Origin: Heteronotia binoei
Taxonomy: Eukaryota
NCBI RefSeq assembly: GCF_032191835.1
Contig: NC_083243.1
Coordinates: forward strand, 190,960,001 to 191,024,000
Direction of reading: 5' to 3'
Length of the DNA stretch: 64,000 bases
In this document: piece after piece, positions 1 to 64,000 of the stretch
Layout: the number at the start of each line of letters is the position of its first letter
Position numbering within the stretch: the stretch's first letter is position 1
The notes under the pieces: generated by a model
What the model was told of the DNA's origin: nothing
Databases searched by the model: none
Seen by the model: only the letters and a program-made list of their open reading frames with translations
Made by a program: the position numbers and the translations under genes

Positions 1-130
1 GCAATGCTGATTCTGTGAACTTAGGCAGATCAAAGGAGGGCAGGGCGAGGTGTTTGTGATTTTCCTGAATTGTGCAGGAGGTTGGACTAGATGACTCTGG
101 AGGTACCTTCCAACTCTATGATTCTGTGAC
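1..130 (+). mobile_element. CR1 LINE 3' end
   Basis: Typical CR1 3'UTR 'ttggactagatgactctggaggtaccttccaactctatgattctgtga'; the same tail occurs at ~15400 and ~31450. Confidence 0.8.
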
Positions 131-144
131 TATAAACATTTTTA

Positions 145-392
145 ATGTTGCCAACTCCTTGTAAGGGCAGAAATGTGGAATGTGAATTTTGTAAATAAGC
201 TTCTGGTTGGAGATTTGGGTGGAGCCTGGGAGAGTACAGATTTTTCTGGGGGAAGGATCCTCATCAGGGAATAATGCCATAGAGTCCACCATCCAAAGCA
301 GCCATTTCCCCCAAGAGAACTGATTTCTACAGTGTGGAGATTAGTTGTAATTCCAGATCTCCAGACTTTGCCTGGAGGTTGGCAGCCATAAT
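145..392. mobile_element. degraded hAT-type MITE (TAGGGTTGCC-TIR family)
   Basis: Begins 'ttgccaactcc', ends 'cctggaggttggcagccata'; similar to 24960-25148. Confidence 0.6.
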
Positions 393-1253
393 TTTTCAAA
401 TGGAGATAAGGATATAGATTTCACAGCATTTGGCTTCCTTAAAGTGGAGGTTGCCATTCCAAGGGGTGTAGTTTGCCAGAAGGTGTTCAGCCCAGCTACC
501 AAGAGAGAAGGAAGACTGGCACTATATTTTTGTTGTTCTTCATAAGAGGAGATGTGTTTTACTTGGAGTTGCAACACCGTGTGTGTGCAGATATATGCAG
601 ATACATACATACCATGTAAGATAAAATTTATCAAGTATCTGTAAAACTTTGTGAAAAGATCTACACATCTCTAACTCTAGGGGGAGATATCTCCATCTGC
701 AATCACAACAGAGTTCCTGTCTGGTACTAGGTAACAGCTGGCTAGGTTGGCCAAGTCCCCTGTTCTGATTCTCTGGCAAGTATTATTTCTCTTGTGACTG
801 AGTTAAAACTTGAACAAATGTTGTTTACACAATTACTTGATTACGCCCTGAGAGAAAACAGTGTAGGAAAACTTCAAATGCTGTAAAGGGTGGTAATTGC
901 CAGAATACTGAAACTTTGCTTTGCAATCCCATATTCCCATGGAAATTGCTAAGCATTAAATTTATCAGAGAAAACTGATCACACTGCACTTACATATAGT
1001 ATGTGCCACTAATCTCTCTCCTCAGTGTTCTTCAGCTACGTTGCTGTGGTTTGTAATTAAGAGTTAAAGCAACCTGATAATCAGAATTTTATATAAACTA
1101 CCTTTACAGATGGCAGGCAGACTATATGTATGTCTCTGGGTGTATTCTATAAAATATAGATTTTTCTTTATATGTTAATTTTCTACAATGCAGTTTTTCA
1201 TGTCAGAAAGCATTCAAACATTATTTGTTCATCTGACATACAAGAATTACAAC

Positions 1254-1783
1254 TAGGGTTGCCAAGTCCAATTCAAGAAATATCTGGGGACTTTGGGGGT
1301 GGAGCCAGGAGACTTTGGGGGTGGAGCCAGGAGACATTAGGGGTGGAGCCAAGATCAAGGCTGTGACAAGCATCATTGAACTCCAAAGGGAGTTCTGGAC
1401 ATCACATTTAAAGGGATAGCACACCTTTTCAATGCCTTCCTTCCACAGGAAATAATGAAAGATAGGGGCACCTTCTTTTGGGGCTCATAGAATTGGACCC
1501 CGTGGTCCAATCTTTTTGAAACTTGGGGGGTACTTTGGGGAGAGGCACTAGATGCTATACTGAAAATTTGGTGCCTCTACTCCAAAAAACAGCCCCCCCA
1601 GAGCCCCAGATACCCGCAGATCAATTCTCCATGATTTTCTATGGGAATAAATCTCCATAGGGAATAACAGAGTTCCCAGTAGACATCTCCCTCCCCTCCC
1701 CCCGCTTTCTGACGACCCTGAAGTGGGGGGAGGCTCTCCAAACTGTGTGATCTCCTGCCCCCACCTGGGGATTGGCAACCCTA
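1254..1783. mobile_element. hAT-type MITE
   Basis: TIR TAGGGTTGCCA...TGGCAACCCTA; 8-bp TSD attacaac/atgacaac; internal 22-bp tandem unit; sister copy at 51298-51814. Confidence 0.85.
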
Positions 1784-1997
1784 ATGACAACATATAATTC
1801 TCTGCAGATCATTTAGCTCATTTCTAAAATATTATTTTAAATCAAATTCATTCAAGAAATGTGTACAATGCAAAAACTATTAAATCTGACTTTTGGTTTG
1901 CCTCAGCCATGCCAGAAGATCCTGACAGAACCAAAGCTGCCACTGAAAACAGGCCCAACTGTCTCTTTCCTTAACCAAGGAACATGAGAAGGAGCCT

Positions 1998-2575
1998 GTC
2001 GGGATTTGAAGTCAAGATCATGCCTCGATCTAGACCCGCCTGTGAGTAGTCGAACCTGTCCTCTTGTAGAGCGGCAGTTTATAGCTTAGAGAGGCAGAAA
2101 CAACCTTCTTAGAATATCCTCTTGAATATGTCAAGTCTGCTTTAACTCTGGTCAAGCCTGCACTCAATCCTTGGTTCAGGAGAGAAGCATCCTGGGTAAA
2201 GCCATGCTGTATGCCAATGCTGCTAGCTTGAACTCTCCTCACCCCCCTCCTTTCCTTTGTTATGTGGTTGTGCTTTGAAATGGGAATATGTGAAAGAGAT
2301 TATCGGGCCTTCTCAGGCTGGGCATCGGGGGAGGTTGGAGCCGAAGAGACGCTCAAGGCCAAATCAGGCCTGAGAACGAAATTGTAACATCAATGTGTGA
2401 ATGTGCCCTGCATAGTACCCCTCCCTCAAGAATCCCTTTGAAGTGCACCTTATATGATTGCATTCTACTGTATGATCTTTAGTCTTTCAATCTCCTTGTA
2501 GTCGAGAACCATGATATCAATAAACTAGCTCCTTTGTTATCAACAAAGCCTCGTTATTGAATCTGCCGACTTGAC
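1998..2575 (+). mobile_element. LTR, probably the 5' LTR of the adjacent Gypsy remnant
   Basis: TGTC...GACA termini, AATAAA at ~2519, followed by Gypsy pol remnants; no TSD partner seen. Confidence 0.6.
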
Positions 2576-4600
2576 ATTATATCATAGCAGAAGGCACTAC
2601 CTGGCCCAAAATGGAATACAATGGATGCCAACCAGGTAAGAGCCTGGGAACGTATTTTGGAAGGTGAGTCAGAGCAGCTGACTGACTAATGGCCCTCTCC
2701 ACACCCCAGAGAGATGCATAACTGTAAGACGAGTCTCCCAAAACCTATTGACTAACCCTTGGACTAATCACTTCGCCAATTACTATAGACAATTCATTAC
2801 GGACTTCGGCTCCTTAGCTGTGCCACTTACTAGGCTGCTACAACCCTGGGAGTCCACTGGACACCAGCTGCCCAGCAAGACTTCCAGGGGTTAAAAAGCT
2901 TTCCCCCCGAGCCACTGCTGCGCTACCTGGACCCCAGTTTGCCACTTGTGGTGGAAACAGATGCCTCCGAGAGTGTGCTTGGAGTTATTTTACCCAGCAA
3001 GAAAAATGACAAAGCCATTATGTCCTTGTGCCAACTACTCATGACAAACTCACTCCTGCCAAGCAGAATTATACAATCTGGGAGTGGGAGCACTTGGTGC
3101 CTTGGAAGCCTGGCACTGCCACCTGGAGGGTGACACTCAGTGTATGTGTGGAAGGATCATCACAACCTTGAACATCTGCAAATGGCATGCTGGATTAACC
3201 AAAGGAAGATACCAAAAGATTTCCTTTTCCAGGTTTCATCGAATGGTGACATACATCCCCACGTCCCAGAACAAGTGGGCGGGTGCCCTATCCAGGAAGT
3301 GAAAATACTCTGCCTCCCTGTCCTAGGGCCAGAAGCAACCCTTGGCCACAGTTCTGCTACCCAAAGTCTTCATCACCATGCCTCTGTTTTCCCTGCTCAG
3401 AGAGCGGATATGGGGACAGCAGCAAAATGACCCCTCGGCACAGAGAAAGCTCCAGAGTCTCTGAGATACCAAGCAAGAGACACCAGAGGGTTACACAGAG
3501 CAATGGGGGATGCTTACCCATCAATGTCAGCTTTATATGTACCACCTGGACCCCTGAGAATGGAAGTCCTGCATCTCACCCACAACATTAGCCAGCTGGG
3601 CACTTTAGACAATGCAAGACTCTCCACTTGCTACCCTGAGAGTTCTGGTTGCAGGTGGATGTGGCTCAATAAATCAGCTCCTGTCAGGGGTCATTTTGTA
3701 GAAAAATAGGTGGTGGAGCTCATTAGCATAACTCATTAGCACATGTCATCCCCCCAGCCAAAAGCAACCCAATGCAAGAGAGGAGACCCCCAGGCGAGCG
3801 AAGCCTGCTTGGGCTGGCTAGAGATCCAGCCAGCCCAAACAGGCCTCACTTGCCTGGGGCAATCCTGGGCTACCCCACCCCCCACAGTCAAAAGGCCAGC
3901 AAGCCACCCACCACCCAAAATCACATAAGAAATGGAGAAAGGGTGGTGTAGGCTTCTCCAAGGGTTAATGGGGGCTGCTGAGGGCATAGCAAAGCCCTTG
4001 GTGGCTGGTTGCCCGCTCTCCTAATCTAGGGATTGTTATGCAGCTGCACCTACTAGTCAATGGACAAGGTAGGTGGGGAGGAAGAGGGGGAACCCTCAGA
4101 AAGGTTCAGGAGTTGTGCTTCTGTGAACTCCTGCTGAATCTGAGGCCTGGCTCCCGTGATGTTTGCCAACAAGCCAAGAACCAACCCAGAAAACCAGCAG
4201 GACTGCTAGATCTCCTGCCGACTCCCTCAGGACCCTGGCAGGCCGTGTCTATGGATTTTATATTTGACCTAACTAACTGAAATGGGTATATGTATCCTAG
4301 TAGCCATGGATCTCCTCACTAAGATGGCCTATTTCATCCCATGTATTGGCCTTCCCACAACTCATGAGACTGCTCAGATGTACCTGCAGAATATTTTCTG
4401 ACTTCATGGACTAACAAAACACTTAGTATTGGATCATGGAGTACAGTTCACATCCCGCTTCTAGTGATCTCTATATTCCTTGTTGGGTACCTGAGTACAT
4501 CTGTTGCCAGCTCACCACCCCCAGTCAAATGATAGTTTGATGGGCCAAAGGCTTGTACTGCACAGTCCCACTGAGCCCCAATGAATCAGGATGGTCAGAT
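2576..4600 (+). mobile_element. degraded Ty3/Gypsy pol (RT-connection, RNase H, integrase)
   Basis: Translated fragments FANYYRQFITDFGSLAVPLTRLL, PLVVETDASESVLGVIL and KPAGLLDLLPTPSGPWQAVSMDF in RT-RH-IN order, with many frameshifts. Confidence 0.85.
3685..4149. mobile_element. hAT-type MITE nested in the Gypsy remnant
   Basis: CAGGGG...GGCCTG ends, 8-bp TSD gctcctgt/gctcccgt; short sister copy at 9830-9988. Confidence 0.8.
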
Positions 4601-4794
4601 TTGCCACCATGCCAGGAGAATTATACTTTATGACGATGATATGGAGAAACAGAATGGTTTCTAGTTGGTAAAGGTGTCAGACATTGATGTATTTGATCTC
4701 CATATCTCTTCAATATATATGCAAAACATATCATAAGGAAAACTGTATTAGATTGACATGAAGGAGGAGTGAAAATTGGTGGAAGGGACATTTT

Positions 4795-5020
4795 GGGTGT
4801 GTTCAGACGCTCCTTTAGTTCCGACATAGGCACGTTTCCCATTCGGATTTCCTGAGCACGTCCAGACTTCCACATCTGTTACTCAGCAGCAATCTGTAGT
4901 CATCCCAACTTGCCCCAGATTAATCTTGTCACAGTTTGACCCCAGAGAAAGTGCGGTCCTTCCTGCTTGGTGCAGCATACAATCGGGTTATTTCTGTCTG
5001 AACGGCTCATCCGTTATACA
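4795..5020. mobile_element. possible Harbinger-like MITE remnant
   Basis: 'ggtgtgttcagacg' ... 'tgtctgaacggc' resemble the termini at 17465 and 63305. Confidence 0.4.
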
Positions 5021-5336
5021 GCCTGTTTGCACTTCCCTCAAACTGCGACCATTTCTGGCGCCATTATTAACAGACAAATTCATGTGTGCGCATGACCACG
5101 TAACCGTTTAGCAGAGTTTTGCATTTTCCCTGTCAATACGGGCTACACGGGAGCAGAATCTTTCTTTTTAGAGGAACTGGAATATAATATCTCCATTATG
5201 TGAGATCTCCATGTGTCAACGTCAAATCCCACTTCTCCCTGAAAGTAGTTCTCTGCTGATCAGCAGTTTGAATGTGTCTGGCTAGGCTTCTCTCCCTCCT
5301 CCCCTCACAAGGATCCCTTCCCACAACAGCTGTTTT

Positions 5337-5975
5337 TCAATTTATTTATTTATTTATTTATTACTTTCAATTTATATCCCGCCCTCTCTGCAAGCGGACT
5401 CAGGGCGGCTCACAACATCATAAAATACAATCAATCCAATAAAACATATAAAACCATAATTTAATTATTTCAGTTTTAAAACCATTCTATGGTGCTGTTT
5501 CAGTACAATATAGGCGGTATTGAATTTTCGACTGTGATCCCCAGCATTCTATAAGATGTCCGGTGGCAGCCCTTTTTCAATCTACAGCAAAAGCCTGCTT
5601 AAACAATTCGGTCTTACAGGCCCTGCGGAACGCAGACAAATCCCGCAGGGCCCTTATGGCTTCTGGGAGGGTGTTCCAAAGTTCTGGTGCTGCCACCGAA
5701 AAAGCCCTGGATCTCGTTACACACAACCTGGCTTCTTTTGGCCCAGGGGCGGACAACAGGTTTTTTGTCCCTGATCGCAGTGCTCCCTGGGGGATATATG
5801 GGGAAAGGCGGTCCCGTAGGTAGGCAGGTCCCTGACCATAAAGGGCTTTAAAGGTTAATACCAACACCTTGAAGCGAACTCGGAACACAACAGGCAACCA
5901 GTGCAGCTCCCTCAGCACTGGCTGAATGTGCTCCCATCGCGGCAGCCCCATTAACAGCCATGCACGAAATGCATT
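5337..5975 (-). mobile_element. L2 LINE 3' fragment
   Basis: ORF 5577-6131 contains WEHIQPVLRELHWLPV...RAFSVAAPELWNTLP (L2 ORF2 C-terminus); (TAAA)n tail. Confidence 0.9.
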
Positions 5976-6519
5976 GCAACTACCCCAGGCTTTTTTTCTC
6001 TTTTTTTTAAACATATGCACTGAAATTGTCATTCTCCAGGAAACGTTCTGGCTTCCCCACGCACTCTCTTCCAAAAGTTTAACTGCAGCCTTCAGCTCGC
6101 CCTGTAATAAAAGAGCATCATCCAGATTCAACTCTCTCTCTTTTTAAAAAAGTTTTGGAAAGGGCTGCTTTTCTTTCTGGGAAAGTGATCAGTCATCAAC
6201 AATAACACTAATAACAAGAGGGGGAGAAGGGTTGCAGGAGGTGTGGAAAGCAAGAAAGCCCTCCTCGCTGCCCAAGGTCCGAATCCAAATCTTTTTGCCT
6301 CACCATCCATCTACAAATGTCTTGAGTTCTAGAGCAACCATATCGACAAAGAGATTGCAACCCACCAACCCCCGTGGGAAGTGTGTAGGGTGTGTATGTG
6401 TGTGCGCGTGTTGGGAGGAGGGGAAGAAAAAGGCAATTGGGATCTCTTCATTCCCCCCCACCAAAGTGTGTGCACATATTTGCTTCTCTCTCCGTTCCAG
6501 GTTTTGCCGGAATTTGTTA

Positions 6520-7480
6520 TTTCATTTTCATTTCATTTCATTTCATTTCATTTCATTTCATTTCATTTCATTTCATTTTCATTTTATTTGATTTATATCC
6601 CGCCCTACCCCACCAAGGCGAGCTCAGAACGGCTCACAGCATAATAATTCTAACAATAAGGTTTAAAAATTAAAATACGATAATAATTTACATAATTAAA
6701 AACAACCAGTATATTAATCAATGTCAGTATGCTATCTTATTGTCTTGCTTCAGACTATTTCAATGCCGGTCAGTTATAAGCCAACCGGAAGAGGACTGTC
6801 TTACAGGCCCTGCAAAACTGTCCAAAGTCCTGCGGGGCCCTGACCTCTTCTGGTAGCTGGTTCCACCAGCAAGGGGCTGTGATTGAGAAGGCCCTGTCCC
6901 TAGTCGACTTCAGCCGGGCCTCCTTTGGCCCGGGGATTACAAGCAGATTTCGAGAGCCGGATTGCAGCACTCTCTGGGGAGCATATGGGAAGAGACGGTC
7001 CCTAAGGTAGGCAGGTCCTAGGCCATATAGGGCTTTAAAGGTAATAACCAGCACCTTGTACCGAACTCAGTAAATTATTGGCAGCCAGTGCAGTCCCCGG
7101 AGCCCCGGCTGAATGTGCTCCCGTCTAGGGAGCCCTAATAACAGCCGAGCGTGGCGTTCTGCACTAGCTGCAACTTCTGGGTTTGGCACAGGGGCAGCTC
7201 CATGTAGAGGCCATTACAGTAATCCAACCTTGAGATGACCGTTGCATGCATCACTGTTGCCAGATTGTCCTGCTCCAGGAAAGGAGCCAACTGTCTTATT
7301 TCAAGCACATGCCCACAAGAAGAAGTGATACAGGTCTGCGATGTCTGATCATTCAAATACGGGACCAGTGCGGGACCGCTCTCTTTCGGGAGTGGTCATC
7401 TGATCAGAAATGTGCCGATTCAAAGTTGGGCGGTTCAAATTGGAGCGTGATGCATCCGCTTTTAGTGTAAGGTCTGACTG
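6520..7480 (-). mobile_element. L2 LINE 3' fragment with (TGAAA)n tail
   Basis: ORFs 7135-7356 (SRLDYCN) and 6770-7054 (FKALYGLGPAYLRDRL); (TTTCA)n at ~6520-6585. Confidence 0.9.
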
Positions 7481-9087
7481 CACCCTTTGACAATTTGAGA
7501 TATACAGATGACCCCACATTATTGGCACATAATAGTGAAGACCAGGGCTTTTTCCCCTGGGGGAATGCAGCAGAATAGAGTTCCTGAATCTCTTTGTGGA
7601 AACAAAATTCTTAAAAGCTCATGAGGGGGTCCCAAATATTCAACTCTTGGAAGAAATGTTCTAATTTTCTCCCATCTATCATCACCCTTGATGCTGCAAG
7701 TGAAACTACTCAGGGTACAAACTTCTTATAGAAATTATATGAAGTTAAGCATTAGTAACAGTTAAATGTCAAATTGCTGCAAAATGAATCTTAAACTGAA
7801 TTAGCTTGAGGGAAAGATGATCAAAAATCAGGTAGACACCACCAAATAGGGCAAAAACAAGTTCAATGGCTGCACTAGGTCAGACCTAGAAAAACAATTT
7901 AGGCAACAAGGCAGATTAGGAAACTCCAGATTTGAAAAGGGACATTCTTGAAAGCTATTCTGCAATGTATTAAAAGCATCCCCCCACAGAGTGCATTAAA
8001 GTAGTCTATATGTACTCTTAAGTATCTCCAATGTCAGCATGATGGAATACCACCTTAAAGAAGCAAATTTCTGATATTTGACTTACTTTTAAATGATAAT
8101 TGTGTTGCAGTGATTGGGTTTTAAAAATTTCACTCCCAAATCTTTGTACAGAGGTGAGAAGCAGCAGAGAAAGAACGGCTATTATATGCCCTGAGCGTTG
8201 TAGATTATTTATTTTTATTGAGGAGCAAGAAACTATTATTATTTATTGAGTAAGGAATCAACACAGGAAGTCATTTATGACCTCCATCTAATCCTTGGAG
8301 TTACATAATCCAGTTCAGCTGATGTTCATAGGACCTAGCCTCCAGAAAAGCATCGTTAATTGAATTTCATCAACTTTGTGCTCAGAGCAACTCAACTGTC
8401 TTGGGAAAATTTTGTAACAGGTCTAAGAAAGCAAAACTCTCAGTCCTCAGTATTTCTTCTTCTTTTACTATACAAGGTGCTAAAGATGCAAACATAATGT
8501 GTACAGGGGGACCAATAACCCCTCCTTAAAGATTAAGAAAAACTTCTCTTAATTTGGATCGCGACACAGTAGAATGAGGTATTTGTTCAGGAACACCCTC
8601 CCATTCTCCACGATGAGTCCTTATCTTTTCTGCAAAGGGTCCCACACATACAAGGGCTACAATATACTCACAAAATAACTGTGGTTTTGACAGGGTGAGG
8701 GTGTGTGGATGGAGGGCTCCCTTTTGCAGATTAAGAGACTCAAGTGCAATGATTTATCAGAAGACCCAACAGTTTCATATATATCAGAGAATGTACAGTA
8801 GCAGCCACCATTGGAGGGCTGTGCTGGCTGCCCACTGGTGCATCTGAGGCGTAGCATGGTTGTGAGTGGTTCAGGGGCATGGCCAGAGTTAGTTGGCCCC
8901 CCGAGCCTTTGCAGCCTGGGACACCCCCCCCCCCATGCAGAGAGTTGCTCTAACAAAAAAACATTGTATAGTCTATAGGTGGCAATAGAACCAAAAACTC
9001 AAGTCTCCCCCCATCACTGCAGCCTTCGGCTTGAAGGAGCTCAGGATGCTGACTACTGGCTCAGACAAATACCTCCCCTCCCCACAG

Positions 9088-9800
9088 CAGCCAAGCCCTT
9101 GCCGTGTGGACTCAGAGCAAGCAGTGAGGCGCTTCGATCGATCGTGGGAAAAGCACAGAGAGGGAGGGCACTTAGTACTGCCAGGTGAGCACTTAGCGCT
9201 AACACACAAGGAGGAGAGCAACGTCCCTGCTCTGTGGCTGACCTCTCCTACTTCATGTCACCCTTTCACTCCTTTCCTTGCAGAATCGGAGTCTTGAGCA
9301 GCAGCCGCAGGTGGTGCTGCGGATGGACCACACCATCAATCTGTCAGAACTTCAACGAAGGACAGGTGAGGATAATTTGGATGGTACCATTATGTGCCGT
9401 GGGGGGGGGGGTTTCATGGTGACTCCCCCCCCCCCCCACACACAAGCAGTTGTATTTGCAGATCCTGTCAGGACACCACACCCATGGCTGAGCCCAGTAT
9501 GGCAGTCATGTCTGCTTCCCACGGATAGACATTTGTTTTACTTTTCTGCAGGTGAAGATTCCACGGGGAGACTTGTGAGTGTGGCAAGTTTTGCCTCCCT
9601 TCCACAGCCTGCTAAGTCTGCAGTTCCAGCCCTCTTTCTGAAGTGTAGCGCTGAACTCAGCTAGCCTTTTCAAGTTCCACCTGCAAGACCATCCCACTTA
9701 GATGAATGCCATGCCAAGGATCCTCAGTCCTTTTCCCTGTAGATCCAGGGAGGAAGCGAATGGAGTCTTGACACCTCACCTCGGTTTGCTGTTCAATAAA
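9088..9800 (+). other. last exons of an unidentified spliced transcript (exons 9088-9184, 9284-9365, 9552-~9820)
   Basis: GT-AG introns of 99 and 186 nt with polypyrimidine tracts, a ctgac branch-like motif in the first, and AATAAA at 9795-9800; one frame is open across the three exons (...RALSTARIGVLSSSRRWCCGWTTPSICQNFNEGQVKIPRGDL*). Confidence 0.55.
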
Positions 9801-9829
9801 GTCTGAGTTGTGCCATAAATGTGTCTCTT

Positions 9830-9988
9830 CAGGGGTCGTTTTGTAGAAAAAAAGGTGGTGGAGCTCATCCAGGGATTGTTATGCAGCTGCACCTACTATT
9901 CAATGGACAAGGTGGGAAGGAGGAGGTGGAACTGTCAGAAAGGTTCAGGAGCTCGGCTCCTGTGAGCTCCCACTGAATCCAAGGCCTG
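9830..9988. mobile_element. short hAT-type MITE (same family as 3685-4149)
   Basis: CAGGGGTCGTTTTGTAG...AAGGCCTG; degenerate 8-bp TSD tgtctctt/tgtatctg. Confidence 0.75.
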
Positions 9989-10141
9989 TGTATCTGTCAC
10001 ACTGGTTTTGACTACATGATCTCCTTCCCTGCCCCTCCATGGCCCAACCCCTCTTCAGCCCATTTATGAGGGATTACTGAAAACATGTCTTAGAGGGAGG
10101 GCTCTCAGGTGTCTTGTGTGGCTGTGGATAGTTGTTCATGT

Positions 10142-12138
10142 CAGCGTTTCCCAATCTTTTCGACGTAGCGGTACCCTTGACCTCGCTCTTCATATCTAAC
10201 GGTACCCTTGAGGAAAACACCTATTTTTTTTTTTTAAAAAAATTGATTTACTTTCTAGTTACATGAGAGACATGATAGTTTATTGCTGTAAAGCTTCTGT
10301 CTAGGCATTAATTAATGATGTGAAAATGAACATAATTTAAACGAATTAAATTAAGACAGAATAGTCAGCAGCATGTAGGGGGGGAAACAGGTTAACAGTG
10401 CCATCCTAAATGGAGTTTCATCCTTCTAAATTCATCGATGTCAATGGGTTTAGGGTGTGACTCTGTTTCACACAGTACTGTTATCCCCTGATTGGGTGCA
10501 CTACAACTTTGCAGCCATTCATCCAAGAGTGGCTACTCCAAAATAAACCTAATTAGAAAATAAGTCTAACTACTCTGTGTTATTCTTTCAAATCATTAAA
10601 AGTAAATGGGAGCTGAGGAGGCGGCCAGCCTGGGAGAGTTGGGCTGCAACTTAGTGCGACTCGTGGAAGGATCTCTCCCCACACCCGTGAGGGAGGGGGT
10701 CCGTTTTGCGCCAGTTTGGCACCCACCATTTTAGGTGCCTTAGAGAAGAGGGGCAGAGCTCTTGCCGCCACCAACAAGGCTGCCCGCACGGCGCCCGCTC
10801 TCTGCCTCACCTCCCTGTCCCATCAACCCACTTATCTCCCAGTAGTCCCGGCTCTGTGCACTTGCCTTGACTTGCCGCCTCCCACTCCCTCTGTGCAAGT
10901 GGAATCACGCTCAGCAGCCTCAAGACCCCTGGCCCCTTCCCCTGCACACTCTCCTCACGGCAAGGCATGTTGCTGAACTGGCTGCTGACCAGTCTGCCGT
11001 CCACTCAATACTAGGGTCACCGGCAGCACCCAGGACAGAGGAGGAGGAGATCTGTCTGGTGGCATGGGGAAAAAGCGGCAGAGGCATCGGACTCATGCTG
11101 CTCTGCTCGCCGCCTGCTGCTGATCAGCACAGCATGTGCAAAAAGGCAGACGCCAAGAAGGGGGGGCCAGGTGGCACCTCCTTGCTTGTACATGTGGTGG
11201 CGCTGCCCGCCTTGCAGGTGTGCATTTTGTGGAGTCGCCCTGCACCTGGCCAGCCTGGTCAGAAGGAGGTGGCAGGTGGGGGGGGGATTTGGCTGGTGTC
11301 GCGATACAGTTACATCTTGTGGTACCCCTCAGAAGTGTTCGTGGTACCCCGGGGGACAGCGGAACCCCAATTGGGAATCACTGCTGCAAGGTAAGAAAAA
11401 ACATGAGTGGTCCAATGAGCTTCATGGTTGAGTGGGAATTTGAACTCCATTTTAGGTGCCTTAGAGAAGAGGGGCAGAGCTCTTGCCGTTGCTGACAAGG
11501 CTGTCTGCATGGCACCCACTCTCTGCCTCACCTCCCCGTCCCCTCAACCCACTTATCTTCTAGTAGTCCCAGGTCTGTGCGCTTGCCTTGCCTCACTGTC
11601 TCCTACTCCTTCTATGCCAGTGGAATTGCACTCAGCAGCCTCAAGAACCCCAGCCCCCAAGGCCCACCCAGCAAACGTTTCCCTGCATGTTCTCCTCGTA
11701 ACACGGCATAGAGGGAGTGAACTTGTTGCTCACCAGTCTGCCGACAACTCAGTACTAGGGCTGGCAGCAGTGCCCAGCCATCTGTCCAGGGGACGGAGGA
11801 GAAGGAAAGCAGCCAGGTGATCTGCCTGGTGGTGCGGCGAAAAACGGGCAGAGGCAACAGCAGTAGTGGCAGGAGACACGTGCAGCTGTGCTCACTGCTT
11901 GCTGATCAGCACAGTGTGTGCAAAGAGCAGGTGGGGCCAGGCAGAGCCTCCTTGCATGCACATACAGCGGTGCTGCCAGCCCCGTGTGCATGCAGTTTTT
12001 TTAATTGCTCTGCGCCTGGCTGGCCTGGTCGGATGGAAGGTGGCAGGTGGGGGGCACAGTACATCTACATCTTGCGGTACCCCTAGGAAGTGTTTGTGGT
12101 ACCCCAGGATACCATGGAACCCCGGTTGGGAACCACTC
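10142..12138. mobile_element. non-autonomous hAT element with a duplicated right end
   Basis: Left TIR CAGCGTTTCCCAA; right-TIR-like motifs at 11371-11383 and 12126-12138; diverged ~670-bp direct repeats (10725-11383 and 11448-12138). Confidence 0.6.
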
Positions 12139-12279
12139 GTTCAATTCCTACTGGCCATAGCCATCTGCTAAACATAGCGGCCAAGCAGCATCTCCAAACC
12201 TGACCTAACAACAGGTTTCCTCCCTCACCTTGCAGGCTTCTGTGTGAAGGGGGCGGGGTAGAGGGTGGTCTGGGTGAGT

Positions 12280-12445
12280 GAGACCCAGATTCCATTCCCC
12301 ACTTCTTCCATGGAAGCTAGGTAGGTGGCCTTGGCCCACATGCACACTCTCAGCCTAACCAACATCCCAGGGTTGTTGTGAACATAAAATGGAGAAGGGG
12401 AAAATGATGGAAGCCACTTAGGGAAGAAAGGTAGGAAATAAATAG
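12280..12445 (+). mobile_element. old tRNA/L2-related SINE remnant
   Basis: 'ctcagcctaaccaacatcccagggttgttgtg...aaataaat' resembles the Squam3/MIR-like body and tail. Confidence 0.5.
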
Positions 12446-13030
12446 AATGAATGACTGAAGTTCATAACAGTGTGTCTGCTCTAGGGAAAGGGAGCTTCTG
12501 TGAAGATAACACTGAGGGGGTGGGGATCATGGGGGTCCCCATTGTCAATGGTTGGGGTGGGGGCAGTGCAGTGGAAGGAAATTGATGTTTTTGTGGGTTG
12601 TGTGAGGTTTTAGGGGTATGCCCACTGAACATACTGGCATGCAGGAACATGGTTTCCATTGCAATGCATCACAGCTACATCACTTACACCTGGAATACGG
12701 AATAGAACTGGAATGACAATTTCTAAGCACCAATTGTGCTGGAACTGCAATGACAGAGCCCAGAGTGGAATGACAGTCATGTTGTCCCTTCCTCCATTCC
12801 GGGGATCTGGAAACAACAAACAGCAATCCAAGGTAGTCTTACAGGGCCACAGCCAGCACCCCCTGAGCCTGGGAGCCAGTTAAACATGACCATGGGAGGC
12901 CGGATGAGAGTCTCACCCTGAACAGGAGGGCAGCTGCAAGAAAGCACCCAGGTCTGAAGGGGGCATGCAATTCTGAAGGAGTCCCACATCCAGGTAGAAG
13001 GATGGTAACCCAAGTGGTCCCTCTTCAGAC

Positions 13031-13312
13031 AGAAGAAGAAGAAGATATTGGATTTATATCCCGCCCTCCACTCCAAAGAGTCTCAGAGAGGCTCACAATC
13101 TCCTTTACCTTCCTCCCCCACAAGAGACACCCTGTGAGGTGGGTGGGGCTGGAGAGGGCTCTCACAGCAGCTGCCCTTTCAAGGACAACTTCTGCCAGAG
13201 CTCTGGCTGACCCAAGGCCATTCCAGCAGCTGCAAGTGGAGGAGTGGGGAATCAAACCCGGTTCTCCCAGATAAGAGTCCGCACACTTAACCACTACACC
13301 AAACTGGCTCTC
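13031..13312 (-). mobile_element. Squam3-like SINE, full length
   Basis: tRNA head (gagagccagtttggtgtagtggtt...) and L2-like tail with (CTT)n; near-identical to 55795-56072. Confidence 0.85.
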
Positions 13313-13810
13313 CAGTTTGGCAGTGACAGGCAGTGACCGTGCACCTGTCATCAGCAAGGGTCTCTTTCAGGGGGGTGCACCAGGAGAGGAAAATGGGGCT
13401 CTCCTGACCTGCCTGTCTCCATTCCTAGCTGTGATTTGCACCAGCTTCTGGCCCCTTAAAATGCTGGTCGCATAGGCCAGCAATGGGCCTACCTCCAAAC
13501 TATGCCACATGCTGCCCCACCTCCAAACTATGCCACAAGGCCATGCCAAGGCTGAATTGCCACGGACGCAGCTGCACAAGCCGCCAGGTACACTGCTAGA
13601 ACTCTTTTTCCCTCTTACTTGGCTGCCATGTCAACGGTCCCTTAGGGAGCTGGCTAGCAGTGCTGCCCCTGCACCACACTTGGCCGCTGTGGCATAGGCG
13701 TGGTGGTTCAAGATTGTTCTGCCCAGTGGTACAACACCCGAAGACACTATTGGAGGGCGGGATTCGAAACCTGCTCCCTGTCCCTGTTCAGAATGAAGTT
13801 GCCTCATATT

Positions 13811-13858
<48 letters not shown>

Positions 13859-14774
13859 GATTTATACCCCGCCCTTCCCACAAGTGGCTCCCACAAATAT
13901 CTCCACCCTTTTATCTGTAGAACCCTTTCTTGGGTTCCATTTCTTGTACACACGAGAGCGTGATGTACTTCTGGAAAAGAGAAATGAAAGAGACAGGAAG
14001 AGACGACCAAGCAGGTGAGCATGGAAAAGTTTGCAGGGAATACCCACTGTACATAAACAGCCTTTGTAAAGGAACCTTGGTACATAAAAGCCATAGAATG
14101 AGAGTGAGTGTATATAGTGCCCTCTTTCTTTTGTACAACTCCTGAAGGACAACACTCCCCATGACATCCCATGCCACGATATATCAGTCCGAATTAATCC
14201 AGCCTTTTGTTTCAGCGCCTAGGGACAATATTTTATCAATTGGATTAATCAGATACATACATAGGCCAGTAAAAGCATTAATCGCCTTCTGTGTTGCAAT
14301 CAATGACATCGGCTGCTTGCTAAGATGTTGAAGTGCTTTTGGATTACTTAACATTCATGGTCTCTTCCCTGAAAAGACTGCTGCTTCCTTCCGAACTGGT
14401 ATGGTGTGCTGAAGAACTTTTTCTTTTCCCTTTGCTATGTACAATATAAACGGCTTAATACTGCTTGATGAGGGAAAACTCACCCCCTGGATGAATATAC
14501 TATAACGCAGAATGTCAGGAGATTTCTATGTTAGAACAAAGCCCGGTGTTGAAAGCGCCTCAGTGTGGAAAACGAAAATGTTAGAGGGAAGTTTAGGCTA
14601 CCATTTTTCTCTTGATATATCAGCTTTCCATATGCAATGGCATTTTCACATCAGGGAGCATTCAAATATGACACTACAATTTCTCTGATCCACAATCTAA
14701 ATGGTACATTCTGATAGAACCGAACTGATTTTTAGTGTTTGAATCTGCTTCTGTGTTCACAGCCATATACATAT

Positions 14775-15415
14775 GTGATATGGTAGCTAAAAAGGCAAAT
14801 GCAATTTTGGGCTGTATCAACAGAAGTCTAGTGTCCAGATCACGTGAAGTGATGGTATCACTTTACTCTGCTCTGATAAGACCTCACCAGGAGTATTGTG
14901 TTCAGTTTTGGGCAACACACTTTAAGAAGAATACAGACAAGTTGGAACGGGTCCAGAGGAGGGCGATGAAGATAGTGAGGGGTCTGGAGACCAATTCCTA
15001 TGAAGAAAGGTTGAAGGAACTGGGCATGTTTAGCCTGGAGAGGAGGCGGCTGAGAGGTGATATGATCACCATCTTCAAGTACTTGAAGGGCTGTCATCTA
15101 GAGGATGGTGTGGAATTGTTTTCTGTGGCCCCAGAAGGTAGGACCAGAACCAATGGGTTGAAATTAAATCAAAAGAGTTTCTGGCTCAACAGTAAGAAGA
15201 ACATCTTGACCGTCAGAGCGGTTCCTCAGTGGAACATGCTTCCTCAGGAGGTGGTGGGCTCTCCTCCTTTCGCGGTTTTTAAACAGAGGCTAGATGGCCA
15301 TCTGACAGCAATGAGGATCCTGGGAATTTAGGGGGTGGTAATTGTGAATTTCTTGCATTGTGCAGGGAATTGAACTAGATGACCCTGGAGGTCCCTTCCA
15401 ACTCTATGATTCTAT
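14775..15415 (+). mobile_element. CR1 LINE 3' fragment
   Basis: ORF 14735-15331 (KKANAILGCINRS...EYCVQFW...LERVQRRA) plus CR1 3' tail. Confidence 0.92.
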
Positions 15416-17464
15416 TATAGATATTGTTGATTTGGGGCTGCTGATATATATATTTGCAAAAAGGAATTATTGCTCAAACAAAATGCAGTTTATTGAATCT
15501 GGATGGCTAACATCTGTGCAAAGTGTTTCACAATCATGCCTAGTTTTCAGAATTATGTCATCAACATCATCACCAACTTTTCCAAATCTGCTTCCTAAAT
15601 TAGAGCAGCCATTACAATTTATCTTCATCTAATTAACAAAAAAATGAACTGCCAACAAACTGACATCATAGACTATAGTAAAAGACTGATACATTCTCTG
15701 ACTTCAGAGGACATCCAAAATAATTCTTCCCCTTCCTTATTTATCAACTCAGTTTTAAAGAAGTCCAACTCGCTCAGTCTAACACTATAGGCATATATGC
15801 ATATAAACAAACTCATATCCAATTGTATAGATAACCCATTTCTGAATAAAGAATAAACACATCACAACCAAGGAAGCCACAGTCATATTTGTCTCTAATT
15901 ACTTGGTCTTTAGTATAGTCAGAGGATTAATACATCCAGGCTACCACTGACAATATTTTCAGCATTTTAAATCTGTCTTGCATCCTCCAGTCTTATAATT
16001 TGCTCTAAAGTAGCAATTGTAGAAGCTGGATAGGACATTGCAGGAAATGTCAGTTCAGGAACTACCAGTTAGAACATTACTGGAGATACAAGGCTCTCAA
16101 GATCTCTTTGCATCCTGCTTATATCTACAGATAGTGAGAACACTAAAATATATATGAACATATATATTCATAGACTCTTCTGTTCGTTCTGGTAGTTTTC
16201 TTTAATGGCAACAGTATTCCCACACTGGCAAATTTTTCTAAGCTTCGCAATGAAAGATCTGATATCTAATTTTTCTTCCAAGGATCGTGGTCAAAAGCCT
16301 TCTTACAACTTCAGCCCATATCACTGAACCTACATTTCTTGCTAGCTAGCTTTTTGTGAGCTGCTTCCTACATAACAGATCATTCTTGCACTAGAAACAG
16401 TTTTTGTTCTAGTGTTTTTAAATTATTTGGAGAAAGAAGAAATGTGTGCCTAGGATACAACTGCCCTTTTAAAAAGTCATTCAATTCCCATTGTGACAGG
16501 CAAGCTTTCAAACAGACAAATGCCAGATGGAAAATGTGTCCAGGCTTATTAAATATTTGAGGAATATAAAACAATACCTTTAGTTTTAAAACATTCACTT
16601 TAATATTTCCGTACATGAATCATGGCTTCTTTTAATAACAATTTCAATTATAAACTGAAAATGAAAGAGTGCGGAGGAAGAAGAGAAAATATGCTATTCT
16701 AAATGCCAAAACACCTTCAAGTTGTTATTTCTCTGAGAGAGAAAAAAATGCATTATTTTCTGTCTCTATTACAGTTGATTAGGGATGGGCACGAATCAGA
16801 AAATTCTGGTTTGGTTCAGGGTTTGGGGTGTGCCCATGTAGCTACACCTTCTCTTCCCCCACCAGCCAGCTGAGCAGAGAGGGGTTTTTAAAACCCATCT
16901 CTCTGCTCAGTTGTCAGGCAGGGGAAAGAGAGGGGAGGTGCAGCCTCTTGCCGGTGGAGTCTGTGGACAAGGCGGCCACATAGCTGTCCCCTTCCGCCCC
17001 TCTCTTCCCCCCAATGGAGAAATTGTGCTGGAGAAATCCAATGGAGAAATTGTGCTGCCACTGCAGTGCAACTCCAGAGAGGAGATTTAAAGTTTAAAAC
17101 CCCTCTCTGTTCAGCTGGCAGGCAGGGGGAAGAGGGGGGGCATGCGGGAGGAACCCAGTGGTCAACTCCTGACCCAAAGTTACCCCAGGCTCCTGTGCCC
17201 TCCAAAGTGTTATGCCTAGGCCCCTCCTCCCTCAAAGGACTAGTCTGGTACCTTGGAAAAGGTGATGACAGACAACCTTCTTTCTCAACATCTCACAGGG
17301 TCACTCCTCCAGACTTTTACCTGGTCTGCAAATAGAATCAAAATAGGTCCTACAATCACATGGAATCTATGTCTTCAAATATTGCCAAAGGCTTGTCTGG
17401 GAAACTGATCCTAAAGTTGCAAAAGTCTGGCTTTTGGCAGTTCTCTTCCCTCTTTTAAATATAT

Positions 17465-18048
17465 GGCCTTGTTCAGACGCACAGTATAATCACATGTTGC
17501 TGCTGTTTCCTTCCAGATTTAAAGTGGCTGATCAGACAGCAACATCTGCCTCTCGGTATTAATTTGTGGTAGCCCCCCCACTCCAATCCTTCTCGGAACC
17601 GGATTATTTTGTTACCTGCTCCTTTGCGGTGTTTTTTGAGTTCTCCGATTTCACCTCGTAGTTTTCTCTGTCTGGATAGTTCTGCTGCGATATTAACCAA
17701 CTTCCAGATGTCTGAAGGCTGTCCCAGAGCAAAAGAAGCCTCACACATCCGGTTTACGGTCGCAATTTTTTTAACTACTTAGCAATATGCGCATAACCGC
17801 ATAATGTTTTAACCTACGTGCATGCGCATATGCACATAATGTGTGCATGTGCATAATGCACTCGTGCATAATAGTGGAGGAAAAAAATGAACTGCATGGT
17901 GCCGTCGTGTGGATGGCAGAAGATGGTTTCACCGCAGAGTGATTCAAACTGCAGTATGGTAGTCTGATCGATAATATCCGGAACAAAGATATTCGGAACA
18001 GAACCGGGTCAGTTTAACACAGACTCAACTCTCTGTGTGAACAGGGCC
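17465..18048. mobile_element. PIF/Harbinger-type MITE
   Basis: TIR GGCCTTGTTCAGAC / GTGTGAACAGGGCC with 3-bp TSD tat/tat. Confidence 0.7.
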
Positions 18049-19452
18049 TATCAGTGCCAAAGATTAATTTCCAGAAAAGGTAGTACAACTAACCTATTCC
18101 CCCACCTTGCCTGACTTTCCCTTACCTGGTTTATCCTATGTGAGTCTATAGTCAAAACCATTTTAATCCCATAACACCCCTTTGTATTTGTAATAGTTTC
18201 CTTGCTATGTCTATTAGACGTCACCAAACCCATGGGAAAGATATGACGCTCCCCTGGTTCAAATACATTGTTTCATTCACACCATCACAGCATTGTTCTA
18301 GGAACGATCATGCCATAGCTCACGTATCCTTCTTGGGCTCTCTTGTTGTGACTGAGTGACTGCGTGTGTGTGTGCCCACATGCGTGCGTGCATCATCTAA
18401 ATTGCACTCCCAACACAAAATTGGGTACAACTTCTTCTTTGAGTGGAATGCTGGTTCATTCAGCTCACCTTTCTCCTCTCTGTTCTGGAACAGGTAACTA
18501 TAGCCCTGTATAAAATAAGTTCCCTTCTTGCCTATAAAGCTGCCATCTTTATTTTCTAAACTTGTAAGAGTATTTATAGAGTGATTTTTAATTAATGTTT
18601 AGTTTTATTTCTTTTAATTTTCGTTAATAACCATTAAAGCTTGGTTCATTCGAGAGTAAACAAAGGTGGAGAGCCCTCTTGCATAACCTAGGAGTCTCCT
18701 TGCTAACCCCCCACCCAAAACTCAGGAGACCTTCACAACTACTTAGGGTAACAGGGGGTAGAGGGGGACTAGCAAGCTGGAGGTAAGGGGCACTCTTAAT
18801 TATAGAGGGTCAATGCCCCTACTGCCGTGCTGCTGGCTATAGTTCTGGTCTGAAGTACAGTAAAATACTCCTTACCACTAGGCCACATAACAGAGACAAC
18901 CAAGCTAGCTTTGCATTCTGGGGTAGTTTGGTGACTTGTAGGGCATCAGTGACTGATGTTTAGATGCGGCTAATCACATTCAACAACTTACACTAATCCT
19001 GAGGTGTTGTGATAATACATTCCCTCTCATATAAATTCATTCAAAAGTACGTTAACAAATCTGATAAAACTCATTTACTTCAGCAGGATACAATTTCGGA
19101 AGAGGACCAGCAATTTATCCTGTTATATAAAAAGGACAGTGTGTTGGATTCCTGAATGGAACCAAGGTCAGGCAATCTAGCAAAGAAGAGAAACAAATCC
19201 TTCTGTAGAAGTGCACTGAACTTCCTTATACGGGCAAAAAATGTCTGGAACTGTCAAATTAAAATCAATTTTATGTCCTGTAGAAAGGAAAGATGTGTGT
19301 GTTCACCCATGTGTGCGTGTGTGCACATCCCCGCATGCTTTCAGATGCAGGGTACAGGAATCTCACATTTTAAATGCTTGTTACTGAGAACTCAAGCTAA
19401 ATAAAACTTTTGTACTTACATAAGTTTATCATCTCACAGTGAGAAGCATTAT

Positions 19453-19575
19453 TGTGTGTGTGTGTGTGTGTATACACACACACACATACACACATATTGG
19501 CCACTGTGTGACATAGAGTGTTGGACTGGATGGGCCATTGGCCTGATCCAATATGGCTTCTCTTATGTTCTTATC
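19453..19575 (+). repeat. (TG)n-TA-(CA)n self-complementary microsatellite plus CR1-type 3' tail
   Basis: Direct reading; tail 'ggcctgatccaatatggcttctcttatgttctt' also occurs at ~51870. Confidence 0.7.
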
Positions 19576-20769
19576 AAGAAATGTGTGAAAAGAAAAAACT
19601 CTGAAATAATTGCTTTGTTGAAATGAATCTTTTACACCCATTCCAATTAATGGTTTCAAAAAGCATTGATATGAGGGTAGACAAAAGGTGCAGGGTTCTC
19701 TAGTCATGAGAAGCAAATTACTACATTTGTTTTCAGAAACCAGCTTCTGAAACCAGCAAGTCTTTTTCAGCAGCCAGTAGGCAAGTTCCGTTATACACTT
19801 CTGAGGGGCTTATATACAGGGCCATTGCAGCTACTTGACATTAATTTATTTAATTATCATTACATTTATAGGCCCTCAAAGCGGCTACAATAACCAAATA
19901 TAGCTAGACACACAGTGCTAATATAAAAATATGCAATATATTTTAATTATGCACAGGAAATATTAACTCATAATAAAACCTACATATCTATGGTCCTGCA
20001 TATAAGCACCTATCCCTATACACTACAGAGAATCCACTACAGCTTGGCAATAACAAAAGGGAGCTTCACAGCTGCTGTACTCAGTTTCAAAACAGTTTGG
20101 TAAGTTGCAGGATATATATATTTTTTAACCTTTGCCTGTGCTCCCTTGTGTTCCCTTTCATTCAAGGAACTGAAACAGGAGGAACTAAACGACTGTGCAG
20201 CTACAATAGGGCATTTGTGTAAACTCTTATTTATTTATTTATTGAAAAAACCAACTTTGGACACACACCCCTCCCCAAATGTCACAAATGACATCCCCAC
20301 CCCAATTAAGAAAAACTGCAGGCACATAAATCTGAAGTCAAGCTTAAAGGCATGACTGCTTGGATTCTCTGCAGTATCCATACATAATGGACCACAATTT
20401 GGATTAAAACCACTTTTCGTCAGTAATCTTAATCAAATAACCAGCCTGCTCTACATGAGTCAGTTTTCTAGCCTATCAATTCCCTCAGCAATCAGATCCT
20501 TTTTCTCCCTAGAACTGTTGGAGACTTTCTGTTAAGCCTCAGTTCCCTCTCACATACTCACACAAGTGCACAGCATTCTAAAATTCTCTCCCTCCTGAAC
20601 GAGACGTTGCCACAGCTCTGCACATTCACAACTGTGACAGGGGATCGGTACATGACCAAAAAAAGGGCGGGATCACCACTTGTCTGTCAGATCTGCCTAC
20701 AGAGCATGCCTTTCTCTTCCACCACACCGCAGCCCCAAATGACCAGCAAGCTGGGAGGAGCATTTAGGG

Positions 20770-21240
20770 CAGGGGTGTCGAATTCCATTCGTTATGAGGG
20801 CCAGATCTGACATAAATGAGACCTTGTTGGGCCAGGCCACATTGGGCTGGGCCGTGTGTGTACCCAGGCCATGTGTGTACCTATTAAAATTAGATAACAG
20901 AGATTTATCTTTATCAGCTCTGGCTCTTTCCTCCCTCCCCAGGGGACCCAGAGGGGGAGGAGCCTTAGCCAATAGAAGGACGAAAGGCTTGACTCAGTAG
21001 CTCTGCTGTGTGATTGAGAGAGCCTGGCAAAGCTCAACGGAGGCACCTCAGCCAATAAAGAAAATAGAGGTTTTGCTCTGTAGCTCCTGTGTGATTGAGC
21101 AAGCATTGCAAAGCAAGCTTTTATGCAGAAGGAAGCAAGAGAGAGGGAGAAGGAAGCTTCATATGTTCATGTTCAGGTGACAGCTAGTTACTTGGGGGCC
21201 TGATTCAGCTCCCGGTCTGCATGCTTAATGCCCCTTATTT
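20770..21240. mobile_element. hAT-type MITE (CAGGGGTGTC family)
   Basis: Shares 'gttatgagggccagatctgacataaatgagaccttgttgggcc' with the copy at 55781-56555. Confidence 0.7.
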
Positions 21241-22600
21241 AGGGGAACATTTCAGGAGGCAGTAAGAAAAGGGTTTAGAAAGTCACAGTACTTAGGTAAA
21301 AATACCTCTGTCCACAGAAATGCTCCAATGAATCCATGCTGTTCTCTAGAATGAGCAATCAGAACTACCTCAAAACCAAAACATTTGACATTTATCTCAT
21401 AATTTCTTGTTTTTCTCGGGAGCAACAACTAAATTGATTGTGTTAAGGAAGATTGTCTACTTTTTTTTTCTTTACTAGGAAATAAATTCTTCTGTCTTTC
21501 CTTTGGGCAATGCAAAATTCACAAAAGAAAAACATTTTCCATCCATAATATGGAACGTCAAATCTTTTGTACAAAAAGACAGCTAATAGAAGATCACAGG
21601 TCTATGTTTCCCTGGTTCTGTCTCACATGATCAAAATGGGCAGAGGATCTGGGGTGGGTGGATGGCTGTTTCATTTCATTATGCACAACAATCTTCATAG
21701 AGATTAAACATATTTTATTAATACTCAACAGTGAAAACATCAGGATGACCTTAAACAATTGAATATCTTGAAAACAAGGTTATTATAACCAACAAAACCC
21801 CCTTCAGACAGGTTTTCATAAACTCTTTCTATCAAAAGTCTTTACCTGTCCCTTCTGTCTACTAGCAACAACTGCATTTCAAGGAGGATGGTTTCAGTTG
21901 GAGGACATGCCTCTCTTGCCCGGTGGTGTGGCCACAATTTGGCTGCTTCTCAGAGCTAATAAATGTGTCAGGAGATCCAACCACAGAACTTCATGTAGTT
22001 TCACTCTTTGGCCTTGGTTGGTGGCTATATTTTGCTTATCCTCAACATCTGACTGGTTGCCATTCTTTAGGTCAAGCAGAATTTTCTTCCATGTGAAACT
22101 GAACAGAGAAAGAACAGACCTTGTTTTTTGGCATACCATCTGATAATTGCAAGACTTTCAGTAATGATCTACATGTTATATTTGCTCTGTGAAGACAACC
22201 AAAAACAGTGTGCCATGTCTGTAACAGTTACACTGGCTTGCTATCATATAGCAAGTCTCCATAACACTAAAACAAAGTTTTGCTGCAGCAAATTCCCTCC
22301 CTAATTTGTCAAAGGTGTATAGAATTCAGTTACAGTATTATCACCTGCCCTTGGATAAATGAAAGCTGGTTCCCAGGATACAAAGAACAAACAAGAATAA
22401 TTCACACTTTGGTTTTCTGTAACTTCTGGTGTGTGGTTCAGAGATCTCACTTATGGTAAAATACATAAACTGCGGAATTAAACTGCAAAATCTGAAAGTC
22501 CCACAAAGATGAAGGGAAAATATGGATGGAATAGTTCCTCTTAAGTACACACATAAGGAAACTATGGAAGTTACCTGTTATCAGACAGACAGACAATCTT

Positions 22601-23292
22601 GAAGAAGAAGATATTGGATTTATATCCCGCCCTCCACTCCGAAGAGTCTCAGAGCGGCTCACAATCTCCTTTACCTTCCTCCCCCACAACAGACACCCTG
22701 TGAGGTAGAAGATGATATTGGATTTATATCCCGCCCTCCACTCCGAAGAGTCTCAGAGCGGCTCACAATCTCCTTTCCCTTCCTCCCCACAACAGACACC
22801 CTGTGAGGTAGAAGAAGATATTGGATTTATATCCCACCCTCCACTCCGAAGAGTCTCAGAGCGGCTCACAATCTCCTTTACCTTCCTCCCCCACAACAGA
22901 CACCCTGTGAGGTAGAAGAAGATATTGGATTTATATCCCATCCTCCACTCCGAAGAGTCTCAGAGTGGCTCACAATCTCCTTTACCTTCCTCCCCACAAC
23001 AGACACCCTGTGAGGTAGATGAAGATATTGGATTTATATCCCGCCCTCCACTCCGAAGAGTCTCAGAGCAGCTCACAATCTCCTTTACCTTCCTCCCCCA
23101 CAACAGACACCCTGTGAGGTGGGTGGGGCTGGAGAGGGCTCTCACAGCAGCTGCCCTTTCAAGGACAACCTCTGCCAGGGCTCTGGCTGACCCAAGGCCA
23201 TGCTAGCAGGTGCAAGTGGAGGAGTGGGGAATCAAACCCGGTTCTCCCAGATAAAAGTCCGCACACTTAACCACTACACCAAACTGGCTCTC
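22601..23292 (-). mobile_element. Squam3-like SINE with four extra tandem copies of its 3' ~103 bp
   Basis: Units start at 22604, 22708, 22811, 22915 and 23018; the last continues into the full tRNA head. Confidence 0.9.
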
Positions 23293-23874
23293 CAGTGTAC
23301 ACTCTGCGGCAAACCTGAGTTTTCCTTTTGTAATGTGTATAATGGTCTCATTTCTGCATGATGAATATATTCATACAGCCCATGTTTAGGCTAACTATAA
23401 ACTTGTGGTGTTTTTTAAAGCACCCATAGGTTCCACATTAGTGTAACTTTACAAAACAAATTTCACTCTAGCCTTTGGGAAGGAACATTCCTTCAATAAT
23501 CTTATCTTGCTTTAAATATACAACATGTGTTTAGTTTTAAGCATGTGCACCATCTGTACAGAATTGGGATGACAGAAACAAATGTTTCCTCAACATTGTT
23601 CAGCCAATAAACATTGCTTCAAATTTACTTTTTAACTTAGACACACCTGCCCCATCTGTTGTGGTTGCCTAAACAGCTCTCTGCAGTTACATTTCTCCTT
23701 AAAACTATTTTTAAAACAGTATATATCTGCAAATGCAATAGTTTATATATAATACATGTGGGAAGAAATGTTTTTAAATACTCTTTTTTAAAGAAGGTGT
23801 AAGTGTCAGACACAAGAAGACCCCTAATTCCCAGCAACTGATCATATATGAAAAAAGATTTCAATACAGGCACT

Positions 23875-24020
23875 GTGTTTTTTTTTTTTTTTAATTTTAT
23901 TTTTATATCCCGCCCTCCCCGCTAGGCGGGCTCAGGGCGGCTAACAGACACGGGAGTCTCATGATTCACATTAAACAATAATAGACATGGGAGTCCCGTG
24001 ATTCATACGTGTTCAACGTA
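23875..24020 (-). mobile_element. L2 3' end with poly(A) tail
   Basis: T-run followed by 'tatatcccgccctccccgctaggcgggctcagggcggct', as in the other L2 tails. Confidence 0.7.
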
Positions 24021-24333
24021 GGCTTAACTTAAACTAACAGGTCCTAGATGGGGATTGCGGAGATCTGTCTTGTTTTGTAACCATATGGCTGGTGCTATTT
24101 TTCACTATCCTTTCCAGCACGTGACAGGCTAAATTGCTCAAGCTCTTTTATTATGACTGGTGGCAAAGACAAAGCTGGGGCAGAAGGTGACTAGGAGGAC
24201 CTGACTCCTGTACTTTTAATAGTTGCATAGCTAATTTTGACCGATGGGGCTTGTCATGCAGGGTTAACAATTTCATAATTGTGAAATACATAACTATTAA
24301 AAGGCACACGAGATTTGGCCTTCTTACAGTCTA

Positions 24334-24636
24334 AAGGTAGTAAAGGTAGTCCCCTGTGCAAGCACCAATCATTTTCAACTCTGAAGTGACGTTGCTTTCA
24401 CAATGTTTCCACGGCAGACTTTTTACGGGGTGGTTTGTCATTGCCTTCCCCAGTCATCTACACTTCCCACCCAGCAAGCTGGGTACTCATTTTACTGACC
24501 TCGGAAGGATGGAAGGCTGAGTCAACCTGGAGTTGGCTACCTGAACCCAGCTTCCGCTGGAATTGAACTCAGGTCATGAGCAGAGGGCTCCGACTGCAGT
24601 ACTGAAGCTTTACCACTCTATGCCATGGGGCTCTTA
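24334..24636 (-). mobile_element. Sauria SINE (Squam1)
   Basis: ACCTTT-type tail, tRNA-like head, 14-bp TSD cttcttacagtcta at 24320 and 24637. Confidence 0.88.
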
Positions 24637-24959
24637 CTTCTTACAGTCTAGTCACTCAGAAATTATTTTTCAACCATGGCTTCCCTTTTTTGTTTGAATA
24701 TTATTTTTAACGCCATCACAAAGGCTAGTTTGCCTAAAAGGCTTTTTTACCTGCTGTGAAATGTGAAAACATTTGCGTTCCCTTGAAGGCATCTGCCACT
24801 TTATCAAATGCACATTGGATGATGAAAAGGTTTCAGTGGAAATCTAGAAAAAGACATGCTCTGGTTGACAAGATTTGGTTTGGACTAATGCCAGTTTGTA
24901 CATTCAAAAACCTTCATAGGGCTGATGGTTAAGAGTGAGAGTCTCTTACCAGCCTTCAG

Positions 24960-25148
24960 AGGCATAAACCATGCAGCACTTCTTCAGGGGAGGTTTTAGT
25001 GATCCTTGGGCCCCAGCTGAGTCCAATTCCATGGGGAGGGGAGGGGCCTCAGCAGCCATTTTCTTCAGTGGAGCTGATCTCTGCCAGCTAGAGATCAGCT
25101 GTAAAAGCAGGAGATCTCCAGGCCCCACCTGGAGGCTGGCAACCCTAT
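24960..25148. mobile_element. partial hAT-type MITE
   Basis: Ends 'ggagatctccaggccccacctggaggctggcaacccta'. Confidence 0.6.
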
Positions 25149-25647
25149 TTGCGGGTTAAGGGATTCCTTTGGCTGGCTGGCCAGTTGCCTCCTACATGTT
25201 TAGGTCAGGCTGCCAGTAAGGAGCTTCTGCTCTATGCAACTGTGTACTGATTGCCTCCACCCACACACTGCCTGAGTCTCATGTAGCATGGGATACTGAA
25301 GCAGAGAAATAACGAGGTCCGCATTCATCACTGTGTTGAAACGATTTTTACTTTGATATCAAGGCAGAACTTAGCCAGCCATAGGCCCAATATGACTAAG
25401 TTAAAGTTATTTTCATTCAGACCGTTTTCATTCACACCCCAAGACAAGCAGGCAGGACCCAGGCTTATCCAACTCAACATTCCCCACCCCCTTGCTCTCC
25501 TTCTACCTTCTGTCTCCATGCGTTATCAGCTCTTGCAAGAAGCTTCTCTGAAGCCTCTTTGTTATCTACTTTACAACCTTGAATCCACACCCACTGAGAC
25601 TATCCAGCCTCTAACAGACAGTTGCTTCAAACATTGCATCAGACATT

Positions 25648-26399
25648 GATCTTTTTCACACAGCCTAAGTATTCCGGTATGCCAGCTGGTCAGTTACTGA
25701 ACAGTAACGGGTTTCTGCTGGCATTTCAGACAGACCCGATTCAGTAACTGGCTGCTACCGGAATACTCTCACCTTTTCACACAGTCCCACGGCTGTCCCG
25801 GTAGTGAGGCATGCCTGAGTCGTCACTAACAAAGAGCAGCTTCTTCCACTTTTCAACCCCTCCTTCCGGGTTGAAATCGCTATGGGGTGCTGTGTGAAAT
25901 GTCCAGTATCTAACCCGGGAGCAGTTTTCGCACCCTTTTTTGCCCGCCGGCGCGCGCCATCTCCGGCTTTTTTTGGGGGGAACGTCCGGCTAAAATCGCT
26001 ATAGCGACGTATCACAACAGCATCACCATAGGGATGCCTGGACTCCATTAAGATGCCAGATATCGCCGCCGCTGACACCTGGTAACTTATCTCAATAGAG
26101 CCTAGCCATCTCTATGGTGTTGCTGTTGAGATACGTCGCTATAGCGCTATAGTGATCTTTGCCCAACGTTCCAAAAAATAAATAAATAATAAGCTGGAGA
26201 TCGCGAGCCGGCAGGCAAAAACGGCTGGCGCTGGTGGAAGCGAGATAAGAGCGGAACAGTGTGAAATGACTCGCTTCAATCACGGAACCCTATCAGGGAA
26301 AAAAACGTGTCTGAAAACTCCCATCCCTGTCCCGGATTACTGCAAGGCGGCACAATACCGACTCCCTTCCAGCTTCCACTGGTAAGTGTGAAAAGGGCC
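25648..26399. mobile_element. PIF/Harbinger-type MITE, CpG-rich
   Basis: TIR GATCTTTTTCACAC / GTGTGAAAAGGGCC with 3-bp TSD att/att. Confidence 0.65.
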
Positions 26400-26427
26400 A
26401 TTCTCTTTTTGAAGGCATAAGCATGCT

Positions 26428-26694
26428 TTTATTCATTATTATAGGGGTATTCATTAATTATTCAGGGGTCCCCCTTCAACACTACTGGCTGCTGCCTGAC
26501 TCAGCTGTCACCACTGTGACTTCGCAGTGATGAGGGCTTCAGTGAGGCTGGCTGAGTGTGGTCCCCACTGCTTGGGGCCCAGGGCAGCTGCCTCAAATGC
26601 TTTGTGCTTAACATCACCCATGTACGTCTTATTTTGCTTCTTCTTTGAATGTATAGACCGGCTTTGATTACAAATGTAATAAGAACACAAATAC
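26428..26694 (-). other. candidate terminal exon of an unidentified minus-strand transcript
   Basis: Acceptor 'cttctttag|', two open frames (GICVLITFVIKAGLYIQRRSK...* or YLCSYYICNQSR...*), AATAAA at 26428-26433. Confidence 0.3.
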
Positions 26695-28124
26695 CTAAAG
26701 AAGCATGTGTTATAAAAAACATGTTTCCTTGTTAAGAAACTCAAGGTACAACAAAAGAGTTATTTGACTAAAACTCAGAACTAATCTTATTTCAGTTAGG
26801 CCAAGGAACTTTGGGGCATTATTTATAGCATCAAGTGTAGCCACACTTGGATAGGTCTCTGTGGAGGCAGGGTATATAGTTATCAGTATTCACATTTTGC
26901 TTTTATTAGACCCCTGAAAGTGTAGGTAAATATCTCTGCCATTATAACACTTCTTCTACTGAGCTGATTAAAGTTTATTACAGGAATAGCTTTACCAGTC
27001 CTTTTGATTTTGCCAGCTCCCATTCACAGGATGGCCTCATGGGTTTTCAGTTCCATTACTTTTTGCTGATGAAACTGGCCCTTGTGTACAAAAACTCATG
27101 CTTTAAGATAAATAATTAGTTGGCGGCAGCAGCCATGTGATACTTTAAAGATGAAGACATCTATTGTAGCATGAGTTCTCAGAAACATGAGCCAAGTTCA
27201 TGAGATACATGAGGAAGGCAATGGAACTGCAATCTCATGTGCAACGGTTGGGAGAACTAATTCTTGATATTCCCGTAGCAAAGTGTGTGCAGCATGCAAT
27301 ACTCAAAGCTGATTTTCATCACCTCCTTTCTCTATATTGTAAATACAGATACCAGCCAATATCCTAATTCCATCTACACTGCTGAGGGAAATAATCAGGA
27401 ATCCCAGACAACGGAGAATCGCAACAGATTGACAGTCATTCAGAGAAAGGCTTGCTCAGAGAATCTGAGCAAGCCTTTAAGCTCGACTTTGGATTTGCGT
27501 GTCTGCCATTTTGCACCATTTTTCCCCCTCCATTGTACTTATTCTGTATGCTGTGTATTTATTCTGCAACTGCAACCAAACACACAGTTTTTCTTAATTG
27601 GATCATCACTTGTAATGCAGGGGTGGCAGCATACAAAGGGTTTAGATCCTCACAACTGCTATTTCCTGTGAATTTGCTCTATTATGCCAGAAATATATTT
27701 CTTTTTAAATGACTGTGTTTGAGTAAATTATACAATGTCCCTCCAAATCTGGATCCTACCAAGATGCCACTTTTCTGTCCACTCTGGAGGGAGGGAGGAA
27801 AAGACTAGCTGCTGTTTCCTGTTGATGTCAGCAGCTTGCAGGATGCAAAACACATTGGAGGGCAAGGGGGCTTTATTTACATTGTATAATTTATTTGAAC
27901 CTTGTCCTTTCACTTCTGGCATAATAAAGCATGTGTACAGAAAACAGCAGCAGTCTTTCCCTCCCCCTCCCTCATTTCAAAGCTTGCAAAGAGGCTTCTT
28001 GGAGAGCGGCCAGAGAAACATGTTTTCCCCCTGTAATTTTCCCCTAAAAAAAACAGAGTTCAGCAATAATCTCATTTCACTAGACTCATGCCGCTTGTAT
28101 TTTTTTTTTAAATGTAAAGCAACA

Positions 28125-28378
28125 AGGGGGAGGGACGGTGGCTGAAGGGGAGGGACGGTGGCTGAAGGGGAGGGACGGTGGCTCAGTGGTAGAGCATCTG
28201 CTTGGGAAGCAGAAGGTCCCAGGTTCAATCCCCGGCATCTCCAAAAAAGGGTCCAGGCAAATAGGTGTGAAAAACCTCAGATTGAGACCCTGGAGAGCCG
28301 CTGCCAGTCTGAGAAGACAATACTGACTTTGATGGACCGAGGGTCTGATTCAGTATAAGGCAGCTTCATATGTTTCAT
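28125..28378 (+). mobile_element. tRNA-derived SINE (Squam2-like) with a 20-bp head unit repeated three times
   Basis: A box tggctcagtgg and B box ggttcaatccc; sister copy on minus strand at 61449-61661. Confidence 0.85.
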
Positions 28379-30281
28379 AAGGGAGAAAGTGGAGCTTGCA
28401 TACAGATGAATGGTGGAAGAGGCAGAATGGATGGAACAACTTCTATGTGGGCAGGGGAGAGACCTTCAAGGGGCAGCAAAGGGGGTGAGGAAAATCTGAG
28501 GGAATCTGTATGTGTTTGAATTACCTTTGGCCCAGAAAGCAAAGCAAGGGAGAACGTGGCACAAAACCACTCTCAGAAAATCCAGGAAAATAGTGACCAG
28601 AAAGTGACCTGTGACCTGAAGTGTGTATGTGTGTGTGTGTGGTGGTGGTGGGGACATCAATGCAGAACAAAAAATAAAATCCACATGAAAGTGAGGGAAA
28701 TTGCAGAATGACAAAGAAAACTTGATAGACATGCATTGTGACAGTAAGGAAAAACACTTGTGCATAACATCCCATTTAAAATCAGGAGCAGTGTTAGCAT
28801 CGTTTTAGATATAAAATACTTTTAATAGCAAATAAGCGGGAAGCAATTCTACACATATGCCACATTTTTAAAACCAATAAAAGATGTAAATGTATGTAAG
28901 TAACTATAAGTGTGTCTGGGCTTTTTCAAATGGAGTGAATTTCCTACATTAAGAAATGTGCATGCCCAGTGCAGATTGTCACTGCTTATGACTGCATAAG
29001 GAAGTATTTCAATGTATGTTCACAAGAAAAGGATTCATAGTTCATCACAACTTCCCAACGAAGCAAAACACAGACTTATGCAACTGATACAGGAGATGAA
29101 CTTGTGGACTGCACATTTGTTACTGCGCACCATTGTTAGTTGTGTAGGAATCTTGTCACATTTCAAACAACCCAAAGAAGATATATTTAAAAGAGGTACA
29201 GGAAGCACTCAGCATAGCTGTGTGGGATAAAAGGCTATCTGACAGTTGGGTTGTCGGGCTAATGTCCTCCAAAAGGCCCGGCAAAGATTTTTGTTATCTG
29301 ACTGGAGAATGCAGTTTGTTCCATTAGCAGTGGATTGATTCTCATACTTGCCAATTAGCTAACAGAGAAGTATTTTTCTCTTCCTTGTAAAATCTTGTTT
29401 GGGACACGTTTCTGAGAGAGGAATTGTAAAGCAGAATGTTAACAGGTGGGGGTAAAATTTTCAATACTTGTCCCAAATATGTGTGATGAAAGGAAATAAA
29501 AATATACTAAATATAATACTAGACCAAGGCTTGCTTTAGCAACGCCAAAAACCAGTTCTGCATCTCTGCGGTGCGGTGCACAAGCACCATTCCTATGCTT
29601 CACACAGGCCATGCGATTACTGCCTGTGCTGGTGTCAAAGGCCAAAATGGTCCAGCAGCCATCATTAATATGGGAAGCGGCCTACAGTGTGGGCAACCCA
29701 TATGAATGGCCTTTCTTTAAAACATTTCTATGCTGCCTTATCACCCAGTTCAAGGTCCTCAAGGTAGCAAGCACTAAAACATTTCACACATCAAAAAGCA
29801 TTTAAAATACAACTATACAAAAAATATAAAATATTTAAAACAGTTAAACCAAATGCATAACTATACAACCAGGGAGGCGGGATAAGAAGAGTTAGTGAAG
29901 GAGCACCAAGCGACGCAAACAACCGCCCACTGGCAGAATACAACAACAGATGGAAACAGACAAATCTTCACGGGGTGGGAGTTCTAAAGTTTACATGTGG
30001 AGTACGGATGGCAGGTAAATGTTCTTCCCCAGCTCATTGCTTAGGTAACCTATACACTGCACACAAGTCTAAATAATGATGCAGATCCAGCAACTCAAGA
30101 GAAAAATCATGGAGTCAATATTCAAAAACTCCATGACCCAAAGAAGTCTGAGAACATGAAGGAACCACACCATTATTATTCTGACTGCAAAATAATTTTT
30201 AATACCCTAGAAGTGTAGAAACATAGAAAAAACACCAACATTTCAAAATGTGGCTTTTGAGATTTACTAATTGGCACAGAA

Positions 30282-30585
30282 AGAGCCCTGGGGCGCAGAG
30301 TGGTAAAGCTGCAGTACTGCAGTCCAAGCTCTGCTCACGAGCTCTGCTGAGTTCGATCTCAGCGGAAGCTGGGTTCAGGTAGCTGGCTTATGGTTGACTC
30401 AGCATTTCATCCTTCCAAGGTCAGTAAAATGAGTACCCAGCTTGCTGGGGGGGGAAGTGTAAATGACTGGGGAAGGCAATGGCAAACCATCCCATTTAAA
30501 AAGTCTGCCATGAAAACGTTGTGAAAGCAACGTCACCCCGGAGTTGGAAACAACTGATGACTGCACAGGGGATTACCTTTACCTT
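30282..30585 (+). mobile_element. Sauria SINE (Squam1)
   Basis: Homologous to 24334-24636; (ACCTTT)2 tail; TSD taattggcacagaa/taattggcatggaa. Confidence 0.88.
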
Positions 30586-30799
30586 TAATTGGCATGGAAT
30601 CCCAGCAAAGAGTTTACAAAATTATCTAGCTTCTGGTATGATTAAAAAAGAAACAACCCTGCATATCAGTTTCTTGGCATGGTAACGTACAATGAATTCT
30701 GATAATCAGATCTGGCTTAGATAGCTTGCGAAACTATGTTTGTTTTATATGTCTATCTTCATTTCCCCTGATTTGTAAAGCGAAGCAGAACAACCAGAC

Positions 30800-31460
30800 G
30801 GTGTATGGTCTTAGTGGACCATACACTGAACATGAGTCAGCAGTGTGTGCAGTAGCTAAAAAGGCAAATGTGATTTGGGGCTGTATCAACAGAAGTATAG
30901 TGTCCAGATCACGCAAAGTGATGGTATCCCTTTACTGTGTCTGGTTAGACCTCACCTAGAGTATTGTGTTCAGTTTTGGGCACCACAATTTAAGAAGGGT
31001 GTAGACAAGCTGGAACATGTCCAGAGGGGGAAATGAAGATGGTGAGAGACCAAGTCCTACGAGGAAAGGTTGAAGGAGCTCGGTACGTTTAGCCTTGAGA
31101 GGAGACGACTGAGATGATCACCATCTTCAAGTAGTTGAAGGACTCTCATATAGAGGATGTTGCGGAGTTGTTTTCTGTTGCCCCAGAAGGCTAGACCAGA
31201 ATCAGCAGGTTGAAATTAAATCAGAAGAGTTTTCAGCTAAACATTCAGAACAACTTCCTGTCAGAGTGGATCCTCAGCAGAACAGTCTTCCTTGGAAGGT
31301 GGTGGGCTCTCCTTCCTTGGAAGTTCTTAAATGGAGGCTAGATGGCCATTTAACCGCAATGCTGATTCTGTGGATTTAGGGAGAAGTATTTGTTATTTTC
31401 CTGCATTGTGCAGAGGGTTGCACTAGACGGCCCTGAGGGTCCCTTCCAATTCTATGATTA
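30800..31460 (+). mobile_element. degraded CR1 3' fragment
   Basis: Homologous to 14775-15415 ([13 protein letters not shown]). Confidence 0.85.
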
Positions 31461-32052
31461 TAAGAACAGCAGTAGATGGTGCCTCTTGAGGCAGGAAGAA
31501 CAGTGTGGTTGAGAGGGAAATGCCTTGAGGGTTATAGTGTCAAACAAGTACGTTGGATGGCCACAGGAGCTCAGGGACTGCATGCAACCCATGTGCAGCA
31601 GGCTGGGAACCAATGGTATAAAAGAAGAAACTAAATAAATGCAGTAAAGCTGGATTACAGAATTAGAGTCCAATGCAAATAAAACTATCTAAAATTTCAC
31701 AGATGTAAAATTTGCATATCAGTTTCTTGGCATGGTAACATACAATGAATTCTGATAATCAGATTTGGTTTAGATAGCCTGCGGAAATGTTTGTTTTATA
31801 TGTCTATCTTCATTCCCCCTGTTTTGTAGAGCGAAGCAGAACAACCAGACATGCTGAAAAACAAAACTTAAGCACTGGGAGGCTGGGTAGCATTTATACC
31901 TTACTCAGAATAGCTTTTAACTGCATGTGCTCCTTAACATTTTTCAATTTAGTATCATTTGCACATTTAATAAGCATTCCCTCTATTCCTTCACCCAAAT
32001 AATTTATAAAGATATTGAACAAAACAGACATTAATGTCAGATGTTTGAGAAC

Positions 32053-32215
32053 AGGAAGGAAGGAAGGAAGGAAGGAAGGAAGGAAGGAAGGAAGGAAGGA
32101 AGGAAGGAAGGAAGGAAGGAAGGAAGGAAGGAAGAGGGAGGGAAGGAGTGAAAGAAAGGAGGGAAAAAGGAAGAAAGAAGGAGAAAAGAAAGAAAGAAAC
32201 AGGAAGAAAGGGGAT
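32053..32215. repeat. (GGAA)n microsatellite and purine tract
   Basis: Direct reading. Confidence 0.95.
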
Positions 32216-32869
32216 GGGAGCAACTCATCTTTAAAACTTCTGACTCTCACAGGAAGTCTGCCTTGCAGTGCTGCTTGGTCCCCTGAACCCCTCCAGCCAG
32301 CGGGATGTCAAGAGGCCACCTGACAAACGCAACTCAGCCCCCTGAGCCCTGGCAGCCAGCCGGGAAGCTGACAGGCCAGCTGGAATGGCGTTCCAGTGCA
32401 TTCTAGCTCAAAAAAAAGCTCTGCATGCATATAAATTGGGCCAGGTGGGAGGCTGCCCTTCCATTCACTCTTTCTCTCTTACCTGCCCTTTTTTGGAGGG
32501 CCCCAATTTTTAAAGTATTTGCATGTATAGATTTTAACCTCAAGGAAGTGTGTTTATTAAGAAATAAATTGCATAGTATTAAATAAGGATTGCAACTCTG
32601 CCATCTGGCAAGTCAGATTCACAATCCATTTTTAAAACCTTCTTCCTAGCCAGTGCATATGGCCCAATACTCCCGAGAACTATAGAGGCAGGGGTCTCTT
32701 TTCTTCTTTCCCATGATTGAAACAAAAATCCCCAGCTAGTGTGGGGTAGATTTGATAAGAAGGGAAGAGGTAGACCCCCAAAATTATACTTCTCTTCTAT
32801 TTATTCAATGATAATATTGAAACACTGCAACTGCTGCTCTGCTAAAAACTCTGCAAAAGGATGTCTGCA

Positions 32870-33770
32870 AAAGAAGAAGACTGCAGATTTATACCCCGTC
32901 CTTCTCTCTGAATCAGAGACTCAGAGCAGCTTACAATCTCCTATATCTTCTCCCCCCACAACAGACACCCTAAGTAAGTAAGTAAGTAAATTTTTATTTA
33001 TACCCCGCCCTCCCCGCCGAGGCAGGCTCAGGCTTACAGAACATGATACGAAATCATGGTATCACAAATGACAGATAAAATCAATAACAATATAAGTACA
33101 AATATAAATTAATTTAAAAAGTTAAAACAGGGAAATTACAGGCCAGTCAGTCTGACTTCAATACCGGGAAAGTTGGTAGAAACCATTATCAAGGACAGAA
33201 TGAGTAGGCACATTGATGAACACGGGTTATTGAGGAAGACTCAGCATGGGTTCTGCAAGGGAAGATCTTGCCTCACTAACCTGTTACATTTCTTTGAGGG
33301 GTGAACAAAGGAACTACAATCCAGAGGAACTACAATCTCTATTTATCCGGCAGCGTATTTATTCTGGTTACATCCTAAAGGCTTCTTGGAAGAGGGCAGT
33401 TTTGCAGGCCCTGTGGAACTGATTGATGTCCCGCAGGGCCCGCACCTCCTCCGGCAGCTGATTCCACCATTGGGGGGCTTTTATAGAGAAGGCCAGCTCC
33501 CTGGTCGTTTTAAGTTTGGCCCTCCTTAGGCCCAGGGATTTCCAGGAGATTTTGTGAACTGGAGCGCAGTGCCCTCTGGGGAACATATGGAGAGAGGTGG
33601 TCCCTGTGAGGTGGGTGGGGCTGAGAGGGCTCTCACAGCAGCTGCCCTTTCAAGGACAACTCCTGCGATAGCTATGGCTAACCCAAGGCCATTCCAGCAG
33701 CTGTAAGTGGAGGAGTGGGGAATCAAACCCCGTTCTCCGCTCGCTTAACCACTACACCAAACTGGCTCCA
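32870..33770. mobile_element. jumble of Squam3 (-), L2 (-) and CR1 RT (+, 33130-33310) fragments
   Basis: GNYRPVSLTSIPGKLVETII...HGFCKGRSCLTNL (CR1 RT); L2 C-terminal ORF 33368-33586; SINE halves at both ends. Confidence 0.75.
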
Positions 33771-33774
33771 AAAG

Positions 33775-34194
33775 TGCTGTTTCAAAGAAATGAAAAATTG
33801 CAGATGAACATGACGTCTTTAATGACAAATGGACTAGTAATTACTTCTTTTTTTTTTAAACGATAAAGCAGTTTGCGTGATAGGTCTCAAAACTCTCTCA
33901 GTATTAAAGGAGTACAATGTTAAAAGCCACTTTGAGTCCAATCACAAGAGCTACTTAATATGTCAAGAGGTGCAAGTGAACAAGATAAAGTCTCCTTTAA
34001 ATCAATGGTTTTACTGCAAAATAGTTTTCGAAAGCACACTGAGGAGAATCTGTCTACCATGGCCAGCTATCACATTGCTAAATGCATTGGTGAGAGTGGT
34101 AAACCATTCACTGATGGTAAATTTGTTAAAAAGGATATGGCTAAAGTAATGGGACGAAATGTGTCCTGATAAGGTGTCTTGAGTTAGTTGTGTC
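33775..34194 (+). pseudogene. hAT transposase remnant, 5' part (SPIN/GTF2IRD2-like)
   Basis: VLKEYNVKSHFES, MASYHIAKCIGESGKPFTDGKFVKK, EMCPDKV. Confidence 0.8.
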
Positions 34195-35080
34195 GATAGG
34201 TCTAGCCATTGCGCCTAGCACTCGGAAGTCTTACGAGCGGGCCGTGCGGCAGTTTGAAGACTTTCGGGCTGAGGTAGGGTATCGCAGGGTTTGGCCCCTC
34301 CCGGTGGAGGAATTGCTCCATTACTGTGTGTCTTTACGAGGTAAGGGGTTGGCCGTGCGATCTATTAGGGGGTGCCTGTCTGCATTGGCTTTTGCAAGTA
34401 AGGCACTTGGTTATAGGGAAGATACAGCAGATTTTCGTCTTCGAAAGATGCTGGAGGGGTGGGCTAGAGAAGCCGGACCCAGGGCTGATACGCGGAATCC
34501 GGTGTCTCCGTTGATTCTGCAGGGGTTGAAGAGGGTATGGGGCGTGGTGTGTGCCTCGCCTTTTGAGGCATGTTTATTTCATGCCGCGTCCTTGTTGGCC
34601 TTTTTTGGGGCGCTTAGAGTGAGTGAGCTGGTTGCTCAGTCTAGAAACGATGTTTCTGGTAGGGCTTTGCAGCTGAGGGACCTGAGGTTGTTGGGGCCTA
34701 AGGCGGTCATTACTGTCCGTCGCTCGAAGACGGATCAGTTGCAGCGGGGTACTGTGCTCGAGCTGGGTAGTTGTTCAGAGCTCGAGTTGTGTCCAGTTAA
34801 TGCGTTGGCTGCTTATTTGGCAGTGCGCGGGCCCAAGGACGGATTTTTGTTTATACACATGGATGGTAAGCCATTAACGAAGCACCAGTTCTGGGCGGTT
34901 ACGTCTAGGGCGCTGGGTGAGTTAGGGTTATCAGGGGTGCGGTTTGGTACACACTCCTTTAGAATTGGGGTGGCCTCGACAGCGGCTGCTATGGGGTTGC
35001 CTTCCACCTCTATTCAGAGGCTGGGGCGTTGGCGTTCTTCAGCCTATAAGGCATACATCCGCCCCTTTTGCGGGCAATGA
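34190..35080 (+). CDS. tyrosine recombinase of the Ngaro-type element (296 aa open)
   Basis: Catalytic motifs LRVSEL (R), SKTDQ (K), HSFRIG (HxxR), LGRW...YKAY (W,Y); N-terminal APSTRKSY helix. Confidence 0.93.
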   Translation: MSIGLAIAPSTRKSYERAVRQFEDFRAEVGYRRVWPLPVEELLHYCVSLRGKGLAVRSIRGCLSALAFASKALGYREDTADFRLRKMLEGWAREAGPRADTRNPVSPLILQGLKRVWGVVCASPFEACLFHAASLLAFFGALRVSELVAQSRNDVSGRALQLRDLRLLGPKAVITVRRSKTDQLQRGTVLELGSCSELELCPVNALAAYLAVRGPKDGFLFIHMDGKPLTKHQFWAVTSRALGELGLSGVRFGTHSFRIGVASTAAAMGLPSTSIQRLGRWRSSAYKAYIRPFCGQ

Positions 35081-35092
35081 GCGCATTGGATT

Positions 35093-35749
35093 GTGTGCAT
35101 GAGTTGGTTCCGTTTGTGTTTAATGGTTTTTCTCTTTTTAGATGCTGCTGTTCCTGGCCAGAGGAGCCGGTGCCGAGTTCTCATCTGCGGCCATAGCTAC
35201 GTGTTTTGGGCTGGTCTTCAAGCACGGAGAACTGCGGTCGGCTCTCAGCTGGGACTCAGCCAGCATGCGGTTATCGAATGGCAGGGGCGCCGGGGCCTCC
35301 AGTGGCCAGGCTTGCTGCCGTTGTTATTCAAAGGTAGAGCGGGTCCTCCTCCACAGGTCTTAATTGTTCACCTGGGAGGTAATGATCTGGGGTTATTGAA
35401 GGGTAAGGCCTTGGTGTGGCAAGCCCGGGATGACTTCCAGCGCATCAGGGAGCGATGGCCGGAGACCACGATAGTTTGGTCAGCCATGCTGCCCCGCCAA
35501 GTGTGGCGTCATGCTGTGGACCCTGCAGCCTTAGAAAGAGCTAGGTATAAAGCCAATAAAGAAATTAAAAAATTACTTGAAAAGGGTTTGCGCCACTATT
35601 TACCCCATCCGGATATTTCAGCGAGATGTCCTGACCTCTACAGAGGGGATGGGGTGCATCTCTCGGAAAAGGGTAATGTGCTTTTTCTGAGAGATTTGCA
35701 GCAAGGGTTGCGGGTGGCTTTGGGCCTCCCGGTGGGTGCTAAGCCCTAA
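35093..35749 (+). CDS. SGNH/GDSL hydrolase (esterase-like) ORF of the element
   Basis: Block I GHSY, block II G (QGRRG), block III HLGGND, block V DGVHLS; no stops over 218 codons. Confidence 0.88.
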   Translation: MCMSWFRLCLMVFLFLDAAVPGQRSRCRVLICGHSYVFWAGLQARRTAVGSQLGLSQHAVIEWQGRRGLQWPGLLPLLFKGRAGPPPQVLIVHLGGNDLGLLKGKALVWQARDDFQRIRERWPETTIVWSAMLPRQVWRHAVDPAALERARYKANKEIKKLLEKGLRHYLPHPDISARCPDLYRGDGVHLSEKGNVLFLRDLQQGLRVALGLPVGAKP

Positions 35750-35770
35750 GTAGAGACTTGGCCTTATTAG

Positions 35771-36195
35771 TGGCAGGTTTTAGGGGTTTAGGACACTATG
35801 CGGCTAGGGGAGGACTGTGAAGCATCCCCCACTTTGGGGGAAATTTTGGGGTCTGGCATGATTGGCCTTGGGGTTTGGAGACCCGGGTTGGAGAATGCAG
35901 ACTGTCCAGGAGGCTCGGCTAGAGGGTGCCTTTCCGCCAAGACGTGCGTCTGGGTTTGGGCCCTCTGGTGCGGGCCTCCCTGCTGGGCCTGCCTGGAGGG
36001 AGCTGAGCAGCTCAGCTCCAGAAGGGGGGTTGGGTCCTCGCCCGTTAATGGCAGGGGAGCGGTCGCGGTGACCCCTAGCCCTGGCCAGGCCGCTGGTGGG
36101 GTACCCTTGCTGTTCATGTTGTAAGTTAATAAAGTGGCCCAATTTCAATCCAATGCATCGTGTCCGACTCGTTATTCCGACCTTGGTGGGCAATC
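35771..36195 (+). repeat. split direct repeat B1
   Basis: About 6 substitutions versus B2 by eye; AATAAA at ~36127. Confidence 0.9.
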
Positions 36196-36549
36196 GTAAT
36201 CTTGCAGCCTGCAGCGTAGCTGCTAGGCTGCTTAGATCTGTTTGCCCTCCAGGGCGGGAGAGTTGGTCTGCGCGCTGTTTGGGCGCGCTTTGCAGGGGGC
36301 GGGGTTTAGCCGCATCAATGGCTAGCTCCCCGTCCCTCTCCTCAGTCCCTCGACGATCGGCCCTCCCACCCGCCCTGTCTGCTATGTGGGCATTGCTGGT
36401 TGCCTCATTCGGGGAGCCGGGTAGGAATTTTTTACGCCCCAGCTGATTGGCTGGTGCTGGGGCGTGTTTTTCGCCTACCCTGCATAGCAGTGCAGTGGAT
36501 TGTGGAATTAGCTCTGGGAAGGTGCCTTTAAATAGGCGGTCACTTTAGT
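36196..36549 (+). promoter_or_regulatory. A2 repeat with putative promoter
   Basis: GC-rich, reverse CCAAT (ctgattggct ~36443) and TATA-like tttaaata ~36527; promoter role is inferred from Ngaro architecture. Confidence 0.5.
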
Positions 36550-36974
36550 TGGCAGGTTTTAGGGGTTTAGGAGACTATGCGGCTAGGGGAGGACTGTGAA
36601 GCATCCCCCACTTTGGGGGAAATTTTGGGGTCTGGCATGATCGGCCTTGGGGTTTGGAGACCCGGGTTGGAGAATGCAGACTGTCCAGGAGGCTCGGCTA
36701 GAGGGTGCCTTTCCGCCGAGACGTGCGTCTGGGTTTGGGCCCTCTGGTGCGGGCCTCCCTGCTGGGCCTGCCTGGAGGGAGCTGAGCAGCTCAGCTCCGG
36801 AAGGGGGGCTGGGTCCTCGCCCGTTAATGGCAGGGGAGCGGTCGCGGTGACCCCTAGCCCTGGCCAGGCCGCTGGTGGGGTACCCTTGCTGTTCATGTTG
36901 TAAGTTAATAAAGTGGCCCAATTTCAATCCAATGCATTGTGTCCGACTCGTTATTCCGACCTTGGTGGGCAATC
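36550..36974 (+). repeat. split direct repeat B2
   Basis: Copy of B1; ends at ...gggcaatc where the hAT sequence resumes. Confidence 0.9.
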
Positions 36975-37620
36975 ACCAGACATGTGGAAGAATTAGGAGA
37001 AGAGCTGCATATGTCATTGATTGTCAATGCAAAAGTTATGATCCCCCCCCCCCACTTTGGCATTAGATGACAGTGCATTAGATTAGACACTGCTCAACTA
37101 CTAATATTTATCAGGGGAATACATTCCAACTTCAGAATTACACATGAGTTGTGCCCACTGCATTGTTTGAGAGGCACCACAACTGCAGAAAACCTATTCC
37201 TGAAGGTGTGTAAATCTGTAGAAAACTTTGGCCTGAGTTGGAATAAACTGAAAATATTACAATTTATGGTGCAAGAAATACGGCGGGAAGTAAAACTGGT
37301 GTAGTTGCAAGCATCAATGAAGAGATCTTGAAATTAAATGATACACTTTTCATGCAATTTCACTGCATTATCCACCTGCAAGCCATGTGTAGTAACATTC
37401 TTCAGTGGGAAAGTGGAATGTGTATTGTATCCAGCATGAATTACATAAGGCATCATGGCCTTACTCATTGCCAGTTTTGAAATTTCCTCTCAGAGATAGA
37501 TGCTGCATTTGCACTCTGGACTAAAACAATGCTGAGAGTACAATTTCAGTCTTCCAGAGTCTGTCATTTTGGAGAGGGCTATGCAGCATTTTGGGTCCCC
37601 ACGGGAAAAATTCATAAGGC
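36975..37620 (+). pseudogene. hAT transposase remnant, 3' part
   Basis: TRHVEEL, DTAQLLIFIRG, RGTTTAENLF, HCIIH motifs continue the 33775-34194 fragment. Confidence 0.8.
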
Positions 37621-37989
37621 TAGTAATATAATATATACATATTACTAGCCTTATGAATTTTTTCTATGTTTCCTGCTATTTCTTTGCCCTATACACAGGT
37701 GACCATTGAGCCTTTCTGTCAGGTGGAAGGATGGCAACAGCACTAAGAGTGAAGGACAAATGAGTGTAGTTATCCTTCTGCAAATGCAGTTCTGCTGAAG
37801 GGAAGAGTCACTCCATCCTTTTGTCCTTCTCTGCTTCAGTCCACCAATCACCATGGCTGTTCCTCTACATGGTTCCCATCATCCCATGAATTATCCTTCT
37901 GAAGCTGGAAGGGGCTGCAGGAACACAAAGGAATGTAGGGTAGGGAAACTCCACTGCCTTCTGTGCATTGATGGTCAGCAACAAAAAAA

Positions 37990-38960
37990 AAACGGTAATA
38001 TCCGGATTCAGAAATATTCGGAAATAAATTTTTCGGTATTCCAGATATTAACGAATAGTGGTATTCAGATATATCTGAATATACAGATATATTTGGATAT
38101 ATATGGTATTTGGCTCCTGTTATACTGTATGGGCCATTGAAATCAATGGCAAAATAGGGTATATTGGAGCTACCTGGAGGGGAGGGGGTTTGAGGGAGAG
38201 ACCCCCAAAACTGTAGGGAACCTGCAGGGGAATCTCCCCTACAAAATCCTCAAGTCCCAAAAAGATTGGGTCAGGGGGTCCCATTCCCACCATTATACCC
38301 TATGGGCCATTGAACTCAATGGCAACATAGGGTACACTTAAAGGCTGCTGGGGGACAGCGGGTTTGAGGGAGAGCCCCCCAAAATGCAGGGAACTTGCAG
38401 GGGACTCTCCCCTACAAAACCCCCAAGTTCCAAAATGATTGGGCCAGGGGGTCCTTGTCTGTGGGCTCCCCAAAAGGCCCATTGCTACCAATGCTGGGGA
38501 AAGCCCAATTAGCCACTTCCTCCACTATAATTGCTGTGGGAAAAGTGGCTCTGGCCAGAAGAGGGTTTGAGGGAGAGCCCCCAAAACTGCAGGGCAGCTT
38601 CAGGGGACTCCTCCACATGCAACCCCCATTGCCCAAAAAGACTGCACCCATCTGTGGGCACCCCAAAAGGAACACAGTGAGAAAAAAAACAATTAGCCAT
38701 TTCCCCCACTGTAATTATTGTGGGAAAAGTGGCTCTGGGGAGCAGGAAGTTTTGAGGAGTGCCCCCAAAACTGCTGTGCAGCTTCAGGGCACTGTCCCAC
38801 ACAAAACCCACATGGCCAAAAAAAAAATTGGACCAGGGGGTCCAATTCCTGGGGGAACCAAAGTCAAACCTAACTTCAAATCAGAGAATCTCTATAGGAT
38901 CCCAATGCACTAAATCTATCTACTCTATGCACCCTGGCACCAACATAAACCCAGTTGCCA
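37990..38960. repeat. unclassified element with four diverged ~170-200-bp tandem units
   Basis: Recurrent 'gggtttgagggagagcccccaaaa..ctgcaggg' and 'gattgggccagggggtcc'. Confidence 0.6.
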
Positions 38961-39389
38961 ACTTCAGCGCCGCACAAAACACAATCTGCTTAAGGCTTTA
39001 GCAAACCCAGTGCTAGCTCTCCAGCCCTGCCCCAAACAACACGGGGAGAGCTGGCCAAGCACACCAAGCATGCTGGTTCTGGGTCTCTCACCCAGATGCC
39101 AGCTTCCCTGCCACGGAACACACAATCTACAGATGCCAGCTCTCCAGACCTGCCCCAAACAACGCAGGGAGAGCTGGCCAAGCACCAATGCAAATTTGCC
39201 TAGAATTACTGGAGTAAATCCCCAATAATAAGAGACTACTGGTGACACGGAGGCAAACTCAAGAAGACCCTCCTCCTCCTCCCGAACCCCAAAATGTAAT
39301 TCAGTCAGTGTGAAACAAAATTATGAAAAGTGCCAAAAATTTGAGAACCACGAATGTAAGACATAATGTGAAGCATGAAATCCAACAGG

Positions 39390-39720
39390 AGCTAGTACTG
39401 GGAAGAACTAAGATGCTGGCTCTCTAGTCGTTCTTCTGTTGACGATGATGAGGGTGGACGCCTCAATTTTTGATTGGGTTTAGACACATCCAGAGCTAGT
39501 TTGATGTTGAGAAGGACAACATCAGCATCTTCATTTTCAATGTGGTACGGTTTGTCCTTGTAAGAGATCTGCAGCCTCGTTAGGTTCTTCCAGGAGTAGT
39601 GAATTCTTGCCTGGTGTAATGCCTCAGTTATAGCTTTAGCTTTCAGATTACAGCATTGTCTTAGGACCCCTGCGGGTAGATCAGGATACACCATGATCTG
39701 GTCATTTCTAAATGAGAGGT
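39390..39720 (-). mobile_element. old L1 ORF1 C-terminal fragment
   Basis: ORF 39392-39694 (VYPDL...ARIHYSW...LQISY). Confidence 0.6.
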
Positions 39721-41949
39721 GCCCTCATACCTTAAAATTCTTAGCCAGTTTGGAGTTGCCTTGTGGAAGTCAACAGGGCCGAACCAGAACAGTCTTGCTT
39801 CCAGGAGAGAATTTCCAACTCCAGTAAGTGTCATTTGTGTATCTTAGTTTATCTGAACAGAGCACACACACACATATGCCCTGGGTGAAGAGGACCAGAA
39901 CCAGGTGCAATACGAAGGGACTATAAAGTAACCACTGGCCCTGGGGATTCACAGTTTTTAAATTTCCCTAGCACATGACACAAGAGGCATTATTCAAAAG
40001 CCCAAGGTGAGCTACTGACACACTTCATTGTTGCTTTTGATTTTACATTTCCCTATTGACTTCACTACTCCAATAGAGGAAAGCAGAGTCCTAAAATAGA
40101 ACCTAGGTCTCTCGAAATTGCCTTACAGATATGTAAATACTGTGTTTTCAGATCCCACAAGTTTTCTTTTTGGGTGTGTGTGTGTGTGTGTTAACCAAAT
40201 TTATTAAATTTTGCAATATACTGAAATGCATTTCGAATAATAAAAAAGAGAAAAAAGCAACAATTCAATCCTTATCAATACATTACACATTTTTTTTCTC
40301 ACTTCCCCCACCTCTTTTCTTTAACCTCCGTCGGTGCTTCAAGCTATAGAAAAAAAACAATTAAGGTATCATCCATTTTAGAATCTTGCACTATAAAACT
40401 TACATATAATCTAATAACATATCTATATCTCTATTTATAATTCGGTCTTCTAGCTTTCCTTCAGGACATTGTTAACACATCCTGAACTTATATATCTCAA
40501 TATACTAAATCATATCACCTTAACCTTTTAGTTCACCCATAGTATTACACTTATCTTTCATCTATTATCACACCAATTATAGTTATTTATTATAATTATC
40601 TCTATATTTTCTAAAAACTAATAAAAAGAGCTATCATATATTGATTCAAAAAATTCTTTCTAATCATCTATCTCCCTCATTTCCCCCAATTTCAGGTTAT
40701 ACTTTCAAAAACCACCAAATGTCTCTTAACTCTCCATTGCTTTTCAATATAGTCCTGAAACTTCTTCCATTCATCTTTAAATTTTTCTGCATCACTCTCT
40801 TTCAAGATTCTAGTAAGTCTATCCATTTCACTCCAATGTAAAATTTTTAAAATCCAGTCCCATTTATCTGGTATTTCAGCTTGCTTCCACCTTTGTGCAA
40901 ACAATGTTCTTGCAGCTGACAACATATACCACACCAAAGTCCTGTCTTGCTTCGGAAAACTTTCCATTTGTAATCCTACCAGAAAGGTATCTGGTGTCCT
41001 TTTAACTCCACATCCCCAAATCTTTGACATCTCTTGTCGGATCATTTGCCAAAATTGTCTCGCTTTTTCACAAGTCCACCACATATGGTAAAAAGAGCCT
41101 TCATGCTTTTTACATTTCCAGCACCTTTTTCAATTGGATCATTCAATGTTTCTTTCATCATTTCTGTTGTTGGATTTACCTTCACATTTTGTAAATAAGC
41201 TTCTATTCTTTATCAACTCGCTGGCCTTTAAATAAGTTAGCATAGTACTTGTAGTACTTGTAGAATTCTCTTTTGATGCCCTCCTGAACTACAATTTCTT
41301 TGACACCTGTTTTAATCTTGTTTATGTATTTATTTTCTCTTCTTTTCTTCATTTGCCACACCAAATACTTTCCAGGTTTATCTGCCCCTTCAAAAGATTT
41401 TTGTTGGAGTCTTTTCAAATTCCACTCCACCTCTTTATTCAGTAAATGACTTAACTAGCTCTGTAAAACGACCCTTGGCACTTACCGTGAGGGGTCCTTC
41501 TCCTAGGAGGAAAGGAGGACATCTTGGGTGCTTTCCCACCGTCCAATCAGGGAGGCAGGAATCAAAACTTCCTCTTCCTGTGGCTGTGGGGAACCACCCA
41601 TCTTCAGTTCGGGTGACTCCGAGCAGCAGTATAACGTTAACTGTATCTATAAAAATAAAAACTTCTAACAAGTGAAACAACAACAACTATTAGTCTGTCG
41701 GTGCCCATAAAGGAGATGGGCGATCGACGAAGGTATAAACTTTATTGATAGGAAAAGTAGGGAACAGGCCCGAAGGCCAAGTGGAGAATTCAGCTGCCCG
41801 AGGTAGGGCGATAGATGGGAGGGCAAGATGTCCTCCTTTCCTCCTAGGAGAAGGACCCCTCACGGTAAGTGCCAAGGGTCGTTCTCCCTAGGAGGCGGAG
41901 GACATCTTGGGTGCTCCTAGAGCAGTAGGTTACTTAGGGAGGGATCGCC

Positions 41950-43020
41950 CTACTCAGGCAGTACATGCTGTAAGATTCGTCTACCGAAGGCCGCATCCGC
42001 CGACGCGTAAGAGTTCAGCTTGTAGTGTTGAACGAAGGTGGAGATTGACGACCACGTAGCTGCCTTACACACTTCCTCGACTGAGGCGTTCCTGCTGAAG
42101 GCTGCGTTGGCGGCTGCGCTTCTGGTCGAGTGTGCTGTGATCCCAGGCGGAACCTCGAGGTGCAAGGCCTTGTAGGCCTCCGCTATGCACTGCTTAATGG
42201 CATGACTAATGGCCGACTTGGACATCTTTTGCCCCAATCTGGGTGCAGAGATATTGATGAACATAGAGTCTGACTTACGTAGTGACTCTGTTCTAATCAG
42301 GTAGACTTTGATCGCCCTGCGCACGTCCAGGGTGTGCCAGGTTCGTTCCTTGGGGTGTCTGGGATCCGGACAAAAGGATGGTAGGTTGATCTCTTGATTT
42401 TGGTGGAATCTGGATGACACCTTTGGTTGGAAGGTAGGATCCGGGTAGAGTACGACTTTGTCCTTGTGGAACACGCATAGCTCCTTCCTAGCAGATAGAG
42501 CTCCTAACTCGGAGACCCTTCTGGCCGATGTTATTGCCACCAGGAAAATCGTCTTCATGTGAAGCATCTTTAAGGGCACTTGCATGAGCGGTTCGAAGGG
42601 TGGACCTGTTAGGGCGGTCAGCACTGGGTTCAGCCTCCAGGTCGGGAACCGATGGGTCTGCGGTGGGGAGCTTAAGGAAGCCCCTCTAAGGAACCGTCGG
42701 ATGTGAGGGTGAGACGACAGGGATACACCATCCACCTGCTGAAGTACTGATGACAGTGCCGCGATCTGGCGTTTGAGGGTGGCTGGCTTCAGGCCGGACT
42801 GTAGCCCATCCTGAAGGAATTGTAGCACCCTGGGAACAGTAGGGTGTAATGGATCCACACTCTTTCTCCGGCACCACCTGTGGAAGGCTTTCCAAGACAT
42901 GTTGTAGATCCGCGTCGTGGATTCCTTTCTGGATGCTAAGATGGTATTCGTCACCTCGCTGGTGTACCCTAGGTCTAGAAGCGATCTCCTCTCAACCTCC
43001 ACGCGGTCAATCTCAGCCAT
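41950..43020 (-). CDS. DIRS tyrosine recombinase (open, from MAEIDR)
   Basis: ITSARRVSEL (R), AHSTRS (HxxR), AATW (W), FVQHY (Y). Confidence 0.92.
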   Translation of the reverse strand: MAEIDRVEVERRSLLDLGYTSEVTNTILASRKESTTRIYNMSWKAFHRWCRRKSVDPLHPTVPRVLQFLQDGLQSGLKPATLKRQIAALSSVLQQVDGVSLSSHPHIRRFLRGASLSSPPQTHRFPTWRLNPVLTALTGPPFEPLMQVPLKMLHMKTIFLVAITSARRVSELGALSARKELCVFHKDKVVLYPDPTFQPKVSSRFHQNQEINLPSFCPDPRHPKERTWHTLDVRRAIKVYLIRTESLRKSDSMFINISAPRLGQKMSKSAISHAIKQCIAEAYKALHLEVPPGITAHSTRSAAANAAFSRNASVEEVCKAATWSSISTFVQHYKLNSYASADAAFGRRILQHVLPE

Positions 43021-43748
43021 TCTGGGCGGGGGTGCCACACTGGTCCCTGCAGCAGCATGTCCGGCCCGGTTGGTAGGTGGAGGGGTTGCTCCGCCGACAT
43101 CTGCTGGATTGAAGAGAACCAGGGACGCCGAGGCCACCAGGGCGCAACTAAGATGACTTCTGCCCCCAGCGACCTGATCCTTCTGAGAACTTTTGGGATG
43201 ACCGGGATTGGCGGGAAGGCATACAGGAGACCTTGAGGCCACGGGGATGTTAGGGCGTCTGTGGCCTCCGCCTGACTGTGAAAGTACCTTGTGAAGAACC
43301 GGGGCAGCTGGTGATTCTGCGGAGATGCGAAGAGGTCCAGGGTTGGCGGGCCGAAGTGATCCACTATCTGTAGGAATATAGTCCTGTTGAGAGACCACTC
43401 CCCTGCCTGGATGCTCTCTCGACTGAGCCAGTCCGCCTGCACGTTGTGCGCCCCCTTGATGTGTTCTGCTCTTATTGACTTCAGGTGAAGTTCTGCCCAG
43501 CCGAACAGTTTTCCGGCCTCCCTGTAGAGGGAGCTGGACCTGGACCCCCCTTGATTGTTTAAGTAGGCCTTCGCTGCTATGTTGTCCGTTCGCACTAGGA
43601 CGTGTTGGCCTGAGACCTGGTCCTGGAAGTGTAGGAGGGCTAGGCGAACTGCCCGAGGCTCTAGTAGGTTGATTGGGAGGTTCGATTCCCTGGTCGACCA
43701 CTGGCCCTGTGTTGGGATCTCGTTGAGGGTTGCCCCCCAACCGGAGAG
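42975..43748 (-). pseudogene. DIRS pol C-terminal part: RNase H (first Asp lost) plus N6-adenine methyltransferase-like domain
   Basis: LSGWGA, INLLEPRA, RTDN, NVQADWLSR (RH); LDLFAS and YAFPP (MT-like); no RT upstream. Confidence 0.88.
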
Positions 43749-45519
43749 TCCCACCTGGAGACAGGCAACCTTACAAAAAACAAAGTAGTATGCACATCTT
43801 CCATCCAGGTATTTCTCTGGCTGGGAAGAGGCTGTCTCTGTGAGAGACTGCAATATTAAAAAAGTTTGGTAATGAACAACTTTTGAAATTATATCTTTTT
43901 AGACCCAAAATCAGAAGATGAGAATTCAAAATAGCACAAAAAATACCTCAACTGTATTTCCACACTATTTCCACCCTCCCCCCCCTCCAGATGTGAAAGG
44001 AGGGGAAGGTTTGAACAGACAAACCAAAATTCCTTCCCTCTTGGATTAGGTGATGCTTACCTTAACAAAGGCTAAAAACAGACACAATGGATTTGGCCAG
44101 TACTCTTATCTGACCCTGATAAGTTTTTACAAAGGAAAGGTGGAGGGGGAGAATAATGAGCTTTCTGCCTGGGTGGGACTCAAAATTGTAACTCTTTCCA
44201 GTTTCTTTAACTCAAGCTGAATTTGGCTGAGTTTAATTCAAGAGGGTCTGCATGAGATTTGCCAATCAGTACTACATTAGTTGTTGCTGCTCCTGCAGCT
44301 GGAGGTTCTACTTTCTGTACTTTCAGATTTAAATGACAAACTTGCCCATTTGAGGTTAGCTGTCTTGTGTTACTGTGACCTTTGAGAAGGAGAGGCAACA
44401 CCTCTTATATTACAAACACTGAATTTGATCTTTTCTGAGGCTCTGCAAGAAAACTTTCCTAGCCAGCCATCCACTGGAAGATATTGGGACAAGTTCTGTA
44501 CAAGAATGGTGGCAAACCAAAAACTGTGGTTCCTCTTGCCACTGGCTAGTTATAGGTCTATAAGAAAATGAGGCTTTCTCTCAAAGACACTGAGTTGCTT
44601 GTACCTTAAGGAGACCTGAGATAAACAAAAATTTAATTTCTCAGGGCAATGCATTTAAAATTCTATTCCTTTGCCTTAGTTGCTTATCAAATCTTTACTG
44701 CTACAGATTTCCATTGAGCAAGAGGGAGAACAATTAGCATTTCTTCCTGATGGCAGGAGTGCTGAGCATTTGCATATTTTAGCCAGTTCTATTTGGGCTA
44801 ATCTGCAGGCACTCTGTACAAGCTCAGAGGCTATACCATTTAAATTTCATAGAACTGAGGAAATAAATATTTCCTGACTTTATAAGCAAGAGAGAGAAAG
44901 ATGAACTTGGGAGTTTCACAGATTTTCATTCAGCCAATTTGAAAGTTAAAACTGGTCAGTTTCTTACATTTTGCTATAAATGCTTTGAATGAATAAAAAC
45001 TAGTTCAATCTCTCTTTCTCAGGTACTTGATGCTGGCATCTTTAAAGGGTTAACCTAAATATATTACATCAAGCTCCCATTACCCTGCAGAGAAAACTAA
45101 CTCTGCAGGCTGGAACCCTTGCTGGGATTCCAGGAGATCTCCAGGCCTCACCTGGAGAAATGGCCTGGTCTAATTGTAGTCCAAGTCATTGCTTGTATGT
45201 TTTCTTGTTTAGTCAAGGGAAAAGGCGCCCTTGTTACCTTTAAACCTAATAAAGCCAGATCTCTCTGTTTTAAGAGACATACAAGTCTAGATGTTAGATT
45301 TTCCTTTGGGTAGGGGGGGAGGTTCAGAGACAAAGGAACCTTGCCTGCCCATGCGGGACAACCATTCCCTGAGGTTCCACAGAATTCTGGCTTTCAAATT
45401 CCCCAAATGGGATGAGCTAAAGACAGAAAATTTCTGGCGTAAAGGGCTGAGGCTTGCTCATGTAGCAGTGTCTGGAGCAAGTCCTTGCTAAAGGAATACC
45501 TTGTGCCATAAGTGGGGAA
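43749..45519. other. foreign host-like DNA inside the DIRS
   Basis: AT-rich, CpG-poor, no DIRS homology; contains MITE-end remnants at ~43750-43772 and ~45120-45160. Confidence 0.75.
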
Positions 45520-46630
45520 CTCTGCATCTTCTGCTAGTAGACCCTGGGACTGTAGATCTGCCACAGGTGCATCAACCAGGGGAACCTGCAGTAAGTTATT
45601 AGCAAAGGCAGGTAGCTCATATAGCTTCTTAAAAGAGTTGGGAACCTGCCTGCTGGTACTTGGTTTTGCCCATTCGGCTCTTAGCTGGCGCTCGAAGAAC
45701 TCTGGAAAGGGGAAGATCCTGTCAGAGGGTCGGTGCCTGGGGAAGAACTCTGAGTTCCCCTTGGGTATGTTCCTGGTGGCTAGTCAGGGGGTTGACAACC
45801 TCCTGGTCCTCTGGCGACCCTTGGAGGTCCAGAGCAGCCAGCACTTTGGGTAAGAGGGATTGGAACTCCTCTGCCCTGAAGAAGCGTGAGGAGGGTTCTG
45901 GTACAGTCGTACCCTCTATCTCCTCATCCGATATGAGTTCGCCCTCCTCCCTTTCCCCCTGTTCTGACTCATCTGAGTGATCCCAGTACTGGGATCTCTC
46001 GCCCTCCAGGGAGTCACCGGCTATGGAGTCTCTGGTGGCCCTGTAATGGGAGCCCCGTTCCCTAGACCTTTTGGGTGAGGGGGACCCGGGAGGAGAGGGT
46101 GGGCTAGAGGGCCTTGGCCTCTTGAGGGTGGCTGCCTCAACTGCAGCTCCTACAGTCTGCCTGATTGATTCTAGGAAATCAGAAAAACAGAGAAGGTCCC
46201 ATCATGGGTACATTACCCAAGCCCGTCTGGGGCTGGAGGGTCTGCGTGGCCTCCTGCTGCGGCTGCACCTAGAAGGTGTCGAAATCTCCCGCCTGGAGGT
46301 TGGCATGGGGGGTTCCCCGCCCCTGGAGGCTGCTCAGTTGCTGGTCCCCGTCCTTCCGTGCGCGTTTGCGCTTTTCAAAATGGCCCTCGTGGCCAGGGCA
46401 GCGCTCTGAGGAGGAAGTCTCCTCTGCTGCCGAGGACGACCAGCGCCGCTTCCGCTCCGCTCGCTCCTCTTCGGATCTTCTCCCTGTTCTGCCCCTACAG
46501 GGCACGTTGCCGGCAGCCGCGGCAAGCCCCGTGGTCATGCCGGCTCCGGGAAGCGGCCTCTCGGTCCCGCGCGATGCGCAGGCAGCCGAGTCCTCGTTGG
46601 GGCAAGCGTCCTTTGCCCTGCGCGCCATCT
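45520..46630 (-). pseudogene. DIRS ORF1 (gag-like), disrupted and C-terminally truncated
   Basis: EEGELISDEE, FERQLRAEWAKP, QVPLVDAPVADL; TGA at 46202-46204 and a frameshift near 45785. Confidence 0.75.
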
Positions 46631-47024
46631 GTTCCGCGCCGCGGCTTGAGTGCAGCCCGAGCCGCCGGCGCGCTGCTTCTCTTGGGGGGGGGGGGATTCG
46701 AGAATCCCCAGGAGCAGAGAAGCCAAGAAGCAAAGAAGCAAGGAAGAAGTATTGGCAGGTGAATAAGGATCCAAAGAAGCAGTAGAGAAAGCTTGGTAAG
46801 ATGAATAGAAGGAAGGAGGAAGAAAGATCTTTTTTTTTTTTTTTGAAAGGAAAGGCACTTAAAGGGATAGGACCTATCCTAAGCACATGCTCTCCCTGTC
46901 GAGGCAGGAAAGGAACTGAAGATGGGTGGTTCCCCACAGCCACAGGAAGAGGAAGTTTTGATTCCTGCCTCCCTGATTGGACGGTGGGAAAGCACCCAAG
47001 ATGTCCTCCGCCTCCTAGGGAGAA

Positions 47025-48035
47025 TTGTAAGTTCTCGCAAAATCTTCTTTTTCCCCGGTCTCTTTCTTAATTCAATTTCTTTTTTCCTTATTTCCTTTTG
47101 TAAGTCCAACAATTGCTTTTCATTTGCCCTTCTATCCTTATTATTCAATGTAATTAATGTTCCTCTCATCACAGCCTTATAGGCATCCCAAACCGTTTGA
47201 AATTGTACCTCTTGGTTGTTATTTATTTGGAAAAAAGCTTTAGTTTCTTTTTCTAGAAATGCCACTACTTCCACTTTCTGTAATAAGTCATCATTTATCC
47301 TCCACCTCCTCTCTTTTTTCCTCCCTTTAGCCAACCATATCAACCGGTTATGGTTTGCACCTATTTTCGGAAGAATCTCTACTTTTTTTGTGATCGATCC
47401 CAGCTCTTTTGTAGCCCATAACATATCAATCCTAGAAAAGGTATTATGTCTGGCTGAAAAGAAAGTATAGTCTCGTACCCTGGGGTTGAATTTTCTCCAC
47501 ACATCTTCTAAGCTCTCTTGTTTGATTAGTTCAAAAAAATGCTTTAGGTAGTTTCCCATCTGCATTTTCCCCCCAGATTTATCTAAGGAGTTCTGGATAG
47601 TTCCATTAAAGTCTTCCATAAGCATTATCTGATCGTATGTTACTTGATCCAATTGTTTCATAATATCATTGAAAAAGTCACTCTTAGCCCCATTAGGAGC
47701 ATAAAGTCCCAACAAGAGAGTCTTTTTGCCATACATCACAACTTCTACTGCCATATATCTATCTTCGTTATCTTTAAATATCAGTTTTTGACTCCAGCTC
47801 CTTTTTTATATAAAAAATCACTCCCCTTTTTTTTCTTTAGTCAATGAACCAAATTCTTCCCCTAAAGATTTATTGTGTAAAAATTTGTAATCCGATTGTC
47901 TAATATGCACTTCTTGTAAACAAATTATGTTACATTTTTTGTTTTGTAATCCAATGAAATGTTGCTCTTCGTTTTTGCGGTGAGTTTAGGCCATTAAAAT
48001 TCCAAGAAATTAATTTGTAACCGTAATGATTCTTC
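47025..48035 (-). pseudogene. L1 ORF2 APE endonuclease region
   Basis: LGLYAPN, DFNG, DYTFFSARHNTFSRIDM; ORF 46879-47754 runs on into the DIRS end. Confidence 0.88.
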
Positions 48036-48070
48036 AATTAAGCTGTGTCCCCAAAATCCTTATTGTCCTT

Positions 48071-48904
48071 CTAAAACCCTTCCATGCCTTGAATGTCTAT
48101 TATGGAATACTTCAGCCCTTTATGCTCAAAAGGAAGTCCGGCTGGTAAAATCCATCTATATCTTGTACCTTTTGCCCTTAATTTATCCGTCAAAGGTTTA
48201 AATTGTCTTCTGTCACTGATGACCTTCCTTGGTAGTTCCTTCATTATTCTGACTCTGCTCTCCTCCACCACCAATGCTTTTTCAAATTGTTGGCTCAAGA
48301 TCCTTCCCACTATATCTCTAGTGGTAAATTTAATTACTGTGTCTCTTGGCAATTTACGCCTTCTGGCAAACTCTGAATTGACCCTGTACACGTAATCACA
48401 TTGATCTTCAGTCTTCTCTGGATCTTCACCCAAATATTCAGCAATAATAGTCATAATATATATATATTTTAAGTCCTCTTGATTGTTTTCTGGCACCCCC
48501 CTCAGACGTACAAAGTTCTCCATCAGCGTACAGTCTTGTAGTAGAACTTTTTCCTGTATTTTATTTATTGTAACATCTTGATTTGTAACTCTGTTTTCCA
48601 CCTCTTGAATCTTCTGTGTTGTTGCTTGTGACTCCTTCCTCAGATCTTCAATTTCTTTCTTGATCTCTTTCTTTACAGCTTCAGCACTGGAATTTATTTC
48701 TTTTGTTAGTTCCTTCATTATATCTTTTGTTATTCCTTTAGTCTCTTTAGTCAACTTTTTCTCACTTGTAGTAATCAAATCTTTCATTGCCTTTGTTAAT
48801 CTGGCCTCCATAGCATCCAGCTGTTCTTGGGCAATCTTAGACATTTTGCCCTCCACTGAGCCAACTCTTCCACGCGTTCTTAGTTTGTATTTTGGATCAG
48901 ACAT
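48071..48904 (-). CDS. L1 ORF1p (coiled coil, RRM, CTD), 277 aa open
   Basis: Heptad-rich N-half; NFVRLRGVPE, YVYRV, PRDTVIKF, RYRWILPAGL. Confidence 0.85.
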   Translation of the reverse strand: MSDPKYKLRTRGRVGSVEGKMSKIAQEQLDAMEARLTKAMKDLITTSEKKLTKETKGITKDIMKELTKEINSSAEAVKKEIKKEIEDLRKESQATTQKIQEVENRVTNQDVTINKIQEKVLLQDCTLMENFVRLRGVPENNQEDLKYIYIMTIIAEYLGEDPEKTEDQCDYVYRVNSEFARRRKLPRDTVIKFTTRDIVGRILSQQFEKALVVEESRVRIMKELPRKVISDRRQFKPLTDKLRAKGTRYRWILPAGLPFEHKGLKYSIIDIQGMEGF

Positions 48905-50719
48905 CAGACGTCAGTCTTCTCATAGCATATAATGGGCCCCCAAGTTGACCTCACCAAACTACAAACCGATAACAGGGTTCAATAGGTTAGAGCATGCCCT
49001 CTTCAGCAAGCCCAAAATCGCCATCCTCAGAGCTTCCTGGGCCAAAATATTAATATTTAAAGTTTTATAAAAATTCAAAATGGTGGCTGCAACTTTTTCA
49101 GGCCCCTACTCTATGATTTTTTAGGCTAGAGTAGGCCTGGAAGTCTAGCATGAGTCCCTCTTCTCCCAGTGCTGTTTCCTGACTCTCTGGAAATGAAGTC
49201 CTGTTCTCAATGGTTTCCACTCTCGCGATAGTACGAATGTCACTTCCTGTTTCGCTGTTGAAAGCCAAGGCTTTGTTATGACGGGGGATTTTTTTTGCAG
49301 AAGCCACAAAGGTAAACAAATCTTGTTTTTTTGAATTTTACACCGCCTATTAAAGTCCTAAAGCCATGATTTCACCCCCAGCCTCTGTAACACAGCTTTA
49401 CTTCTTTGCAAATAGTTCCAAATCTTTGTTTCTTTAATTTTAATTTTAGTCCTGGAATGAAAGATAAGAATTGTACCTTATCAAGTGTCTAAAACTTCCT
49501 TACACCGATCGTTCCAATCTTCAGTAGTCTATAATCCATAGAAAGTTGGGGTTGGGTGAACTTATGTCAACTTAATGAGTCCAGAAAGCCTTTGTAGATG
49601 TTGTTATGCGATTTTTCATGGGAGATTCTTCAAAGCCGAAAAGGAGCCCCAGTGGGACTCTTCGCCAGCCAAAGTTAAACTCCTCAAAATCTTGCAAGCA
49701 TGTCGGACTCTTCCTATAACTGGGAGGGTAGGCAGCAGGTGATAAAAACACCTTTTATGCCCAGAACAAAGGCAACGGTCCACTCCATGAAAGGGAGATG
49801 CATCAGCTCCCCATCTTTCCAGCCCCGGAAGTCCAGATCCCACAAGTTTTCATACAAGAGAATGGTAGAGCCACAGGGTTAGCCAAGTATTTTACCACCT
49901 TCTGTCTGACCTTACATTGCTATGAATAGAACAAAGCAGACACATAAATCCTGGAAAATGCAAGAAAGAAGACAAACTTGAAGCTAGTTGAAGATCATTC
50001 AAGGCATGTGGGAGGCTTGAACTGGGGTCTGCTAGGCTGCCATGCCACAAACAGAACCACCATTTAACAGCTCTAATTCAGCTAACAAGAAGAAATTCAG
50101 GTTTATTGTTTAGTGTCCTCAAGGACAGGCCCAATTTACCCAGCAGAATCCCTCTCCTCACTAGCTGTCACAAACAATAAAGGTTTCCAATGAGCAACTT
50201 GCTCAGAACACATCAGAAAACTCTTTTTCCATCATGTATTTAAAATGCATTCACTGCAATTATGAGGCTAGACATTTTCTTTTTAGTTTAAGTTATTGCT
50301 GTGCTCTAAGGCAGGAGAGTCCTCAAGCTCGCTGAATTAACGGGCACTTTTTGAATTCTGAGAAATGTAGCTAGCATCTCCAACATATAACTGCCACAAG
50401 GCAGGGTCAATCGCAAACTGGCTTCCACGTAGTGGCCAGTCACAAAATGATGGCTGTAGGGGCAGAGTCCAACACAAAATCGGGAGGGTCCACATCAAGA
50501 ATCTTGATTCCAAGCGTCAGAAGCAAAGGTAGAAGCTCCTGGGTTCTTCTGAAGACACTCTGGTACTGAGAAGTGGGGGAAGTTGGAGCAGCTCTTTCCT
50601 TTTTTGTTTCTAGTTTCCAGGGGAAGGGGTTGGTCTGAACCTTGAATAGCCTCAGGATGACATTGCCAAACTCAGGAACACGATAGCATGAGTGCAGCCA
50701 AGCTGAGGGTGCTTTGCTG

Positions 50720-51905
50720 TGACACTCATATTTGGGATAGATTCAGTACAGTTCTGATCACTGTACCTCAAAAAGGACATTATAGCATTTTCAAAAGTGC
50801 AGAAAAGGGCAACTAAAATGATGAAGGGGACAGAACATCTTCGCTATGAAGAAAGGTTAAAGAGGTTAGGGCTCTTTAGCTTGGAGAAACCAATGATCGA
50901 GGGGGGACATCATATAGGTTTACCAAATTATGCATGAAATAGAGAAGGCAGAGAAAAAAGTACTCCCCCGCCCTTTCTTAAGGTATAAGAACTTTTGGGC
51001 ACTCAATGAAATTAATGAGCACTAGGCTTAGAACAGATATAAGGAAATACTTCTTCACCCAAAGAGTAATTAACACATGGAGTTCACTGTTGCAGGAAGC
51101 AGTGGAGGCTACAAGCACAGACAGCTTCAAGAGGGGATTGGATAAACATATGGAGCAGAGATTCATCAGTGGCTATTGGCTACAATGTATAGATAGAATA
51201 TTATGTCTGAGTCAGTGTTACTCTGTATTCTTGGTGCTTGGGGGAGCGGCAACAGTGGAAGGACTTCTGGCCCCAGTGGTGGATCTCCTGGTGGTTCTAG
51301 GGTTGCCAAGTCCAATTCAAGAAATATCTGGGGACTTTGGGGGTGGAGCCAGGAGAATTTGGGGCTGGAGCCAGGAGACATTGGGGCAGAGCCAAAAGCA
51401 AGGGTGTGACAAGCATAATTGAACTTCAAGGGAGTTCTGGCCATCACATTTAAAGGGACTGCACATCTTTTTAAATGCCTTCCTTCCATAGGAAATAATG
51501 AAGGATAGGGGCACCTTCTTTGGGGGCTCATAGAATTGGACCCCCTGGTCCAATCATTTTGAAACTTGGGAGGTATTTTGGGGAGAGGCACTAGATGCTG
51601 TACTGAAAATTTGGTGCCTCTATCTCAAAAAACAGCCACCTCAGAGCCCCTGAACCCGCGGATCAATTCCCCATCATTTCCTATGGGAATCGTTCATGGA
51701 GGTGCATGATGGTTGTGGGGGCGGGGCTTCCCCCTCCGGCCAGCTGGCTGGGGGAGGGGGGAAGCCTGTAAAACCGGGGGATCCCCCTCTGGGACCTGGG
51801 GATTGGGAAGCCTAGATGGTACCTGGGTTTTGACTGTTATTTGACATACAACAGTGTTGGTCCATTGGCCTGATCCAACATGGCTTCTTTTTATGTTTTT
51901 TACTA
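50720..51905 (+). mobile_element. CR1-type LINE 3' fragment interrupted by a MITE
   Basis: KVQKRATKM...EERLKRLGLFSLEK, KYFFTQRVINTW; 3' tail ggcctgatccaacatggcttct. Confidence 0.8.
51298..51814. mobile_element. hAT-type MITE (sister of 1254-1783)
   Basis: TAGGGTTGCCAAG start; degenerate TSD ggtggttc/gatggtac. Confidence 0.82.
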
Positions 51906-54639
51906 CTCCGTCAGCTGCTAGGGAACTATGTACAGGTCCCTCCTCCTGTTCTATTCAAGACCCCCTATATCTTATCCCCAAGGCTCAAGCTCTAAATGGG
52001 CACCAAGAAACACATCAGTGTGCATCATGTTGGGTATAATTGCTTGAAAGAACCCAAAAGCTAGACCAATGAGCCTTAGGAATCATATTTCCAGATAGAT
52101 AACCACATGCATGAAAGAGAACCTCAGTGGCTCCAAACCTCCTCTGTCCCATCATTCCTACTATTCTGAAATTCCTCTAAACAATTCAGATCACGGTTGA
52201 CATGTAACTTGCTTGCTTGCTCTCAAAGGCCTGCCATAGATAAGATGGAGCAACTATTTTTTTCAGTTAAATAAGATGGAACCACTATTTTTCTCAGTTT
52301 TTGTACCCACAATCACTGACAAAGCTGAGTTAGCATATGCATGTTGATCCCCCAATTACTATAATATAAAGTGATGAGCTACATATGTAGAAAGGCCTTC
52401 TCAGGTAACCACAGGTCAGACTTTTATGTCACCTCACATTTCTTTGCATATGCTATCTTCCAACAAAGCGACTCATGAATTTAACTGGCGGACATCATGA
52501 AACATGTTCTCCAGTGGTATGTTCATTCATGTGTGGATCAGCCCTAAAACAGATTGGAACTTCTACCTCTTGTCTAGGCATGGTATGAAAAGGGAGCAGG
52601 AGAATCCCTGATGGGGGCACAATGGGGTAGGTAAAGGGTGTTAATTCCAAGTGGATTATTTAACTCATCTCAATAAAGAATTCTAGGATTGCTGTTGTAG
52701 TCTTTTGTGGTGGCTTTTCATTCAAAGGTGTCCAAAGTCAAGAAGTGGCAGGGATAGAGATCTTTTCCGCTTGGCCACAATAGGCAACAAATAAAAACTT
52801 CTGCAAATAAAGCCCTGGCAAATGAAGTGACCAAGAAACTCATTAGGATTCAGAGAGAGCTACAACTAGGAAACTAAAATCTTGCATGCAGTATTTCACA
52901 GCCACAAACATGTAGTTTTAAGCTTGTTCAGCTAGAAGTGGGAACTGAAACTCTTACACATGGTAACCCCATCCACAAAGGAAATCATGCTTTCCCCTTT
53001 CAGCAGATGTTCAGAACCTCAGACAAATATTAACGGAAACAATAGCATTCCAGCAATACATGGTAGAAATTACTAGGAACAGAAGCTAATGTACCCAGAT
53101 TATTATGCTGCATTCATCTTTTTCCATTGGTTTACAAAGCAGCCAGGCAACAAAGACATCTCCTACACATACGAGGATCTTTTTATCTTACCTCCCTCCA
53201 ATGAAAAAAAGATTAGAAGGCAATTTGCATGCCTCTGTTTCATGCTAGAGTCACACAATTTCTTGCTTTGATATTTCAGAGGGGACTGAATTACCAGTTC
53301 TGGGTGGGATTATCATTGACATACCAGGTTGAAAATTTTACTCTTGGCAAGAAACTTATTGATGGAGAAACAGGCATTATCATTGGCATAACAGATTGAA
53401 ATTTTTACTCTTGGGTCACAAGATGGAGAAACAGGTTTGTACAGTTGCTAAGAGTACTGTTTTTCATTCAAATTTAATTGATACATCATTCTTCCATCTG
53501 AACTTGGTGGACCCAGCCATTCTGATTCATGCTCTGTAACTTCTAGAACGGTTTACCGCATCATAACCATGAAAATAGTTCAGAAGCTTCAACTAGAGTA
53601 GACTGTGGCTCCCCATTTTCTTAATCAAGTCTTCCTCCTTTCCCCCTCGCACCTTGAGGGCACAGGAACAACTTTGGTCTTCTAGTAACACAAGGTCAAA
53701 AAAAGAGGTTGTCAAAAACTAGCAGGAAAAAGAGGACAGCCCTTCAGTCAGAGGACAGTGGCAGTTCCAAAAAGATATAGAGCTCCACCCAGTACCTGGC
53801 AATCAGATCGTTAATCAAAGCCTCTTTATCAGCACACTTATCCACACAAAAAAAATCCTTCTGTACTTAGCACTTTCCTTACATAGACAGAACTATTCAA
53901 TAACATTTCTTACTTAACGGTTCTCAGTTCAGAGAGGCTGATCATTTGGATGGTTGAATCTCCTACCTAAACCCCAGCTCAGAAAGGCAACCAAGACAGA
54001 CTCCAGACAAAGCCTCCTTCCCACCTGGATACCATCCTGTTTTCTTATTTAGAAATATTCCCAAGACTCTGGTCCACCATTGTCCTACCTTTTAGCCAAC
54101 ACAGTGAGCCTATTGCTCACTTTGCAAGACTGGAAAGGCACATCTACTATCTTAGTGAAAGGCGGTCACATGGATGTGCAACAACCAGGAAATCACGCTC
54201 TTAAGATACAGCAGAGTATGAAATGGTAATGCGAAGTGCCAAGGTGAACAAGCAATTACTGTACTCCAGCTATTAGCACTACAGAAATAATCCCTTAAAT
54301 TGAATGGCATCCTTCATAGTCAATACAACTACCCTAAGGCTGGGTTAATTGGTCACTTTTATGTACTGATGACATTGTACGGCAGATTTTGCCACATTAA
54401 ATTGGTTTTGCAAAGGCCTCAACCTATGTGCATATTACAACATCTAAATTCACTGGCTGAAATGAGCAAAACCAACAAAGTCATGATCTGTACTGAATAT
54501 ATGTTGAAGCACTCTCACAACAGCTGAAATGACCAACCAATGCGTCCTTCAACACATTAAAACAATGACAGGGCGTGGCATTACGGGCTTCGGTGATGGA
54601 CACCTAAATGCGAGGCTCCATCTCTAACTCCCCACCCGA

Positions 54640-55730
54640 CAGCTACAACATTGCTCAGCCTTACTATAATTGCCTTTCTGGCATGGGAAAGAACTCAGGA
54701 TATAGGGGGAAACCATCAGGCTCATCTACAAGCTTGATGAAAGCTTATTTTTTGAGGGACACCAGTCTAAAACCTTGGAGATTTCTTCCAACTCTACCGA
54801 CAAGATGGCATCTAGAAGCAGGAATCCAGTATTGGAGAACCTTGCTGCCTTCAGATTGGAGGTAATGGAGGCTTTTCTCATGCTTGAAGCCAATATGACT
54901 GATAAACTTTCCACTTTGCTTCAGTTTATATCTGCTCAAATGCCAGAATTAAAATCATCTTCAGATGGCCAAGATGACTGATTCTGCTTTTAACATGGCA
55001 ATCTCTTCCCAGGATGACGCACAGTATTTTTACCAGCATGACGAGTGGATTACCAAAAAATTATTACCTTGGAGAACCAACTAAAGGCTTCCAATGTGAA
55101 GTTGACTGTTTTTATCCTTTTTGTATATTTTAAATTTTTGCAAAGCTCCCCTTTTCAAATATTTTATTTTACTGTAACAACCATGCCTAAATGTTTGAGT
55201 ACTTTGTACATCGGATTTGGATGGACTGGCTTCTTAAATTGTTTTTATTAGTTATGTACCATAATAATAAAGAGGCTGAATTCTTTGGTAAAAGCCAAGT
55301 TCTTGTCTAAAGCTCGCACCTGTGGATCACGTTTGTTTCACAACCATAAGGTGCAAATCCTTCAGGATCTGTCATCTGAAACATTACGACACAAAACCAT
55401 GAAACCTTTCATCTCTGTTCTAATTGACGCACACATCAAATATTGTTGGTCTGCCTTCTACAAGTTGCAAGTTTCTTTCAATGATCAAACTTACCAAACA
55501 TGCAATTTCAACTCTGGGATTAAATTGCTTCAAGATTTAAAACTGCCCATACCAAGTGAACTTTTGGAAGAAGTTAATAACAGCAAGTCCTCACCTCCTG
55601 ACTCACAATGGCAGAGATTAGCAGCAAGACAATCCAGACTTCTTAATCCCCCTCCTGCTAAGTCGCCTGTCAGCATTTTGTGCAGAACTTCTTTTATGTT
55701 TATTACTGTGCCTTCTATCTACTCTCAGTA
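54640..55730 (+). mobile_element. old L1 ORF1 remnants
   Basis: ORFs 54775-54981 (coiled-coil-like) and 55285-55731 (VQILQDLS...IKYCW...LQVSF). Confidence 0.6.
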
Positions 55731-55780
55731 AGTATCCTGTGGTTTCCCTAGTGCTTTCTTTCTTTTTTCTTCCCTCTAGA

Positions 55781-56555
55781 TCAGGGGTGTTCAAGAGAGC
55801 CAGTTTGATGTAGTGGTTAAGTGTGCGGACTCTTATCTGGGAGAACTGGGTTTGATTCCCCACTCCTCCACTTGCACCTGCTAGCATGGCCTTGGGTCAG
55901 CCAGAGCTCTGGCAGAGGTTGTCCTTGAAAGGGCAGCTGCTGTGAGAGCCCTCTCCAGCCCCACCCACCTCACAGGGTGTCTGTTGTGGGGGAGGAAGGG
56001 AAAGGAGATTGTGAGCCGCTCTGAGACTCTTCGGGGTGGAGGGCAGGATATAAATCCAATATCTTCTTCTTCTTTGTTATGAGGGCCAGATCTGACATAA
56101 ATGAGACCTTGTTGGGCCAGAAAGCAGAGATACAAACTTTATAAAGGACACAGAGGTTCTATCTTTCTTTTTTTTTAAAGGTGCTTTCTTTGTGGGATCG
56201 AGGGAACTAGGCAAAGGAAGCTCTGGTTCTTTCCTTCCTTCCCCAGGGGACAAAGAAGTGCCTCAGCCAACAGAAGGAAGAGAGGCTTGGCTCAGAAGCT
56301 ATCCTGAACGATTGAGAGAGCCTGGCAAAGCAAGCTCTCCCTCCCCCCTTCCTCCCCAAGGGAGGACCCTCAGCCAATGGAAAAAATATAGGCTTTGTTC
56401 TATAGCTCCTGTGTGATTGAGCAAGCCTGGCAAAGTAAGATGTGATACAGAAGGAAGCAAGAGAGAGGGAGAAGGAAGCAGACTTGCTCAAAGGTCTGAT
56501 AGGAGCCCTCCGGGGGTCTGATCTGGCCCCCGGGCTGCATGTTTGATGATGTCAT
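55781..56555. mobile_element. hAT-type MITE interrupted by a Squam3-like SINE (55795-56072, +)
   Basis: caggggtgttcaa, then the SINE, then gttatgagggccag...; homologous to 20770-21240. Confidence 0.75.
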
Positions 56556-56619
56556 GCTCTAGATGTCATGAATTGTTCCGGTTTATGTATGTGTCTTTGA
56601 TCATATAAATATGTTAGTG

Positions 56620-56890
56620 TGCACATTTCTGTGTATAGGTGTACTTGATTAAGTGTATATGTCCATGTACATCCATACACATGCCTCTCTCTCTGTGAGT
56701 GAGTATACATGTGTGAATGCGTATATATGTTGGTGCATTTGTATATCCATGTCTGGTTCTGTACGTATGATTGTGTGTGTGCATAGATTATCCTTCATGC
56801 ATTTACGAATGTTCATTAGTAGATATGATTACATGCTTGTATGTATGTACAATATCAGTGTGAACATGTTTATGTCTGTATGTGTGGGTA

Positions 56891-56923
<33 letters not shown>

Positions 56924-57190
56924 GTGTGTGTGTGTCTCTATAAATGAGTGTATGTATGTTTGTGTGTGTGTGTATCTATATGTCTATATGTATATCATTA
57001 TGTGTATGCGTGTGTGTGTATGAATACATGGAAGGGTTTGAATGTGAAGGTGTGTGTTTATGAGGGTGAATGTACATGGGTGCGTATATCTGAATATGTG
57101 CATCTATTCACATATGCATAAATGAGAGTGTCTACATGCAAATGCGTGTATATGAGTTTGTGTATATCTAATAATTCAATGCAATTTGTT
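56620..57190. repeat. degenerate (TG/TA)n low-complexity tract
   Basis: Direct reading. Confidence 0.85.
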
Positions 57191-57619
57191 GTATTGCCAA
57201 GCTGAGCTTTTGAACCACGATATTTTATTATTCCTCCTTTTTTTGTGGCTAGGTGGGGTGGGGAGAGAACAGGGATTTTCAGTTTATATTTTGGCTTCCC
57301 CATTCCTGTTTTTCTAAGTGAAATCTCTTTTTCTGGGATTTCTACTTTCAGTCTTAATACTTTTCATCATTACTTGTACTATTCCCTTAACAGGGAAAAC
57401 AGAGCTCTAAAGTTAGCTCTGTGGTTTGTGTTCTGATATTCCCTTCTGACTTCAGAAATGTTATATTACACCGTTATACACTTTGTTCTGGTTTTTAGCA
57501 GTTATGCAATTTGGACACAACTGCTTGTGAGTTCACCTGTGTTTCTTACAATTTTTGCATTGCTAGAGGTAATTTACAGCTTTGTTGATCGTTATGCAAC
57601 TCTCTATTTTGTCACTTTT

Positions 57620-59710
57620 TAGCTTAAGAGCGGGAAAGCCCCTGGCATTGATTACATCCCTCCTGAGCTTCTGAAAAGTATTACTGATTGGTGGGCCCCA
57701 CCTCTGGCTGCATTATTTACTTATGTTGATGCCTCAGGGAGCATCCCAGATGAGTGGAGACAGGCGATAATTATTCCTTTCTTTAAAAAAGGGAAGAGGG
57801 ATGATCCATCCAATTACAGACCAATCAGCTTGCCCAGCATAATTGGAAAACTTTATGCAGCCTACTTTCTAGATAAATTTAAAATCTGGATCGACCAAGA
57901 AAACCTATTGGCTGAAGAACAGGCTGGATTTAGGGAGGGAAGATCTATTCTGGGGCATTGTCTAATTATGCAACATCTAGTTGAAAAATATGTTGCTAAC
58001 AAAGCAGTTTTTCTTCATTGACTTAAAGCCTGCGTTTGATTCTATATCAAGAGAAAAGCTTTGGGAGAAACTCGAGATTATGACCACAGACTTTTATATT
58101 TAATGTAAGTCTTATATTCTAACACATCTCTTAAAGTCAGATGCAACAGAATTGGACATCTCACTAACACCATATCGACATCAAAAGGAGTGAAACAAGG
58201 CTGTGTTTTGGCACCATTATTATTTATTTTCTATATTAGTGGTATGATTAGTAGCCTGAGTAACCCAGATTTTCATCCCCCTATTTTAGCTAATAGAAAG
58301 ATTCCTGCACTCCTATATGCTGATGACACGGTAATTCTTTCTTGATCTCCCATGGGTCTTAGAAGAGCCCTGCGGGTTTTTAGCCTTTTTTTGCAATGAA
58401 AACCAGTTGATAATGAATTACCAAAAAACATAAGTTATGTCTTCTGGGAAGAGACCTAAAGATAGGGCCTGATATAAATATTTGGGGGTGGTACTACAAT
58501 CATCAGGGGCAAGGAATGCACATCACGAGTACGTGTCTGAGATTGGCCAAAAGTCTGCCCAGGCTATTTTAAAATTCTTTCATTCAAAAGGTGGACAATA
58601 TGTACCCGCTGCCCTCAGATTATACCAAGCCAAAACTTTATCTCAGCTACTGTATGGGTCAATATTAGGACCATCTTCCCCTTTAGAAAGAGTCCAATCA
58701 AAGTTTATAAGGGCAGCTTTTCAACTGCCAAGTTGTGTCTCTAATGCAAGCTTGCGATTAGATTTTGGACTGATTAAAGTAGAGCAGGGGTGGCCAACAG
58801 TCACTCGCCAGATGTTTTTTTGCCTACAACTCCCATCAGCCCCAGCCATTGGCCATGCTGGCTGGGGCTGATGGGAGTTGTAGGCAAAAACATCTGGAGA
58901 GCTACCGTTGGCCACCCCTGAAGTAGAGTCCAGGGTAAGCCTTGCTTCTATCAATTGCTGGCTCAAATTAAACTATGTTCCTCAAGGACTAACACCTCTG
59001 ATCCTTAGGGACTGTTTTCGATCCTCATGGTTAACTGCGGTTAATTGCAAGTTGACATCCCTAGGCTTTTCTCCACAGACCCTTCTAGCCATAGGCTTGG
59101 ATCAGGCGATTGCAACTATTAAACAGAGGGTGCTGGACACTGAACATTGGTGTGACATCAATAAAGTGCCAAATTTTTGGGCACCAGATAATATCAGATA
59201 CATAGTAGCTCCAGCAGCCTATCTTATGTCCCCGGAGTCTCCTACCCATCAAAGAGCATTTTCTTTAGCTAGATGGCATGTACTCCCTTCGGCAGTGCTG
59301 GAGGGAAGGTACAGAAGGATCCCTCTGTCAGAAAGAGTCTGTCCTGTGGTGGTGCTGGCGTAGTAGAAACAACTGAGCACATTCTGTTCTCTTGTCAGTT
59401 TTACCAGGAAATACATGCTAAGTTCATTCTCCCTCTGGTCAGGAAGTTCCCAGACTGTTCCAACTCTGAGCTTTTAGGGAAGCTTCTTATGGGCAATAAC
59501 ATGCAGACTACAGCTTCCTGTGCAAGGTTTTTTGCTGCTGCCCGTAAAGCTCGTAAGGATATTTTATGTAATACTTTAGTTTCTTAATTGTCTATTTTAA
59601 TTTGTTTTTATGCCCAATTTAATTGATGGACCTTTTTTAAATCTCTGAGCAATATGCATAATGATCTGTGCTGGTCATAGACTGTATGAAATAAATTGAT
59701 TGATTGATTT
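57620..59710 (+). mobile_element. 5'-truncated, degraded non-LTR retrotransposon (RTE-X/Rex-like), RT to 3' end
   Basis: KAPGIDYIP, NYRPISL, EEQAGFREGRS, LLYADD, ETTEHILFSC; (ATTG)n tail; clade assignment tentative. Confidence 0.8.
58785..58920. mobile_element. 136-bp palindromic hAT MITE
   Basis: Exact 8-bp TSD aagtagag; the whole element is a near-perfect fold-back. Confidence 0.92.
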
Positions 59711-59759
59711 TTCATCGTGAGGTCTTGCAGCATAATCAAAATTGCAGCATAATCAAAAT

Positions 59760-60480
59760 AATGTGAATTTCCTATTAGGGTTGTTGGGGGCCCCGAGTCT
59801 GAATGCTTTGTAGAGTATTGTGGTATTGCCTGCCTCTAATGCTAGAGTTTGCTAACCATCCAGCAAAGAATTGCATTAGGTCACCCAACCCGTCCATGTC
59901 CTCAGCAAACCCACGTAGCTTCAGGTTGGATTGCTTTTGAGCAGCCTCTAATGAAATTACTTTTTCCTGCAAGTGTATGTTCTCATCTTGCAATATAAGC
60001 CCTAAGTTTAGGGCAATATCAGCAGTTTGAGCAGTCTGTGTTAAACTCTTCGTAATGTGTTGTAATTGCTCATTTAGAGGCTTTAAAAGGTCAGCAATTT
60101 GTGCAGTAAGCTTTTCTAGGAGAGATTTTTCCATACTCTGGATGGAAGATTGGACAGAATTATGAATAATAGTTTCCAAAGAGTTTGGAGCTTCAGTTTG
60201 GAGCTCACCCATTTCCTAGTCTATAGGCATCGCCATTTTGTTTGGGGAAAGCTGCGTTGCTTTGGGAGAGGGCCACTGTGTTTTCTCGCCTCCAGAAGCC
60301 CGGAAGAGTTTAAGCCAGGAGAGTTTAAGCCAGAAGAGTTTAAGCCAGGACATCGAGGAGATTGCTGGGAACAAGCTCTGTTGTGTTGTCCTGTCATCTG
60401 GACAGCGAATTGCCATTTTTCTTGCAGGTAAACAGCAGAAATGGGAAGGAGGGTTCAGGAGCAATTGTTCTATGTGACCG
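59760..60480 (-). mobile_element. L1 5' fragment (5'UTR and ORF1 N-half)
   Basis: ORF 59775-60212, coiled coil then SNLKLRGF; 15-bp tandem x3 at ~60305-60350. Confidence 0.65.
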
Positions 60481-60539
60481 CCATTTTCGCTGGTGTCGCC
60501 CTGCCCCCGTTACGCCACTTTCTGATGATTCTTGGCACC

Positions 60540-61240
60540 ATATCTGGTCCTCCCCCACTTATACTTCTAATTCTTTGAATATTCAAATGCAATGTCAAAA
60601 GTTTCTTTTAAGATGGTATATAATGCCCAAGAGACTGTCACATTTCTTGTTTGTTGGAAAAATTGTGGCAAGGAAGGTAGCTTCATTCATTGTTGGCGGC
60701 ATTGTATTGTTCTCAAAAAATTCTGGTCAAATGTAATCTCACACAACAAGTCCATGACTAGGTATGACATTCCTCTAAATCTGGAATTAATATTACTAGA
60801 TCTACGGGCAGAAGTGTTAATCCCCAAACTTAGTAGATCTTTGATTTCCATGTTACTTATTGCTGCAAAAATTGTAATAGCTAAACACAGGAAATCACAA
60901 GGTCCCCTTTCCTTAAAACTCTGGTATGGGAGGTTTCATGGATAAGATTGCGGATAACTTGAAATCCACACCTGGTTCAACAAGTAGTACATCTTTATAT
61001 AAGTGGTTACCCTTTCTTGAGTCAGCTTTCACACGGAAAGCCACAACTCAGTCTTTTATTCCTAGTCATTACAATATCATTAATCTAATGTAAGTGTGTG
61101 TTATATGTCTCTCTCTCTCTCTCTTGATTTTAATCCTTGCAATTGTTATATAATTACATTGCTGCTTGGTTGGTTGTTGGTGTTTCTTTGTATTTATATA
61201 TTTTTAAAAATCAAAGTTTTAAAAGTTAAAAAAAATGACA
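60540..61240 (+). mobile_element. L1 ORF2 C-terminus and 3'UTR
   Basis: CWKNCGKEGSFIHCWRHC...FWSNV; A-rich tail. Confidence 0.7.
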
Positions 61241-61448
61241 ACGGGCCTGAGATTACACTTTCTTCCTCTATATTATATAAATGGTGTTTCACCAGCTAAT
61301 TCCTAACACTATACAAGTGTTCTCTTGTATGACTAGCCCAACACAGGAACCAATAGAGATTTGTGTGGCATAAGAATACTGAAAAAAGATAATCAGATGG
61401 ATAGTTAGTAAGAAAATTCACTACAGTGACATCATAATATCAACCAAC

Positions 61449-61661
61449 CATATGAACATATGAAAGTGCCTTATACTGAATCAGACCCTCGATCCATCAA
61501 AGTCAGTATTGTCTTCTCAGACTGGCAGCGGCTCTCCAGGGTCTCAAGCTGAGGTTTTTCGCACCTATTTGCCTGGACCCTTTTTTGGAGATGCCGGGGA
61601 TTGAACCTGGGACCTTCTGCTTCCCAAGCAGATGCTCTACCACTGAGCCACCGTCCCTCCC
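61449..61661 (-). mobile_element. tRNA-derived SINE (Squam2-like)
   Basis: Reverse complement of 28167-28378. Confidence 0.88.
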
Positions 61662-62774
61662 ATCCTCCCTTATTTGCTGATTTTATCCACTGTGAAACTA
61701 CATCCAGTGAACATCTAGGGCAGTAATGATTTATAAAAGGTACTTATTGGCACTCAAATAATTATTTATTTTATTTCATGGTTTCTTTCATCGCTACCTC
61801 TTTATGAAAAGACAAATTACTGTGGAATTTAGACAGAGAGAGAGGTAAAATGAAGACTGAATAAACAAAGTCTTCTTTGAGTCTTCTTTGGTAATACCTT
61901 GCAACAAATAGGATCAAAGCATCTTTAAAAGAACATCAGATTGCAAACATCTCTTTCTCTCCCTGTCACACACAAATATGAATACCAATTCTTTCTTCCT
62001 CTGGAACCAATCTGTTCAAAACATGGTATACAAAAATACAATTAAAACAGTATAGATGGCTTGTTATATAGGGGCACCTTTAGAATTCTGACATGAGGTG
62101 GTCAGAGCAACTACAATGGCCTTCACAGGAGGCAAAGCCACAAACACAAAGAAGACCAAGTGCAGGGGACAAAAGGAGTCATTAGACACTGGGGGGGGGG
62201 GGGAATGAGTGTATGAGAGAATAAAACCAATGATGTGGTGACAGTTACTGCTGAAACAATATTACTTTTGTCTACACAGGCCATCAGGTCTCTCATGGCT
62301 AATCAGAACCCTTGCTGGGCAGGAGTCCCACCTGGTCCCACTCACTTTCTAAAAAAACATTTTTAAGCACCAGAGAAGATGCTGGAGGACTCCATGGTAC
62401 CCACAGGAACCATGCTGGGGCCCCAAGCATTATATAAAACAAGACACTTTCAGCTAGTGTTCTGCGATTTGCACTGGACTGCAGACTGTTCCCGTTAACA
62501 TGCAGCAGAGAAGTCATTCATTTTCCTGCTGTTGGCTGGGAAGTGCCACTTTCTTTCCTCTGGCAGAAGAAAGTGCTTTCTTCGCCCAAATTAAAGGCTG
62601 TGTCTGTCAGATAAATGACTATACAAGCAACAAGCTTTCTCAGCCCAGTAAGAACACAACATGTTTTTGAGAGCAACAGAAGACACGCTGATTGGCAAAG
62701 AAAAAAGTCAGCAACCAAACAATACATCACAGCCTTATGGCAACTTCAAGACTAATGGCATAAGGTATCATGAG

Positions 62775-62860
62775 CTCCTGCATCCAAAGAAGTGCTTTCT
62801 GGCTCACAAAAATTTATGTCACAATAAATTTGTTAGCCTTTCAGGTGCTACAAGACTTTT
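62775..62860 (+). mobile_element. Penelope-like element end fragment
   Basis: 'gaagtg..ggctcacaaaaatttatgtcacaataaatttgttagcctttcaggtgctacaagact' resembles my recollection of reptile Penelope termini. Confidence 0.5.
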
Positions 62861-63304
62861 AGGTTTGGATTCTATGACATTGTTCCCCTTGCACCTCTCT
62901 CCAGCAGCCACTGCAGAGAGTTTTCTCTGTTGCGGCACTTTCTTTGCAGCTAGCACTTCCATACGCATAAGAGCTCCATGGAAAACACTGATCTTGCACA
63001 TGCAGAAGTTCCAGCAGCAGAGGAAGTGAGTGCTGCAGCAGAGGAAAGTTGGTGCAGTAGCTGGAGAAAAGCACAAGGAGAATGAGGTCATACAACCTGA
63101 GCTTTTGCTTTGCAGCAATAACACAGCGAACCCCCCTGGAATTAGGGTTTTCTACCTAAACCATACACTGGTTTAACTACAGTGGTAATTGAGTCACCCT
63201 AAGTGCACACTGGAAACTGTAAAAATGGGAGGAAGAGACATTTGGGGTGCAGCCAGACGTACCATTAGTGGCAACACAGCTCCGTCTCACTGACGGATTA
63301 AATG

Positions 63305-63955
63305 TGTTCGTTCAGACATGCACATCTGGCAATCGAGCGTCATCCAGGGTCATCCCGGCTTGCTGCGGATCAATGCCGCATTAATTTGACAGCGCAGAAA
63401 GTCCGGTCCTTTTTCAAAAAAGCAGCACAAAATTGGCTTTTTCCTGTTTGGACAGCTCATGGGCAATACTGCTCCTTGGAATGTTTAATGCCCCTCCCAC
63501 CTTTTTTTTTTAAAAAAAGCCCCAGCAGACATGCACATTGCCAGATCATCCGGGAATCTGAGGTGACGCTTCTGCTTCTCCAATCAACACAGGATCGGAG
63601 GGGGGTGGGAACATTATTCCACTCTTCAGAACAGGAAAAAAAATCTTTTTTTTTCAATGTGGAGGATTTCCAGATATCATTGTCACTGCCAATTTCTAGG
63701 AAATTAATTTCTGGCAGTTCCCTGGTTTGAATCCGCAATGTTAATTCTGGAAATTTTCCCCCTTCCCCCCTGCCTCTGAAGCATTGTTTGATTTCCCACC
63801 TCCAAACAGTTGGGAGCATGTTCAATGGACCCCACCCCCTCCAAGAAATCAACATCTGATCACACATGCTCCAAGAAAAGAGCGTGATAGTTTTGGATGT
63901 GTGATCGCTCAACAACAGAATGAGTCGCATTCTTGGATGCTCGTCTGAACAGCCC
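63305..63955. mobile_element. Harbinger-like MITE
   Basis: GTTCAGAC ... GTCTGAACAGCC inverted termini, same style as 17465. Confidence 0.55.
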
Positions 63956-64000
63956 TGCATCGAATCAATATTCAGCGGTTCAAATTTCAGCGCTACACAT

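What the first reader, a model, noticed from the sequence alone, without database searches (positions are those of the whole stretch)
34195..36974. Young Ngaro-type YR retroelement carrying an intact SGNH hydrolase gene
Seen: an uninterrupted 296-aa YR with all catalytic motifs, then 12 bp later an uninterrupted 218-codon ORF with SGNH blocks (GHS, G, GGND, DGVH), then B1-A2-B2 repeats with only ~6 differences in 425 bp and abundant CpGs. Established: Ngaro elements have split direct repeats, some vertebrate ones encode an SGNH hydrolase, and related esterase domains occur in ORF1p of some CR1/L2 LINEs where lipid or membrane binding has been proposed. Inference: a recently active reptile family in which the esterase is maintained. 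Its substrate and role (RNP membrane targeting, particle egress, host-protein deacylation) are, to my knowledge, unresolved.
Basis: partly seen in the sequence, partly recalled or inferred. Interest (0 to 1): 0.75.

Follow-up and report, generated by a model that had tools for sequence, protein, structure and literature searches.

The report
Truncated gecko Ngaro retrotransposon copy
This is a young but front-truncated, non-autonomous copy of a known kind of jumping gene (a Ngaro retrotransposon) in a gecko-like genome. Its lipase-like "extra gene" is best read as a spliced exon related to the esterase of some LINE elements.

Summary
There is an open 296-codon tyrosine recombinase (YR) frame at 34190-35080. 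An open 218-codon SGNH/GDSL frame follows 12 bp later at 35093-35749. Then come B1-A2-B2 repeats with 6 differences in 424 nt, and the element is rich in CpG.

The copy is not an intact element. It is a 2.78-kb insert (34195-36974) cut off at the front: no gag, no RT/RNase H, no A1 repeat. The YR frame has lost its N-terminus and has no ATG.

Ngaro elements with an SGNH ORF after the YR are already published for fish and amphibians, so this is a new member of a known kind. Environmental relatives of the YR show the order gag-like ORF, RT/RNase H, YR, SGNH.

The added point is that the SGNH "ORF start" is a polypyrimidine tract plus AG. Lizard gene models join a shared 138-residue N-terminal leader to exactly this point, or to the YR. 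A same-phase acceptor-like site recurs in 23 of 27 divergent relatives. No spliced read was seen.

The esterase's best solved relative by sequence is the zebrafish L2 LINE ORF1p esterase. The scan had already noted the same splice idea on other pieces of this genome.

The parts
34195..36974 (+). Whole insert: 5'-truncated Ngaro-like copy (2780 bp). It has no gag, no RT/RNase H and no A1.
   Evidence: The GC and CpG jump sits at these borders. Homology to relatives' YR begins at 34193-34195. Flanking frames read like one decayed ORF on both sides. RNA reads cover the element but not the 33900-34166 flank.
34190..35080 (+). Tyrosine recombinase frame of 296 codons, with TGA at 35078-35080. It is N-terminally truncated and has no ATG before codon 87.
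   Evidence: R143, K180, H255, R258, W281 and Y289 are present. It is 57-65% identical to gecko YR proteins.
35127..35141 (+). Polypyrimidine tract (35127-35139) plus AG (35140-35141): a candidate 3' splice site. The exon would start at 35142 in phase 1.
   Evidence: Alignments of the gene models P0001 and P0002 to the window both start at 35141. Acceptor-like sites are enriched in relatives (16/30 against 15% in controls). The same phase recurs in 23/27 relatives.
35142..35749 (+). SGNH/GDSL esterase exon, stop at 35747-35749. S35 lies at 35195, N97 at 35381, D186 at 35648 and H189 at 35657.
35771..36194 (+). B1 repeat, with AATAAA at 36128-36133.
   Evidence: 58 RNA-seq fragment ends lie at 36138/36139.
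36195..36549 (+). A2 repeat unit, single copy in the window. It contains a hairpin with a U-rich internal loop at 36416-36483.
   Evidence: One search finds no second copy. The fold gives -39.6 kcal/mol, z = -4.2. There is no Rfam match.
36550..36974 (+). B2 repeat, with AATAAA at 36907-36912. This is the 3' end of the element.

Best explanation
Window 34195-36974 is a young, 5'-truncated and therefore non-autonomous copy of a gecko Ngaro-like (DIRS-order) tyrosine-recombinase retrotransposon. It sits inside an old decayed transposon remnant.

Shown: it keeps most of the YR coding region, the short YR-SGNH spacer, the SGNH esterase coding region and the 3' split direct repeats B1-A2-B2. It has lost A1, gag, RT/RNase H and the start of the YR.

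Inferred, for intact family members:
- The genomic RNA serves gag and RT/RNase H.
- The YR and the esterase are made from spliced RNAs. One phase-1 donor, about 125-140 codons into gag, would be joined to either of two phase-1 acceptors.
- The esterase product would then be a basic, two-helix leader, a flexible linker and an SGNH esterase. That layout matches the coiled-coil-plus-esterase ORF1p of CR1/L2 LINEs, for which membrane and lipid binding has been shown.

This copy has no donor, leader or promoter repeat in cis, so it most likely makes no protein. Its open frames reflect its youth.
For: Anatomy.

Domains and catalytic residues.

Family context:
- About 30 metagenomic relatives carry an SGNH ORF right after the YR.
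- In 10 of 10 tested, the ORF upstream of the YR has RVT_1. Further upstream lie ORFs starting MPPKR/MGRKR, like the lizard leader.
- The literature defines Ngaro by A1...B1A2B2 repeats and reports SGNH after the YR in amphibians (PMC9210276, PMC6681497).

Youth: B1/B2 differ at 6 of 424 positions, and CpG observed/expected is 0.62.

Splicing:
- P0073 and P0018 share 137 of their first 138 residues, then continue into YR and SGNH respectively.
- Leader-SGNH models exist in seven squamate genera.
- P0001 and P0002 align to the window starting exactly after the AG.
- 14 of 31 relatives with a recognisable block I have no Met before it.
- Acceptor-like sites are enriched, p = 1e-6. The phase is conserved in 23/27, p = 4e-8.

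Esterase: AF2 gives pLDDT 89 with an SGNH fold. The best PDB sequence match is the ZfL2-1 ORF1p esterase. AF2 of a leader-SGNH model shows two helices, a disordered linker and the domain.

Selection: the listed read differences are biased to synonymous sites. In distant pairs dS is saturated at dN 0.2-0.27.
Against: - No RT, gag or A1 can be seen for this family in the window. The RT link rests on relatives of only 30-42% identity, on the literature, and on unchecked scan notes.
- No spliced read was seen. The donor is absent from this copy. In run X6, reads crossing 35132 (27 deep) are about as many as at 35171 (29), so most RNA there is unspliced, or is DNA.
- The gene models are automatic predictions.
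- The YR acceptor-like CAG coincides with the conserved RNase H motif AD.LSRFQ. Its conservation is therefore confounded by coding constraint.
- The relatives are not phylogenetically independent.
- Split direct repeats were not found in the metagenomic contigs.
- The synonymous/non-synonymous counts use only the 25 coding-region differences among the 40 rows listed, out of 181 differences in all.
Confidence: 0.8

Rival explanations
1. An RT-less mobile unit made only of YR, SGNH and repeats. It would be Crypton-like, or a non-autonomous element moved in trans, and would transpose as such.
For: The fragment seems cleanly inserted, with host frames continuing on both sides. It holds a recombinase with a full catalytic set and the 3' repeats. 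Gene models never include an RT.
Against: The YR lacks its N-terminus, start codon and acceptor. There is no A1. All 10 tested relatives have an RT ORF overlapping the YR start. The spliced YR models begin with DGA, which is the frame-shifted reading of the sequence just after the RNase H motif, so an RNase H region lies upstream in intact copies. An earlier scan note on a similar RT-less unit found differing breakpoints (s1-335902, not checked by me).
Confidence: 0.07
2. The SGNH ORF is a stand-alone gene. It would be translated from the ATG at 35099 with an N-terminal signal peptide, giving a secreted or membrane-bound esterase.
For: An ATG lies at codon 3, followed by a hydrophobic stretch. 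RNA reads cross the region unspliced.
Against: The hydrophobic stretch is what a T/C-rich tract encodes (Phe, Leu, Ser). Residues 1-18 are disordered in the model. 14 of 31 relatives with a recognisable block I have no Met before it, and others have one only 2-8 residues before it. The gene models start the exon exactly after the AG.
Confidence: 0.1
3. The YR and/or SGNH here are domesticated host genes kept by selection at this locus.
For: NCBI annotates relatives as genes ('integrase/recombinase xerD homolog', 'uncharacterized protein LOC...'). Both frames are open.
Against: The sequence is a CpG-rich young insert inside a decayed repeat. It is flanked by element repeats. Many paralogs exist per genome. 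Reads are mostly from 90-99% alike copies. This exact protein is not in the protein collection. Open frames are expected by chance at this age.
Confidence: 0.03

Closest known systems
Ngaro-like retrotransposons of fish and amphibians (for example DIRS-53_XT of Xenopus tropicalis; Goodwin and Poulter 2004 as cited in PMC9210276)
   Same: The YR is followed by an SGNH hydrolase ORF, with split direct repeats B1-A2-B2 at the 3' end. No target-site duplication was noticed. The function of the hydrolase is unproven.
   Different: This copy lacks A1, gag and RT/RNase H. The host is a gecko-like squamate. The published view is overlapping ORFs, with a -1 frameshift proposed for the YR (Poulter and Butler 2015, as quoted in PMC13003380). 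The evidence here points to splicing for the SGNH and probably the YR.
Esterase domain of ZfL2-1 (CR1/L2 LINE) ORF1p, PDB 4c1b (PMC3905857)
   Same: It is the best solved relative by sequence, at E 1.4e-14 against 3e-5 for PAF-AH. It has the SGNH fold and the catalytic Ser/Gly/Asn/Asp-His. If the splice is real, the product also has N-terminal helices ahead of the esterase.
   Different: It sits at the 3' end of a YR retrotransposon, not in ORF1 of a LINE. Coiled-coil formation by the leader is not shown. Esterase activity and lipid binding are untested.
PAF acetylhydrolase Ib catalytic subunits and bacterial GDSL esterases
   Same: These are the top fold matches (Foldseek probability 1.0, TM about 0.62-0.65). 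Some database names for the lizard proteins borrow this label.
   Different: Sequence identity is only about 20%. They are cellular enzymes with no transposon context.
Retroviral env-type subgenomic splicing
   Same: A 5' leader exon is joined to downstream ORFs that lack their own start codon, with alternative acceptors for different products.
   Different: Here the leader would contribute about 125-140 coding residues of gag to both products. The element is of the DIRS order, for which I found no published splicing.

Membership tests
Ngaro-like (order DIRS) retrotransposon | Tyrosine recombinase with the R-K-H-R-(H/W)-Y catalytic set | tested here: met
   PF00589 at E 1e-8. R143, K180, H255, R258, W281 and Y289 are present.
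Ngaro-like (order DIRS) retrotransposon | Reverse transcriptase/RNase H ORF upstream of the YR | tested here: inconclusive
   Absent from this copy because of the 5' truncation at 34195. Present in 10 of 10 tested relatives of the YR+SGNH clade. I therefore file this as a fragment of a member.
Ngaro-like (order DIRS) retrotransposon | Split direct repeats A1 ... B1 A2 B2 | tested here: inconclusive
   B1-A2-B2 is present, with B1/B2 at 98.6%. A1 is missing from this copy. The repeats were not recoverable in the short-read metagenomic contigs of relatives.
Ngaro-like (order DIRS) retrotransposon | No methyltransferase domain; optional SGNH ORF after the YR | tested here: met
   The SGNH ORF follows 12 bp after the YR stop. 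No other domain lies between the YR and the repeats.
SGNH/GDSL hydrolase | Blocks I, II, III and V with Ser, Gly, Asn, Asp-x-x-His, and the flavodoxin-like fold | tested here: met
   S35, G68, N97, D186 and H189 are present. The AF2 model has pLDDT 89.4. Foldseek hits to PAF-AH and GDSL esterases have probability 1.0. Triad geometry could not be measured because no coordinates are given.
SGNH/GDSL hydrolase | Esterase activity | not testable with these tools
   This needs an enzyme assay.
Esterase-type retrotransposon ORF1p (coiled coil + esterase, as in ZfL2-1) | N-terminal oligomerising coiled coil fused to the esterase | tested here: inconclusive
   Leader-SGNH gene models show two helices (35-54 and 72-94) and a disordered linker. 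The homodimer prediction gave no verdict. The fusion depends on an unobserved splice.

The most novel reading that the evidence does not exclude
Ngaro retrotransposons across animals express their start-codon-less YR and SGNH ORFs by retrovirus-like alternative splicing. One phase-1 donor in the 5' part of gag would be joined to two phase-1 acceptors. The esterase product would be a gag-N-terminus/esterase fusion with the same layout as the coiled-coil-plus-esterase ORF1p of CR1/L2 LINEs, and homologous to it. That would imply a shared membrane- or lipid-directed step in two unrelated retrotransposon orders.
Probability: 0.55. Interest if true: 0.65.

Novelty: new member of a known kind. Interest (0 to 1): 0.35.

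Why it matters
As an element, this is an ordinary dead copy. It documents a recently active Ngaro lineage with an esterase in a gecko-like genome.

Its value is as one more data point on how and why YR retrotransposons carry an esterase. The spacer in this copy preserves the candidate 3' splice site. The same-phase site recurs in divergent relatives, and the enzyme's nearest solved relative by sequence is a LINE ORF1p esterase.

If confirmed by RNA data, this would replace the 'extra ORF of unknown expression' picture with a defined fusion protein that can be made and assayed.

Tried and rejected
Neither A1 nor the copy-by-copy state of the ORF could be checked.
- A word search with the leader alone found only 4 proteins, none with an RT. 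The length limits of that tool make this uninformative.
- The ESM Atlas look-up for the YR returned only eukaryotic integrase clusters, with no context.
- The repeat search in 8 metagenomic relatives found no split direct repeats, probably because the repeats collapse in short-read assembly.
- Stop-codon read-through from YR into SGNH: the two frames agree here, but in only 14 of 28 relatives by my count, so I rejected it as the general mechanism.
- The acceptor-like CAG 95 nt before the YR core is position-conserved but lies on the RNase H motif AD.LSRFQ. I do not count it as independent evidence.
- Candidate phase-1 donors exist in the gag-like ORFs of relatives. There was no valid control for coding bias, so they are not used as evidence.
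- Pairwise dN/dS among relatives: dS was saturated for the two usable SGNH pairs. The first attempt timed out.
- The homodimer prediction of the leader helices gave no verdict, neither for nor against.
- Rfam found nothing in 34100-37100.
- Pfam found nothing in the leader or the gag-like ORFs.
The window's exon was searched by reference only.
Full report
**What is there**

The window holds two adjacent open frames on the + strand: 34190-35080 (296 codons) and 35093-35749 (218 codons). Pfam assigns them to Phage_integrase (E 1e-8) and Lipase_GDSL_2 (E 1.4e-8), both above the curated cut-offs.

Behind them lie two direct repeats, B1 at 35771-36194 and B2 at 36550-36974. They are separated by a 355-bp unit, A2, that has no other copy in the window. 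B1 and B2 differ at 6 of 424 positions, and four of these are CpG transitions.

GC is 57% and CpG observed/expected is 0.62 inside the element, against 42-43% and 0.18-0.27 in the flanks.

**What is missing**

Nothing in the 64-kb window resembles the element's A2 unit, a reverse transcriptase belonging to it, or a gag.

Alignment with 19 relatives shows that homology starts at the second or third codon of the YR frame. Relatives carry at least 10 more N-terminal residues. In the spliced gene models about 30 more residues plus a leader precede this point.

The frame opens on GTG, and its first ATG is codon 87. The frames on both sides of 34195 and 36974 read like one decayed ORF. A weak SPIN-DOC-type zinc-finger match lies upstream. 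That the host frame continues across the insert is my reading from memory of hAT-derived proteins, not a tested result.

The insert is thus a 2780-bp, 5'-truncated copy with no target duplication that I could see. It cannot be autonomous.

**Which family**

The open literature defines Ngaro-like elements by split direct repeats, A1 at the 5' end and B1-A2-B2 at the 3' end. It also cites the absence of the DIRS methyltransferase and, in amphibians, an SGNH hydrolase ORF after the YR 'with no proven function' (PMC9210276; also PMC6681497, PMC13465315).

The genome is a gecko or near it. The best SGNH hit is a Heteronotia binoei protein at 94% identity, followed by dozens of Eublepharis, Gekko, Anolis, Pogona, Elgaria and Rhineura proteins. 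The YR finds 'xerD homolog' proteins of the same species at 57-65% identity.

Instead I fetched 80 metagenomic loci encoding YR relatives of 29-42% identity.
- About 30 of them have an SGNH ORF directly behind the YR.
- In all 10 I tested, the ORF overlapping the YR start carries RVT_1, and two of them also RT_RNaseH.
- A further ORF upstream begins MPPKR.. or MGRKR...

The YR+SGNH clade is therefore gag-like ORF, RT/RNase H, YR, SGNH, which is the published Ngaro plan. Split direct repeats were not recovered in those short-read contigs.

**Age and selection**

Six differences in 424 nt would correspond to about 7 Myr, assuming about 1e-9 substitutions per site per year. That rate is my assumption. 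The two non-CpG differences alone give about 2-3 Myr.

At that age the chance that the 654-nt SGNH frame has acquired no stop codon is about 0.6-0.8. The open frames in this copy therefore say nothing about selection on it.

At family level there is a signal. Among the differences that read laying listed between this copy and RNA-library reads of its relatives, the YR shows 7 synonymous against 2 non-synonymous changes. The SGNH shows 7 against 8, or 7 against 6 within the exon. This gives pN/pS of about 0.10 and about 0.3, with combined p = 1e-4. Only 40 of the 181 differences were listed, and 25 of those fall in or next to the coding frames, so this is a rough estimate.

Between distant relatives, dS is saturated while dN is 0.2-0.27. 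The catalytic residues are invariant or nearly so across 27 homologs.

**RNA**

Four RNA libraries of the same or a close species were laid on 33900-36540.
- The single-copy flank has zero depth. The element is covered, mostly by reads 90-99% alike, which come from other copies.
- Depth is strongly 3'-biased.
- 58 fragment ends pile up at 36138/36139, a few bases after AATAAA (36128-36133) in B.

This is compatible with polyadenylated family transcripts. However, DNA carry-over and the excess of truncated copies could also give a 3' bias.

**How the esterase is probably expressed**

The region just before the SGNH domain is T/C-rich and ends in AG (35127-35141). Several lines point to a 3' splice site there:
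- Alignments of the H. binoei model P0001 and the Eublepharis model P0002 to the window both begin exactly at 35141. Upstream of that point these proteins carry a leader of about 125-140 residues that is absent from the window.
- The same leader (MPPKKG..KGK..SSSDDE, then two ..LARL.ALE.. helices) heads SGNH models in seven squamate genera. It also heads YR models in Eublepharis, Anolis and Pogona.
- Two Eublepharis models share 137 of their first 138 residues, then continue into the YR and the SGNH respectively. That is one donor with two acceptors.
- Independently of any annotation, 14 of 31 relatives with a recognisable block I have no Met before it.
- A polypyrimidine+YAG site lies within 46 nt upstream of block I in 16 of 30 non-redundant loci, against 15% at random positions (p = 1e-6).
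- The best such site is in the same phase in 23 of 27 loci (p = 4e-8). In that phase two exon bases complete a codon. This copy has the same phase.
- The spacers themselves are not alignable, so the signal is positional, not inherited sequence.

The hydrophobic 'signal peptide' look of codons 3-16 is what a T/C tract encodes. Those residues are disordered in the AF2 model.

Against the splice:
- No spliced read was seen. The donor is not in this copy.
- Reads crossing 35132 are about as deep as those at 35171, so most molecules there are unspliced.
- The gene models are automatic.
- The YR acceptor-like CAG overlaps the RNase H motif AD.LSRFQ, so its conservation is confounded.

The window exon was searched by reference only.

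**What the enzyme resembles**

- A 27-sequence profile finds the esterase of the zebrafish ZfL2-1 LINE ORF1p (4c1b) as its best solved relative, at E 1.4e-14. PAF acetylhydrolase follows at 3e-5.
- The AF2 model (pLDDT 89.4) is an SGNH fold. Foldseek puts PAF-AH and bacterial GDSL esterases on top.
- ZfL2-1 ORF1p is a dimerising coiled coil plus an active esterase that binds acidic phospholipids and liposomes (PMC3905857).
- An AF2 model of a leader-SGNH protein shows two helices, a disordered linker and the domain. The layout is parallel, but oligomerisation is not shown (one search gave no verdict).
- I found no open paper that connects Ngaro with LINE esterases or with splicing. The one mechanism quoted for the YR is a -1 frameshift (PMC13003380).

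**Earlier notes of this scan**

After I had derived the above, the scan's index showed several notes on other pieces of the same genome. They propose the same gag-leader/esterase (and YR) splice, describe full-length copies, and describe an ENE-like hairpin in the 3' spacer. They agree with my reading but are unchecked AI notes, not independent evidence.

The hairpin is also present here at 36416-36483. It has two facing U-runs, a folding energy of -39.6 kcal/mol and z = -4.2. It has no Rfam match.

**Verdict**

This is a new member of a known kind, represented here by a dead truncated copy. The most interesting reading is the conserved splice that makes an ORF1p-like esterase fusion. It is plausible (about 0.55) but still lacks a spliced RNA.

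Noticed in passing
window 36416-36483 (+), inside A2: A strong hairpin: a 7-bp outer stem, a symmetric 7x7 internal loop made of facing U-runs, and an 11-bp inner stem. Energy is -39.6 kcal/mol, z = -4.2, with no Rfam match. It resembles the ENE-like element that the scan noted in other Ngaro copies. RNA depth is high over 36392-36540.
   Followed up: partly
L050:1229-1903, L052:235-909, L063:3-674: In some metagenomic YR retroelements the SGNH ORF lies about 0.5 kb upstream of the gag-like ORF, on the same strand, and not after the YR. This is either a different gene order or contigs permuted through collapsed B/A repeats.
   Followed up: partly
proteins P0049, P0052, P0054 (turtle, unnamed Logan contig, rattlesnake): Block V reads DGVLLS instead of DGVHLS, so the catalytic His is replaced in this sub-lineage of the SGNH homologs.
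   Followed up: no
protein P0001 (Heteronotia binoei model): Homology to the window's SGNH ends at residue 276. The model continues with unrelated sequence and so lacks block V. That locus is either broken or mis-modelled.
   Followed up: no
window 42487-42966 (-), and 41467-41526 / 41824-41883: A second, distant YR-like similarity lies on the minus strand (26-27% to P0070 and P0074). It sits next to a perfect 60-nt inverted repeat. It probably belongs to the separate DIRS-like element noted by the scan at 43749-45519.
   Followed up: no
window 33841-34166 and 36975-37301 (+): The flanks of the insert read as pieces of one decayed ORF, with a weak SPIN-DOC-type zinc-finger match (E 9e-4). This looks like an old hAT-derived remnant into which the Ngaro fragment inserted.
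   Followed up: partly
loci L001-L040, about 95 nt before the YR core: The RNase H C-terminal motif AD.LSRFQ is encoded by a T/C-rich stretch ending in CAG. Lizard gene models use exactly this CAG as the YR exon boundary. A coding motif may be doubling as a splice acceptor.
   Followed up: partly
window 38120-38841 (+): Several copies of a repeat of about 175-200 bp, 64-90% alike (families D2, D3 and D7).
   Followed up: no
window 31894-32323: A purine-rich microsatellite gives long mechanical ORFs on both strands, with (GRKE)n and (LPSF)n translations.
   Followed up: no

What the first reader, a model, noticed from the sequence alone, without database searches (positions are those of the whole stretch)
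43749..45519. DIRS retrotransposon has swapped its RT for about 1.77 kb of host-like DNA
Seen: DIRS homology stops in gag (..QGLLAEDAE, ~45520) and resumes just after the first RNase H Asp (LSGWGA, ~43748). The intervening DNA is AT-rich, intron-like, starts in the last ~25 bp of a TAGGGTTGCC-family MITE, has no TIR, TSD or poly(A), and I see no second copy of it in the window. The flanking L1 rejoins precisely, so both DIRS halves belong to one insertion. Inference: sequence capture by RT template switching or by break repair. If the chimera exists at several loci, it would be a transducing non-autonomous YR retroelement, which I do not know to be described for vertebrate DIRS.
Basis: partly seen in the sequence, partly recalled or inferred. 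Interest (0 to 1): 0.75.

Follow-up and report, generated by a model that had tools for sequence, protein, structure and literature searches.

The report
Dead DIRS copy with host-DNA filler
A very young gecko DIRS jumping gene has lost its reverse-transcriptase region and carries about 1.77 kb of old, non-coding host-type DNA in its place; it is a real but probably one-off chimera, and I could not test whether it has spread.

Summary
A DIRS1-type tyrosine-recombinase retroelement lies on the minus strand at 41467-47022. Its ends are pristine: 97-nt inverted repeats at 100%, and a 92-nt internal complementary region that matches both termini perfectly.

Gag homology stops at 45520. Pol homology resumes at 43748-43751, just after the first RNase H aspartate. 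No reverse-transcriptase remnant is left anywhere in the element.

The 1771 bp in between look like long-resident host DNA, not a young transposon:
- GC is 41%.
- CpG observed/expected is 0.04, against 0.58 in the DIRS arms, and is the lowest of any same-size bin in the window.
- There is no ORF above 66 aa and no Pfam or Rfam match.
- The ends carry no terminal repeats, target duplication or poly(A).
- There is no second copy in the window.
- It begins inside the last 24 bp of a MITE and holds a second, decayed MITE remnant.

The key claim, that this is a mobile "transducing" DIRS, stays untested.

My best reading is a single chimeric dead copy, most likely made by a double template switch during reverse transcription. 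Post-integration break repair is the main rival.

The analogue is known for LTR elements in animals, and a non-autonomous DIRS (TOC1) is known in algae. Interest is modest.

The parts
46913..47022 (-). DIRS 5' terminus (47022-46991 pairs with the ICR) and 5' inverted terminal repeat (47009-46913)
   Evidence: 97/97 match to the other arm and 32/32 match to ICR 41915-41884
45520..46628 (-). Truncated, frame-broken gag. Candidate ATG at 46628. There is a definite one-base frame change near 45757-45790 and a probable second one near 46200-46270. About the last 200 residues are missing relative to P0121.
   Evidence: homology to P0121 and P0127 lies in two frames and ends exactly at 45520
43749..45519 (.). 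1771-bp filler of host-type, non-coding, CpG-depleted DNA that replaces the gag C-terminus, RT and the start of RNase H
43750..43773 (+). Last 24 bp of a TAGGGTTGCC-type MITE, cut off by the DIRS junction. The MITE terminus points into the filler.
   Evidence: 21/24 match to 25124-25147, which ends at that MITE's terminus
45072..45157 (+). Old, decayed remnant of the same MITE family inside the filler
   Evidence: 69% over 86 bp to the copy at 24930-25147, E 6e-8; core 45131-45157 at 96%
42975..43748 (-). RNase H (lacking its first catalytic Asp) plus the methyltransferase-like domain. The frame is open from the junction to the stop.
   Evidence: (Dam-like match, E 2.7e-4, below Pfam's cutoff)
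41950..43740 (-). Tyrosine recombinase frame, open for 596 codons from the junction. It is in the same absolute frame as the last gag piece.
   Evidence: Phage_integrase, E 8.4e-7, above cutoff
41824..41915 (-). Internal complementary region (ICR), perfectly complementary to both termini
41467..41610 (-). 3' inverted terminal repeat (41514-41610) and 3' terminus (41526-41467 pairs with the ICR)
40692..41466 (-). Host L1 ORF2 remnant downstream of the DIRS
   Evidence: the reading frame continues from the upstream L1 piece when 41467-47022 is removed
47023..47754 (-). Host L1 ORF2 remnant upstream of the DIRS

Best explanation
This is one defective, chimeric copy of a young DIRS1-type retroelement.

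Shown: the element kept everything it needs in cis, namely both termini, both inverted repeats and the ICR. It lost about 1.8 kb (the gag C-terminus, all of RT and the first strand of RNase H) and gained 1771 bp of old, CpG-depleted, MITE-bearing non-coding host DNA at the same place.

Inferred: the swap happened in one step while the cDNA was made. The reverse transcriptase left the DIRS RNA inside RNase H, copied part of a co-packaged host transcript (intronic or non-coding RNA, in the sense of the window's minus strand), and returned to the DIRS RNA inside gag. The finished chimera was then circularised on the ICR and integrated into an L1 by the recombinase supplied in trans or from the same particle.

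Inferred: the copy cannot move on its own. It is most likely the only copy.
For: - Anatomy and breakpoints.
- Very young insertion: 189 paired positions (ITR against ITR, ICR against the termini) show no mismatch over about 346 distinct sites. That gives a divergence since integration below about 0.9% at 95% by my own calculation. This leaves little time for a separate large deletion plus a 1.8-kb insertion.
- Replacement rather than interruption, with both terminal structures kept. This is the stated signature of template-switch chimeras of LTR elements in animals (PMC5131818).
- Recent union of two different histories: CpG observed/expected is 0.04 in the filler and 0.58 in the DIRS arms, and the RNase H-MT and recombinase frames are still open.
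- The filler has no transposon ends and starts inside a MITE. It is therefore a random piece of host sequence, not a nested element.
- No donor within the 64-kb window. This speaks weakly against local replication-based template switching on DNA.
Against: - The filler shows no sign of having been RNA: no exon, no splice junction, no poly(A). Known LTR-mediated captures are mostly spliced mRNAs, although those were found by looking for gene retrocopies.
- Microsimilarity at the switch points could not be examined, because neither the donor nor a close parent element was available (best protein relative 60% identical).
- The junctions are not confirmed by reads.
- Break repair with templated filler would give the same picture.
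- The copy number is unknown.
Confidence: 0.45

Rival explanations
1. Post-integration break repair. A complete DIRS copy inserted into the L1. A later double-strand break or replication-fork collapse removed about 1.8 kb and patched the gap with 1.77 kb copied from another genomic place (templated filler or MMBIR-type repair).
For: - The filler looks like ordinary untranscribed host DNA: CpG observed/expected 0.04, MITE pieces, no exon.
- Earlier unchecked notes of this scan describe one-off fillers inside other transposons of the same genome (s1-323869, s1-322569).
- Gag carries at least one frame change, so some decay may have happened in place.
Against: - The element shows no mutation at about 346 sites of ITR, ICR and termini, so the time window is short for a rare kilobase-scale deletion plus insertion.
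- No donor lies within 43 kb upstream or 19 kb downstream.
- DIRS elements do not excise, so there is no built-in source of breaks.
Confidence: 0.27
2. Mobile non-autonomous chimera. The swap arose once, by either route, in a master copy. Its RNA still carries both termini and the ICR, so it was copied in trans, and this locus is one of several copies.
For: - All known cis structures are perfect.
- The chimera is about the length of a full element. About 1.8 kb was lost, by my estimate from P0121 and the pol alignment, and 1.77 kb was gained.
- Gag is frame-broken in an otherwise pristine copy, which hints that the template RNA was already defective.
- There are no AATAAA signals on the element's sense strand within the filler.
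- Secondary retroposition of such chimeras is reported for LTR elements (PMC5131818).
Against: - No second copy could be looked for.
- The sharp CpG contrast and the open 3' frames show that the union is recent, leaving little time to spread.
- Most such chimeras noted in this genome were judged one-off (unchecked notes).
- Zero AATAAA where 1.2 are expected is not significant.
Confidence: 0.15
3. Nested insertion of an unrecognised transposon into the DIRS, followed by a deletion that removed one end of that transposon and the DIRS RT.
For: Nested insertions are the commonest cause of foreign DNA inside transposons, and low-copy families would not show a second copy in 64 kb.
Against: - It needs two events in a very young element.
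- There is no terminal repeat, target duplication or poly(A) at either end.
- There is no transposon protein remnant.
- A CpG observed/expected of 0.04 and a 69%-identity MITE relic mark the DNA as old, whereas a transposon that jumped into a young DIRS should itself be young.
Confidence: 0.08
4. Assembly artefact: the filler was joined in by mistake.
For: Repeats invite misjoins, and the junctions were not checked with reads.
Against: - Two exact misjoins inside one element would be needed.
- The element's outer flanks belong to one L1 in one frame.
- There are no Ns in the window.
Confidence: 0.05

Closest known systems
LTR-mediated retroposition chimeras (Tan et al. 2016, PMC5131818); also Bs1 of maize and Ty1 chimeras cited there
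   Same: Part of the internal ORFs of a retroelement is replaced, not interrupted, by foreign sequence. Both terminal structures are kept, and the product is a pseudo-element that could be copied again in trans.
   Different: - The carrier here is a tyrosine-recombinase (DIRS) element with ITRs and an ICR, not an LTR element with integrase.
- The captured piece is non-exonic, CpG-poor DNA with MITE relics, not a spliced mRNA.
- Microsimilarity at the junctions was not testable.
TOC1 of Chlamydomonas, called a non-autonomous DIRS retrotransposon in PMC9940879
   Same: A DIRS-type element without its own reverse transcriptase.
   Different: TOC1 is a proven multi-copy, mobile family in an alga. 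Here there is one copy in a gecko, still with open recombinase and methyltransferase frames, and no evidence of mobility.
Reptile DIRS1-type elements (relatives P0001-P0016 from Rhineura, Pantherophis, Sceloporus, Crotalus and others)
   Same: RNase H, the methyltransferase-like domain, the recombinase, gag, and the ITR plus ICR layout.
   Different: - The closest protein relatives are only 50-60% identical.
- RT is absent.
- Gag is truncated and frame-broken.
Templated filler DNA at repaired breaks; one-off host-DNA fillers inside transposons of this genome (unchecked scan notes s1-323869, s1-322569)
   Same: A deletion and an insertion of unrelated host DNA at the same place, with no transposon ends on the insert.
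   Different: Those cases are in cut-and-paste transposons, where excision makes the break. A DIRS element has no known excision step.

Membership tests
DIRS1-type YR retrotransposon | Inverted terminal repeats | tested here: met
   97/97 complementary arms at 41514-41610 and 46913-47009
DIRS1-type YR retrotransposon | Internal complementary region matching both outer termini | tested here: met
   ICR 41824-41915: 32/32 to the 5' terminus and 60/60 to the 3' terminus
DIRS1-type YR retrotransposon | Tyrosine recombinase ORF | tested here: met
   Pfam Phage_integrase, E 8.4e-7 and 29.4 bits against a cutoff of 27.1; the frame is open for 596 codons
DIRS1-type YR retrotransposon | Reverse transcriptase domain | tested here: not met
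   The RT parts of P0005, P0014, P0043 and P0071 match nothing in 41300-47200. It is therefore a defective derivative, not an autonomous member.
DIRS1-type YR retrotransposon | RNase H followed by a methyltransferase-like domain | tested here: met
   50-60% identity over about 255 residues to reptile DIRS pol proteins. The Dam-like Pfam match is below cutoff, and the first catalytic Asp is missing.
Mobile non-autonomous / transducing retroelement (TOC1-like, or secondary LTR-mediated retrocopies) | Two or more loci sharing the same chimeric junctions with different flanks | not testable with these tools
Mobile non-autonomous / transducing retroelement (TOC1-like, or secondary LTR-mediated retrocopies) | Cis-acting ends intact while the enzymes are lost | tested here: met
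Template-switch (RT-mediated) chimera | Internal ORF replaced, not interrupted, with both terminal structures present | tested here: met
Template-switch (RT-mediated) chimera | Microsimilarity between carrier and donor at the switch points | not testable with these tools
   No donor locus and no close parent element were available
Template-switch (RT-mediated) chimera | Captured sequence bears marks of RNA (spliced exons, poly(A)) | tested here: not met
   No coding exon and no poly(A) at either end. An intronic or non-coding RNA would leave no such marks, so this does not exclude the mechanism.
Nested transposon insertion | Terminal repeats, target-site duplication or a poly(A) tail at the insert ends, and other copies | tested here: not met

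The most novel reading that the evidence does not exclude
The chimera is a working non-autonomous DIRS that carries 1.77 kb of host DNA and has been copied in trans to further loci. That would be the first transducing tyrosine-recombinase retroelement described in a vertebrate, and it would show that the DIRS replication route (ICR-templated circle, recombinase integration) tolerates a fully foreign interior.
Probability: 0.15. Interest if true: 0.55.

Novelty: new member of a known kind. Interest (0 to 1): 0.3.

Why it matters
As a single dead copy it matters little. It is one more example of a retroelement whose interior was swapped for host sequence, here in a DIRS element rather than an LTR element.

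It does show that both cis structures of a DIRS can sit on an element with no RT. That makes it a natural test case for what a DIRS needs in cis.

If other loci share the junctions, it would extend RNA-mediated sequence capture and shuffling to tyrosine-recombinase retroelements in vertebrates. It would also give a minimal vector-like DIRS: ends, half a gag, the methyltransferase-recombinase part and the ICR.

Tried and rejected
Tools that were not available:
One look-up of the scan's notes by sequence on the filler and one protein search with a gag piece were sent after it. I sent no DNA pattern of the region to any public collection.

Searches that gave nothing useful:
- An exact look-up of ten ORFs of the filler, the junctions and the recombinase found none in the collection.
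- The word-based protein search with the junction-spanning ORF gave a best hit of 60% identity and none covering the filler-encoded N-terminus. This genome's copies of the family are therefore not in that collection, and a copy-number test through proteins is impossible.
- For that reason I ran no further search on the short filler ORFs. A blank would mean nothing.
- Look-ups of the scan's notes by sequence for the filler and for the ITR/ICR region were blank, which is uninformative.

Ideas rejected:
- The filler as a diverged RT: no RT similarity.
- The filler as an RNA gene or a tandem array.
- The filler as a copy of nearby DNA.

Ideas left open:
- Poly(A)-signal asymmetry (0 on the element's sense strand, 3 on the other) is not significant.
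- The frame match between the last gag piece and the recombinase frame across the filler has a one-in-three chance expectation.

Full report
**What is there**

The window comes from a squamate genome. An earlier, unchecked note of this scan names the gecko Heteronotia binoei, and the nearest protein relatives are from lizards and snakes.

A DIRS1-type tyrosine-recombinase retroelement occupies 41467-47022 on the minus strand (5556 bp). Its cis structures are complete and unmutated:
- The inverted terminal repeats 46913-47009 and 41514-41610 are 97/97 complementary.
- A contiguous 92-nt internal complementary region, 41824-41915, pairs perfectly with the 5' terminal 32 nt (47022-46991) and with the 3' terminal 60 nt (41526-41467).

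That makes 189 paired positions over about 346 distinct sites without one mismatch. By my own calculation the divergence since integration is below about 0.9% (95% bound).

The element sits inside an L1 ORF2 remnant. The L1 reading frame continues unbroken when 41467-47022 is taken out.

**The breakpoints**

A phmmer search with a gag piece found distant gag proteins. Laid back on the window, P0121 (551 aa) and P0127 (203 aa) align down to 45520 and stop there, at ..QGLLAEDAE. This corresponds to residue 352 of 551 in P0121. About 200 gag residues are therefore missing.

The same comparison shows that gag lies in more than one frame. There is a definite one-base frame change near 45757-45790 and probably another near 46200-46270.

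On the other side, pol relatives align from about 43751 downward through RNase H and the methyltransferase-like domain, to the stop at 42975. They read TDASLxGWGA where the window reads LQVGLSGWGA. Homology therefore resumes just after the first catalytic aspartate of RNase H.

The RT-bearing parts of P0005, P0014, P0043 and P0071 match nothing anywhere in 41300-47200. The recombinase frame (41950-43740, Pfam Phage_integrase above cutoff) and the RNase H-MT frame are both open right up to the junction.

**The 1771 bp in between (43749-45519)**

- Composition: GC is 0.41, against 0.55-0.58 in the DIRS arms.
- CpG: the most telling number is 3 CpGs where 73.6 are expected, observed/expected 0.04. 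The DIRS arms give 0.58 and the whole window 0.32. No other 1771-bp bin of the window falls below 0.10. This is DNA that has sat methylated in a genome for a long time, joined only recently to a young, CpG-rich element.
- Coding and RNA content: no ORF exceeds 66 aa. Ten ORFs gave no Pfam match apart from one sub-threshold DUF6207 hit at E 0.22. Rfam gave only one sub-threshold hit (STnc390, E 0.46, 19.8 bits against a gathering score of 50), and there is no tandem repeat.
- Transposon marks: there are no terminal inverted repeats, no flanking direct repeats and no poly(A) at either end.
- Copies: there is no second copy in the window, even with 9-base words.
- MITE pieces: on the plus strand the filler starts with the last 24 bp of a TAGGGTTGCC-type MITE (43750-43773, 21/24 to 25124-25147). 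The MITE terminus points into the filler, so one breakpoint of the donor fell inside a MITE. At 45072-45157 there is a second remnant of the same family, only 69% identical.

All of this fits a random stretch of intronic or intergenic host DNA. It does not fit a discrete, recently active transposon.

**How it arose**

Three facts constrain the history:
- The DIRS interior was replaced, not interrupted.
- The element as a whole is very young.
- The two kinds of sequence have very different CpG histories, so their union is recent.

A two-step route (nested transposon, then deletion) is unparsimonious in so short a time, and no transposon ends are present.

Two one-step routes remain.

*Template switching during reverse transcription.* This is the route I prefer (about 0.45). 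The enzyme leaves the DIRS RNA in RNase H, copies part of a co-packaged host RNA, and returns in gag. The cDNA is then completed on the ICR and integrated normally. This is the mechanism documented for LTR retrotransposons in Drosophila, mosquito, zebrafish, chicken and mammals. [quoted passage not shown] It explains why a copy with perfect ends has a foreign interior.

*Break repair after integration, with templated filler* (about 0.27). This suits the untranscribed look of the filler. It needs a rare kilobase-scale event in a short time, and the window holds no nearby donor.

The two cannot be separated without the donor locus and a close parent element. The closest relatives I could reach are only 50-60% identical in protein.

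**Is it mobile?**

This is the point that would make the finding interesting, and I could not test it:
- The exact ORFs are not in the protein collection.
- No protein above 60% identity exists there for this family.
- Look-ups of the scan's notes by sequence were blank, which means nothing according to the operators.

In favour of mobility:
- All cis structures are intact.
- The chimera is about as long as a full element. I estimate about 1.8 kb lost (199 gag residues plus roughly 380-400 pol residues before the RNase H Asp) against 1.77 kb gained.
- Gag is frame-broken in an otherwise pristine copy. This hints weakly that the template was already defective. I estimate roughly a one-in-three chance of one indel in gag arising in place, and about 6% for two.

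Against mobility:
- The sharp CpG contrast and the still-open 3' frames show a recent union.
- Comparable fillers noted elsewhere in this genome were judged one-off (unchecked notes).

I put the multi-copy reading at about 0.15.

**Comparison with what is known**

The element is a defective derivative of a reptile DIRS1-type family. ITRs, ICR, recombinase, RNase H-MT and gag were tested and met. RT was tested and is absent.

It works like, or at least looks like, the LTR-mediated chimeras of Tan et al. 2016. It differs in the carrier (a recombinase element that replicates through an ICR-templated circle) and in the cargo (non-exonic DNA).

Non-autonomous DIRS elements are not new in principle. 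TOC1 of Chlamydomonas is called one in PMC9940879. My full-text searches found no paper describing host-sequence capture by a DIRS element, but the library is incomplete.

**Verdict**

The capture mechanism is inferred, and the transduction claim is untested.

As it stands this is a single chimeric dead copy of a known general kind, so interest is modest (0.3). A whole-genome search for the two junctions would settle the matter in minutes.

Noticed in passing
window 45757-45790 and about 46200-46270: Gag of this otherwise pristine DIRS copy is split over three reading frames. There is one definite one-base frame change and one probable one, while the 1.8 kb of RNase H-MT and recombinase frames have none.
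   Followed up: partly
window 41950-43740 and 45520-45735: The recombinase frame is in the same absolute frame as the last gag piece across the 1771-bp filler. It is open from the very junction, which fits earlier scan notes that the recombinase continues the gag frame in intact elements. The chance expectation is one in three.
   Followed up: partly
window 1254-1783, 51298-51830, 24960-25147: Several copies of a TAGGGTTGCC-ended MITE family. Two long copies (about 530 bp) are 92-97% alike over the segments that matched (90 and 185 nt), and there is one short copy. The family is abundant enough that a random breakpoint inside one is unsurprising.
   Followed up: partly
window 22585-23205, with relatives at 13019-13316, 33623-33738 and 55795-56074 (inverted): A tandem array of about 103-104-bp units built from part of a dispersed repeat of about 280 bp. 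The dispersed copies are 94-97% identical, so the family is young and SINE-like.
   Followed up: no
window 28168-28374 and 61455-61661: A 207-nt inverted pair, 98% complementary and 33 kb apart: two young copies of some repeat in opposite orientation.
   Followed up: no
   Followed up: no
window 44650-44940: Weak internal direct and inverted repeats within the filler (units about 170-215 bp apart). They may be a relic of an old small duplication or of a further decayed MITE.
   Followed up: no
window 47023-47030 and 41459-41466: The L1 flanks read ..ACTTACAATT before the DIRS and TTACAGAGC.. after it. The shared TTACA could be chance or a short duplication or overlap at the recombinase target.
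   Followed up: no
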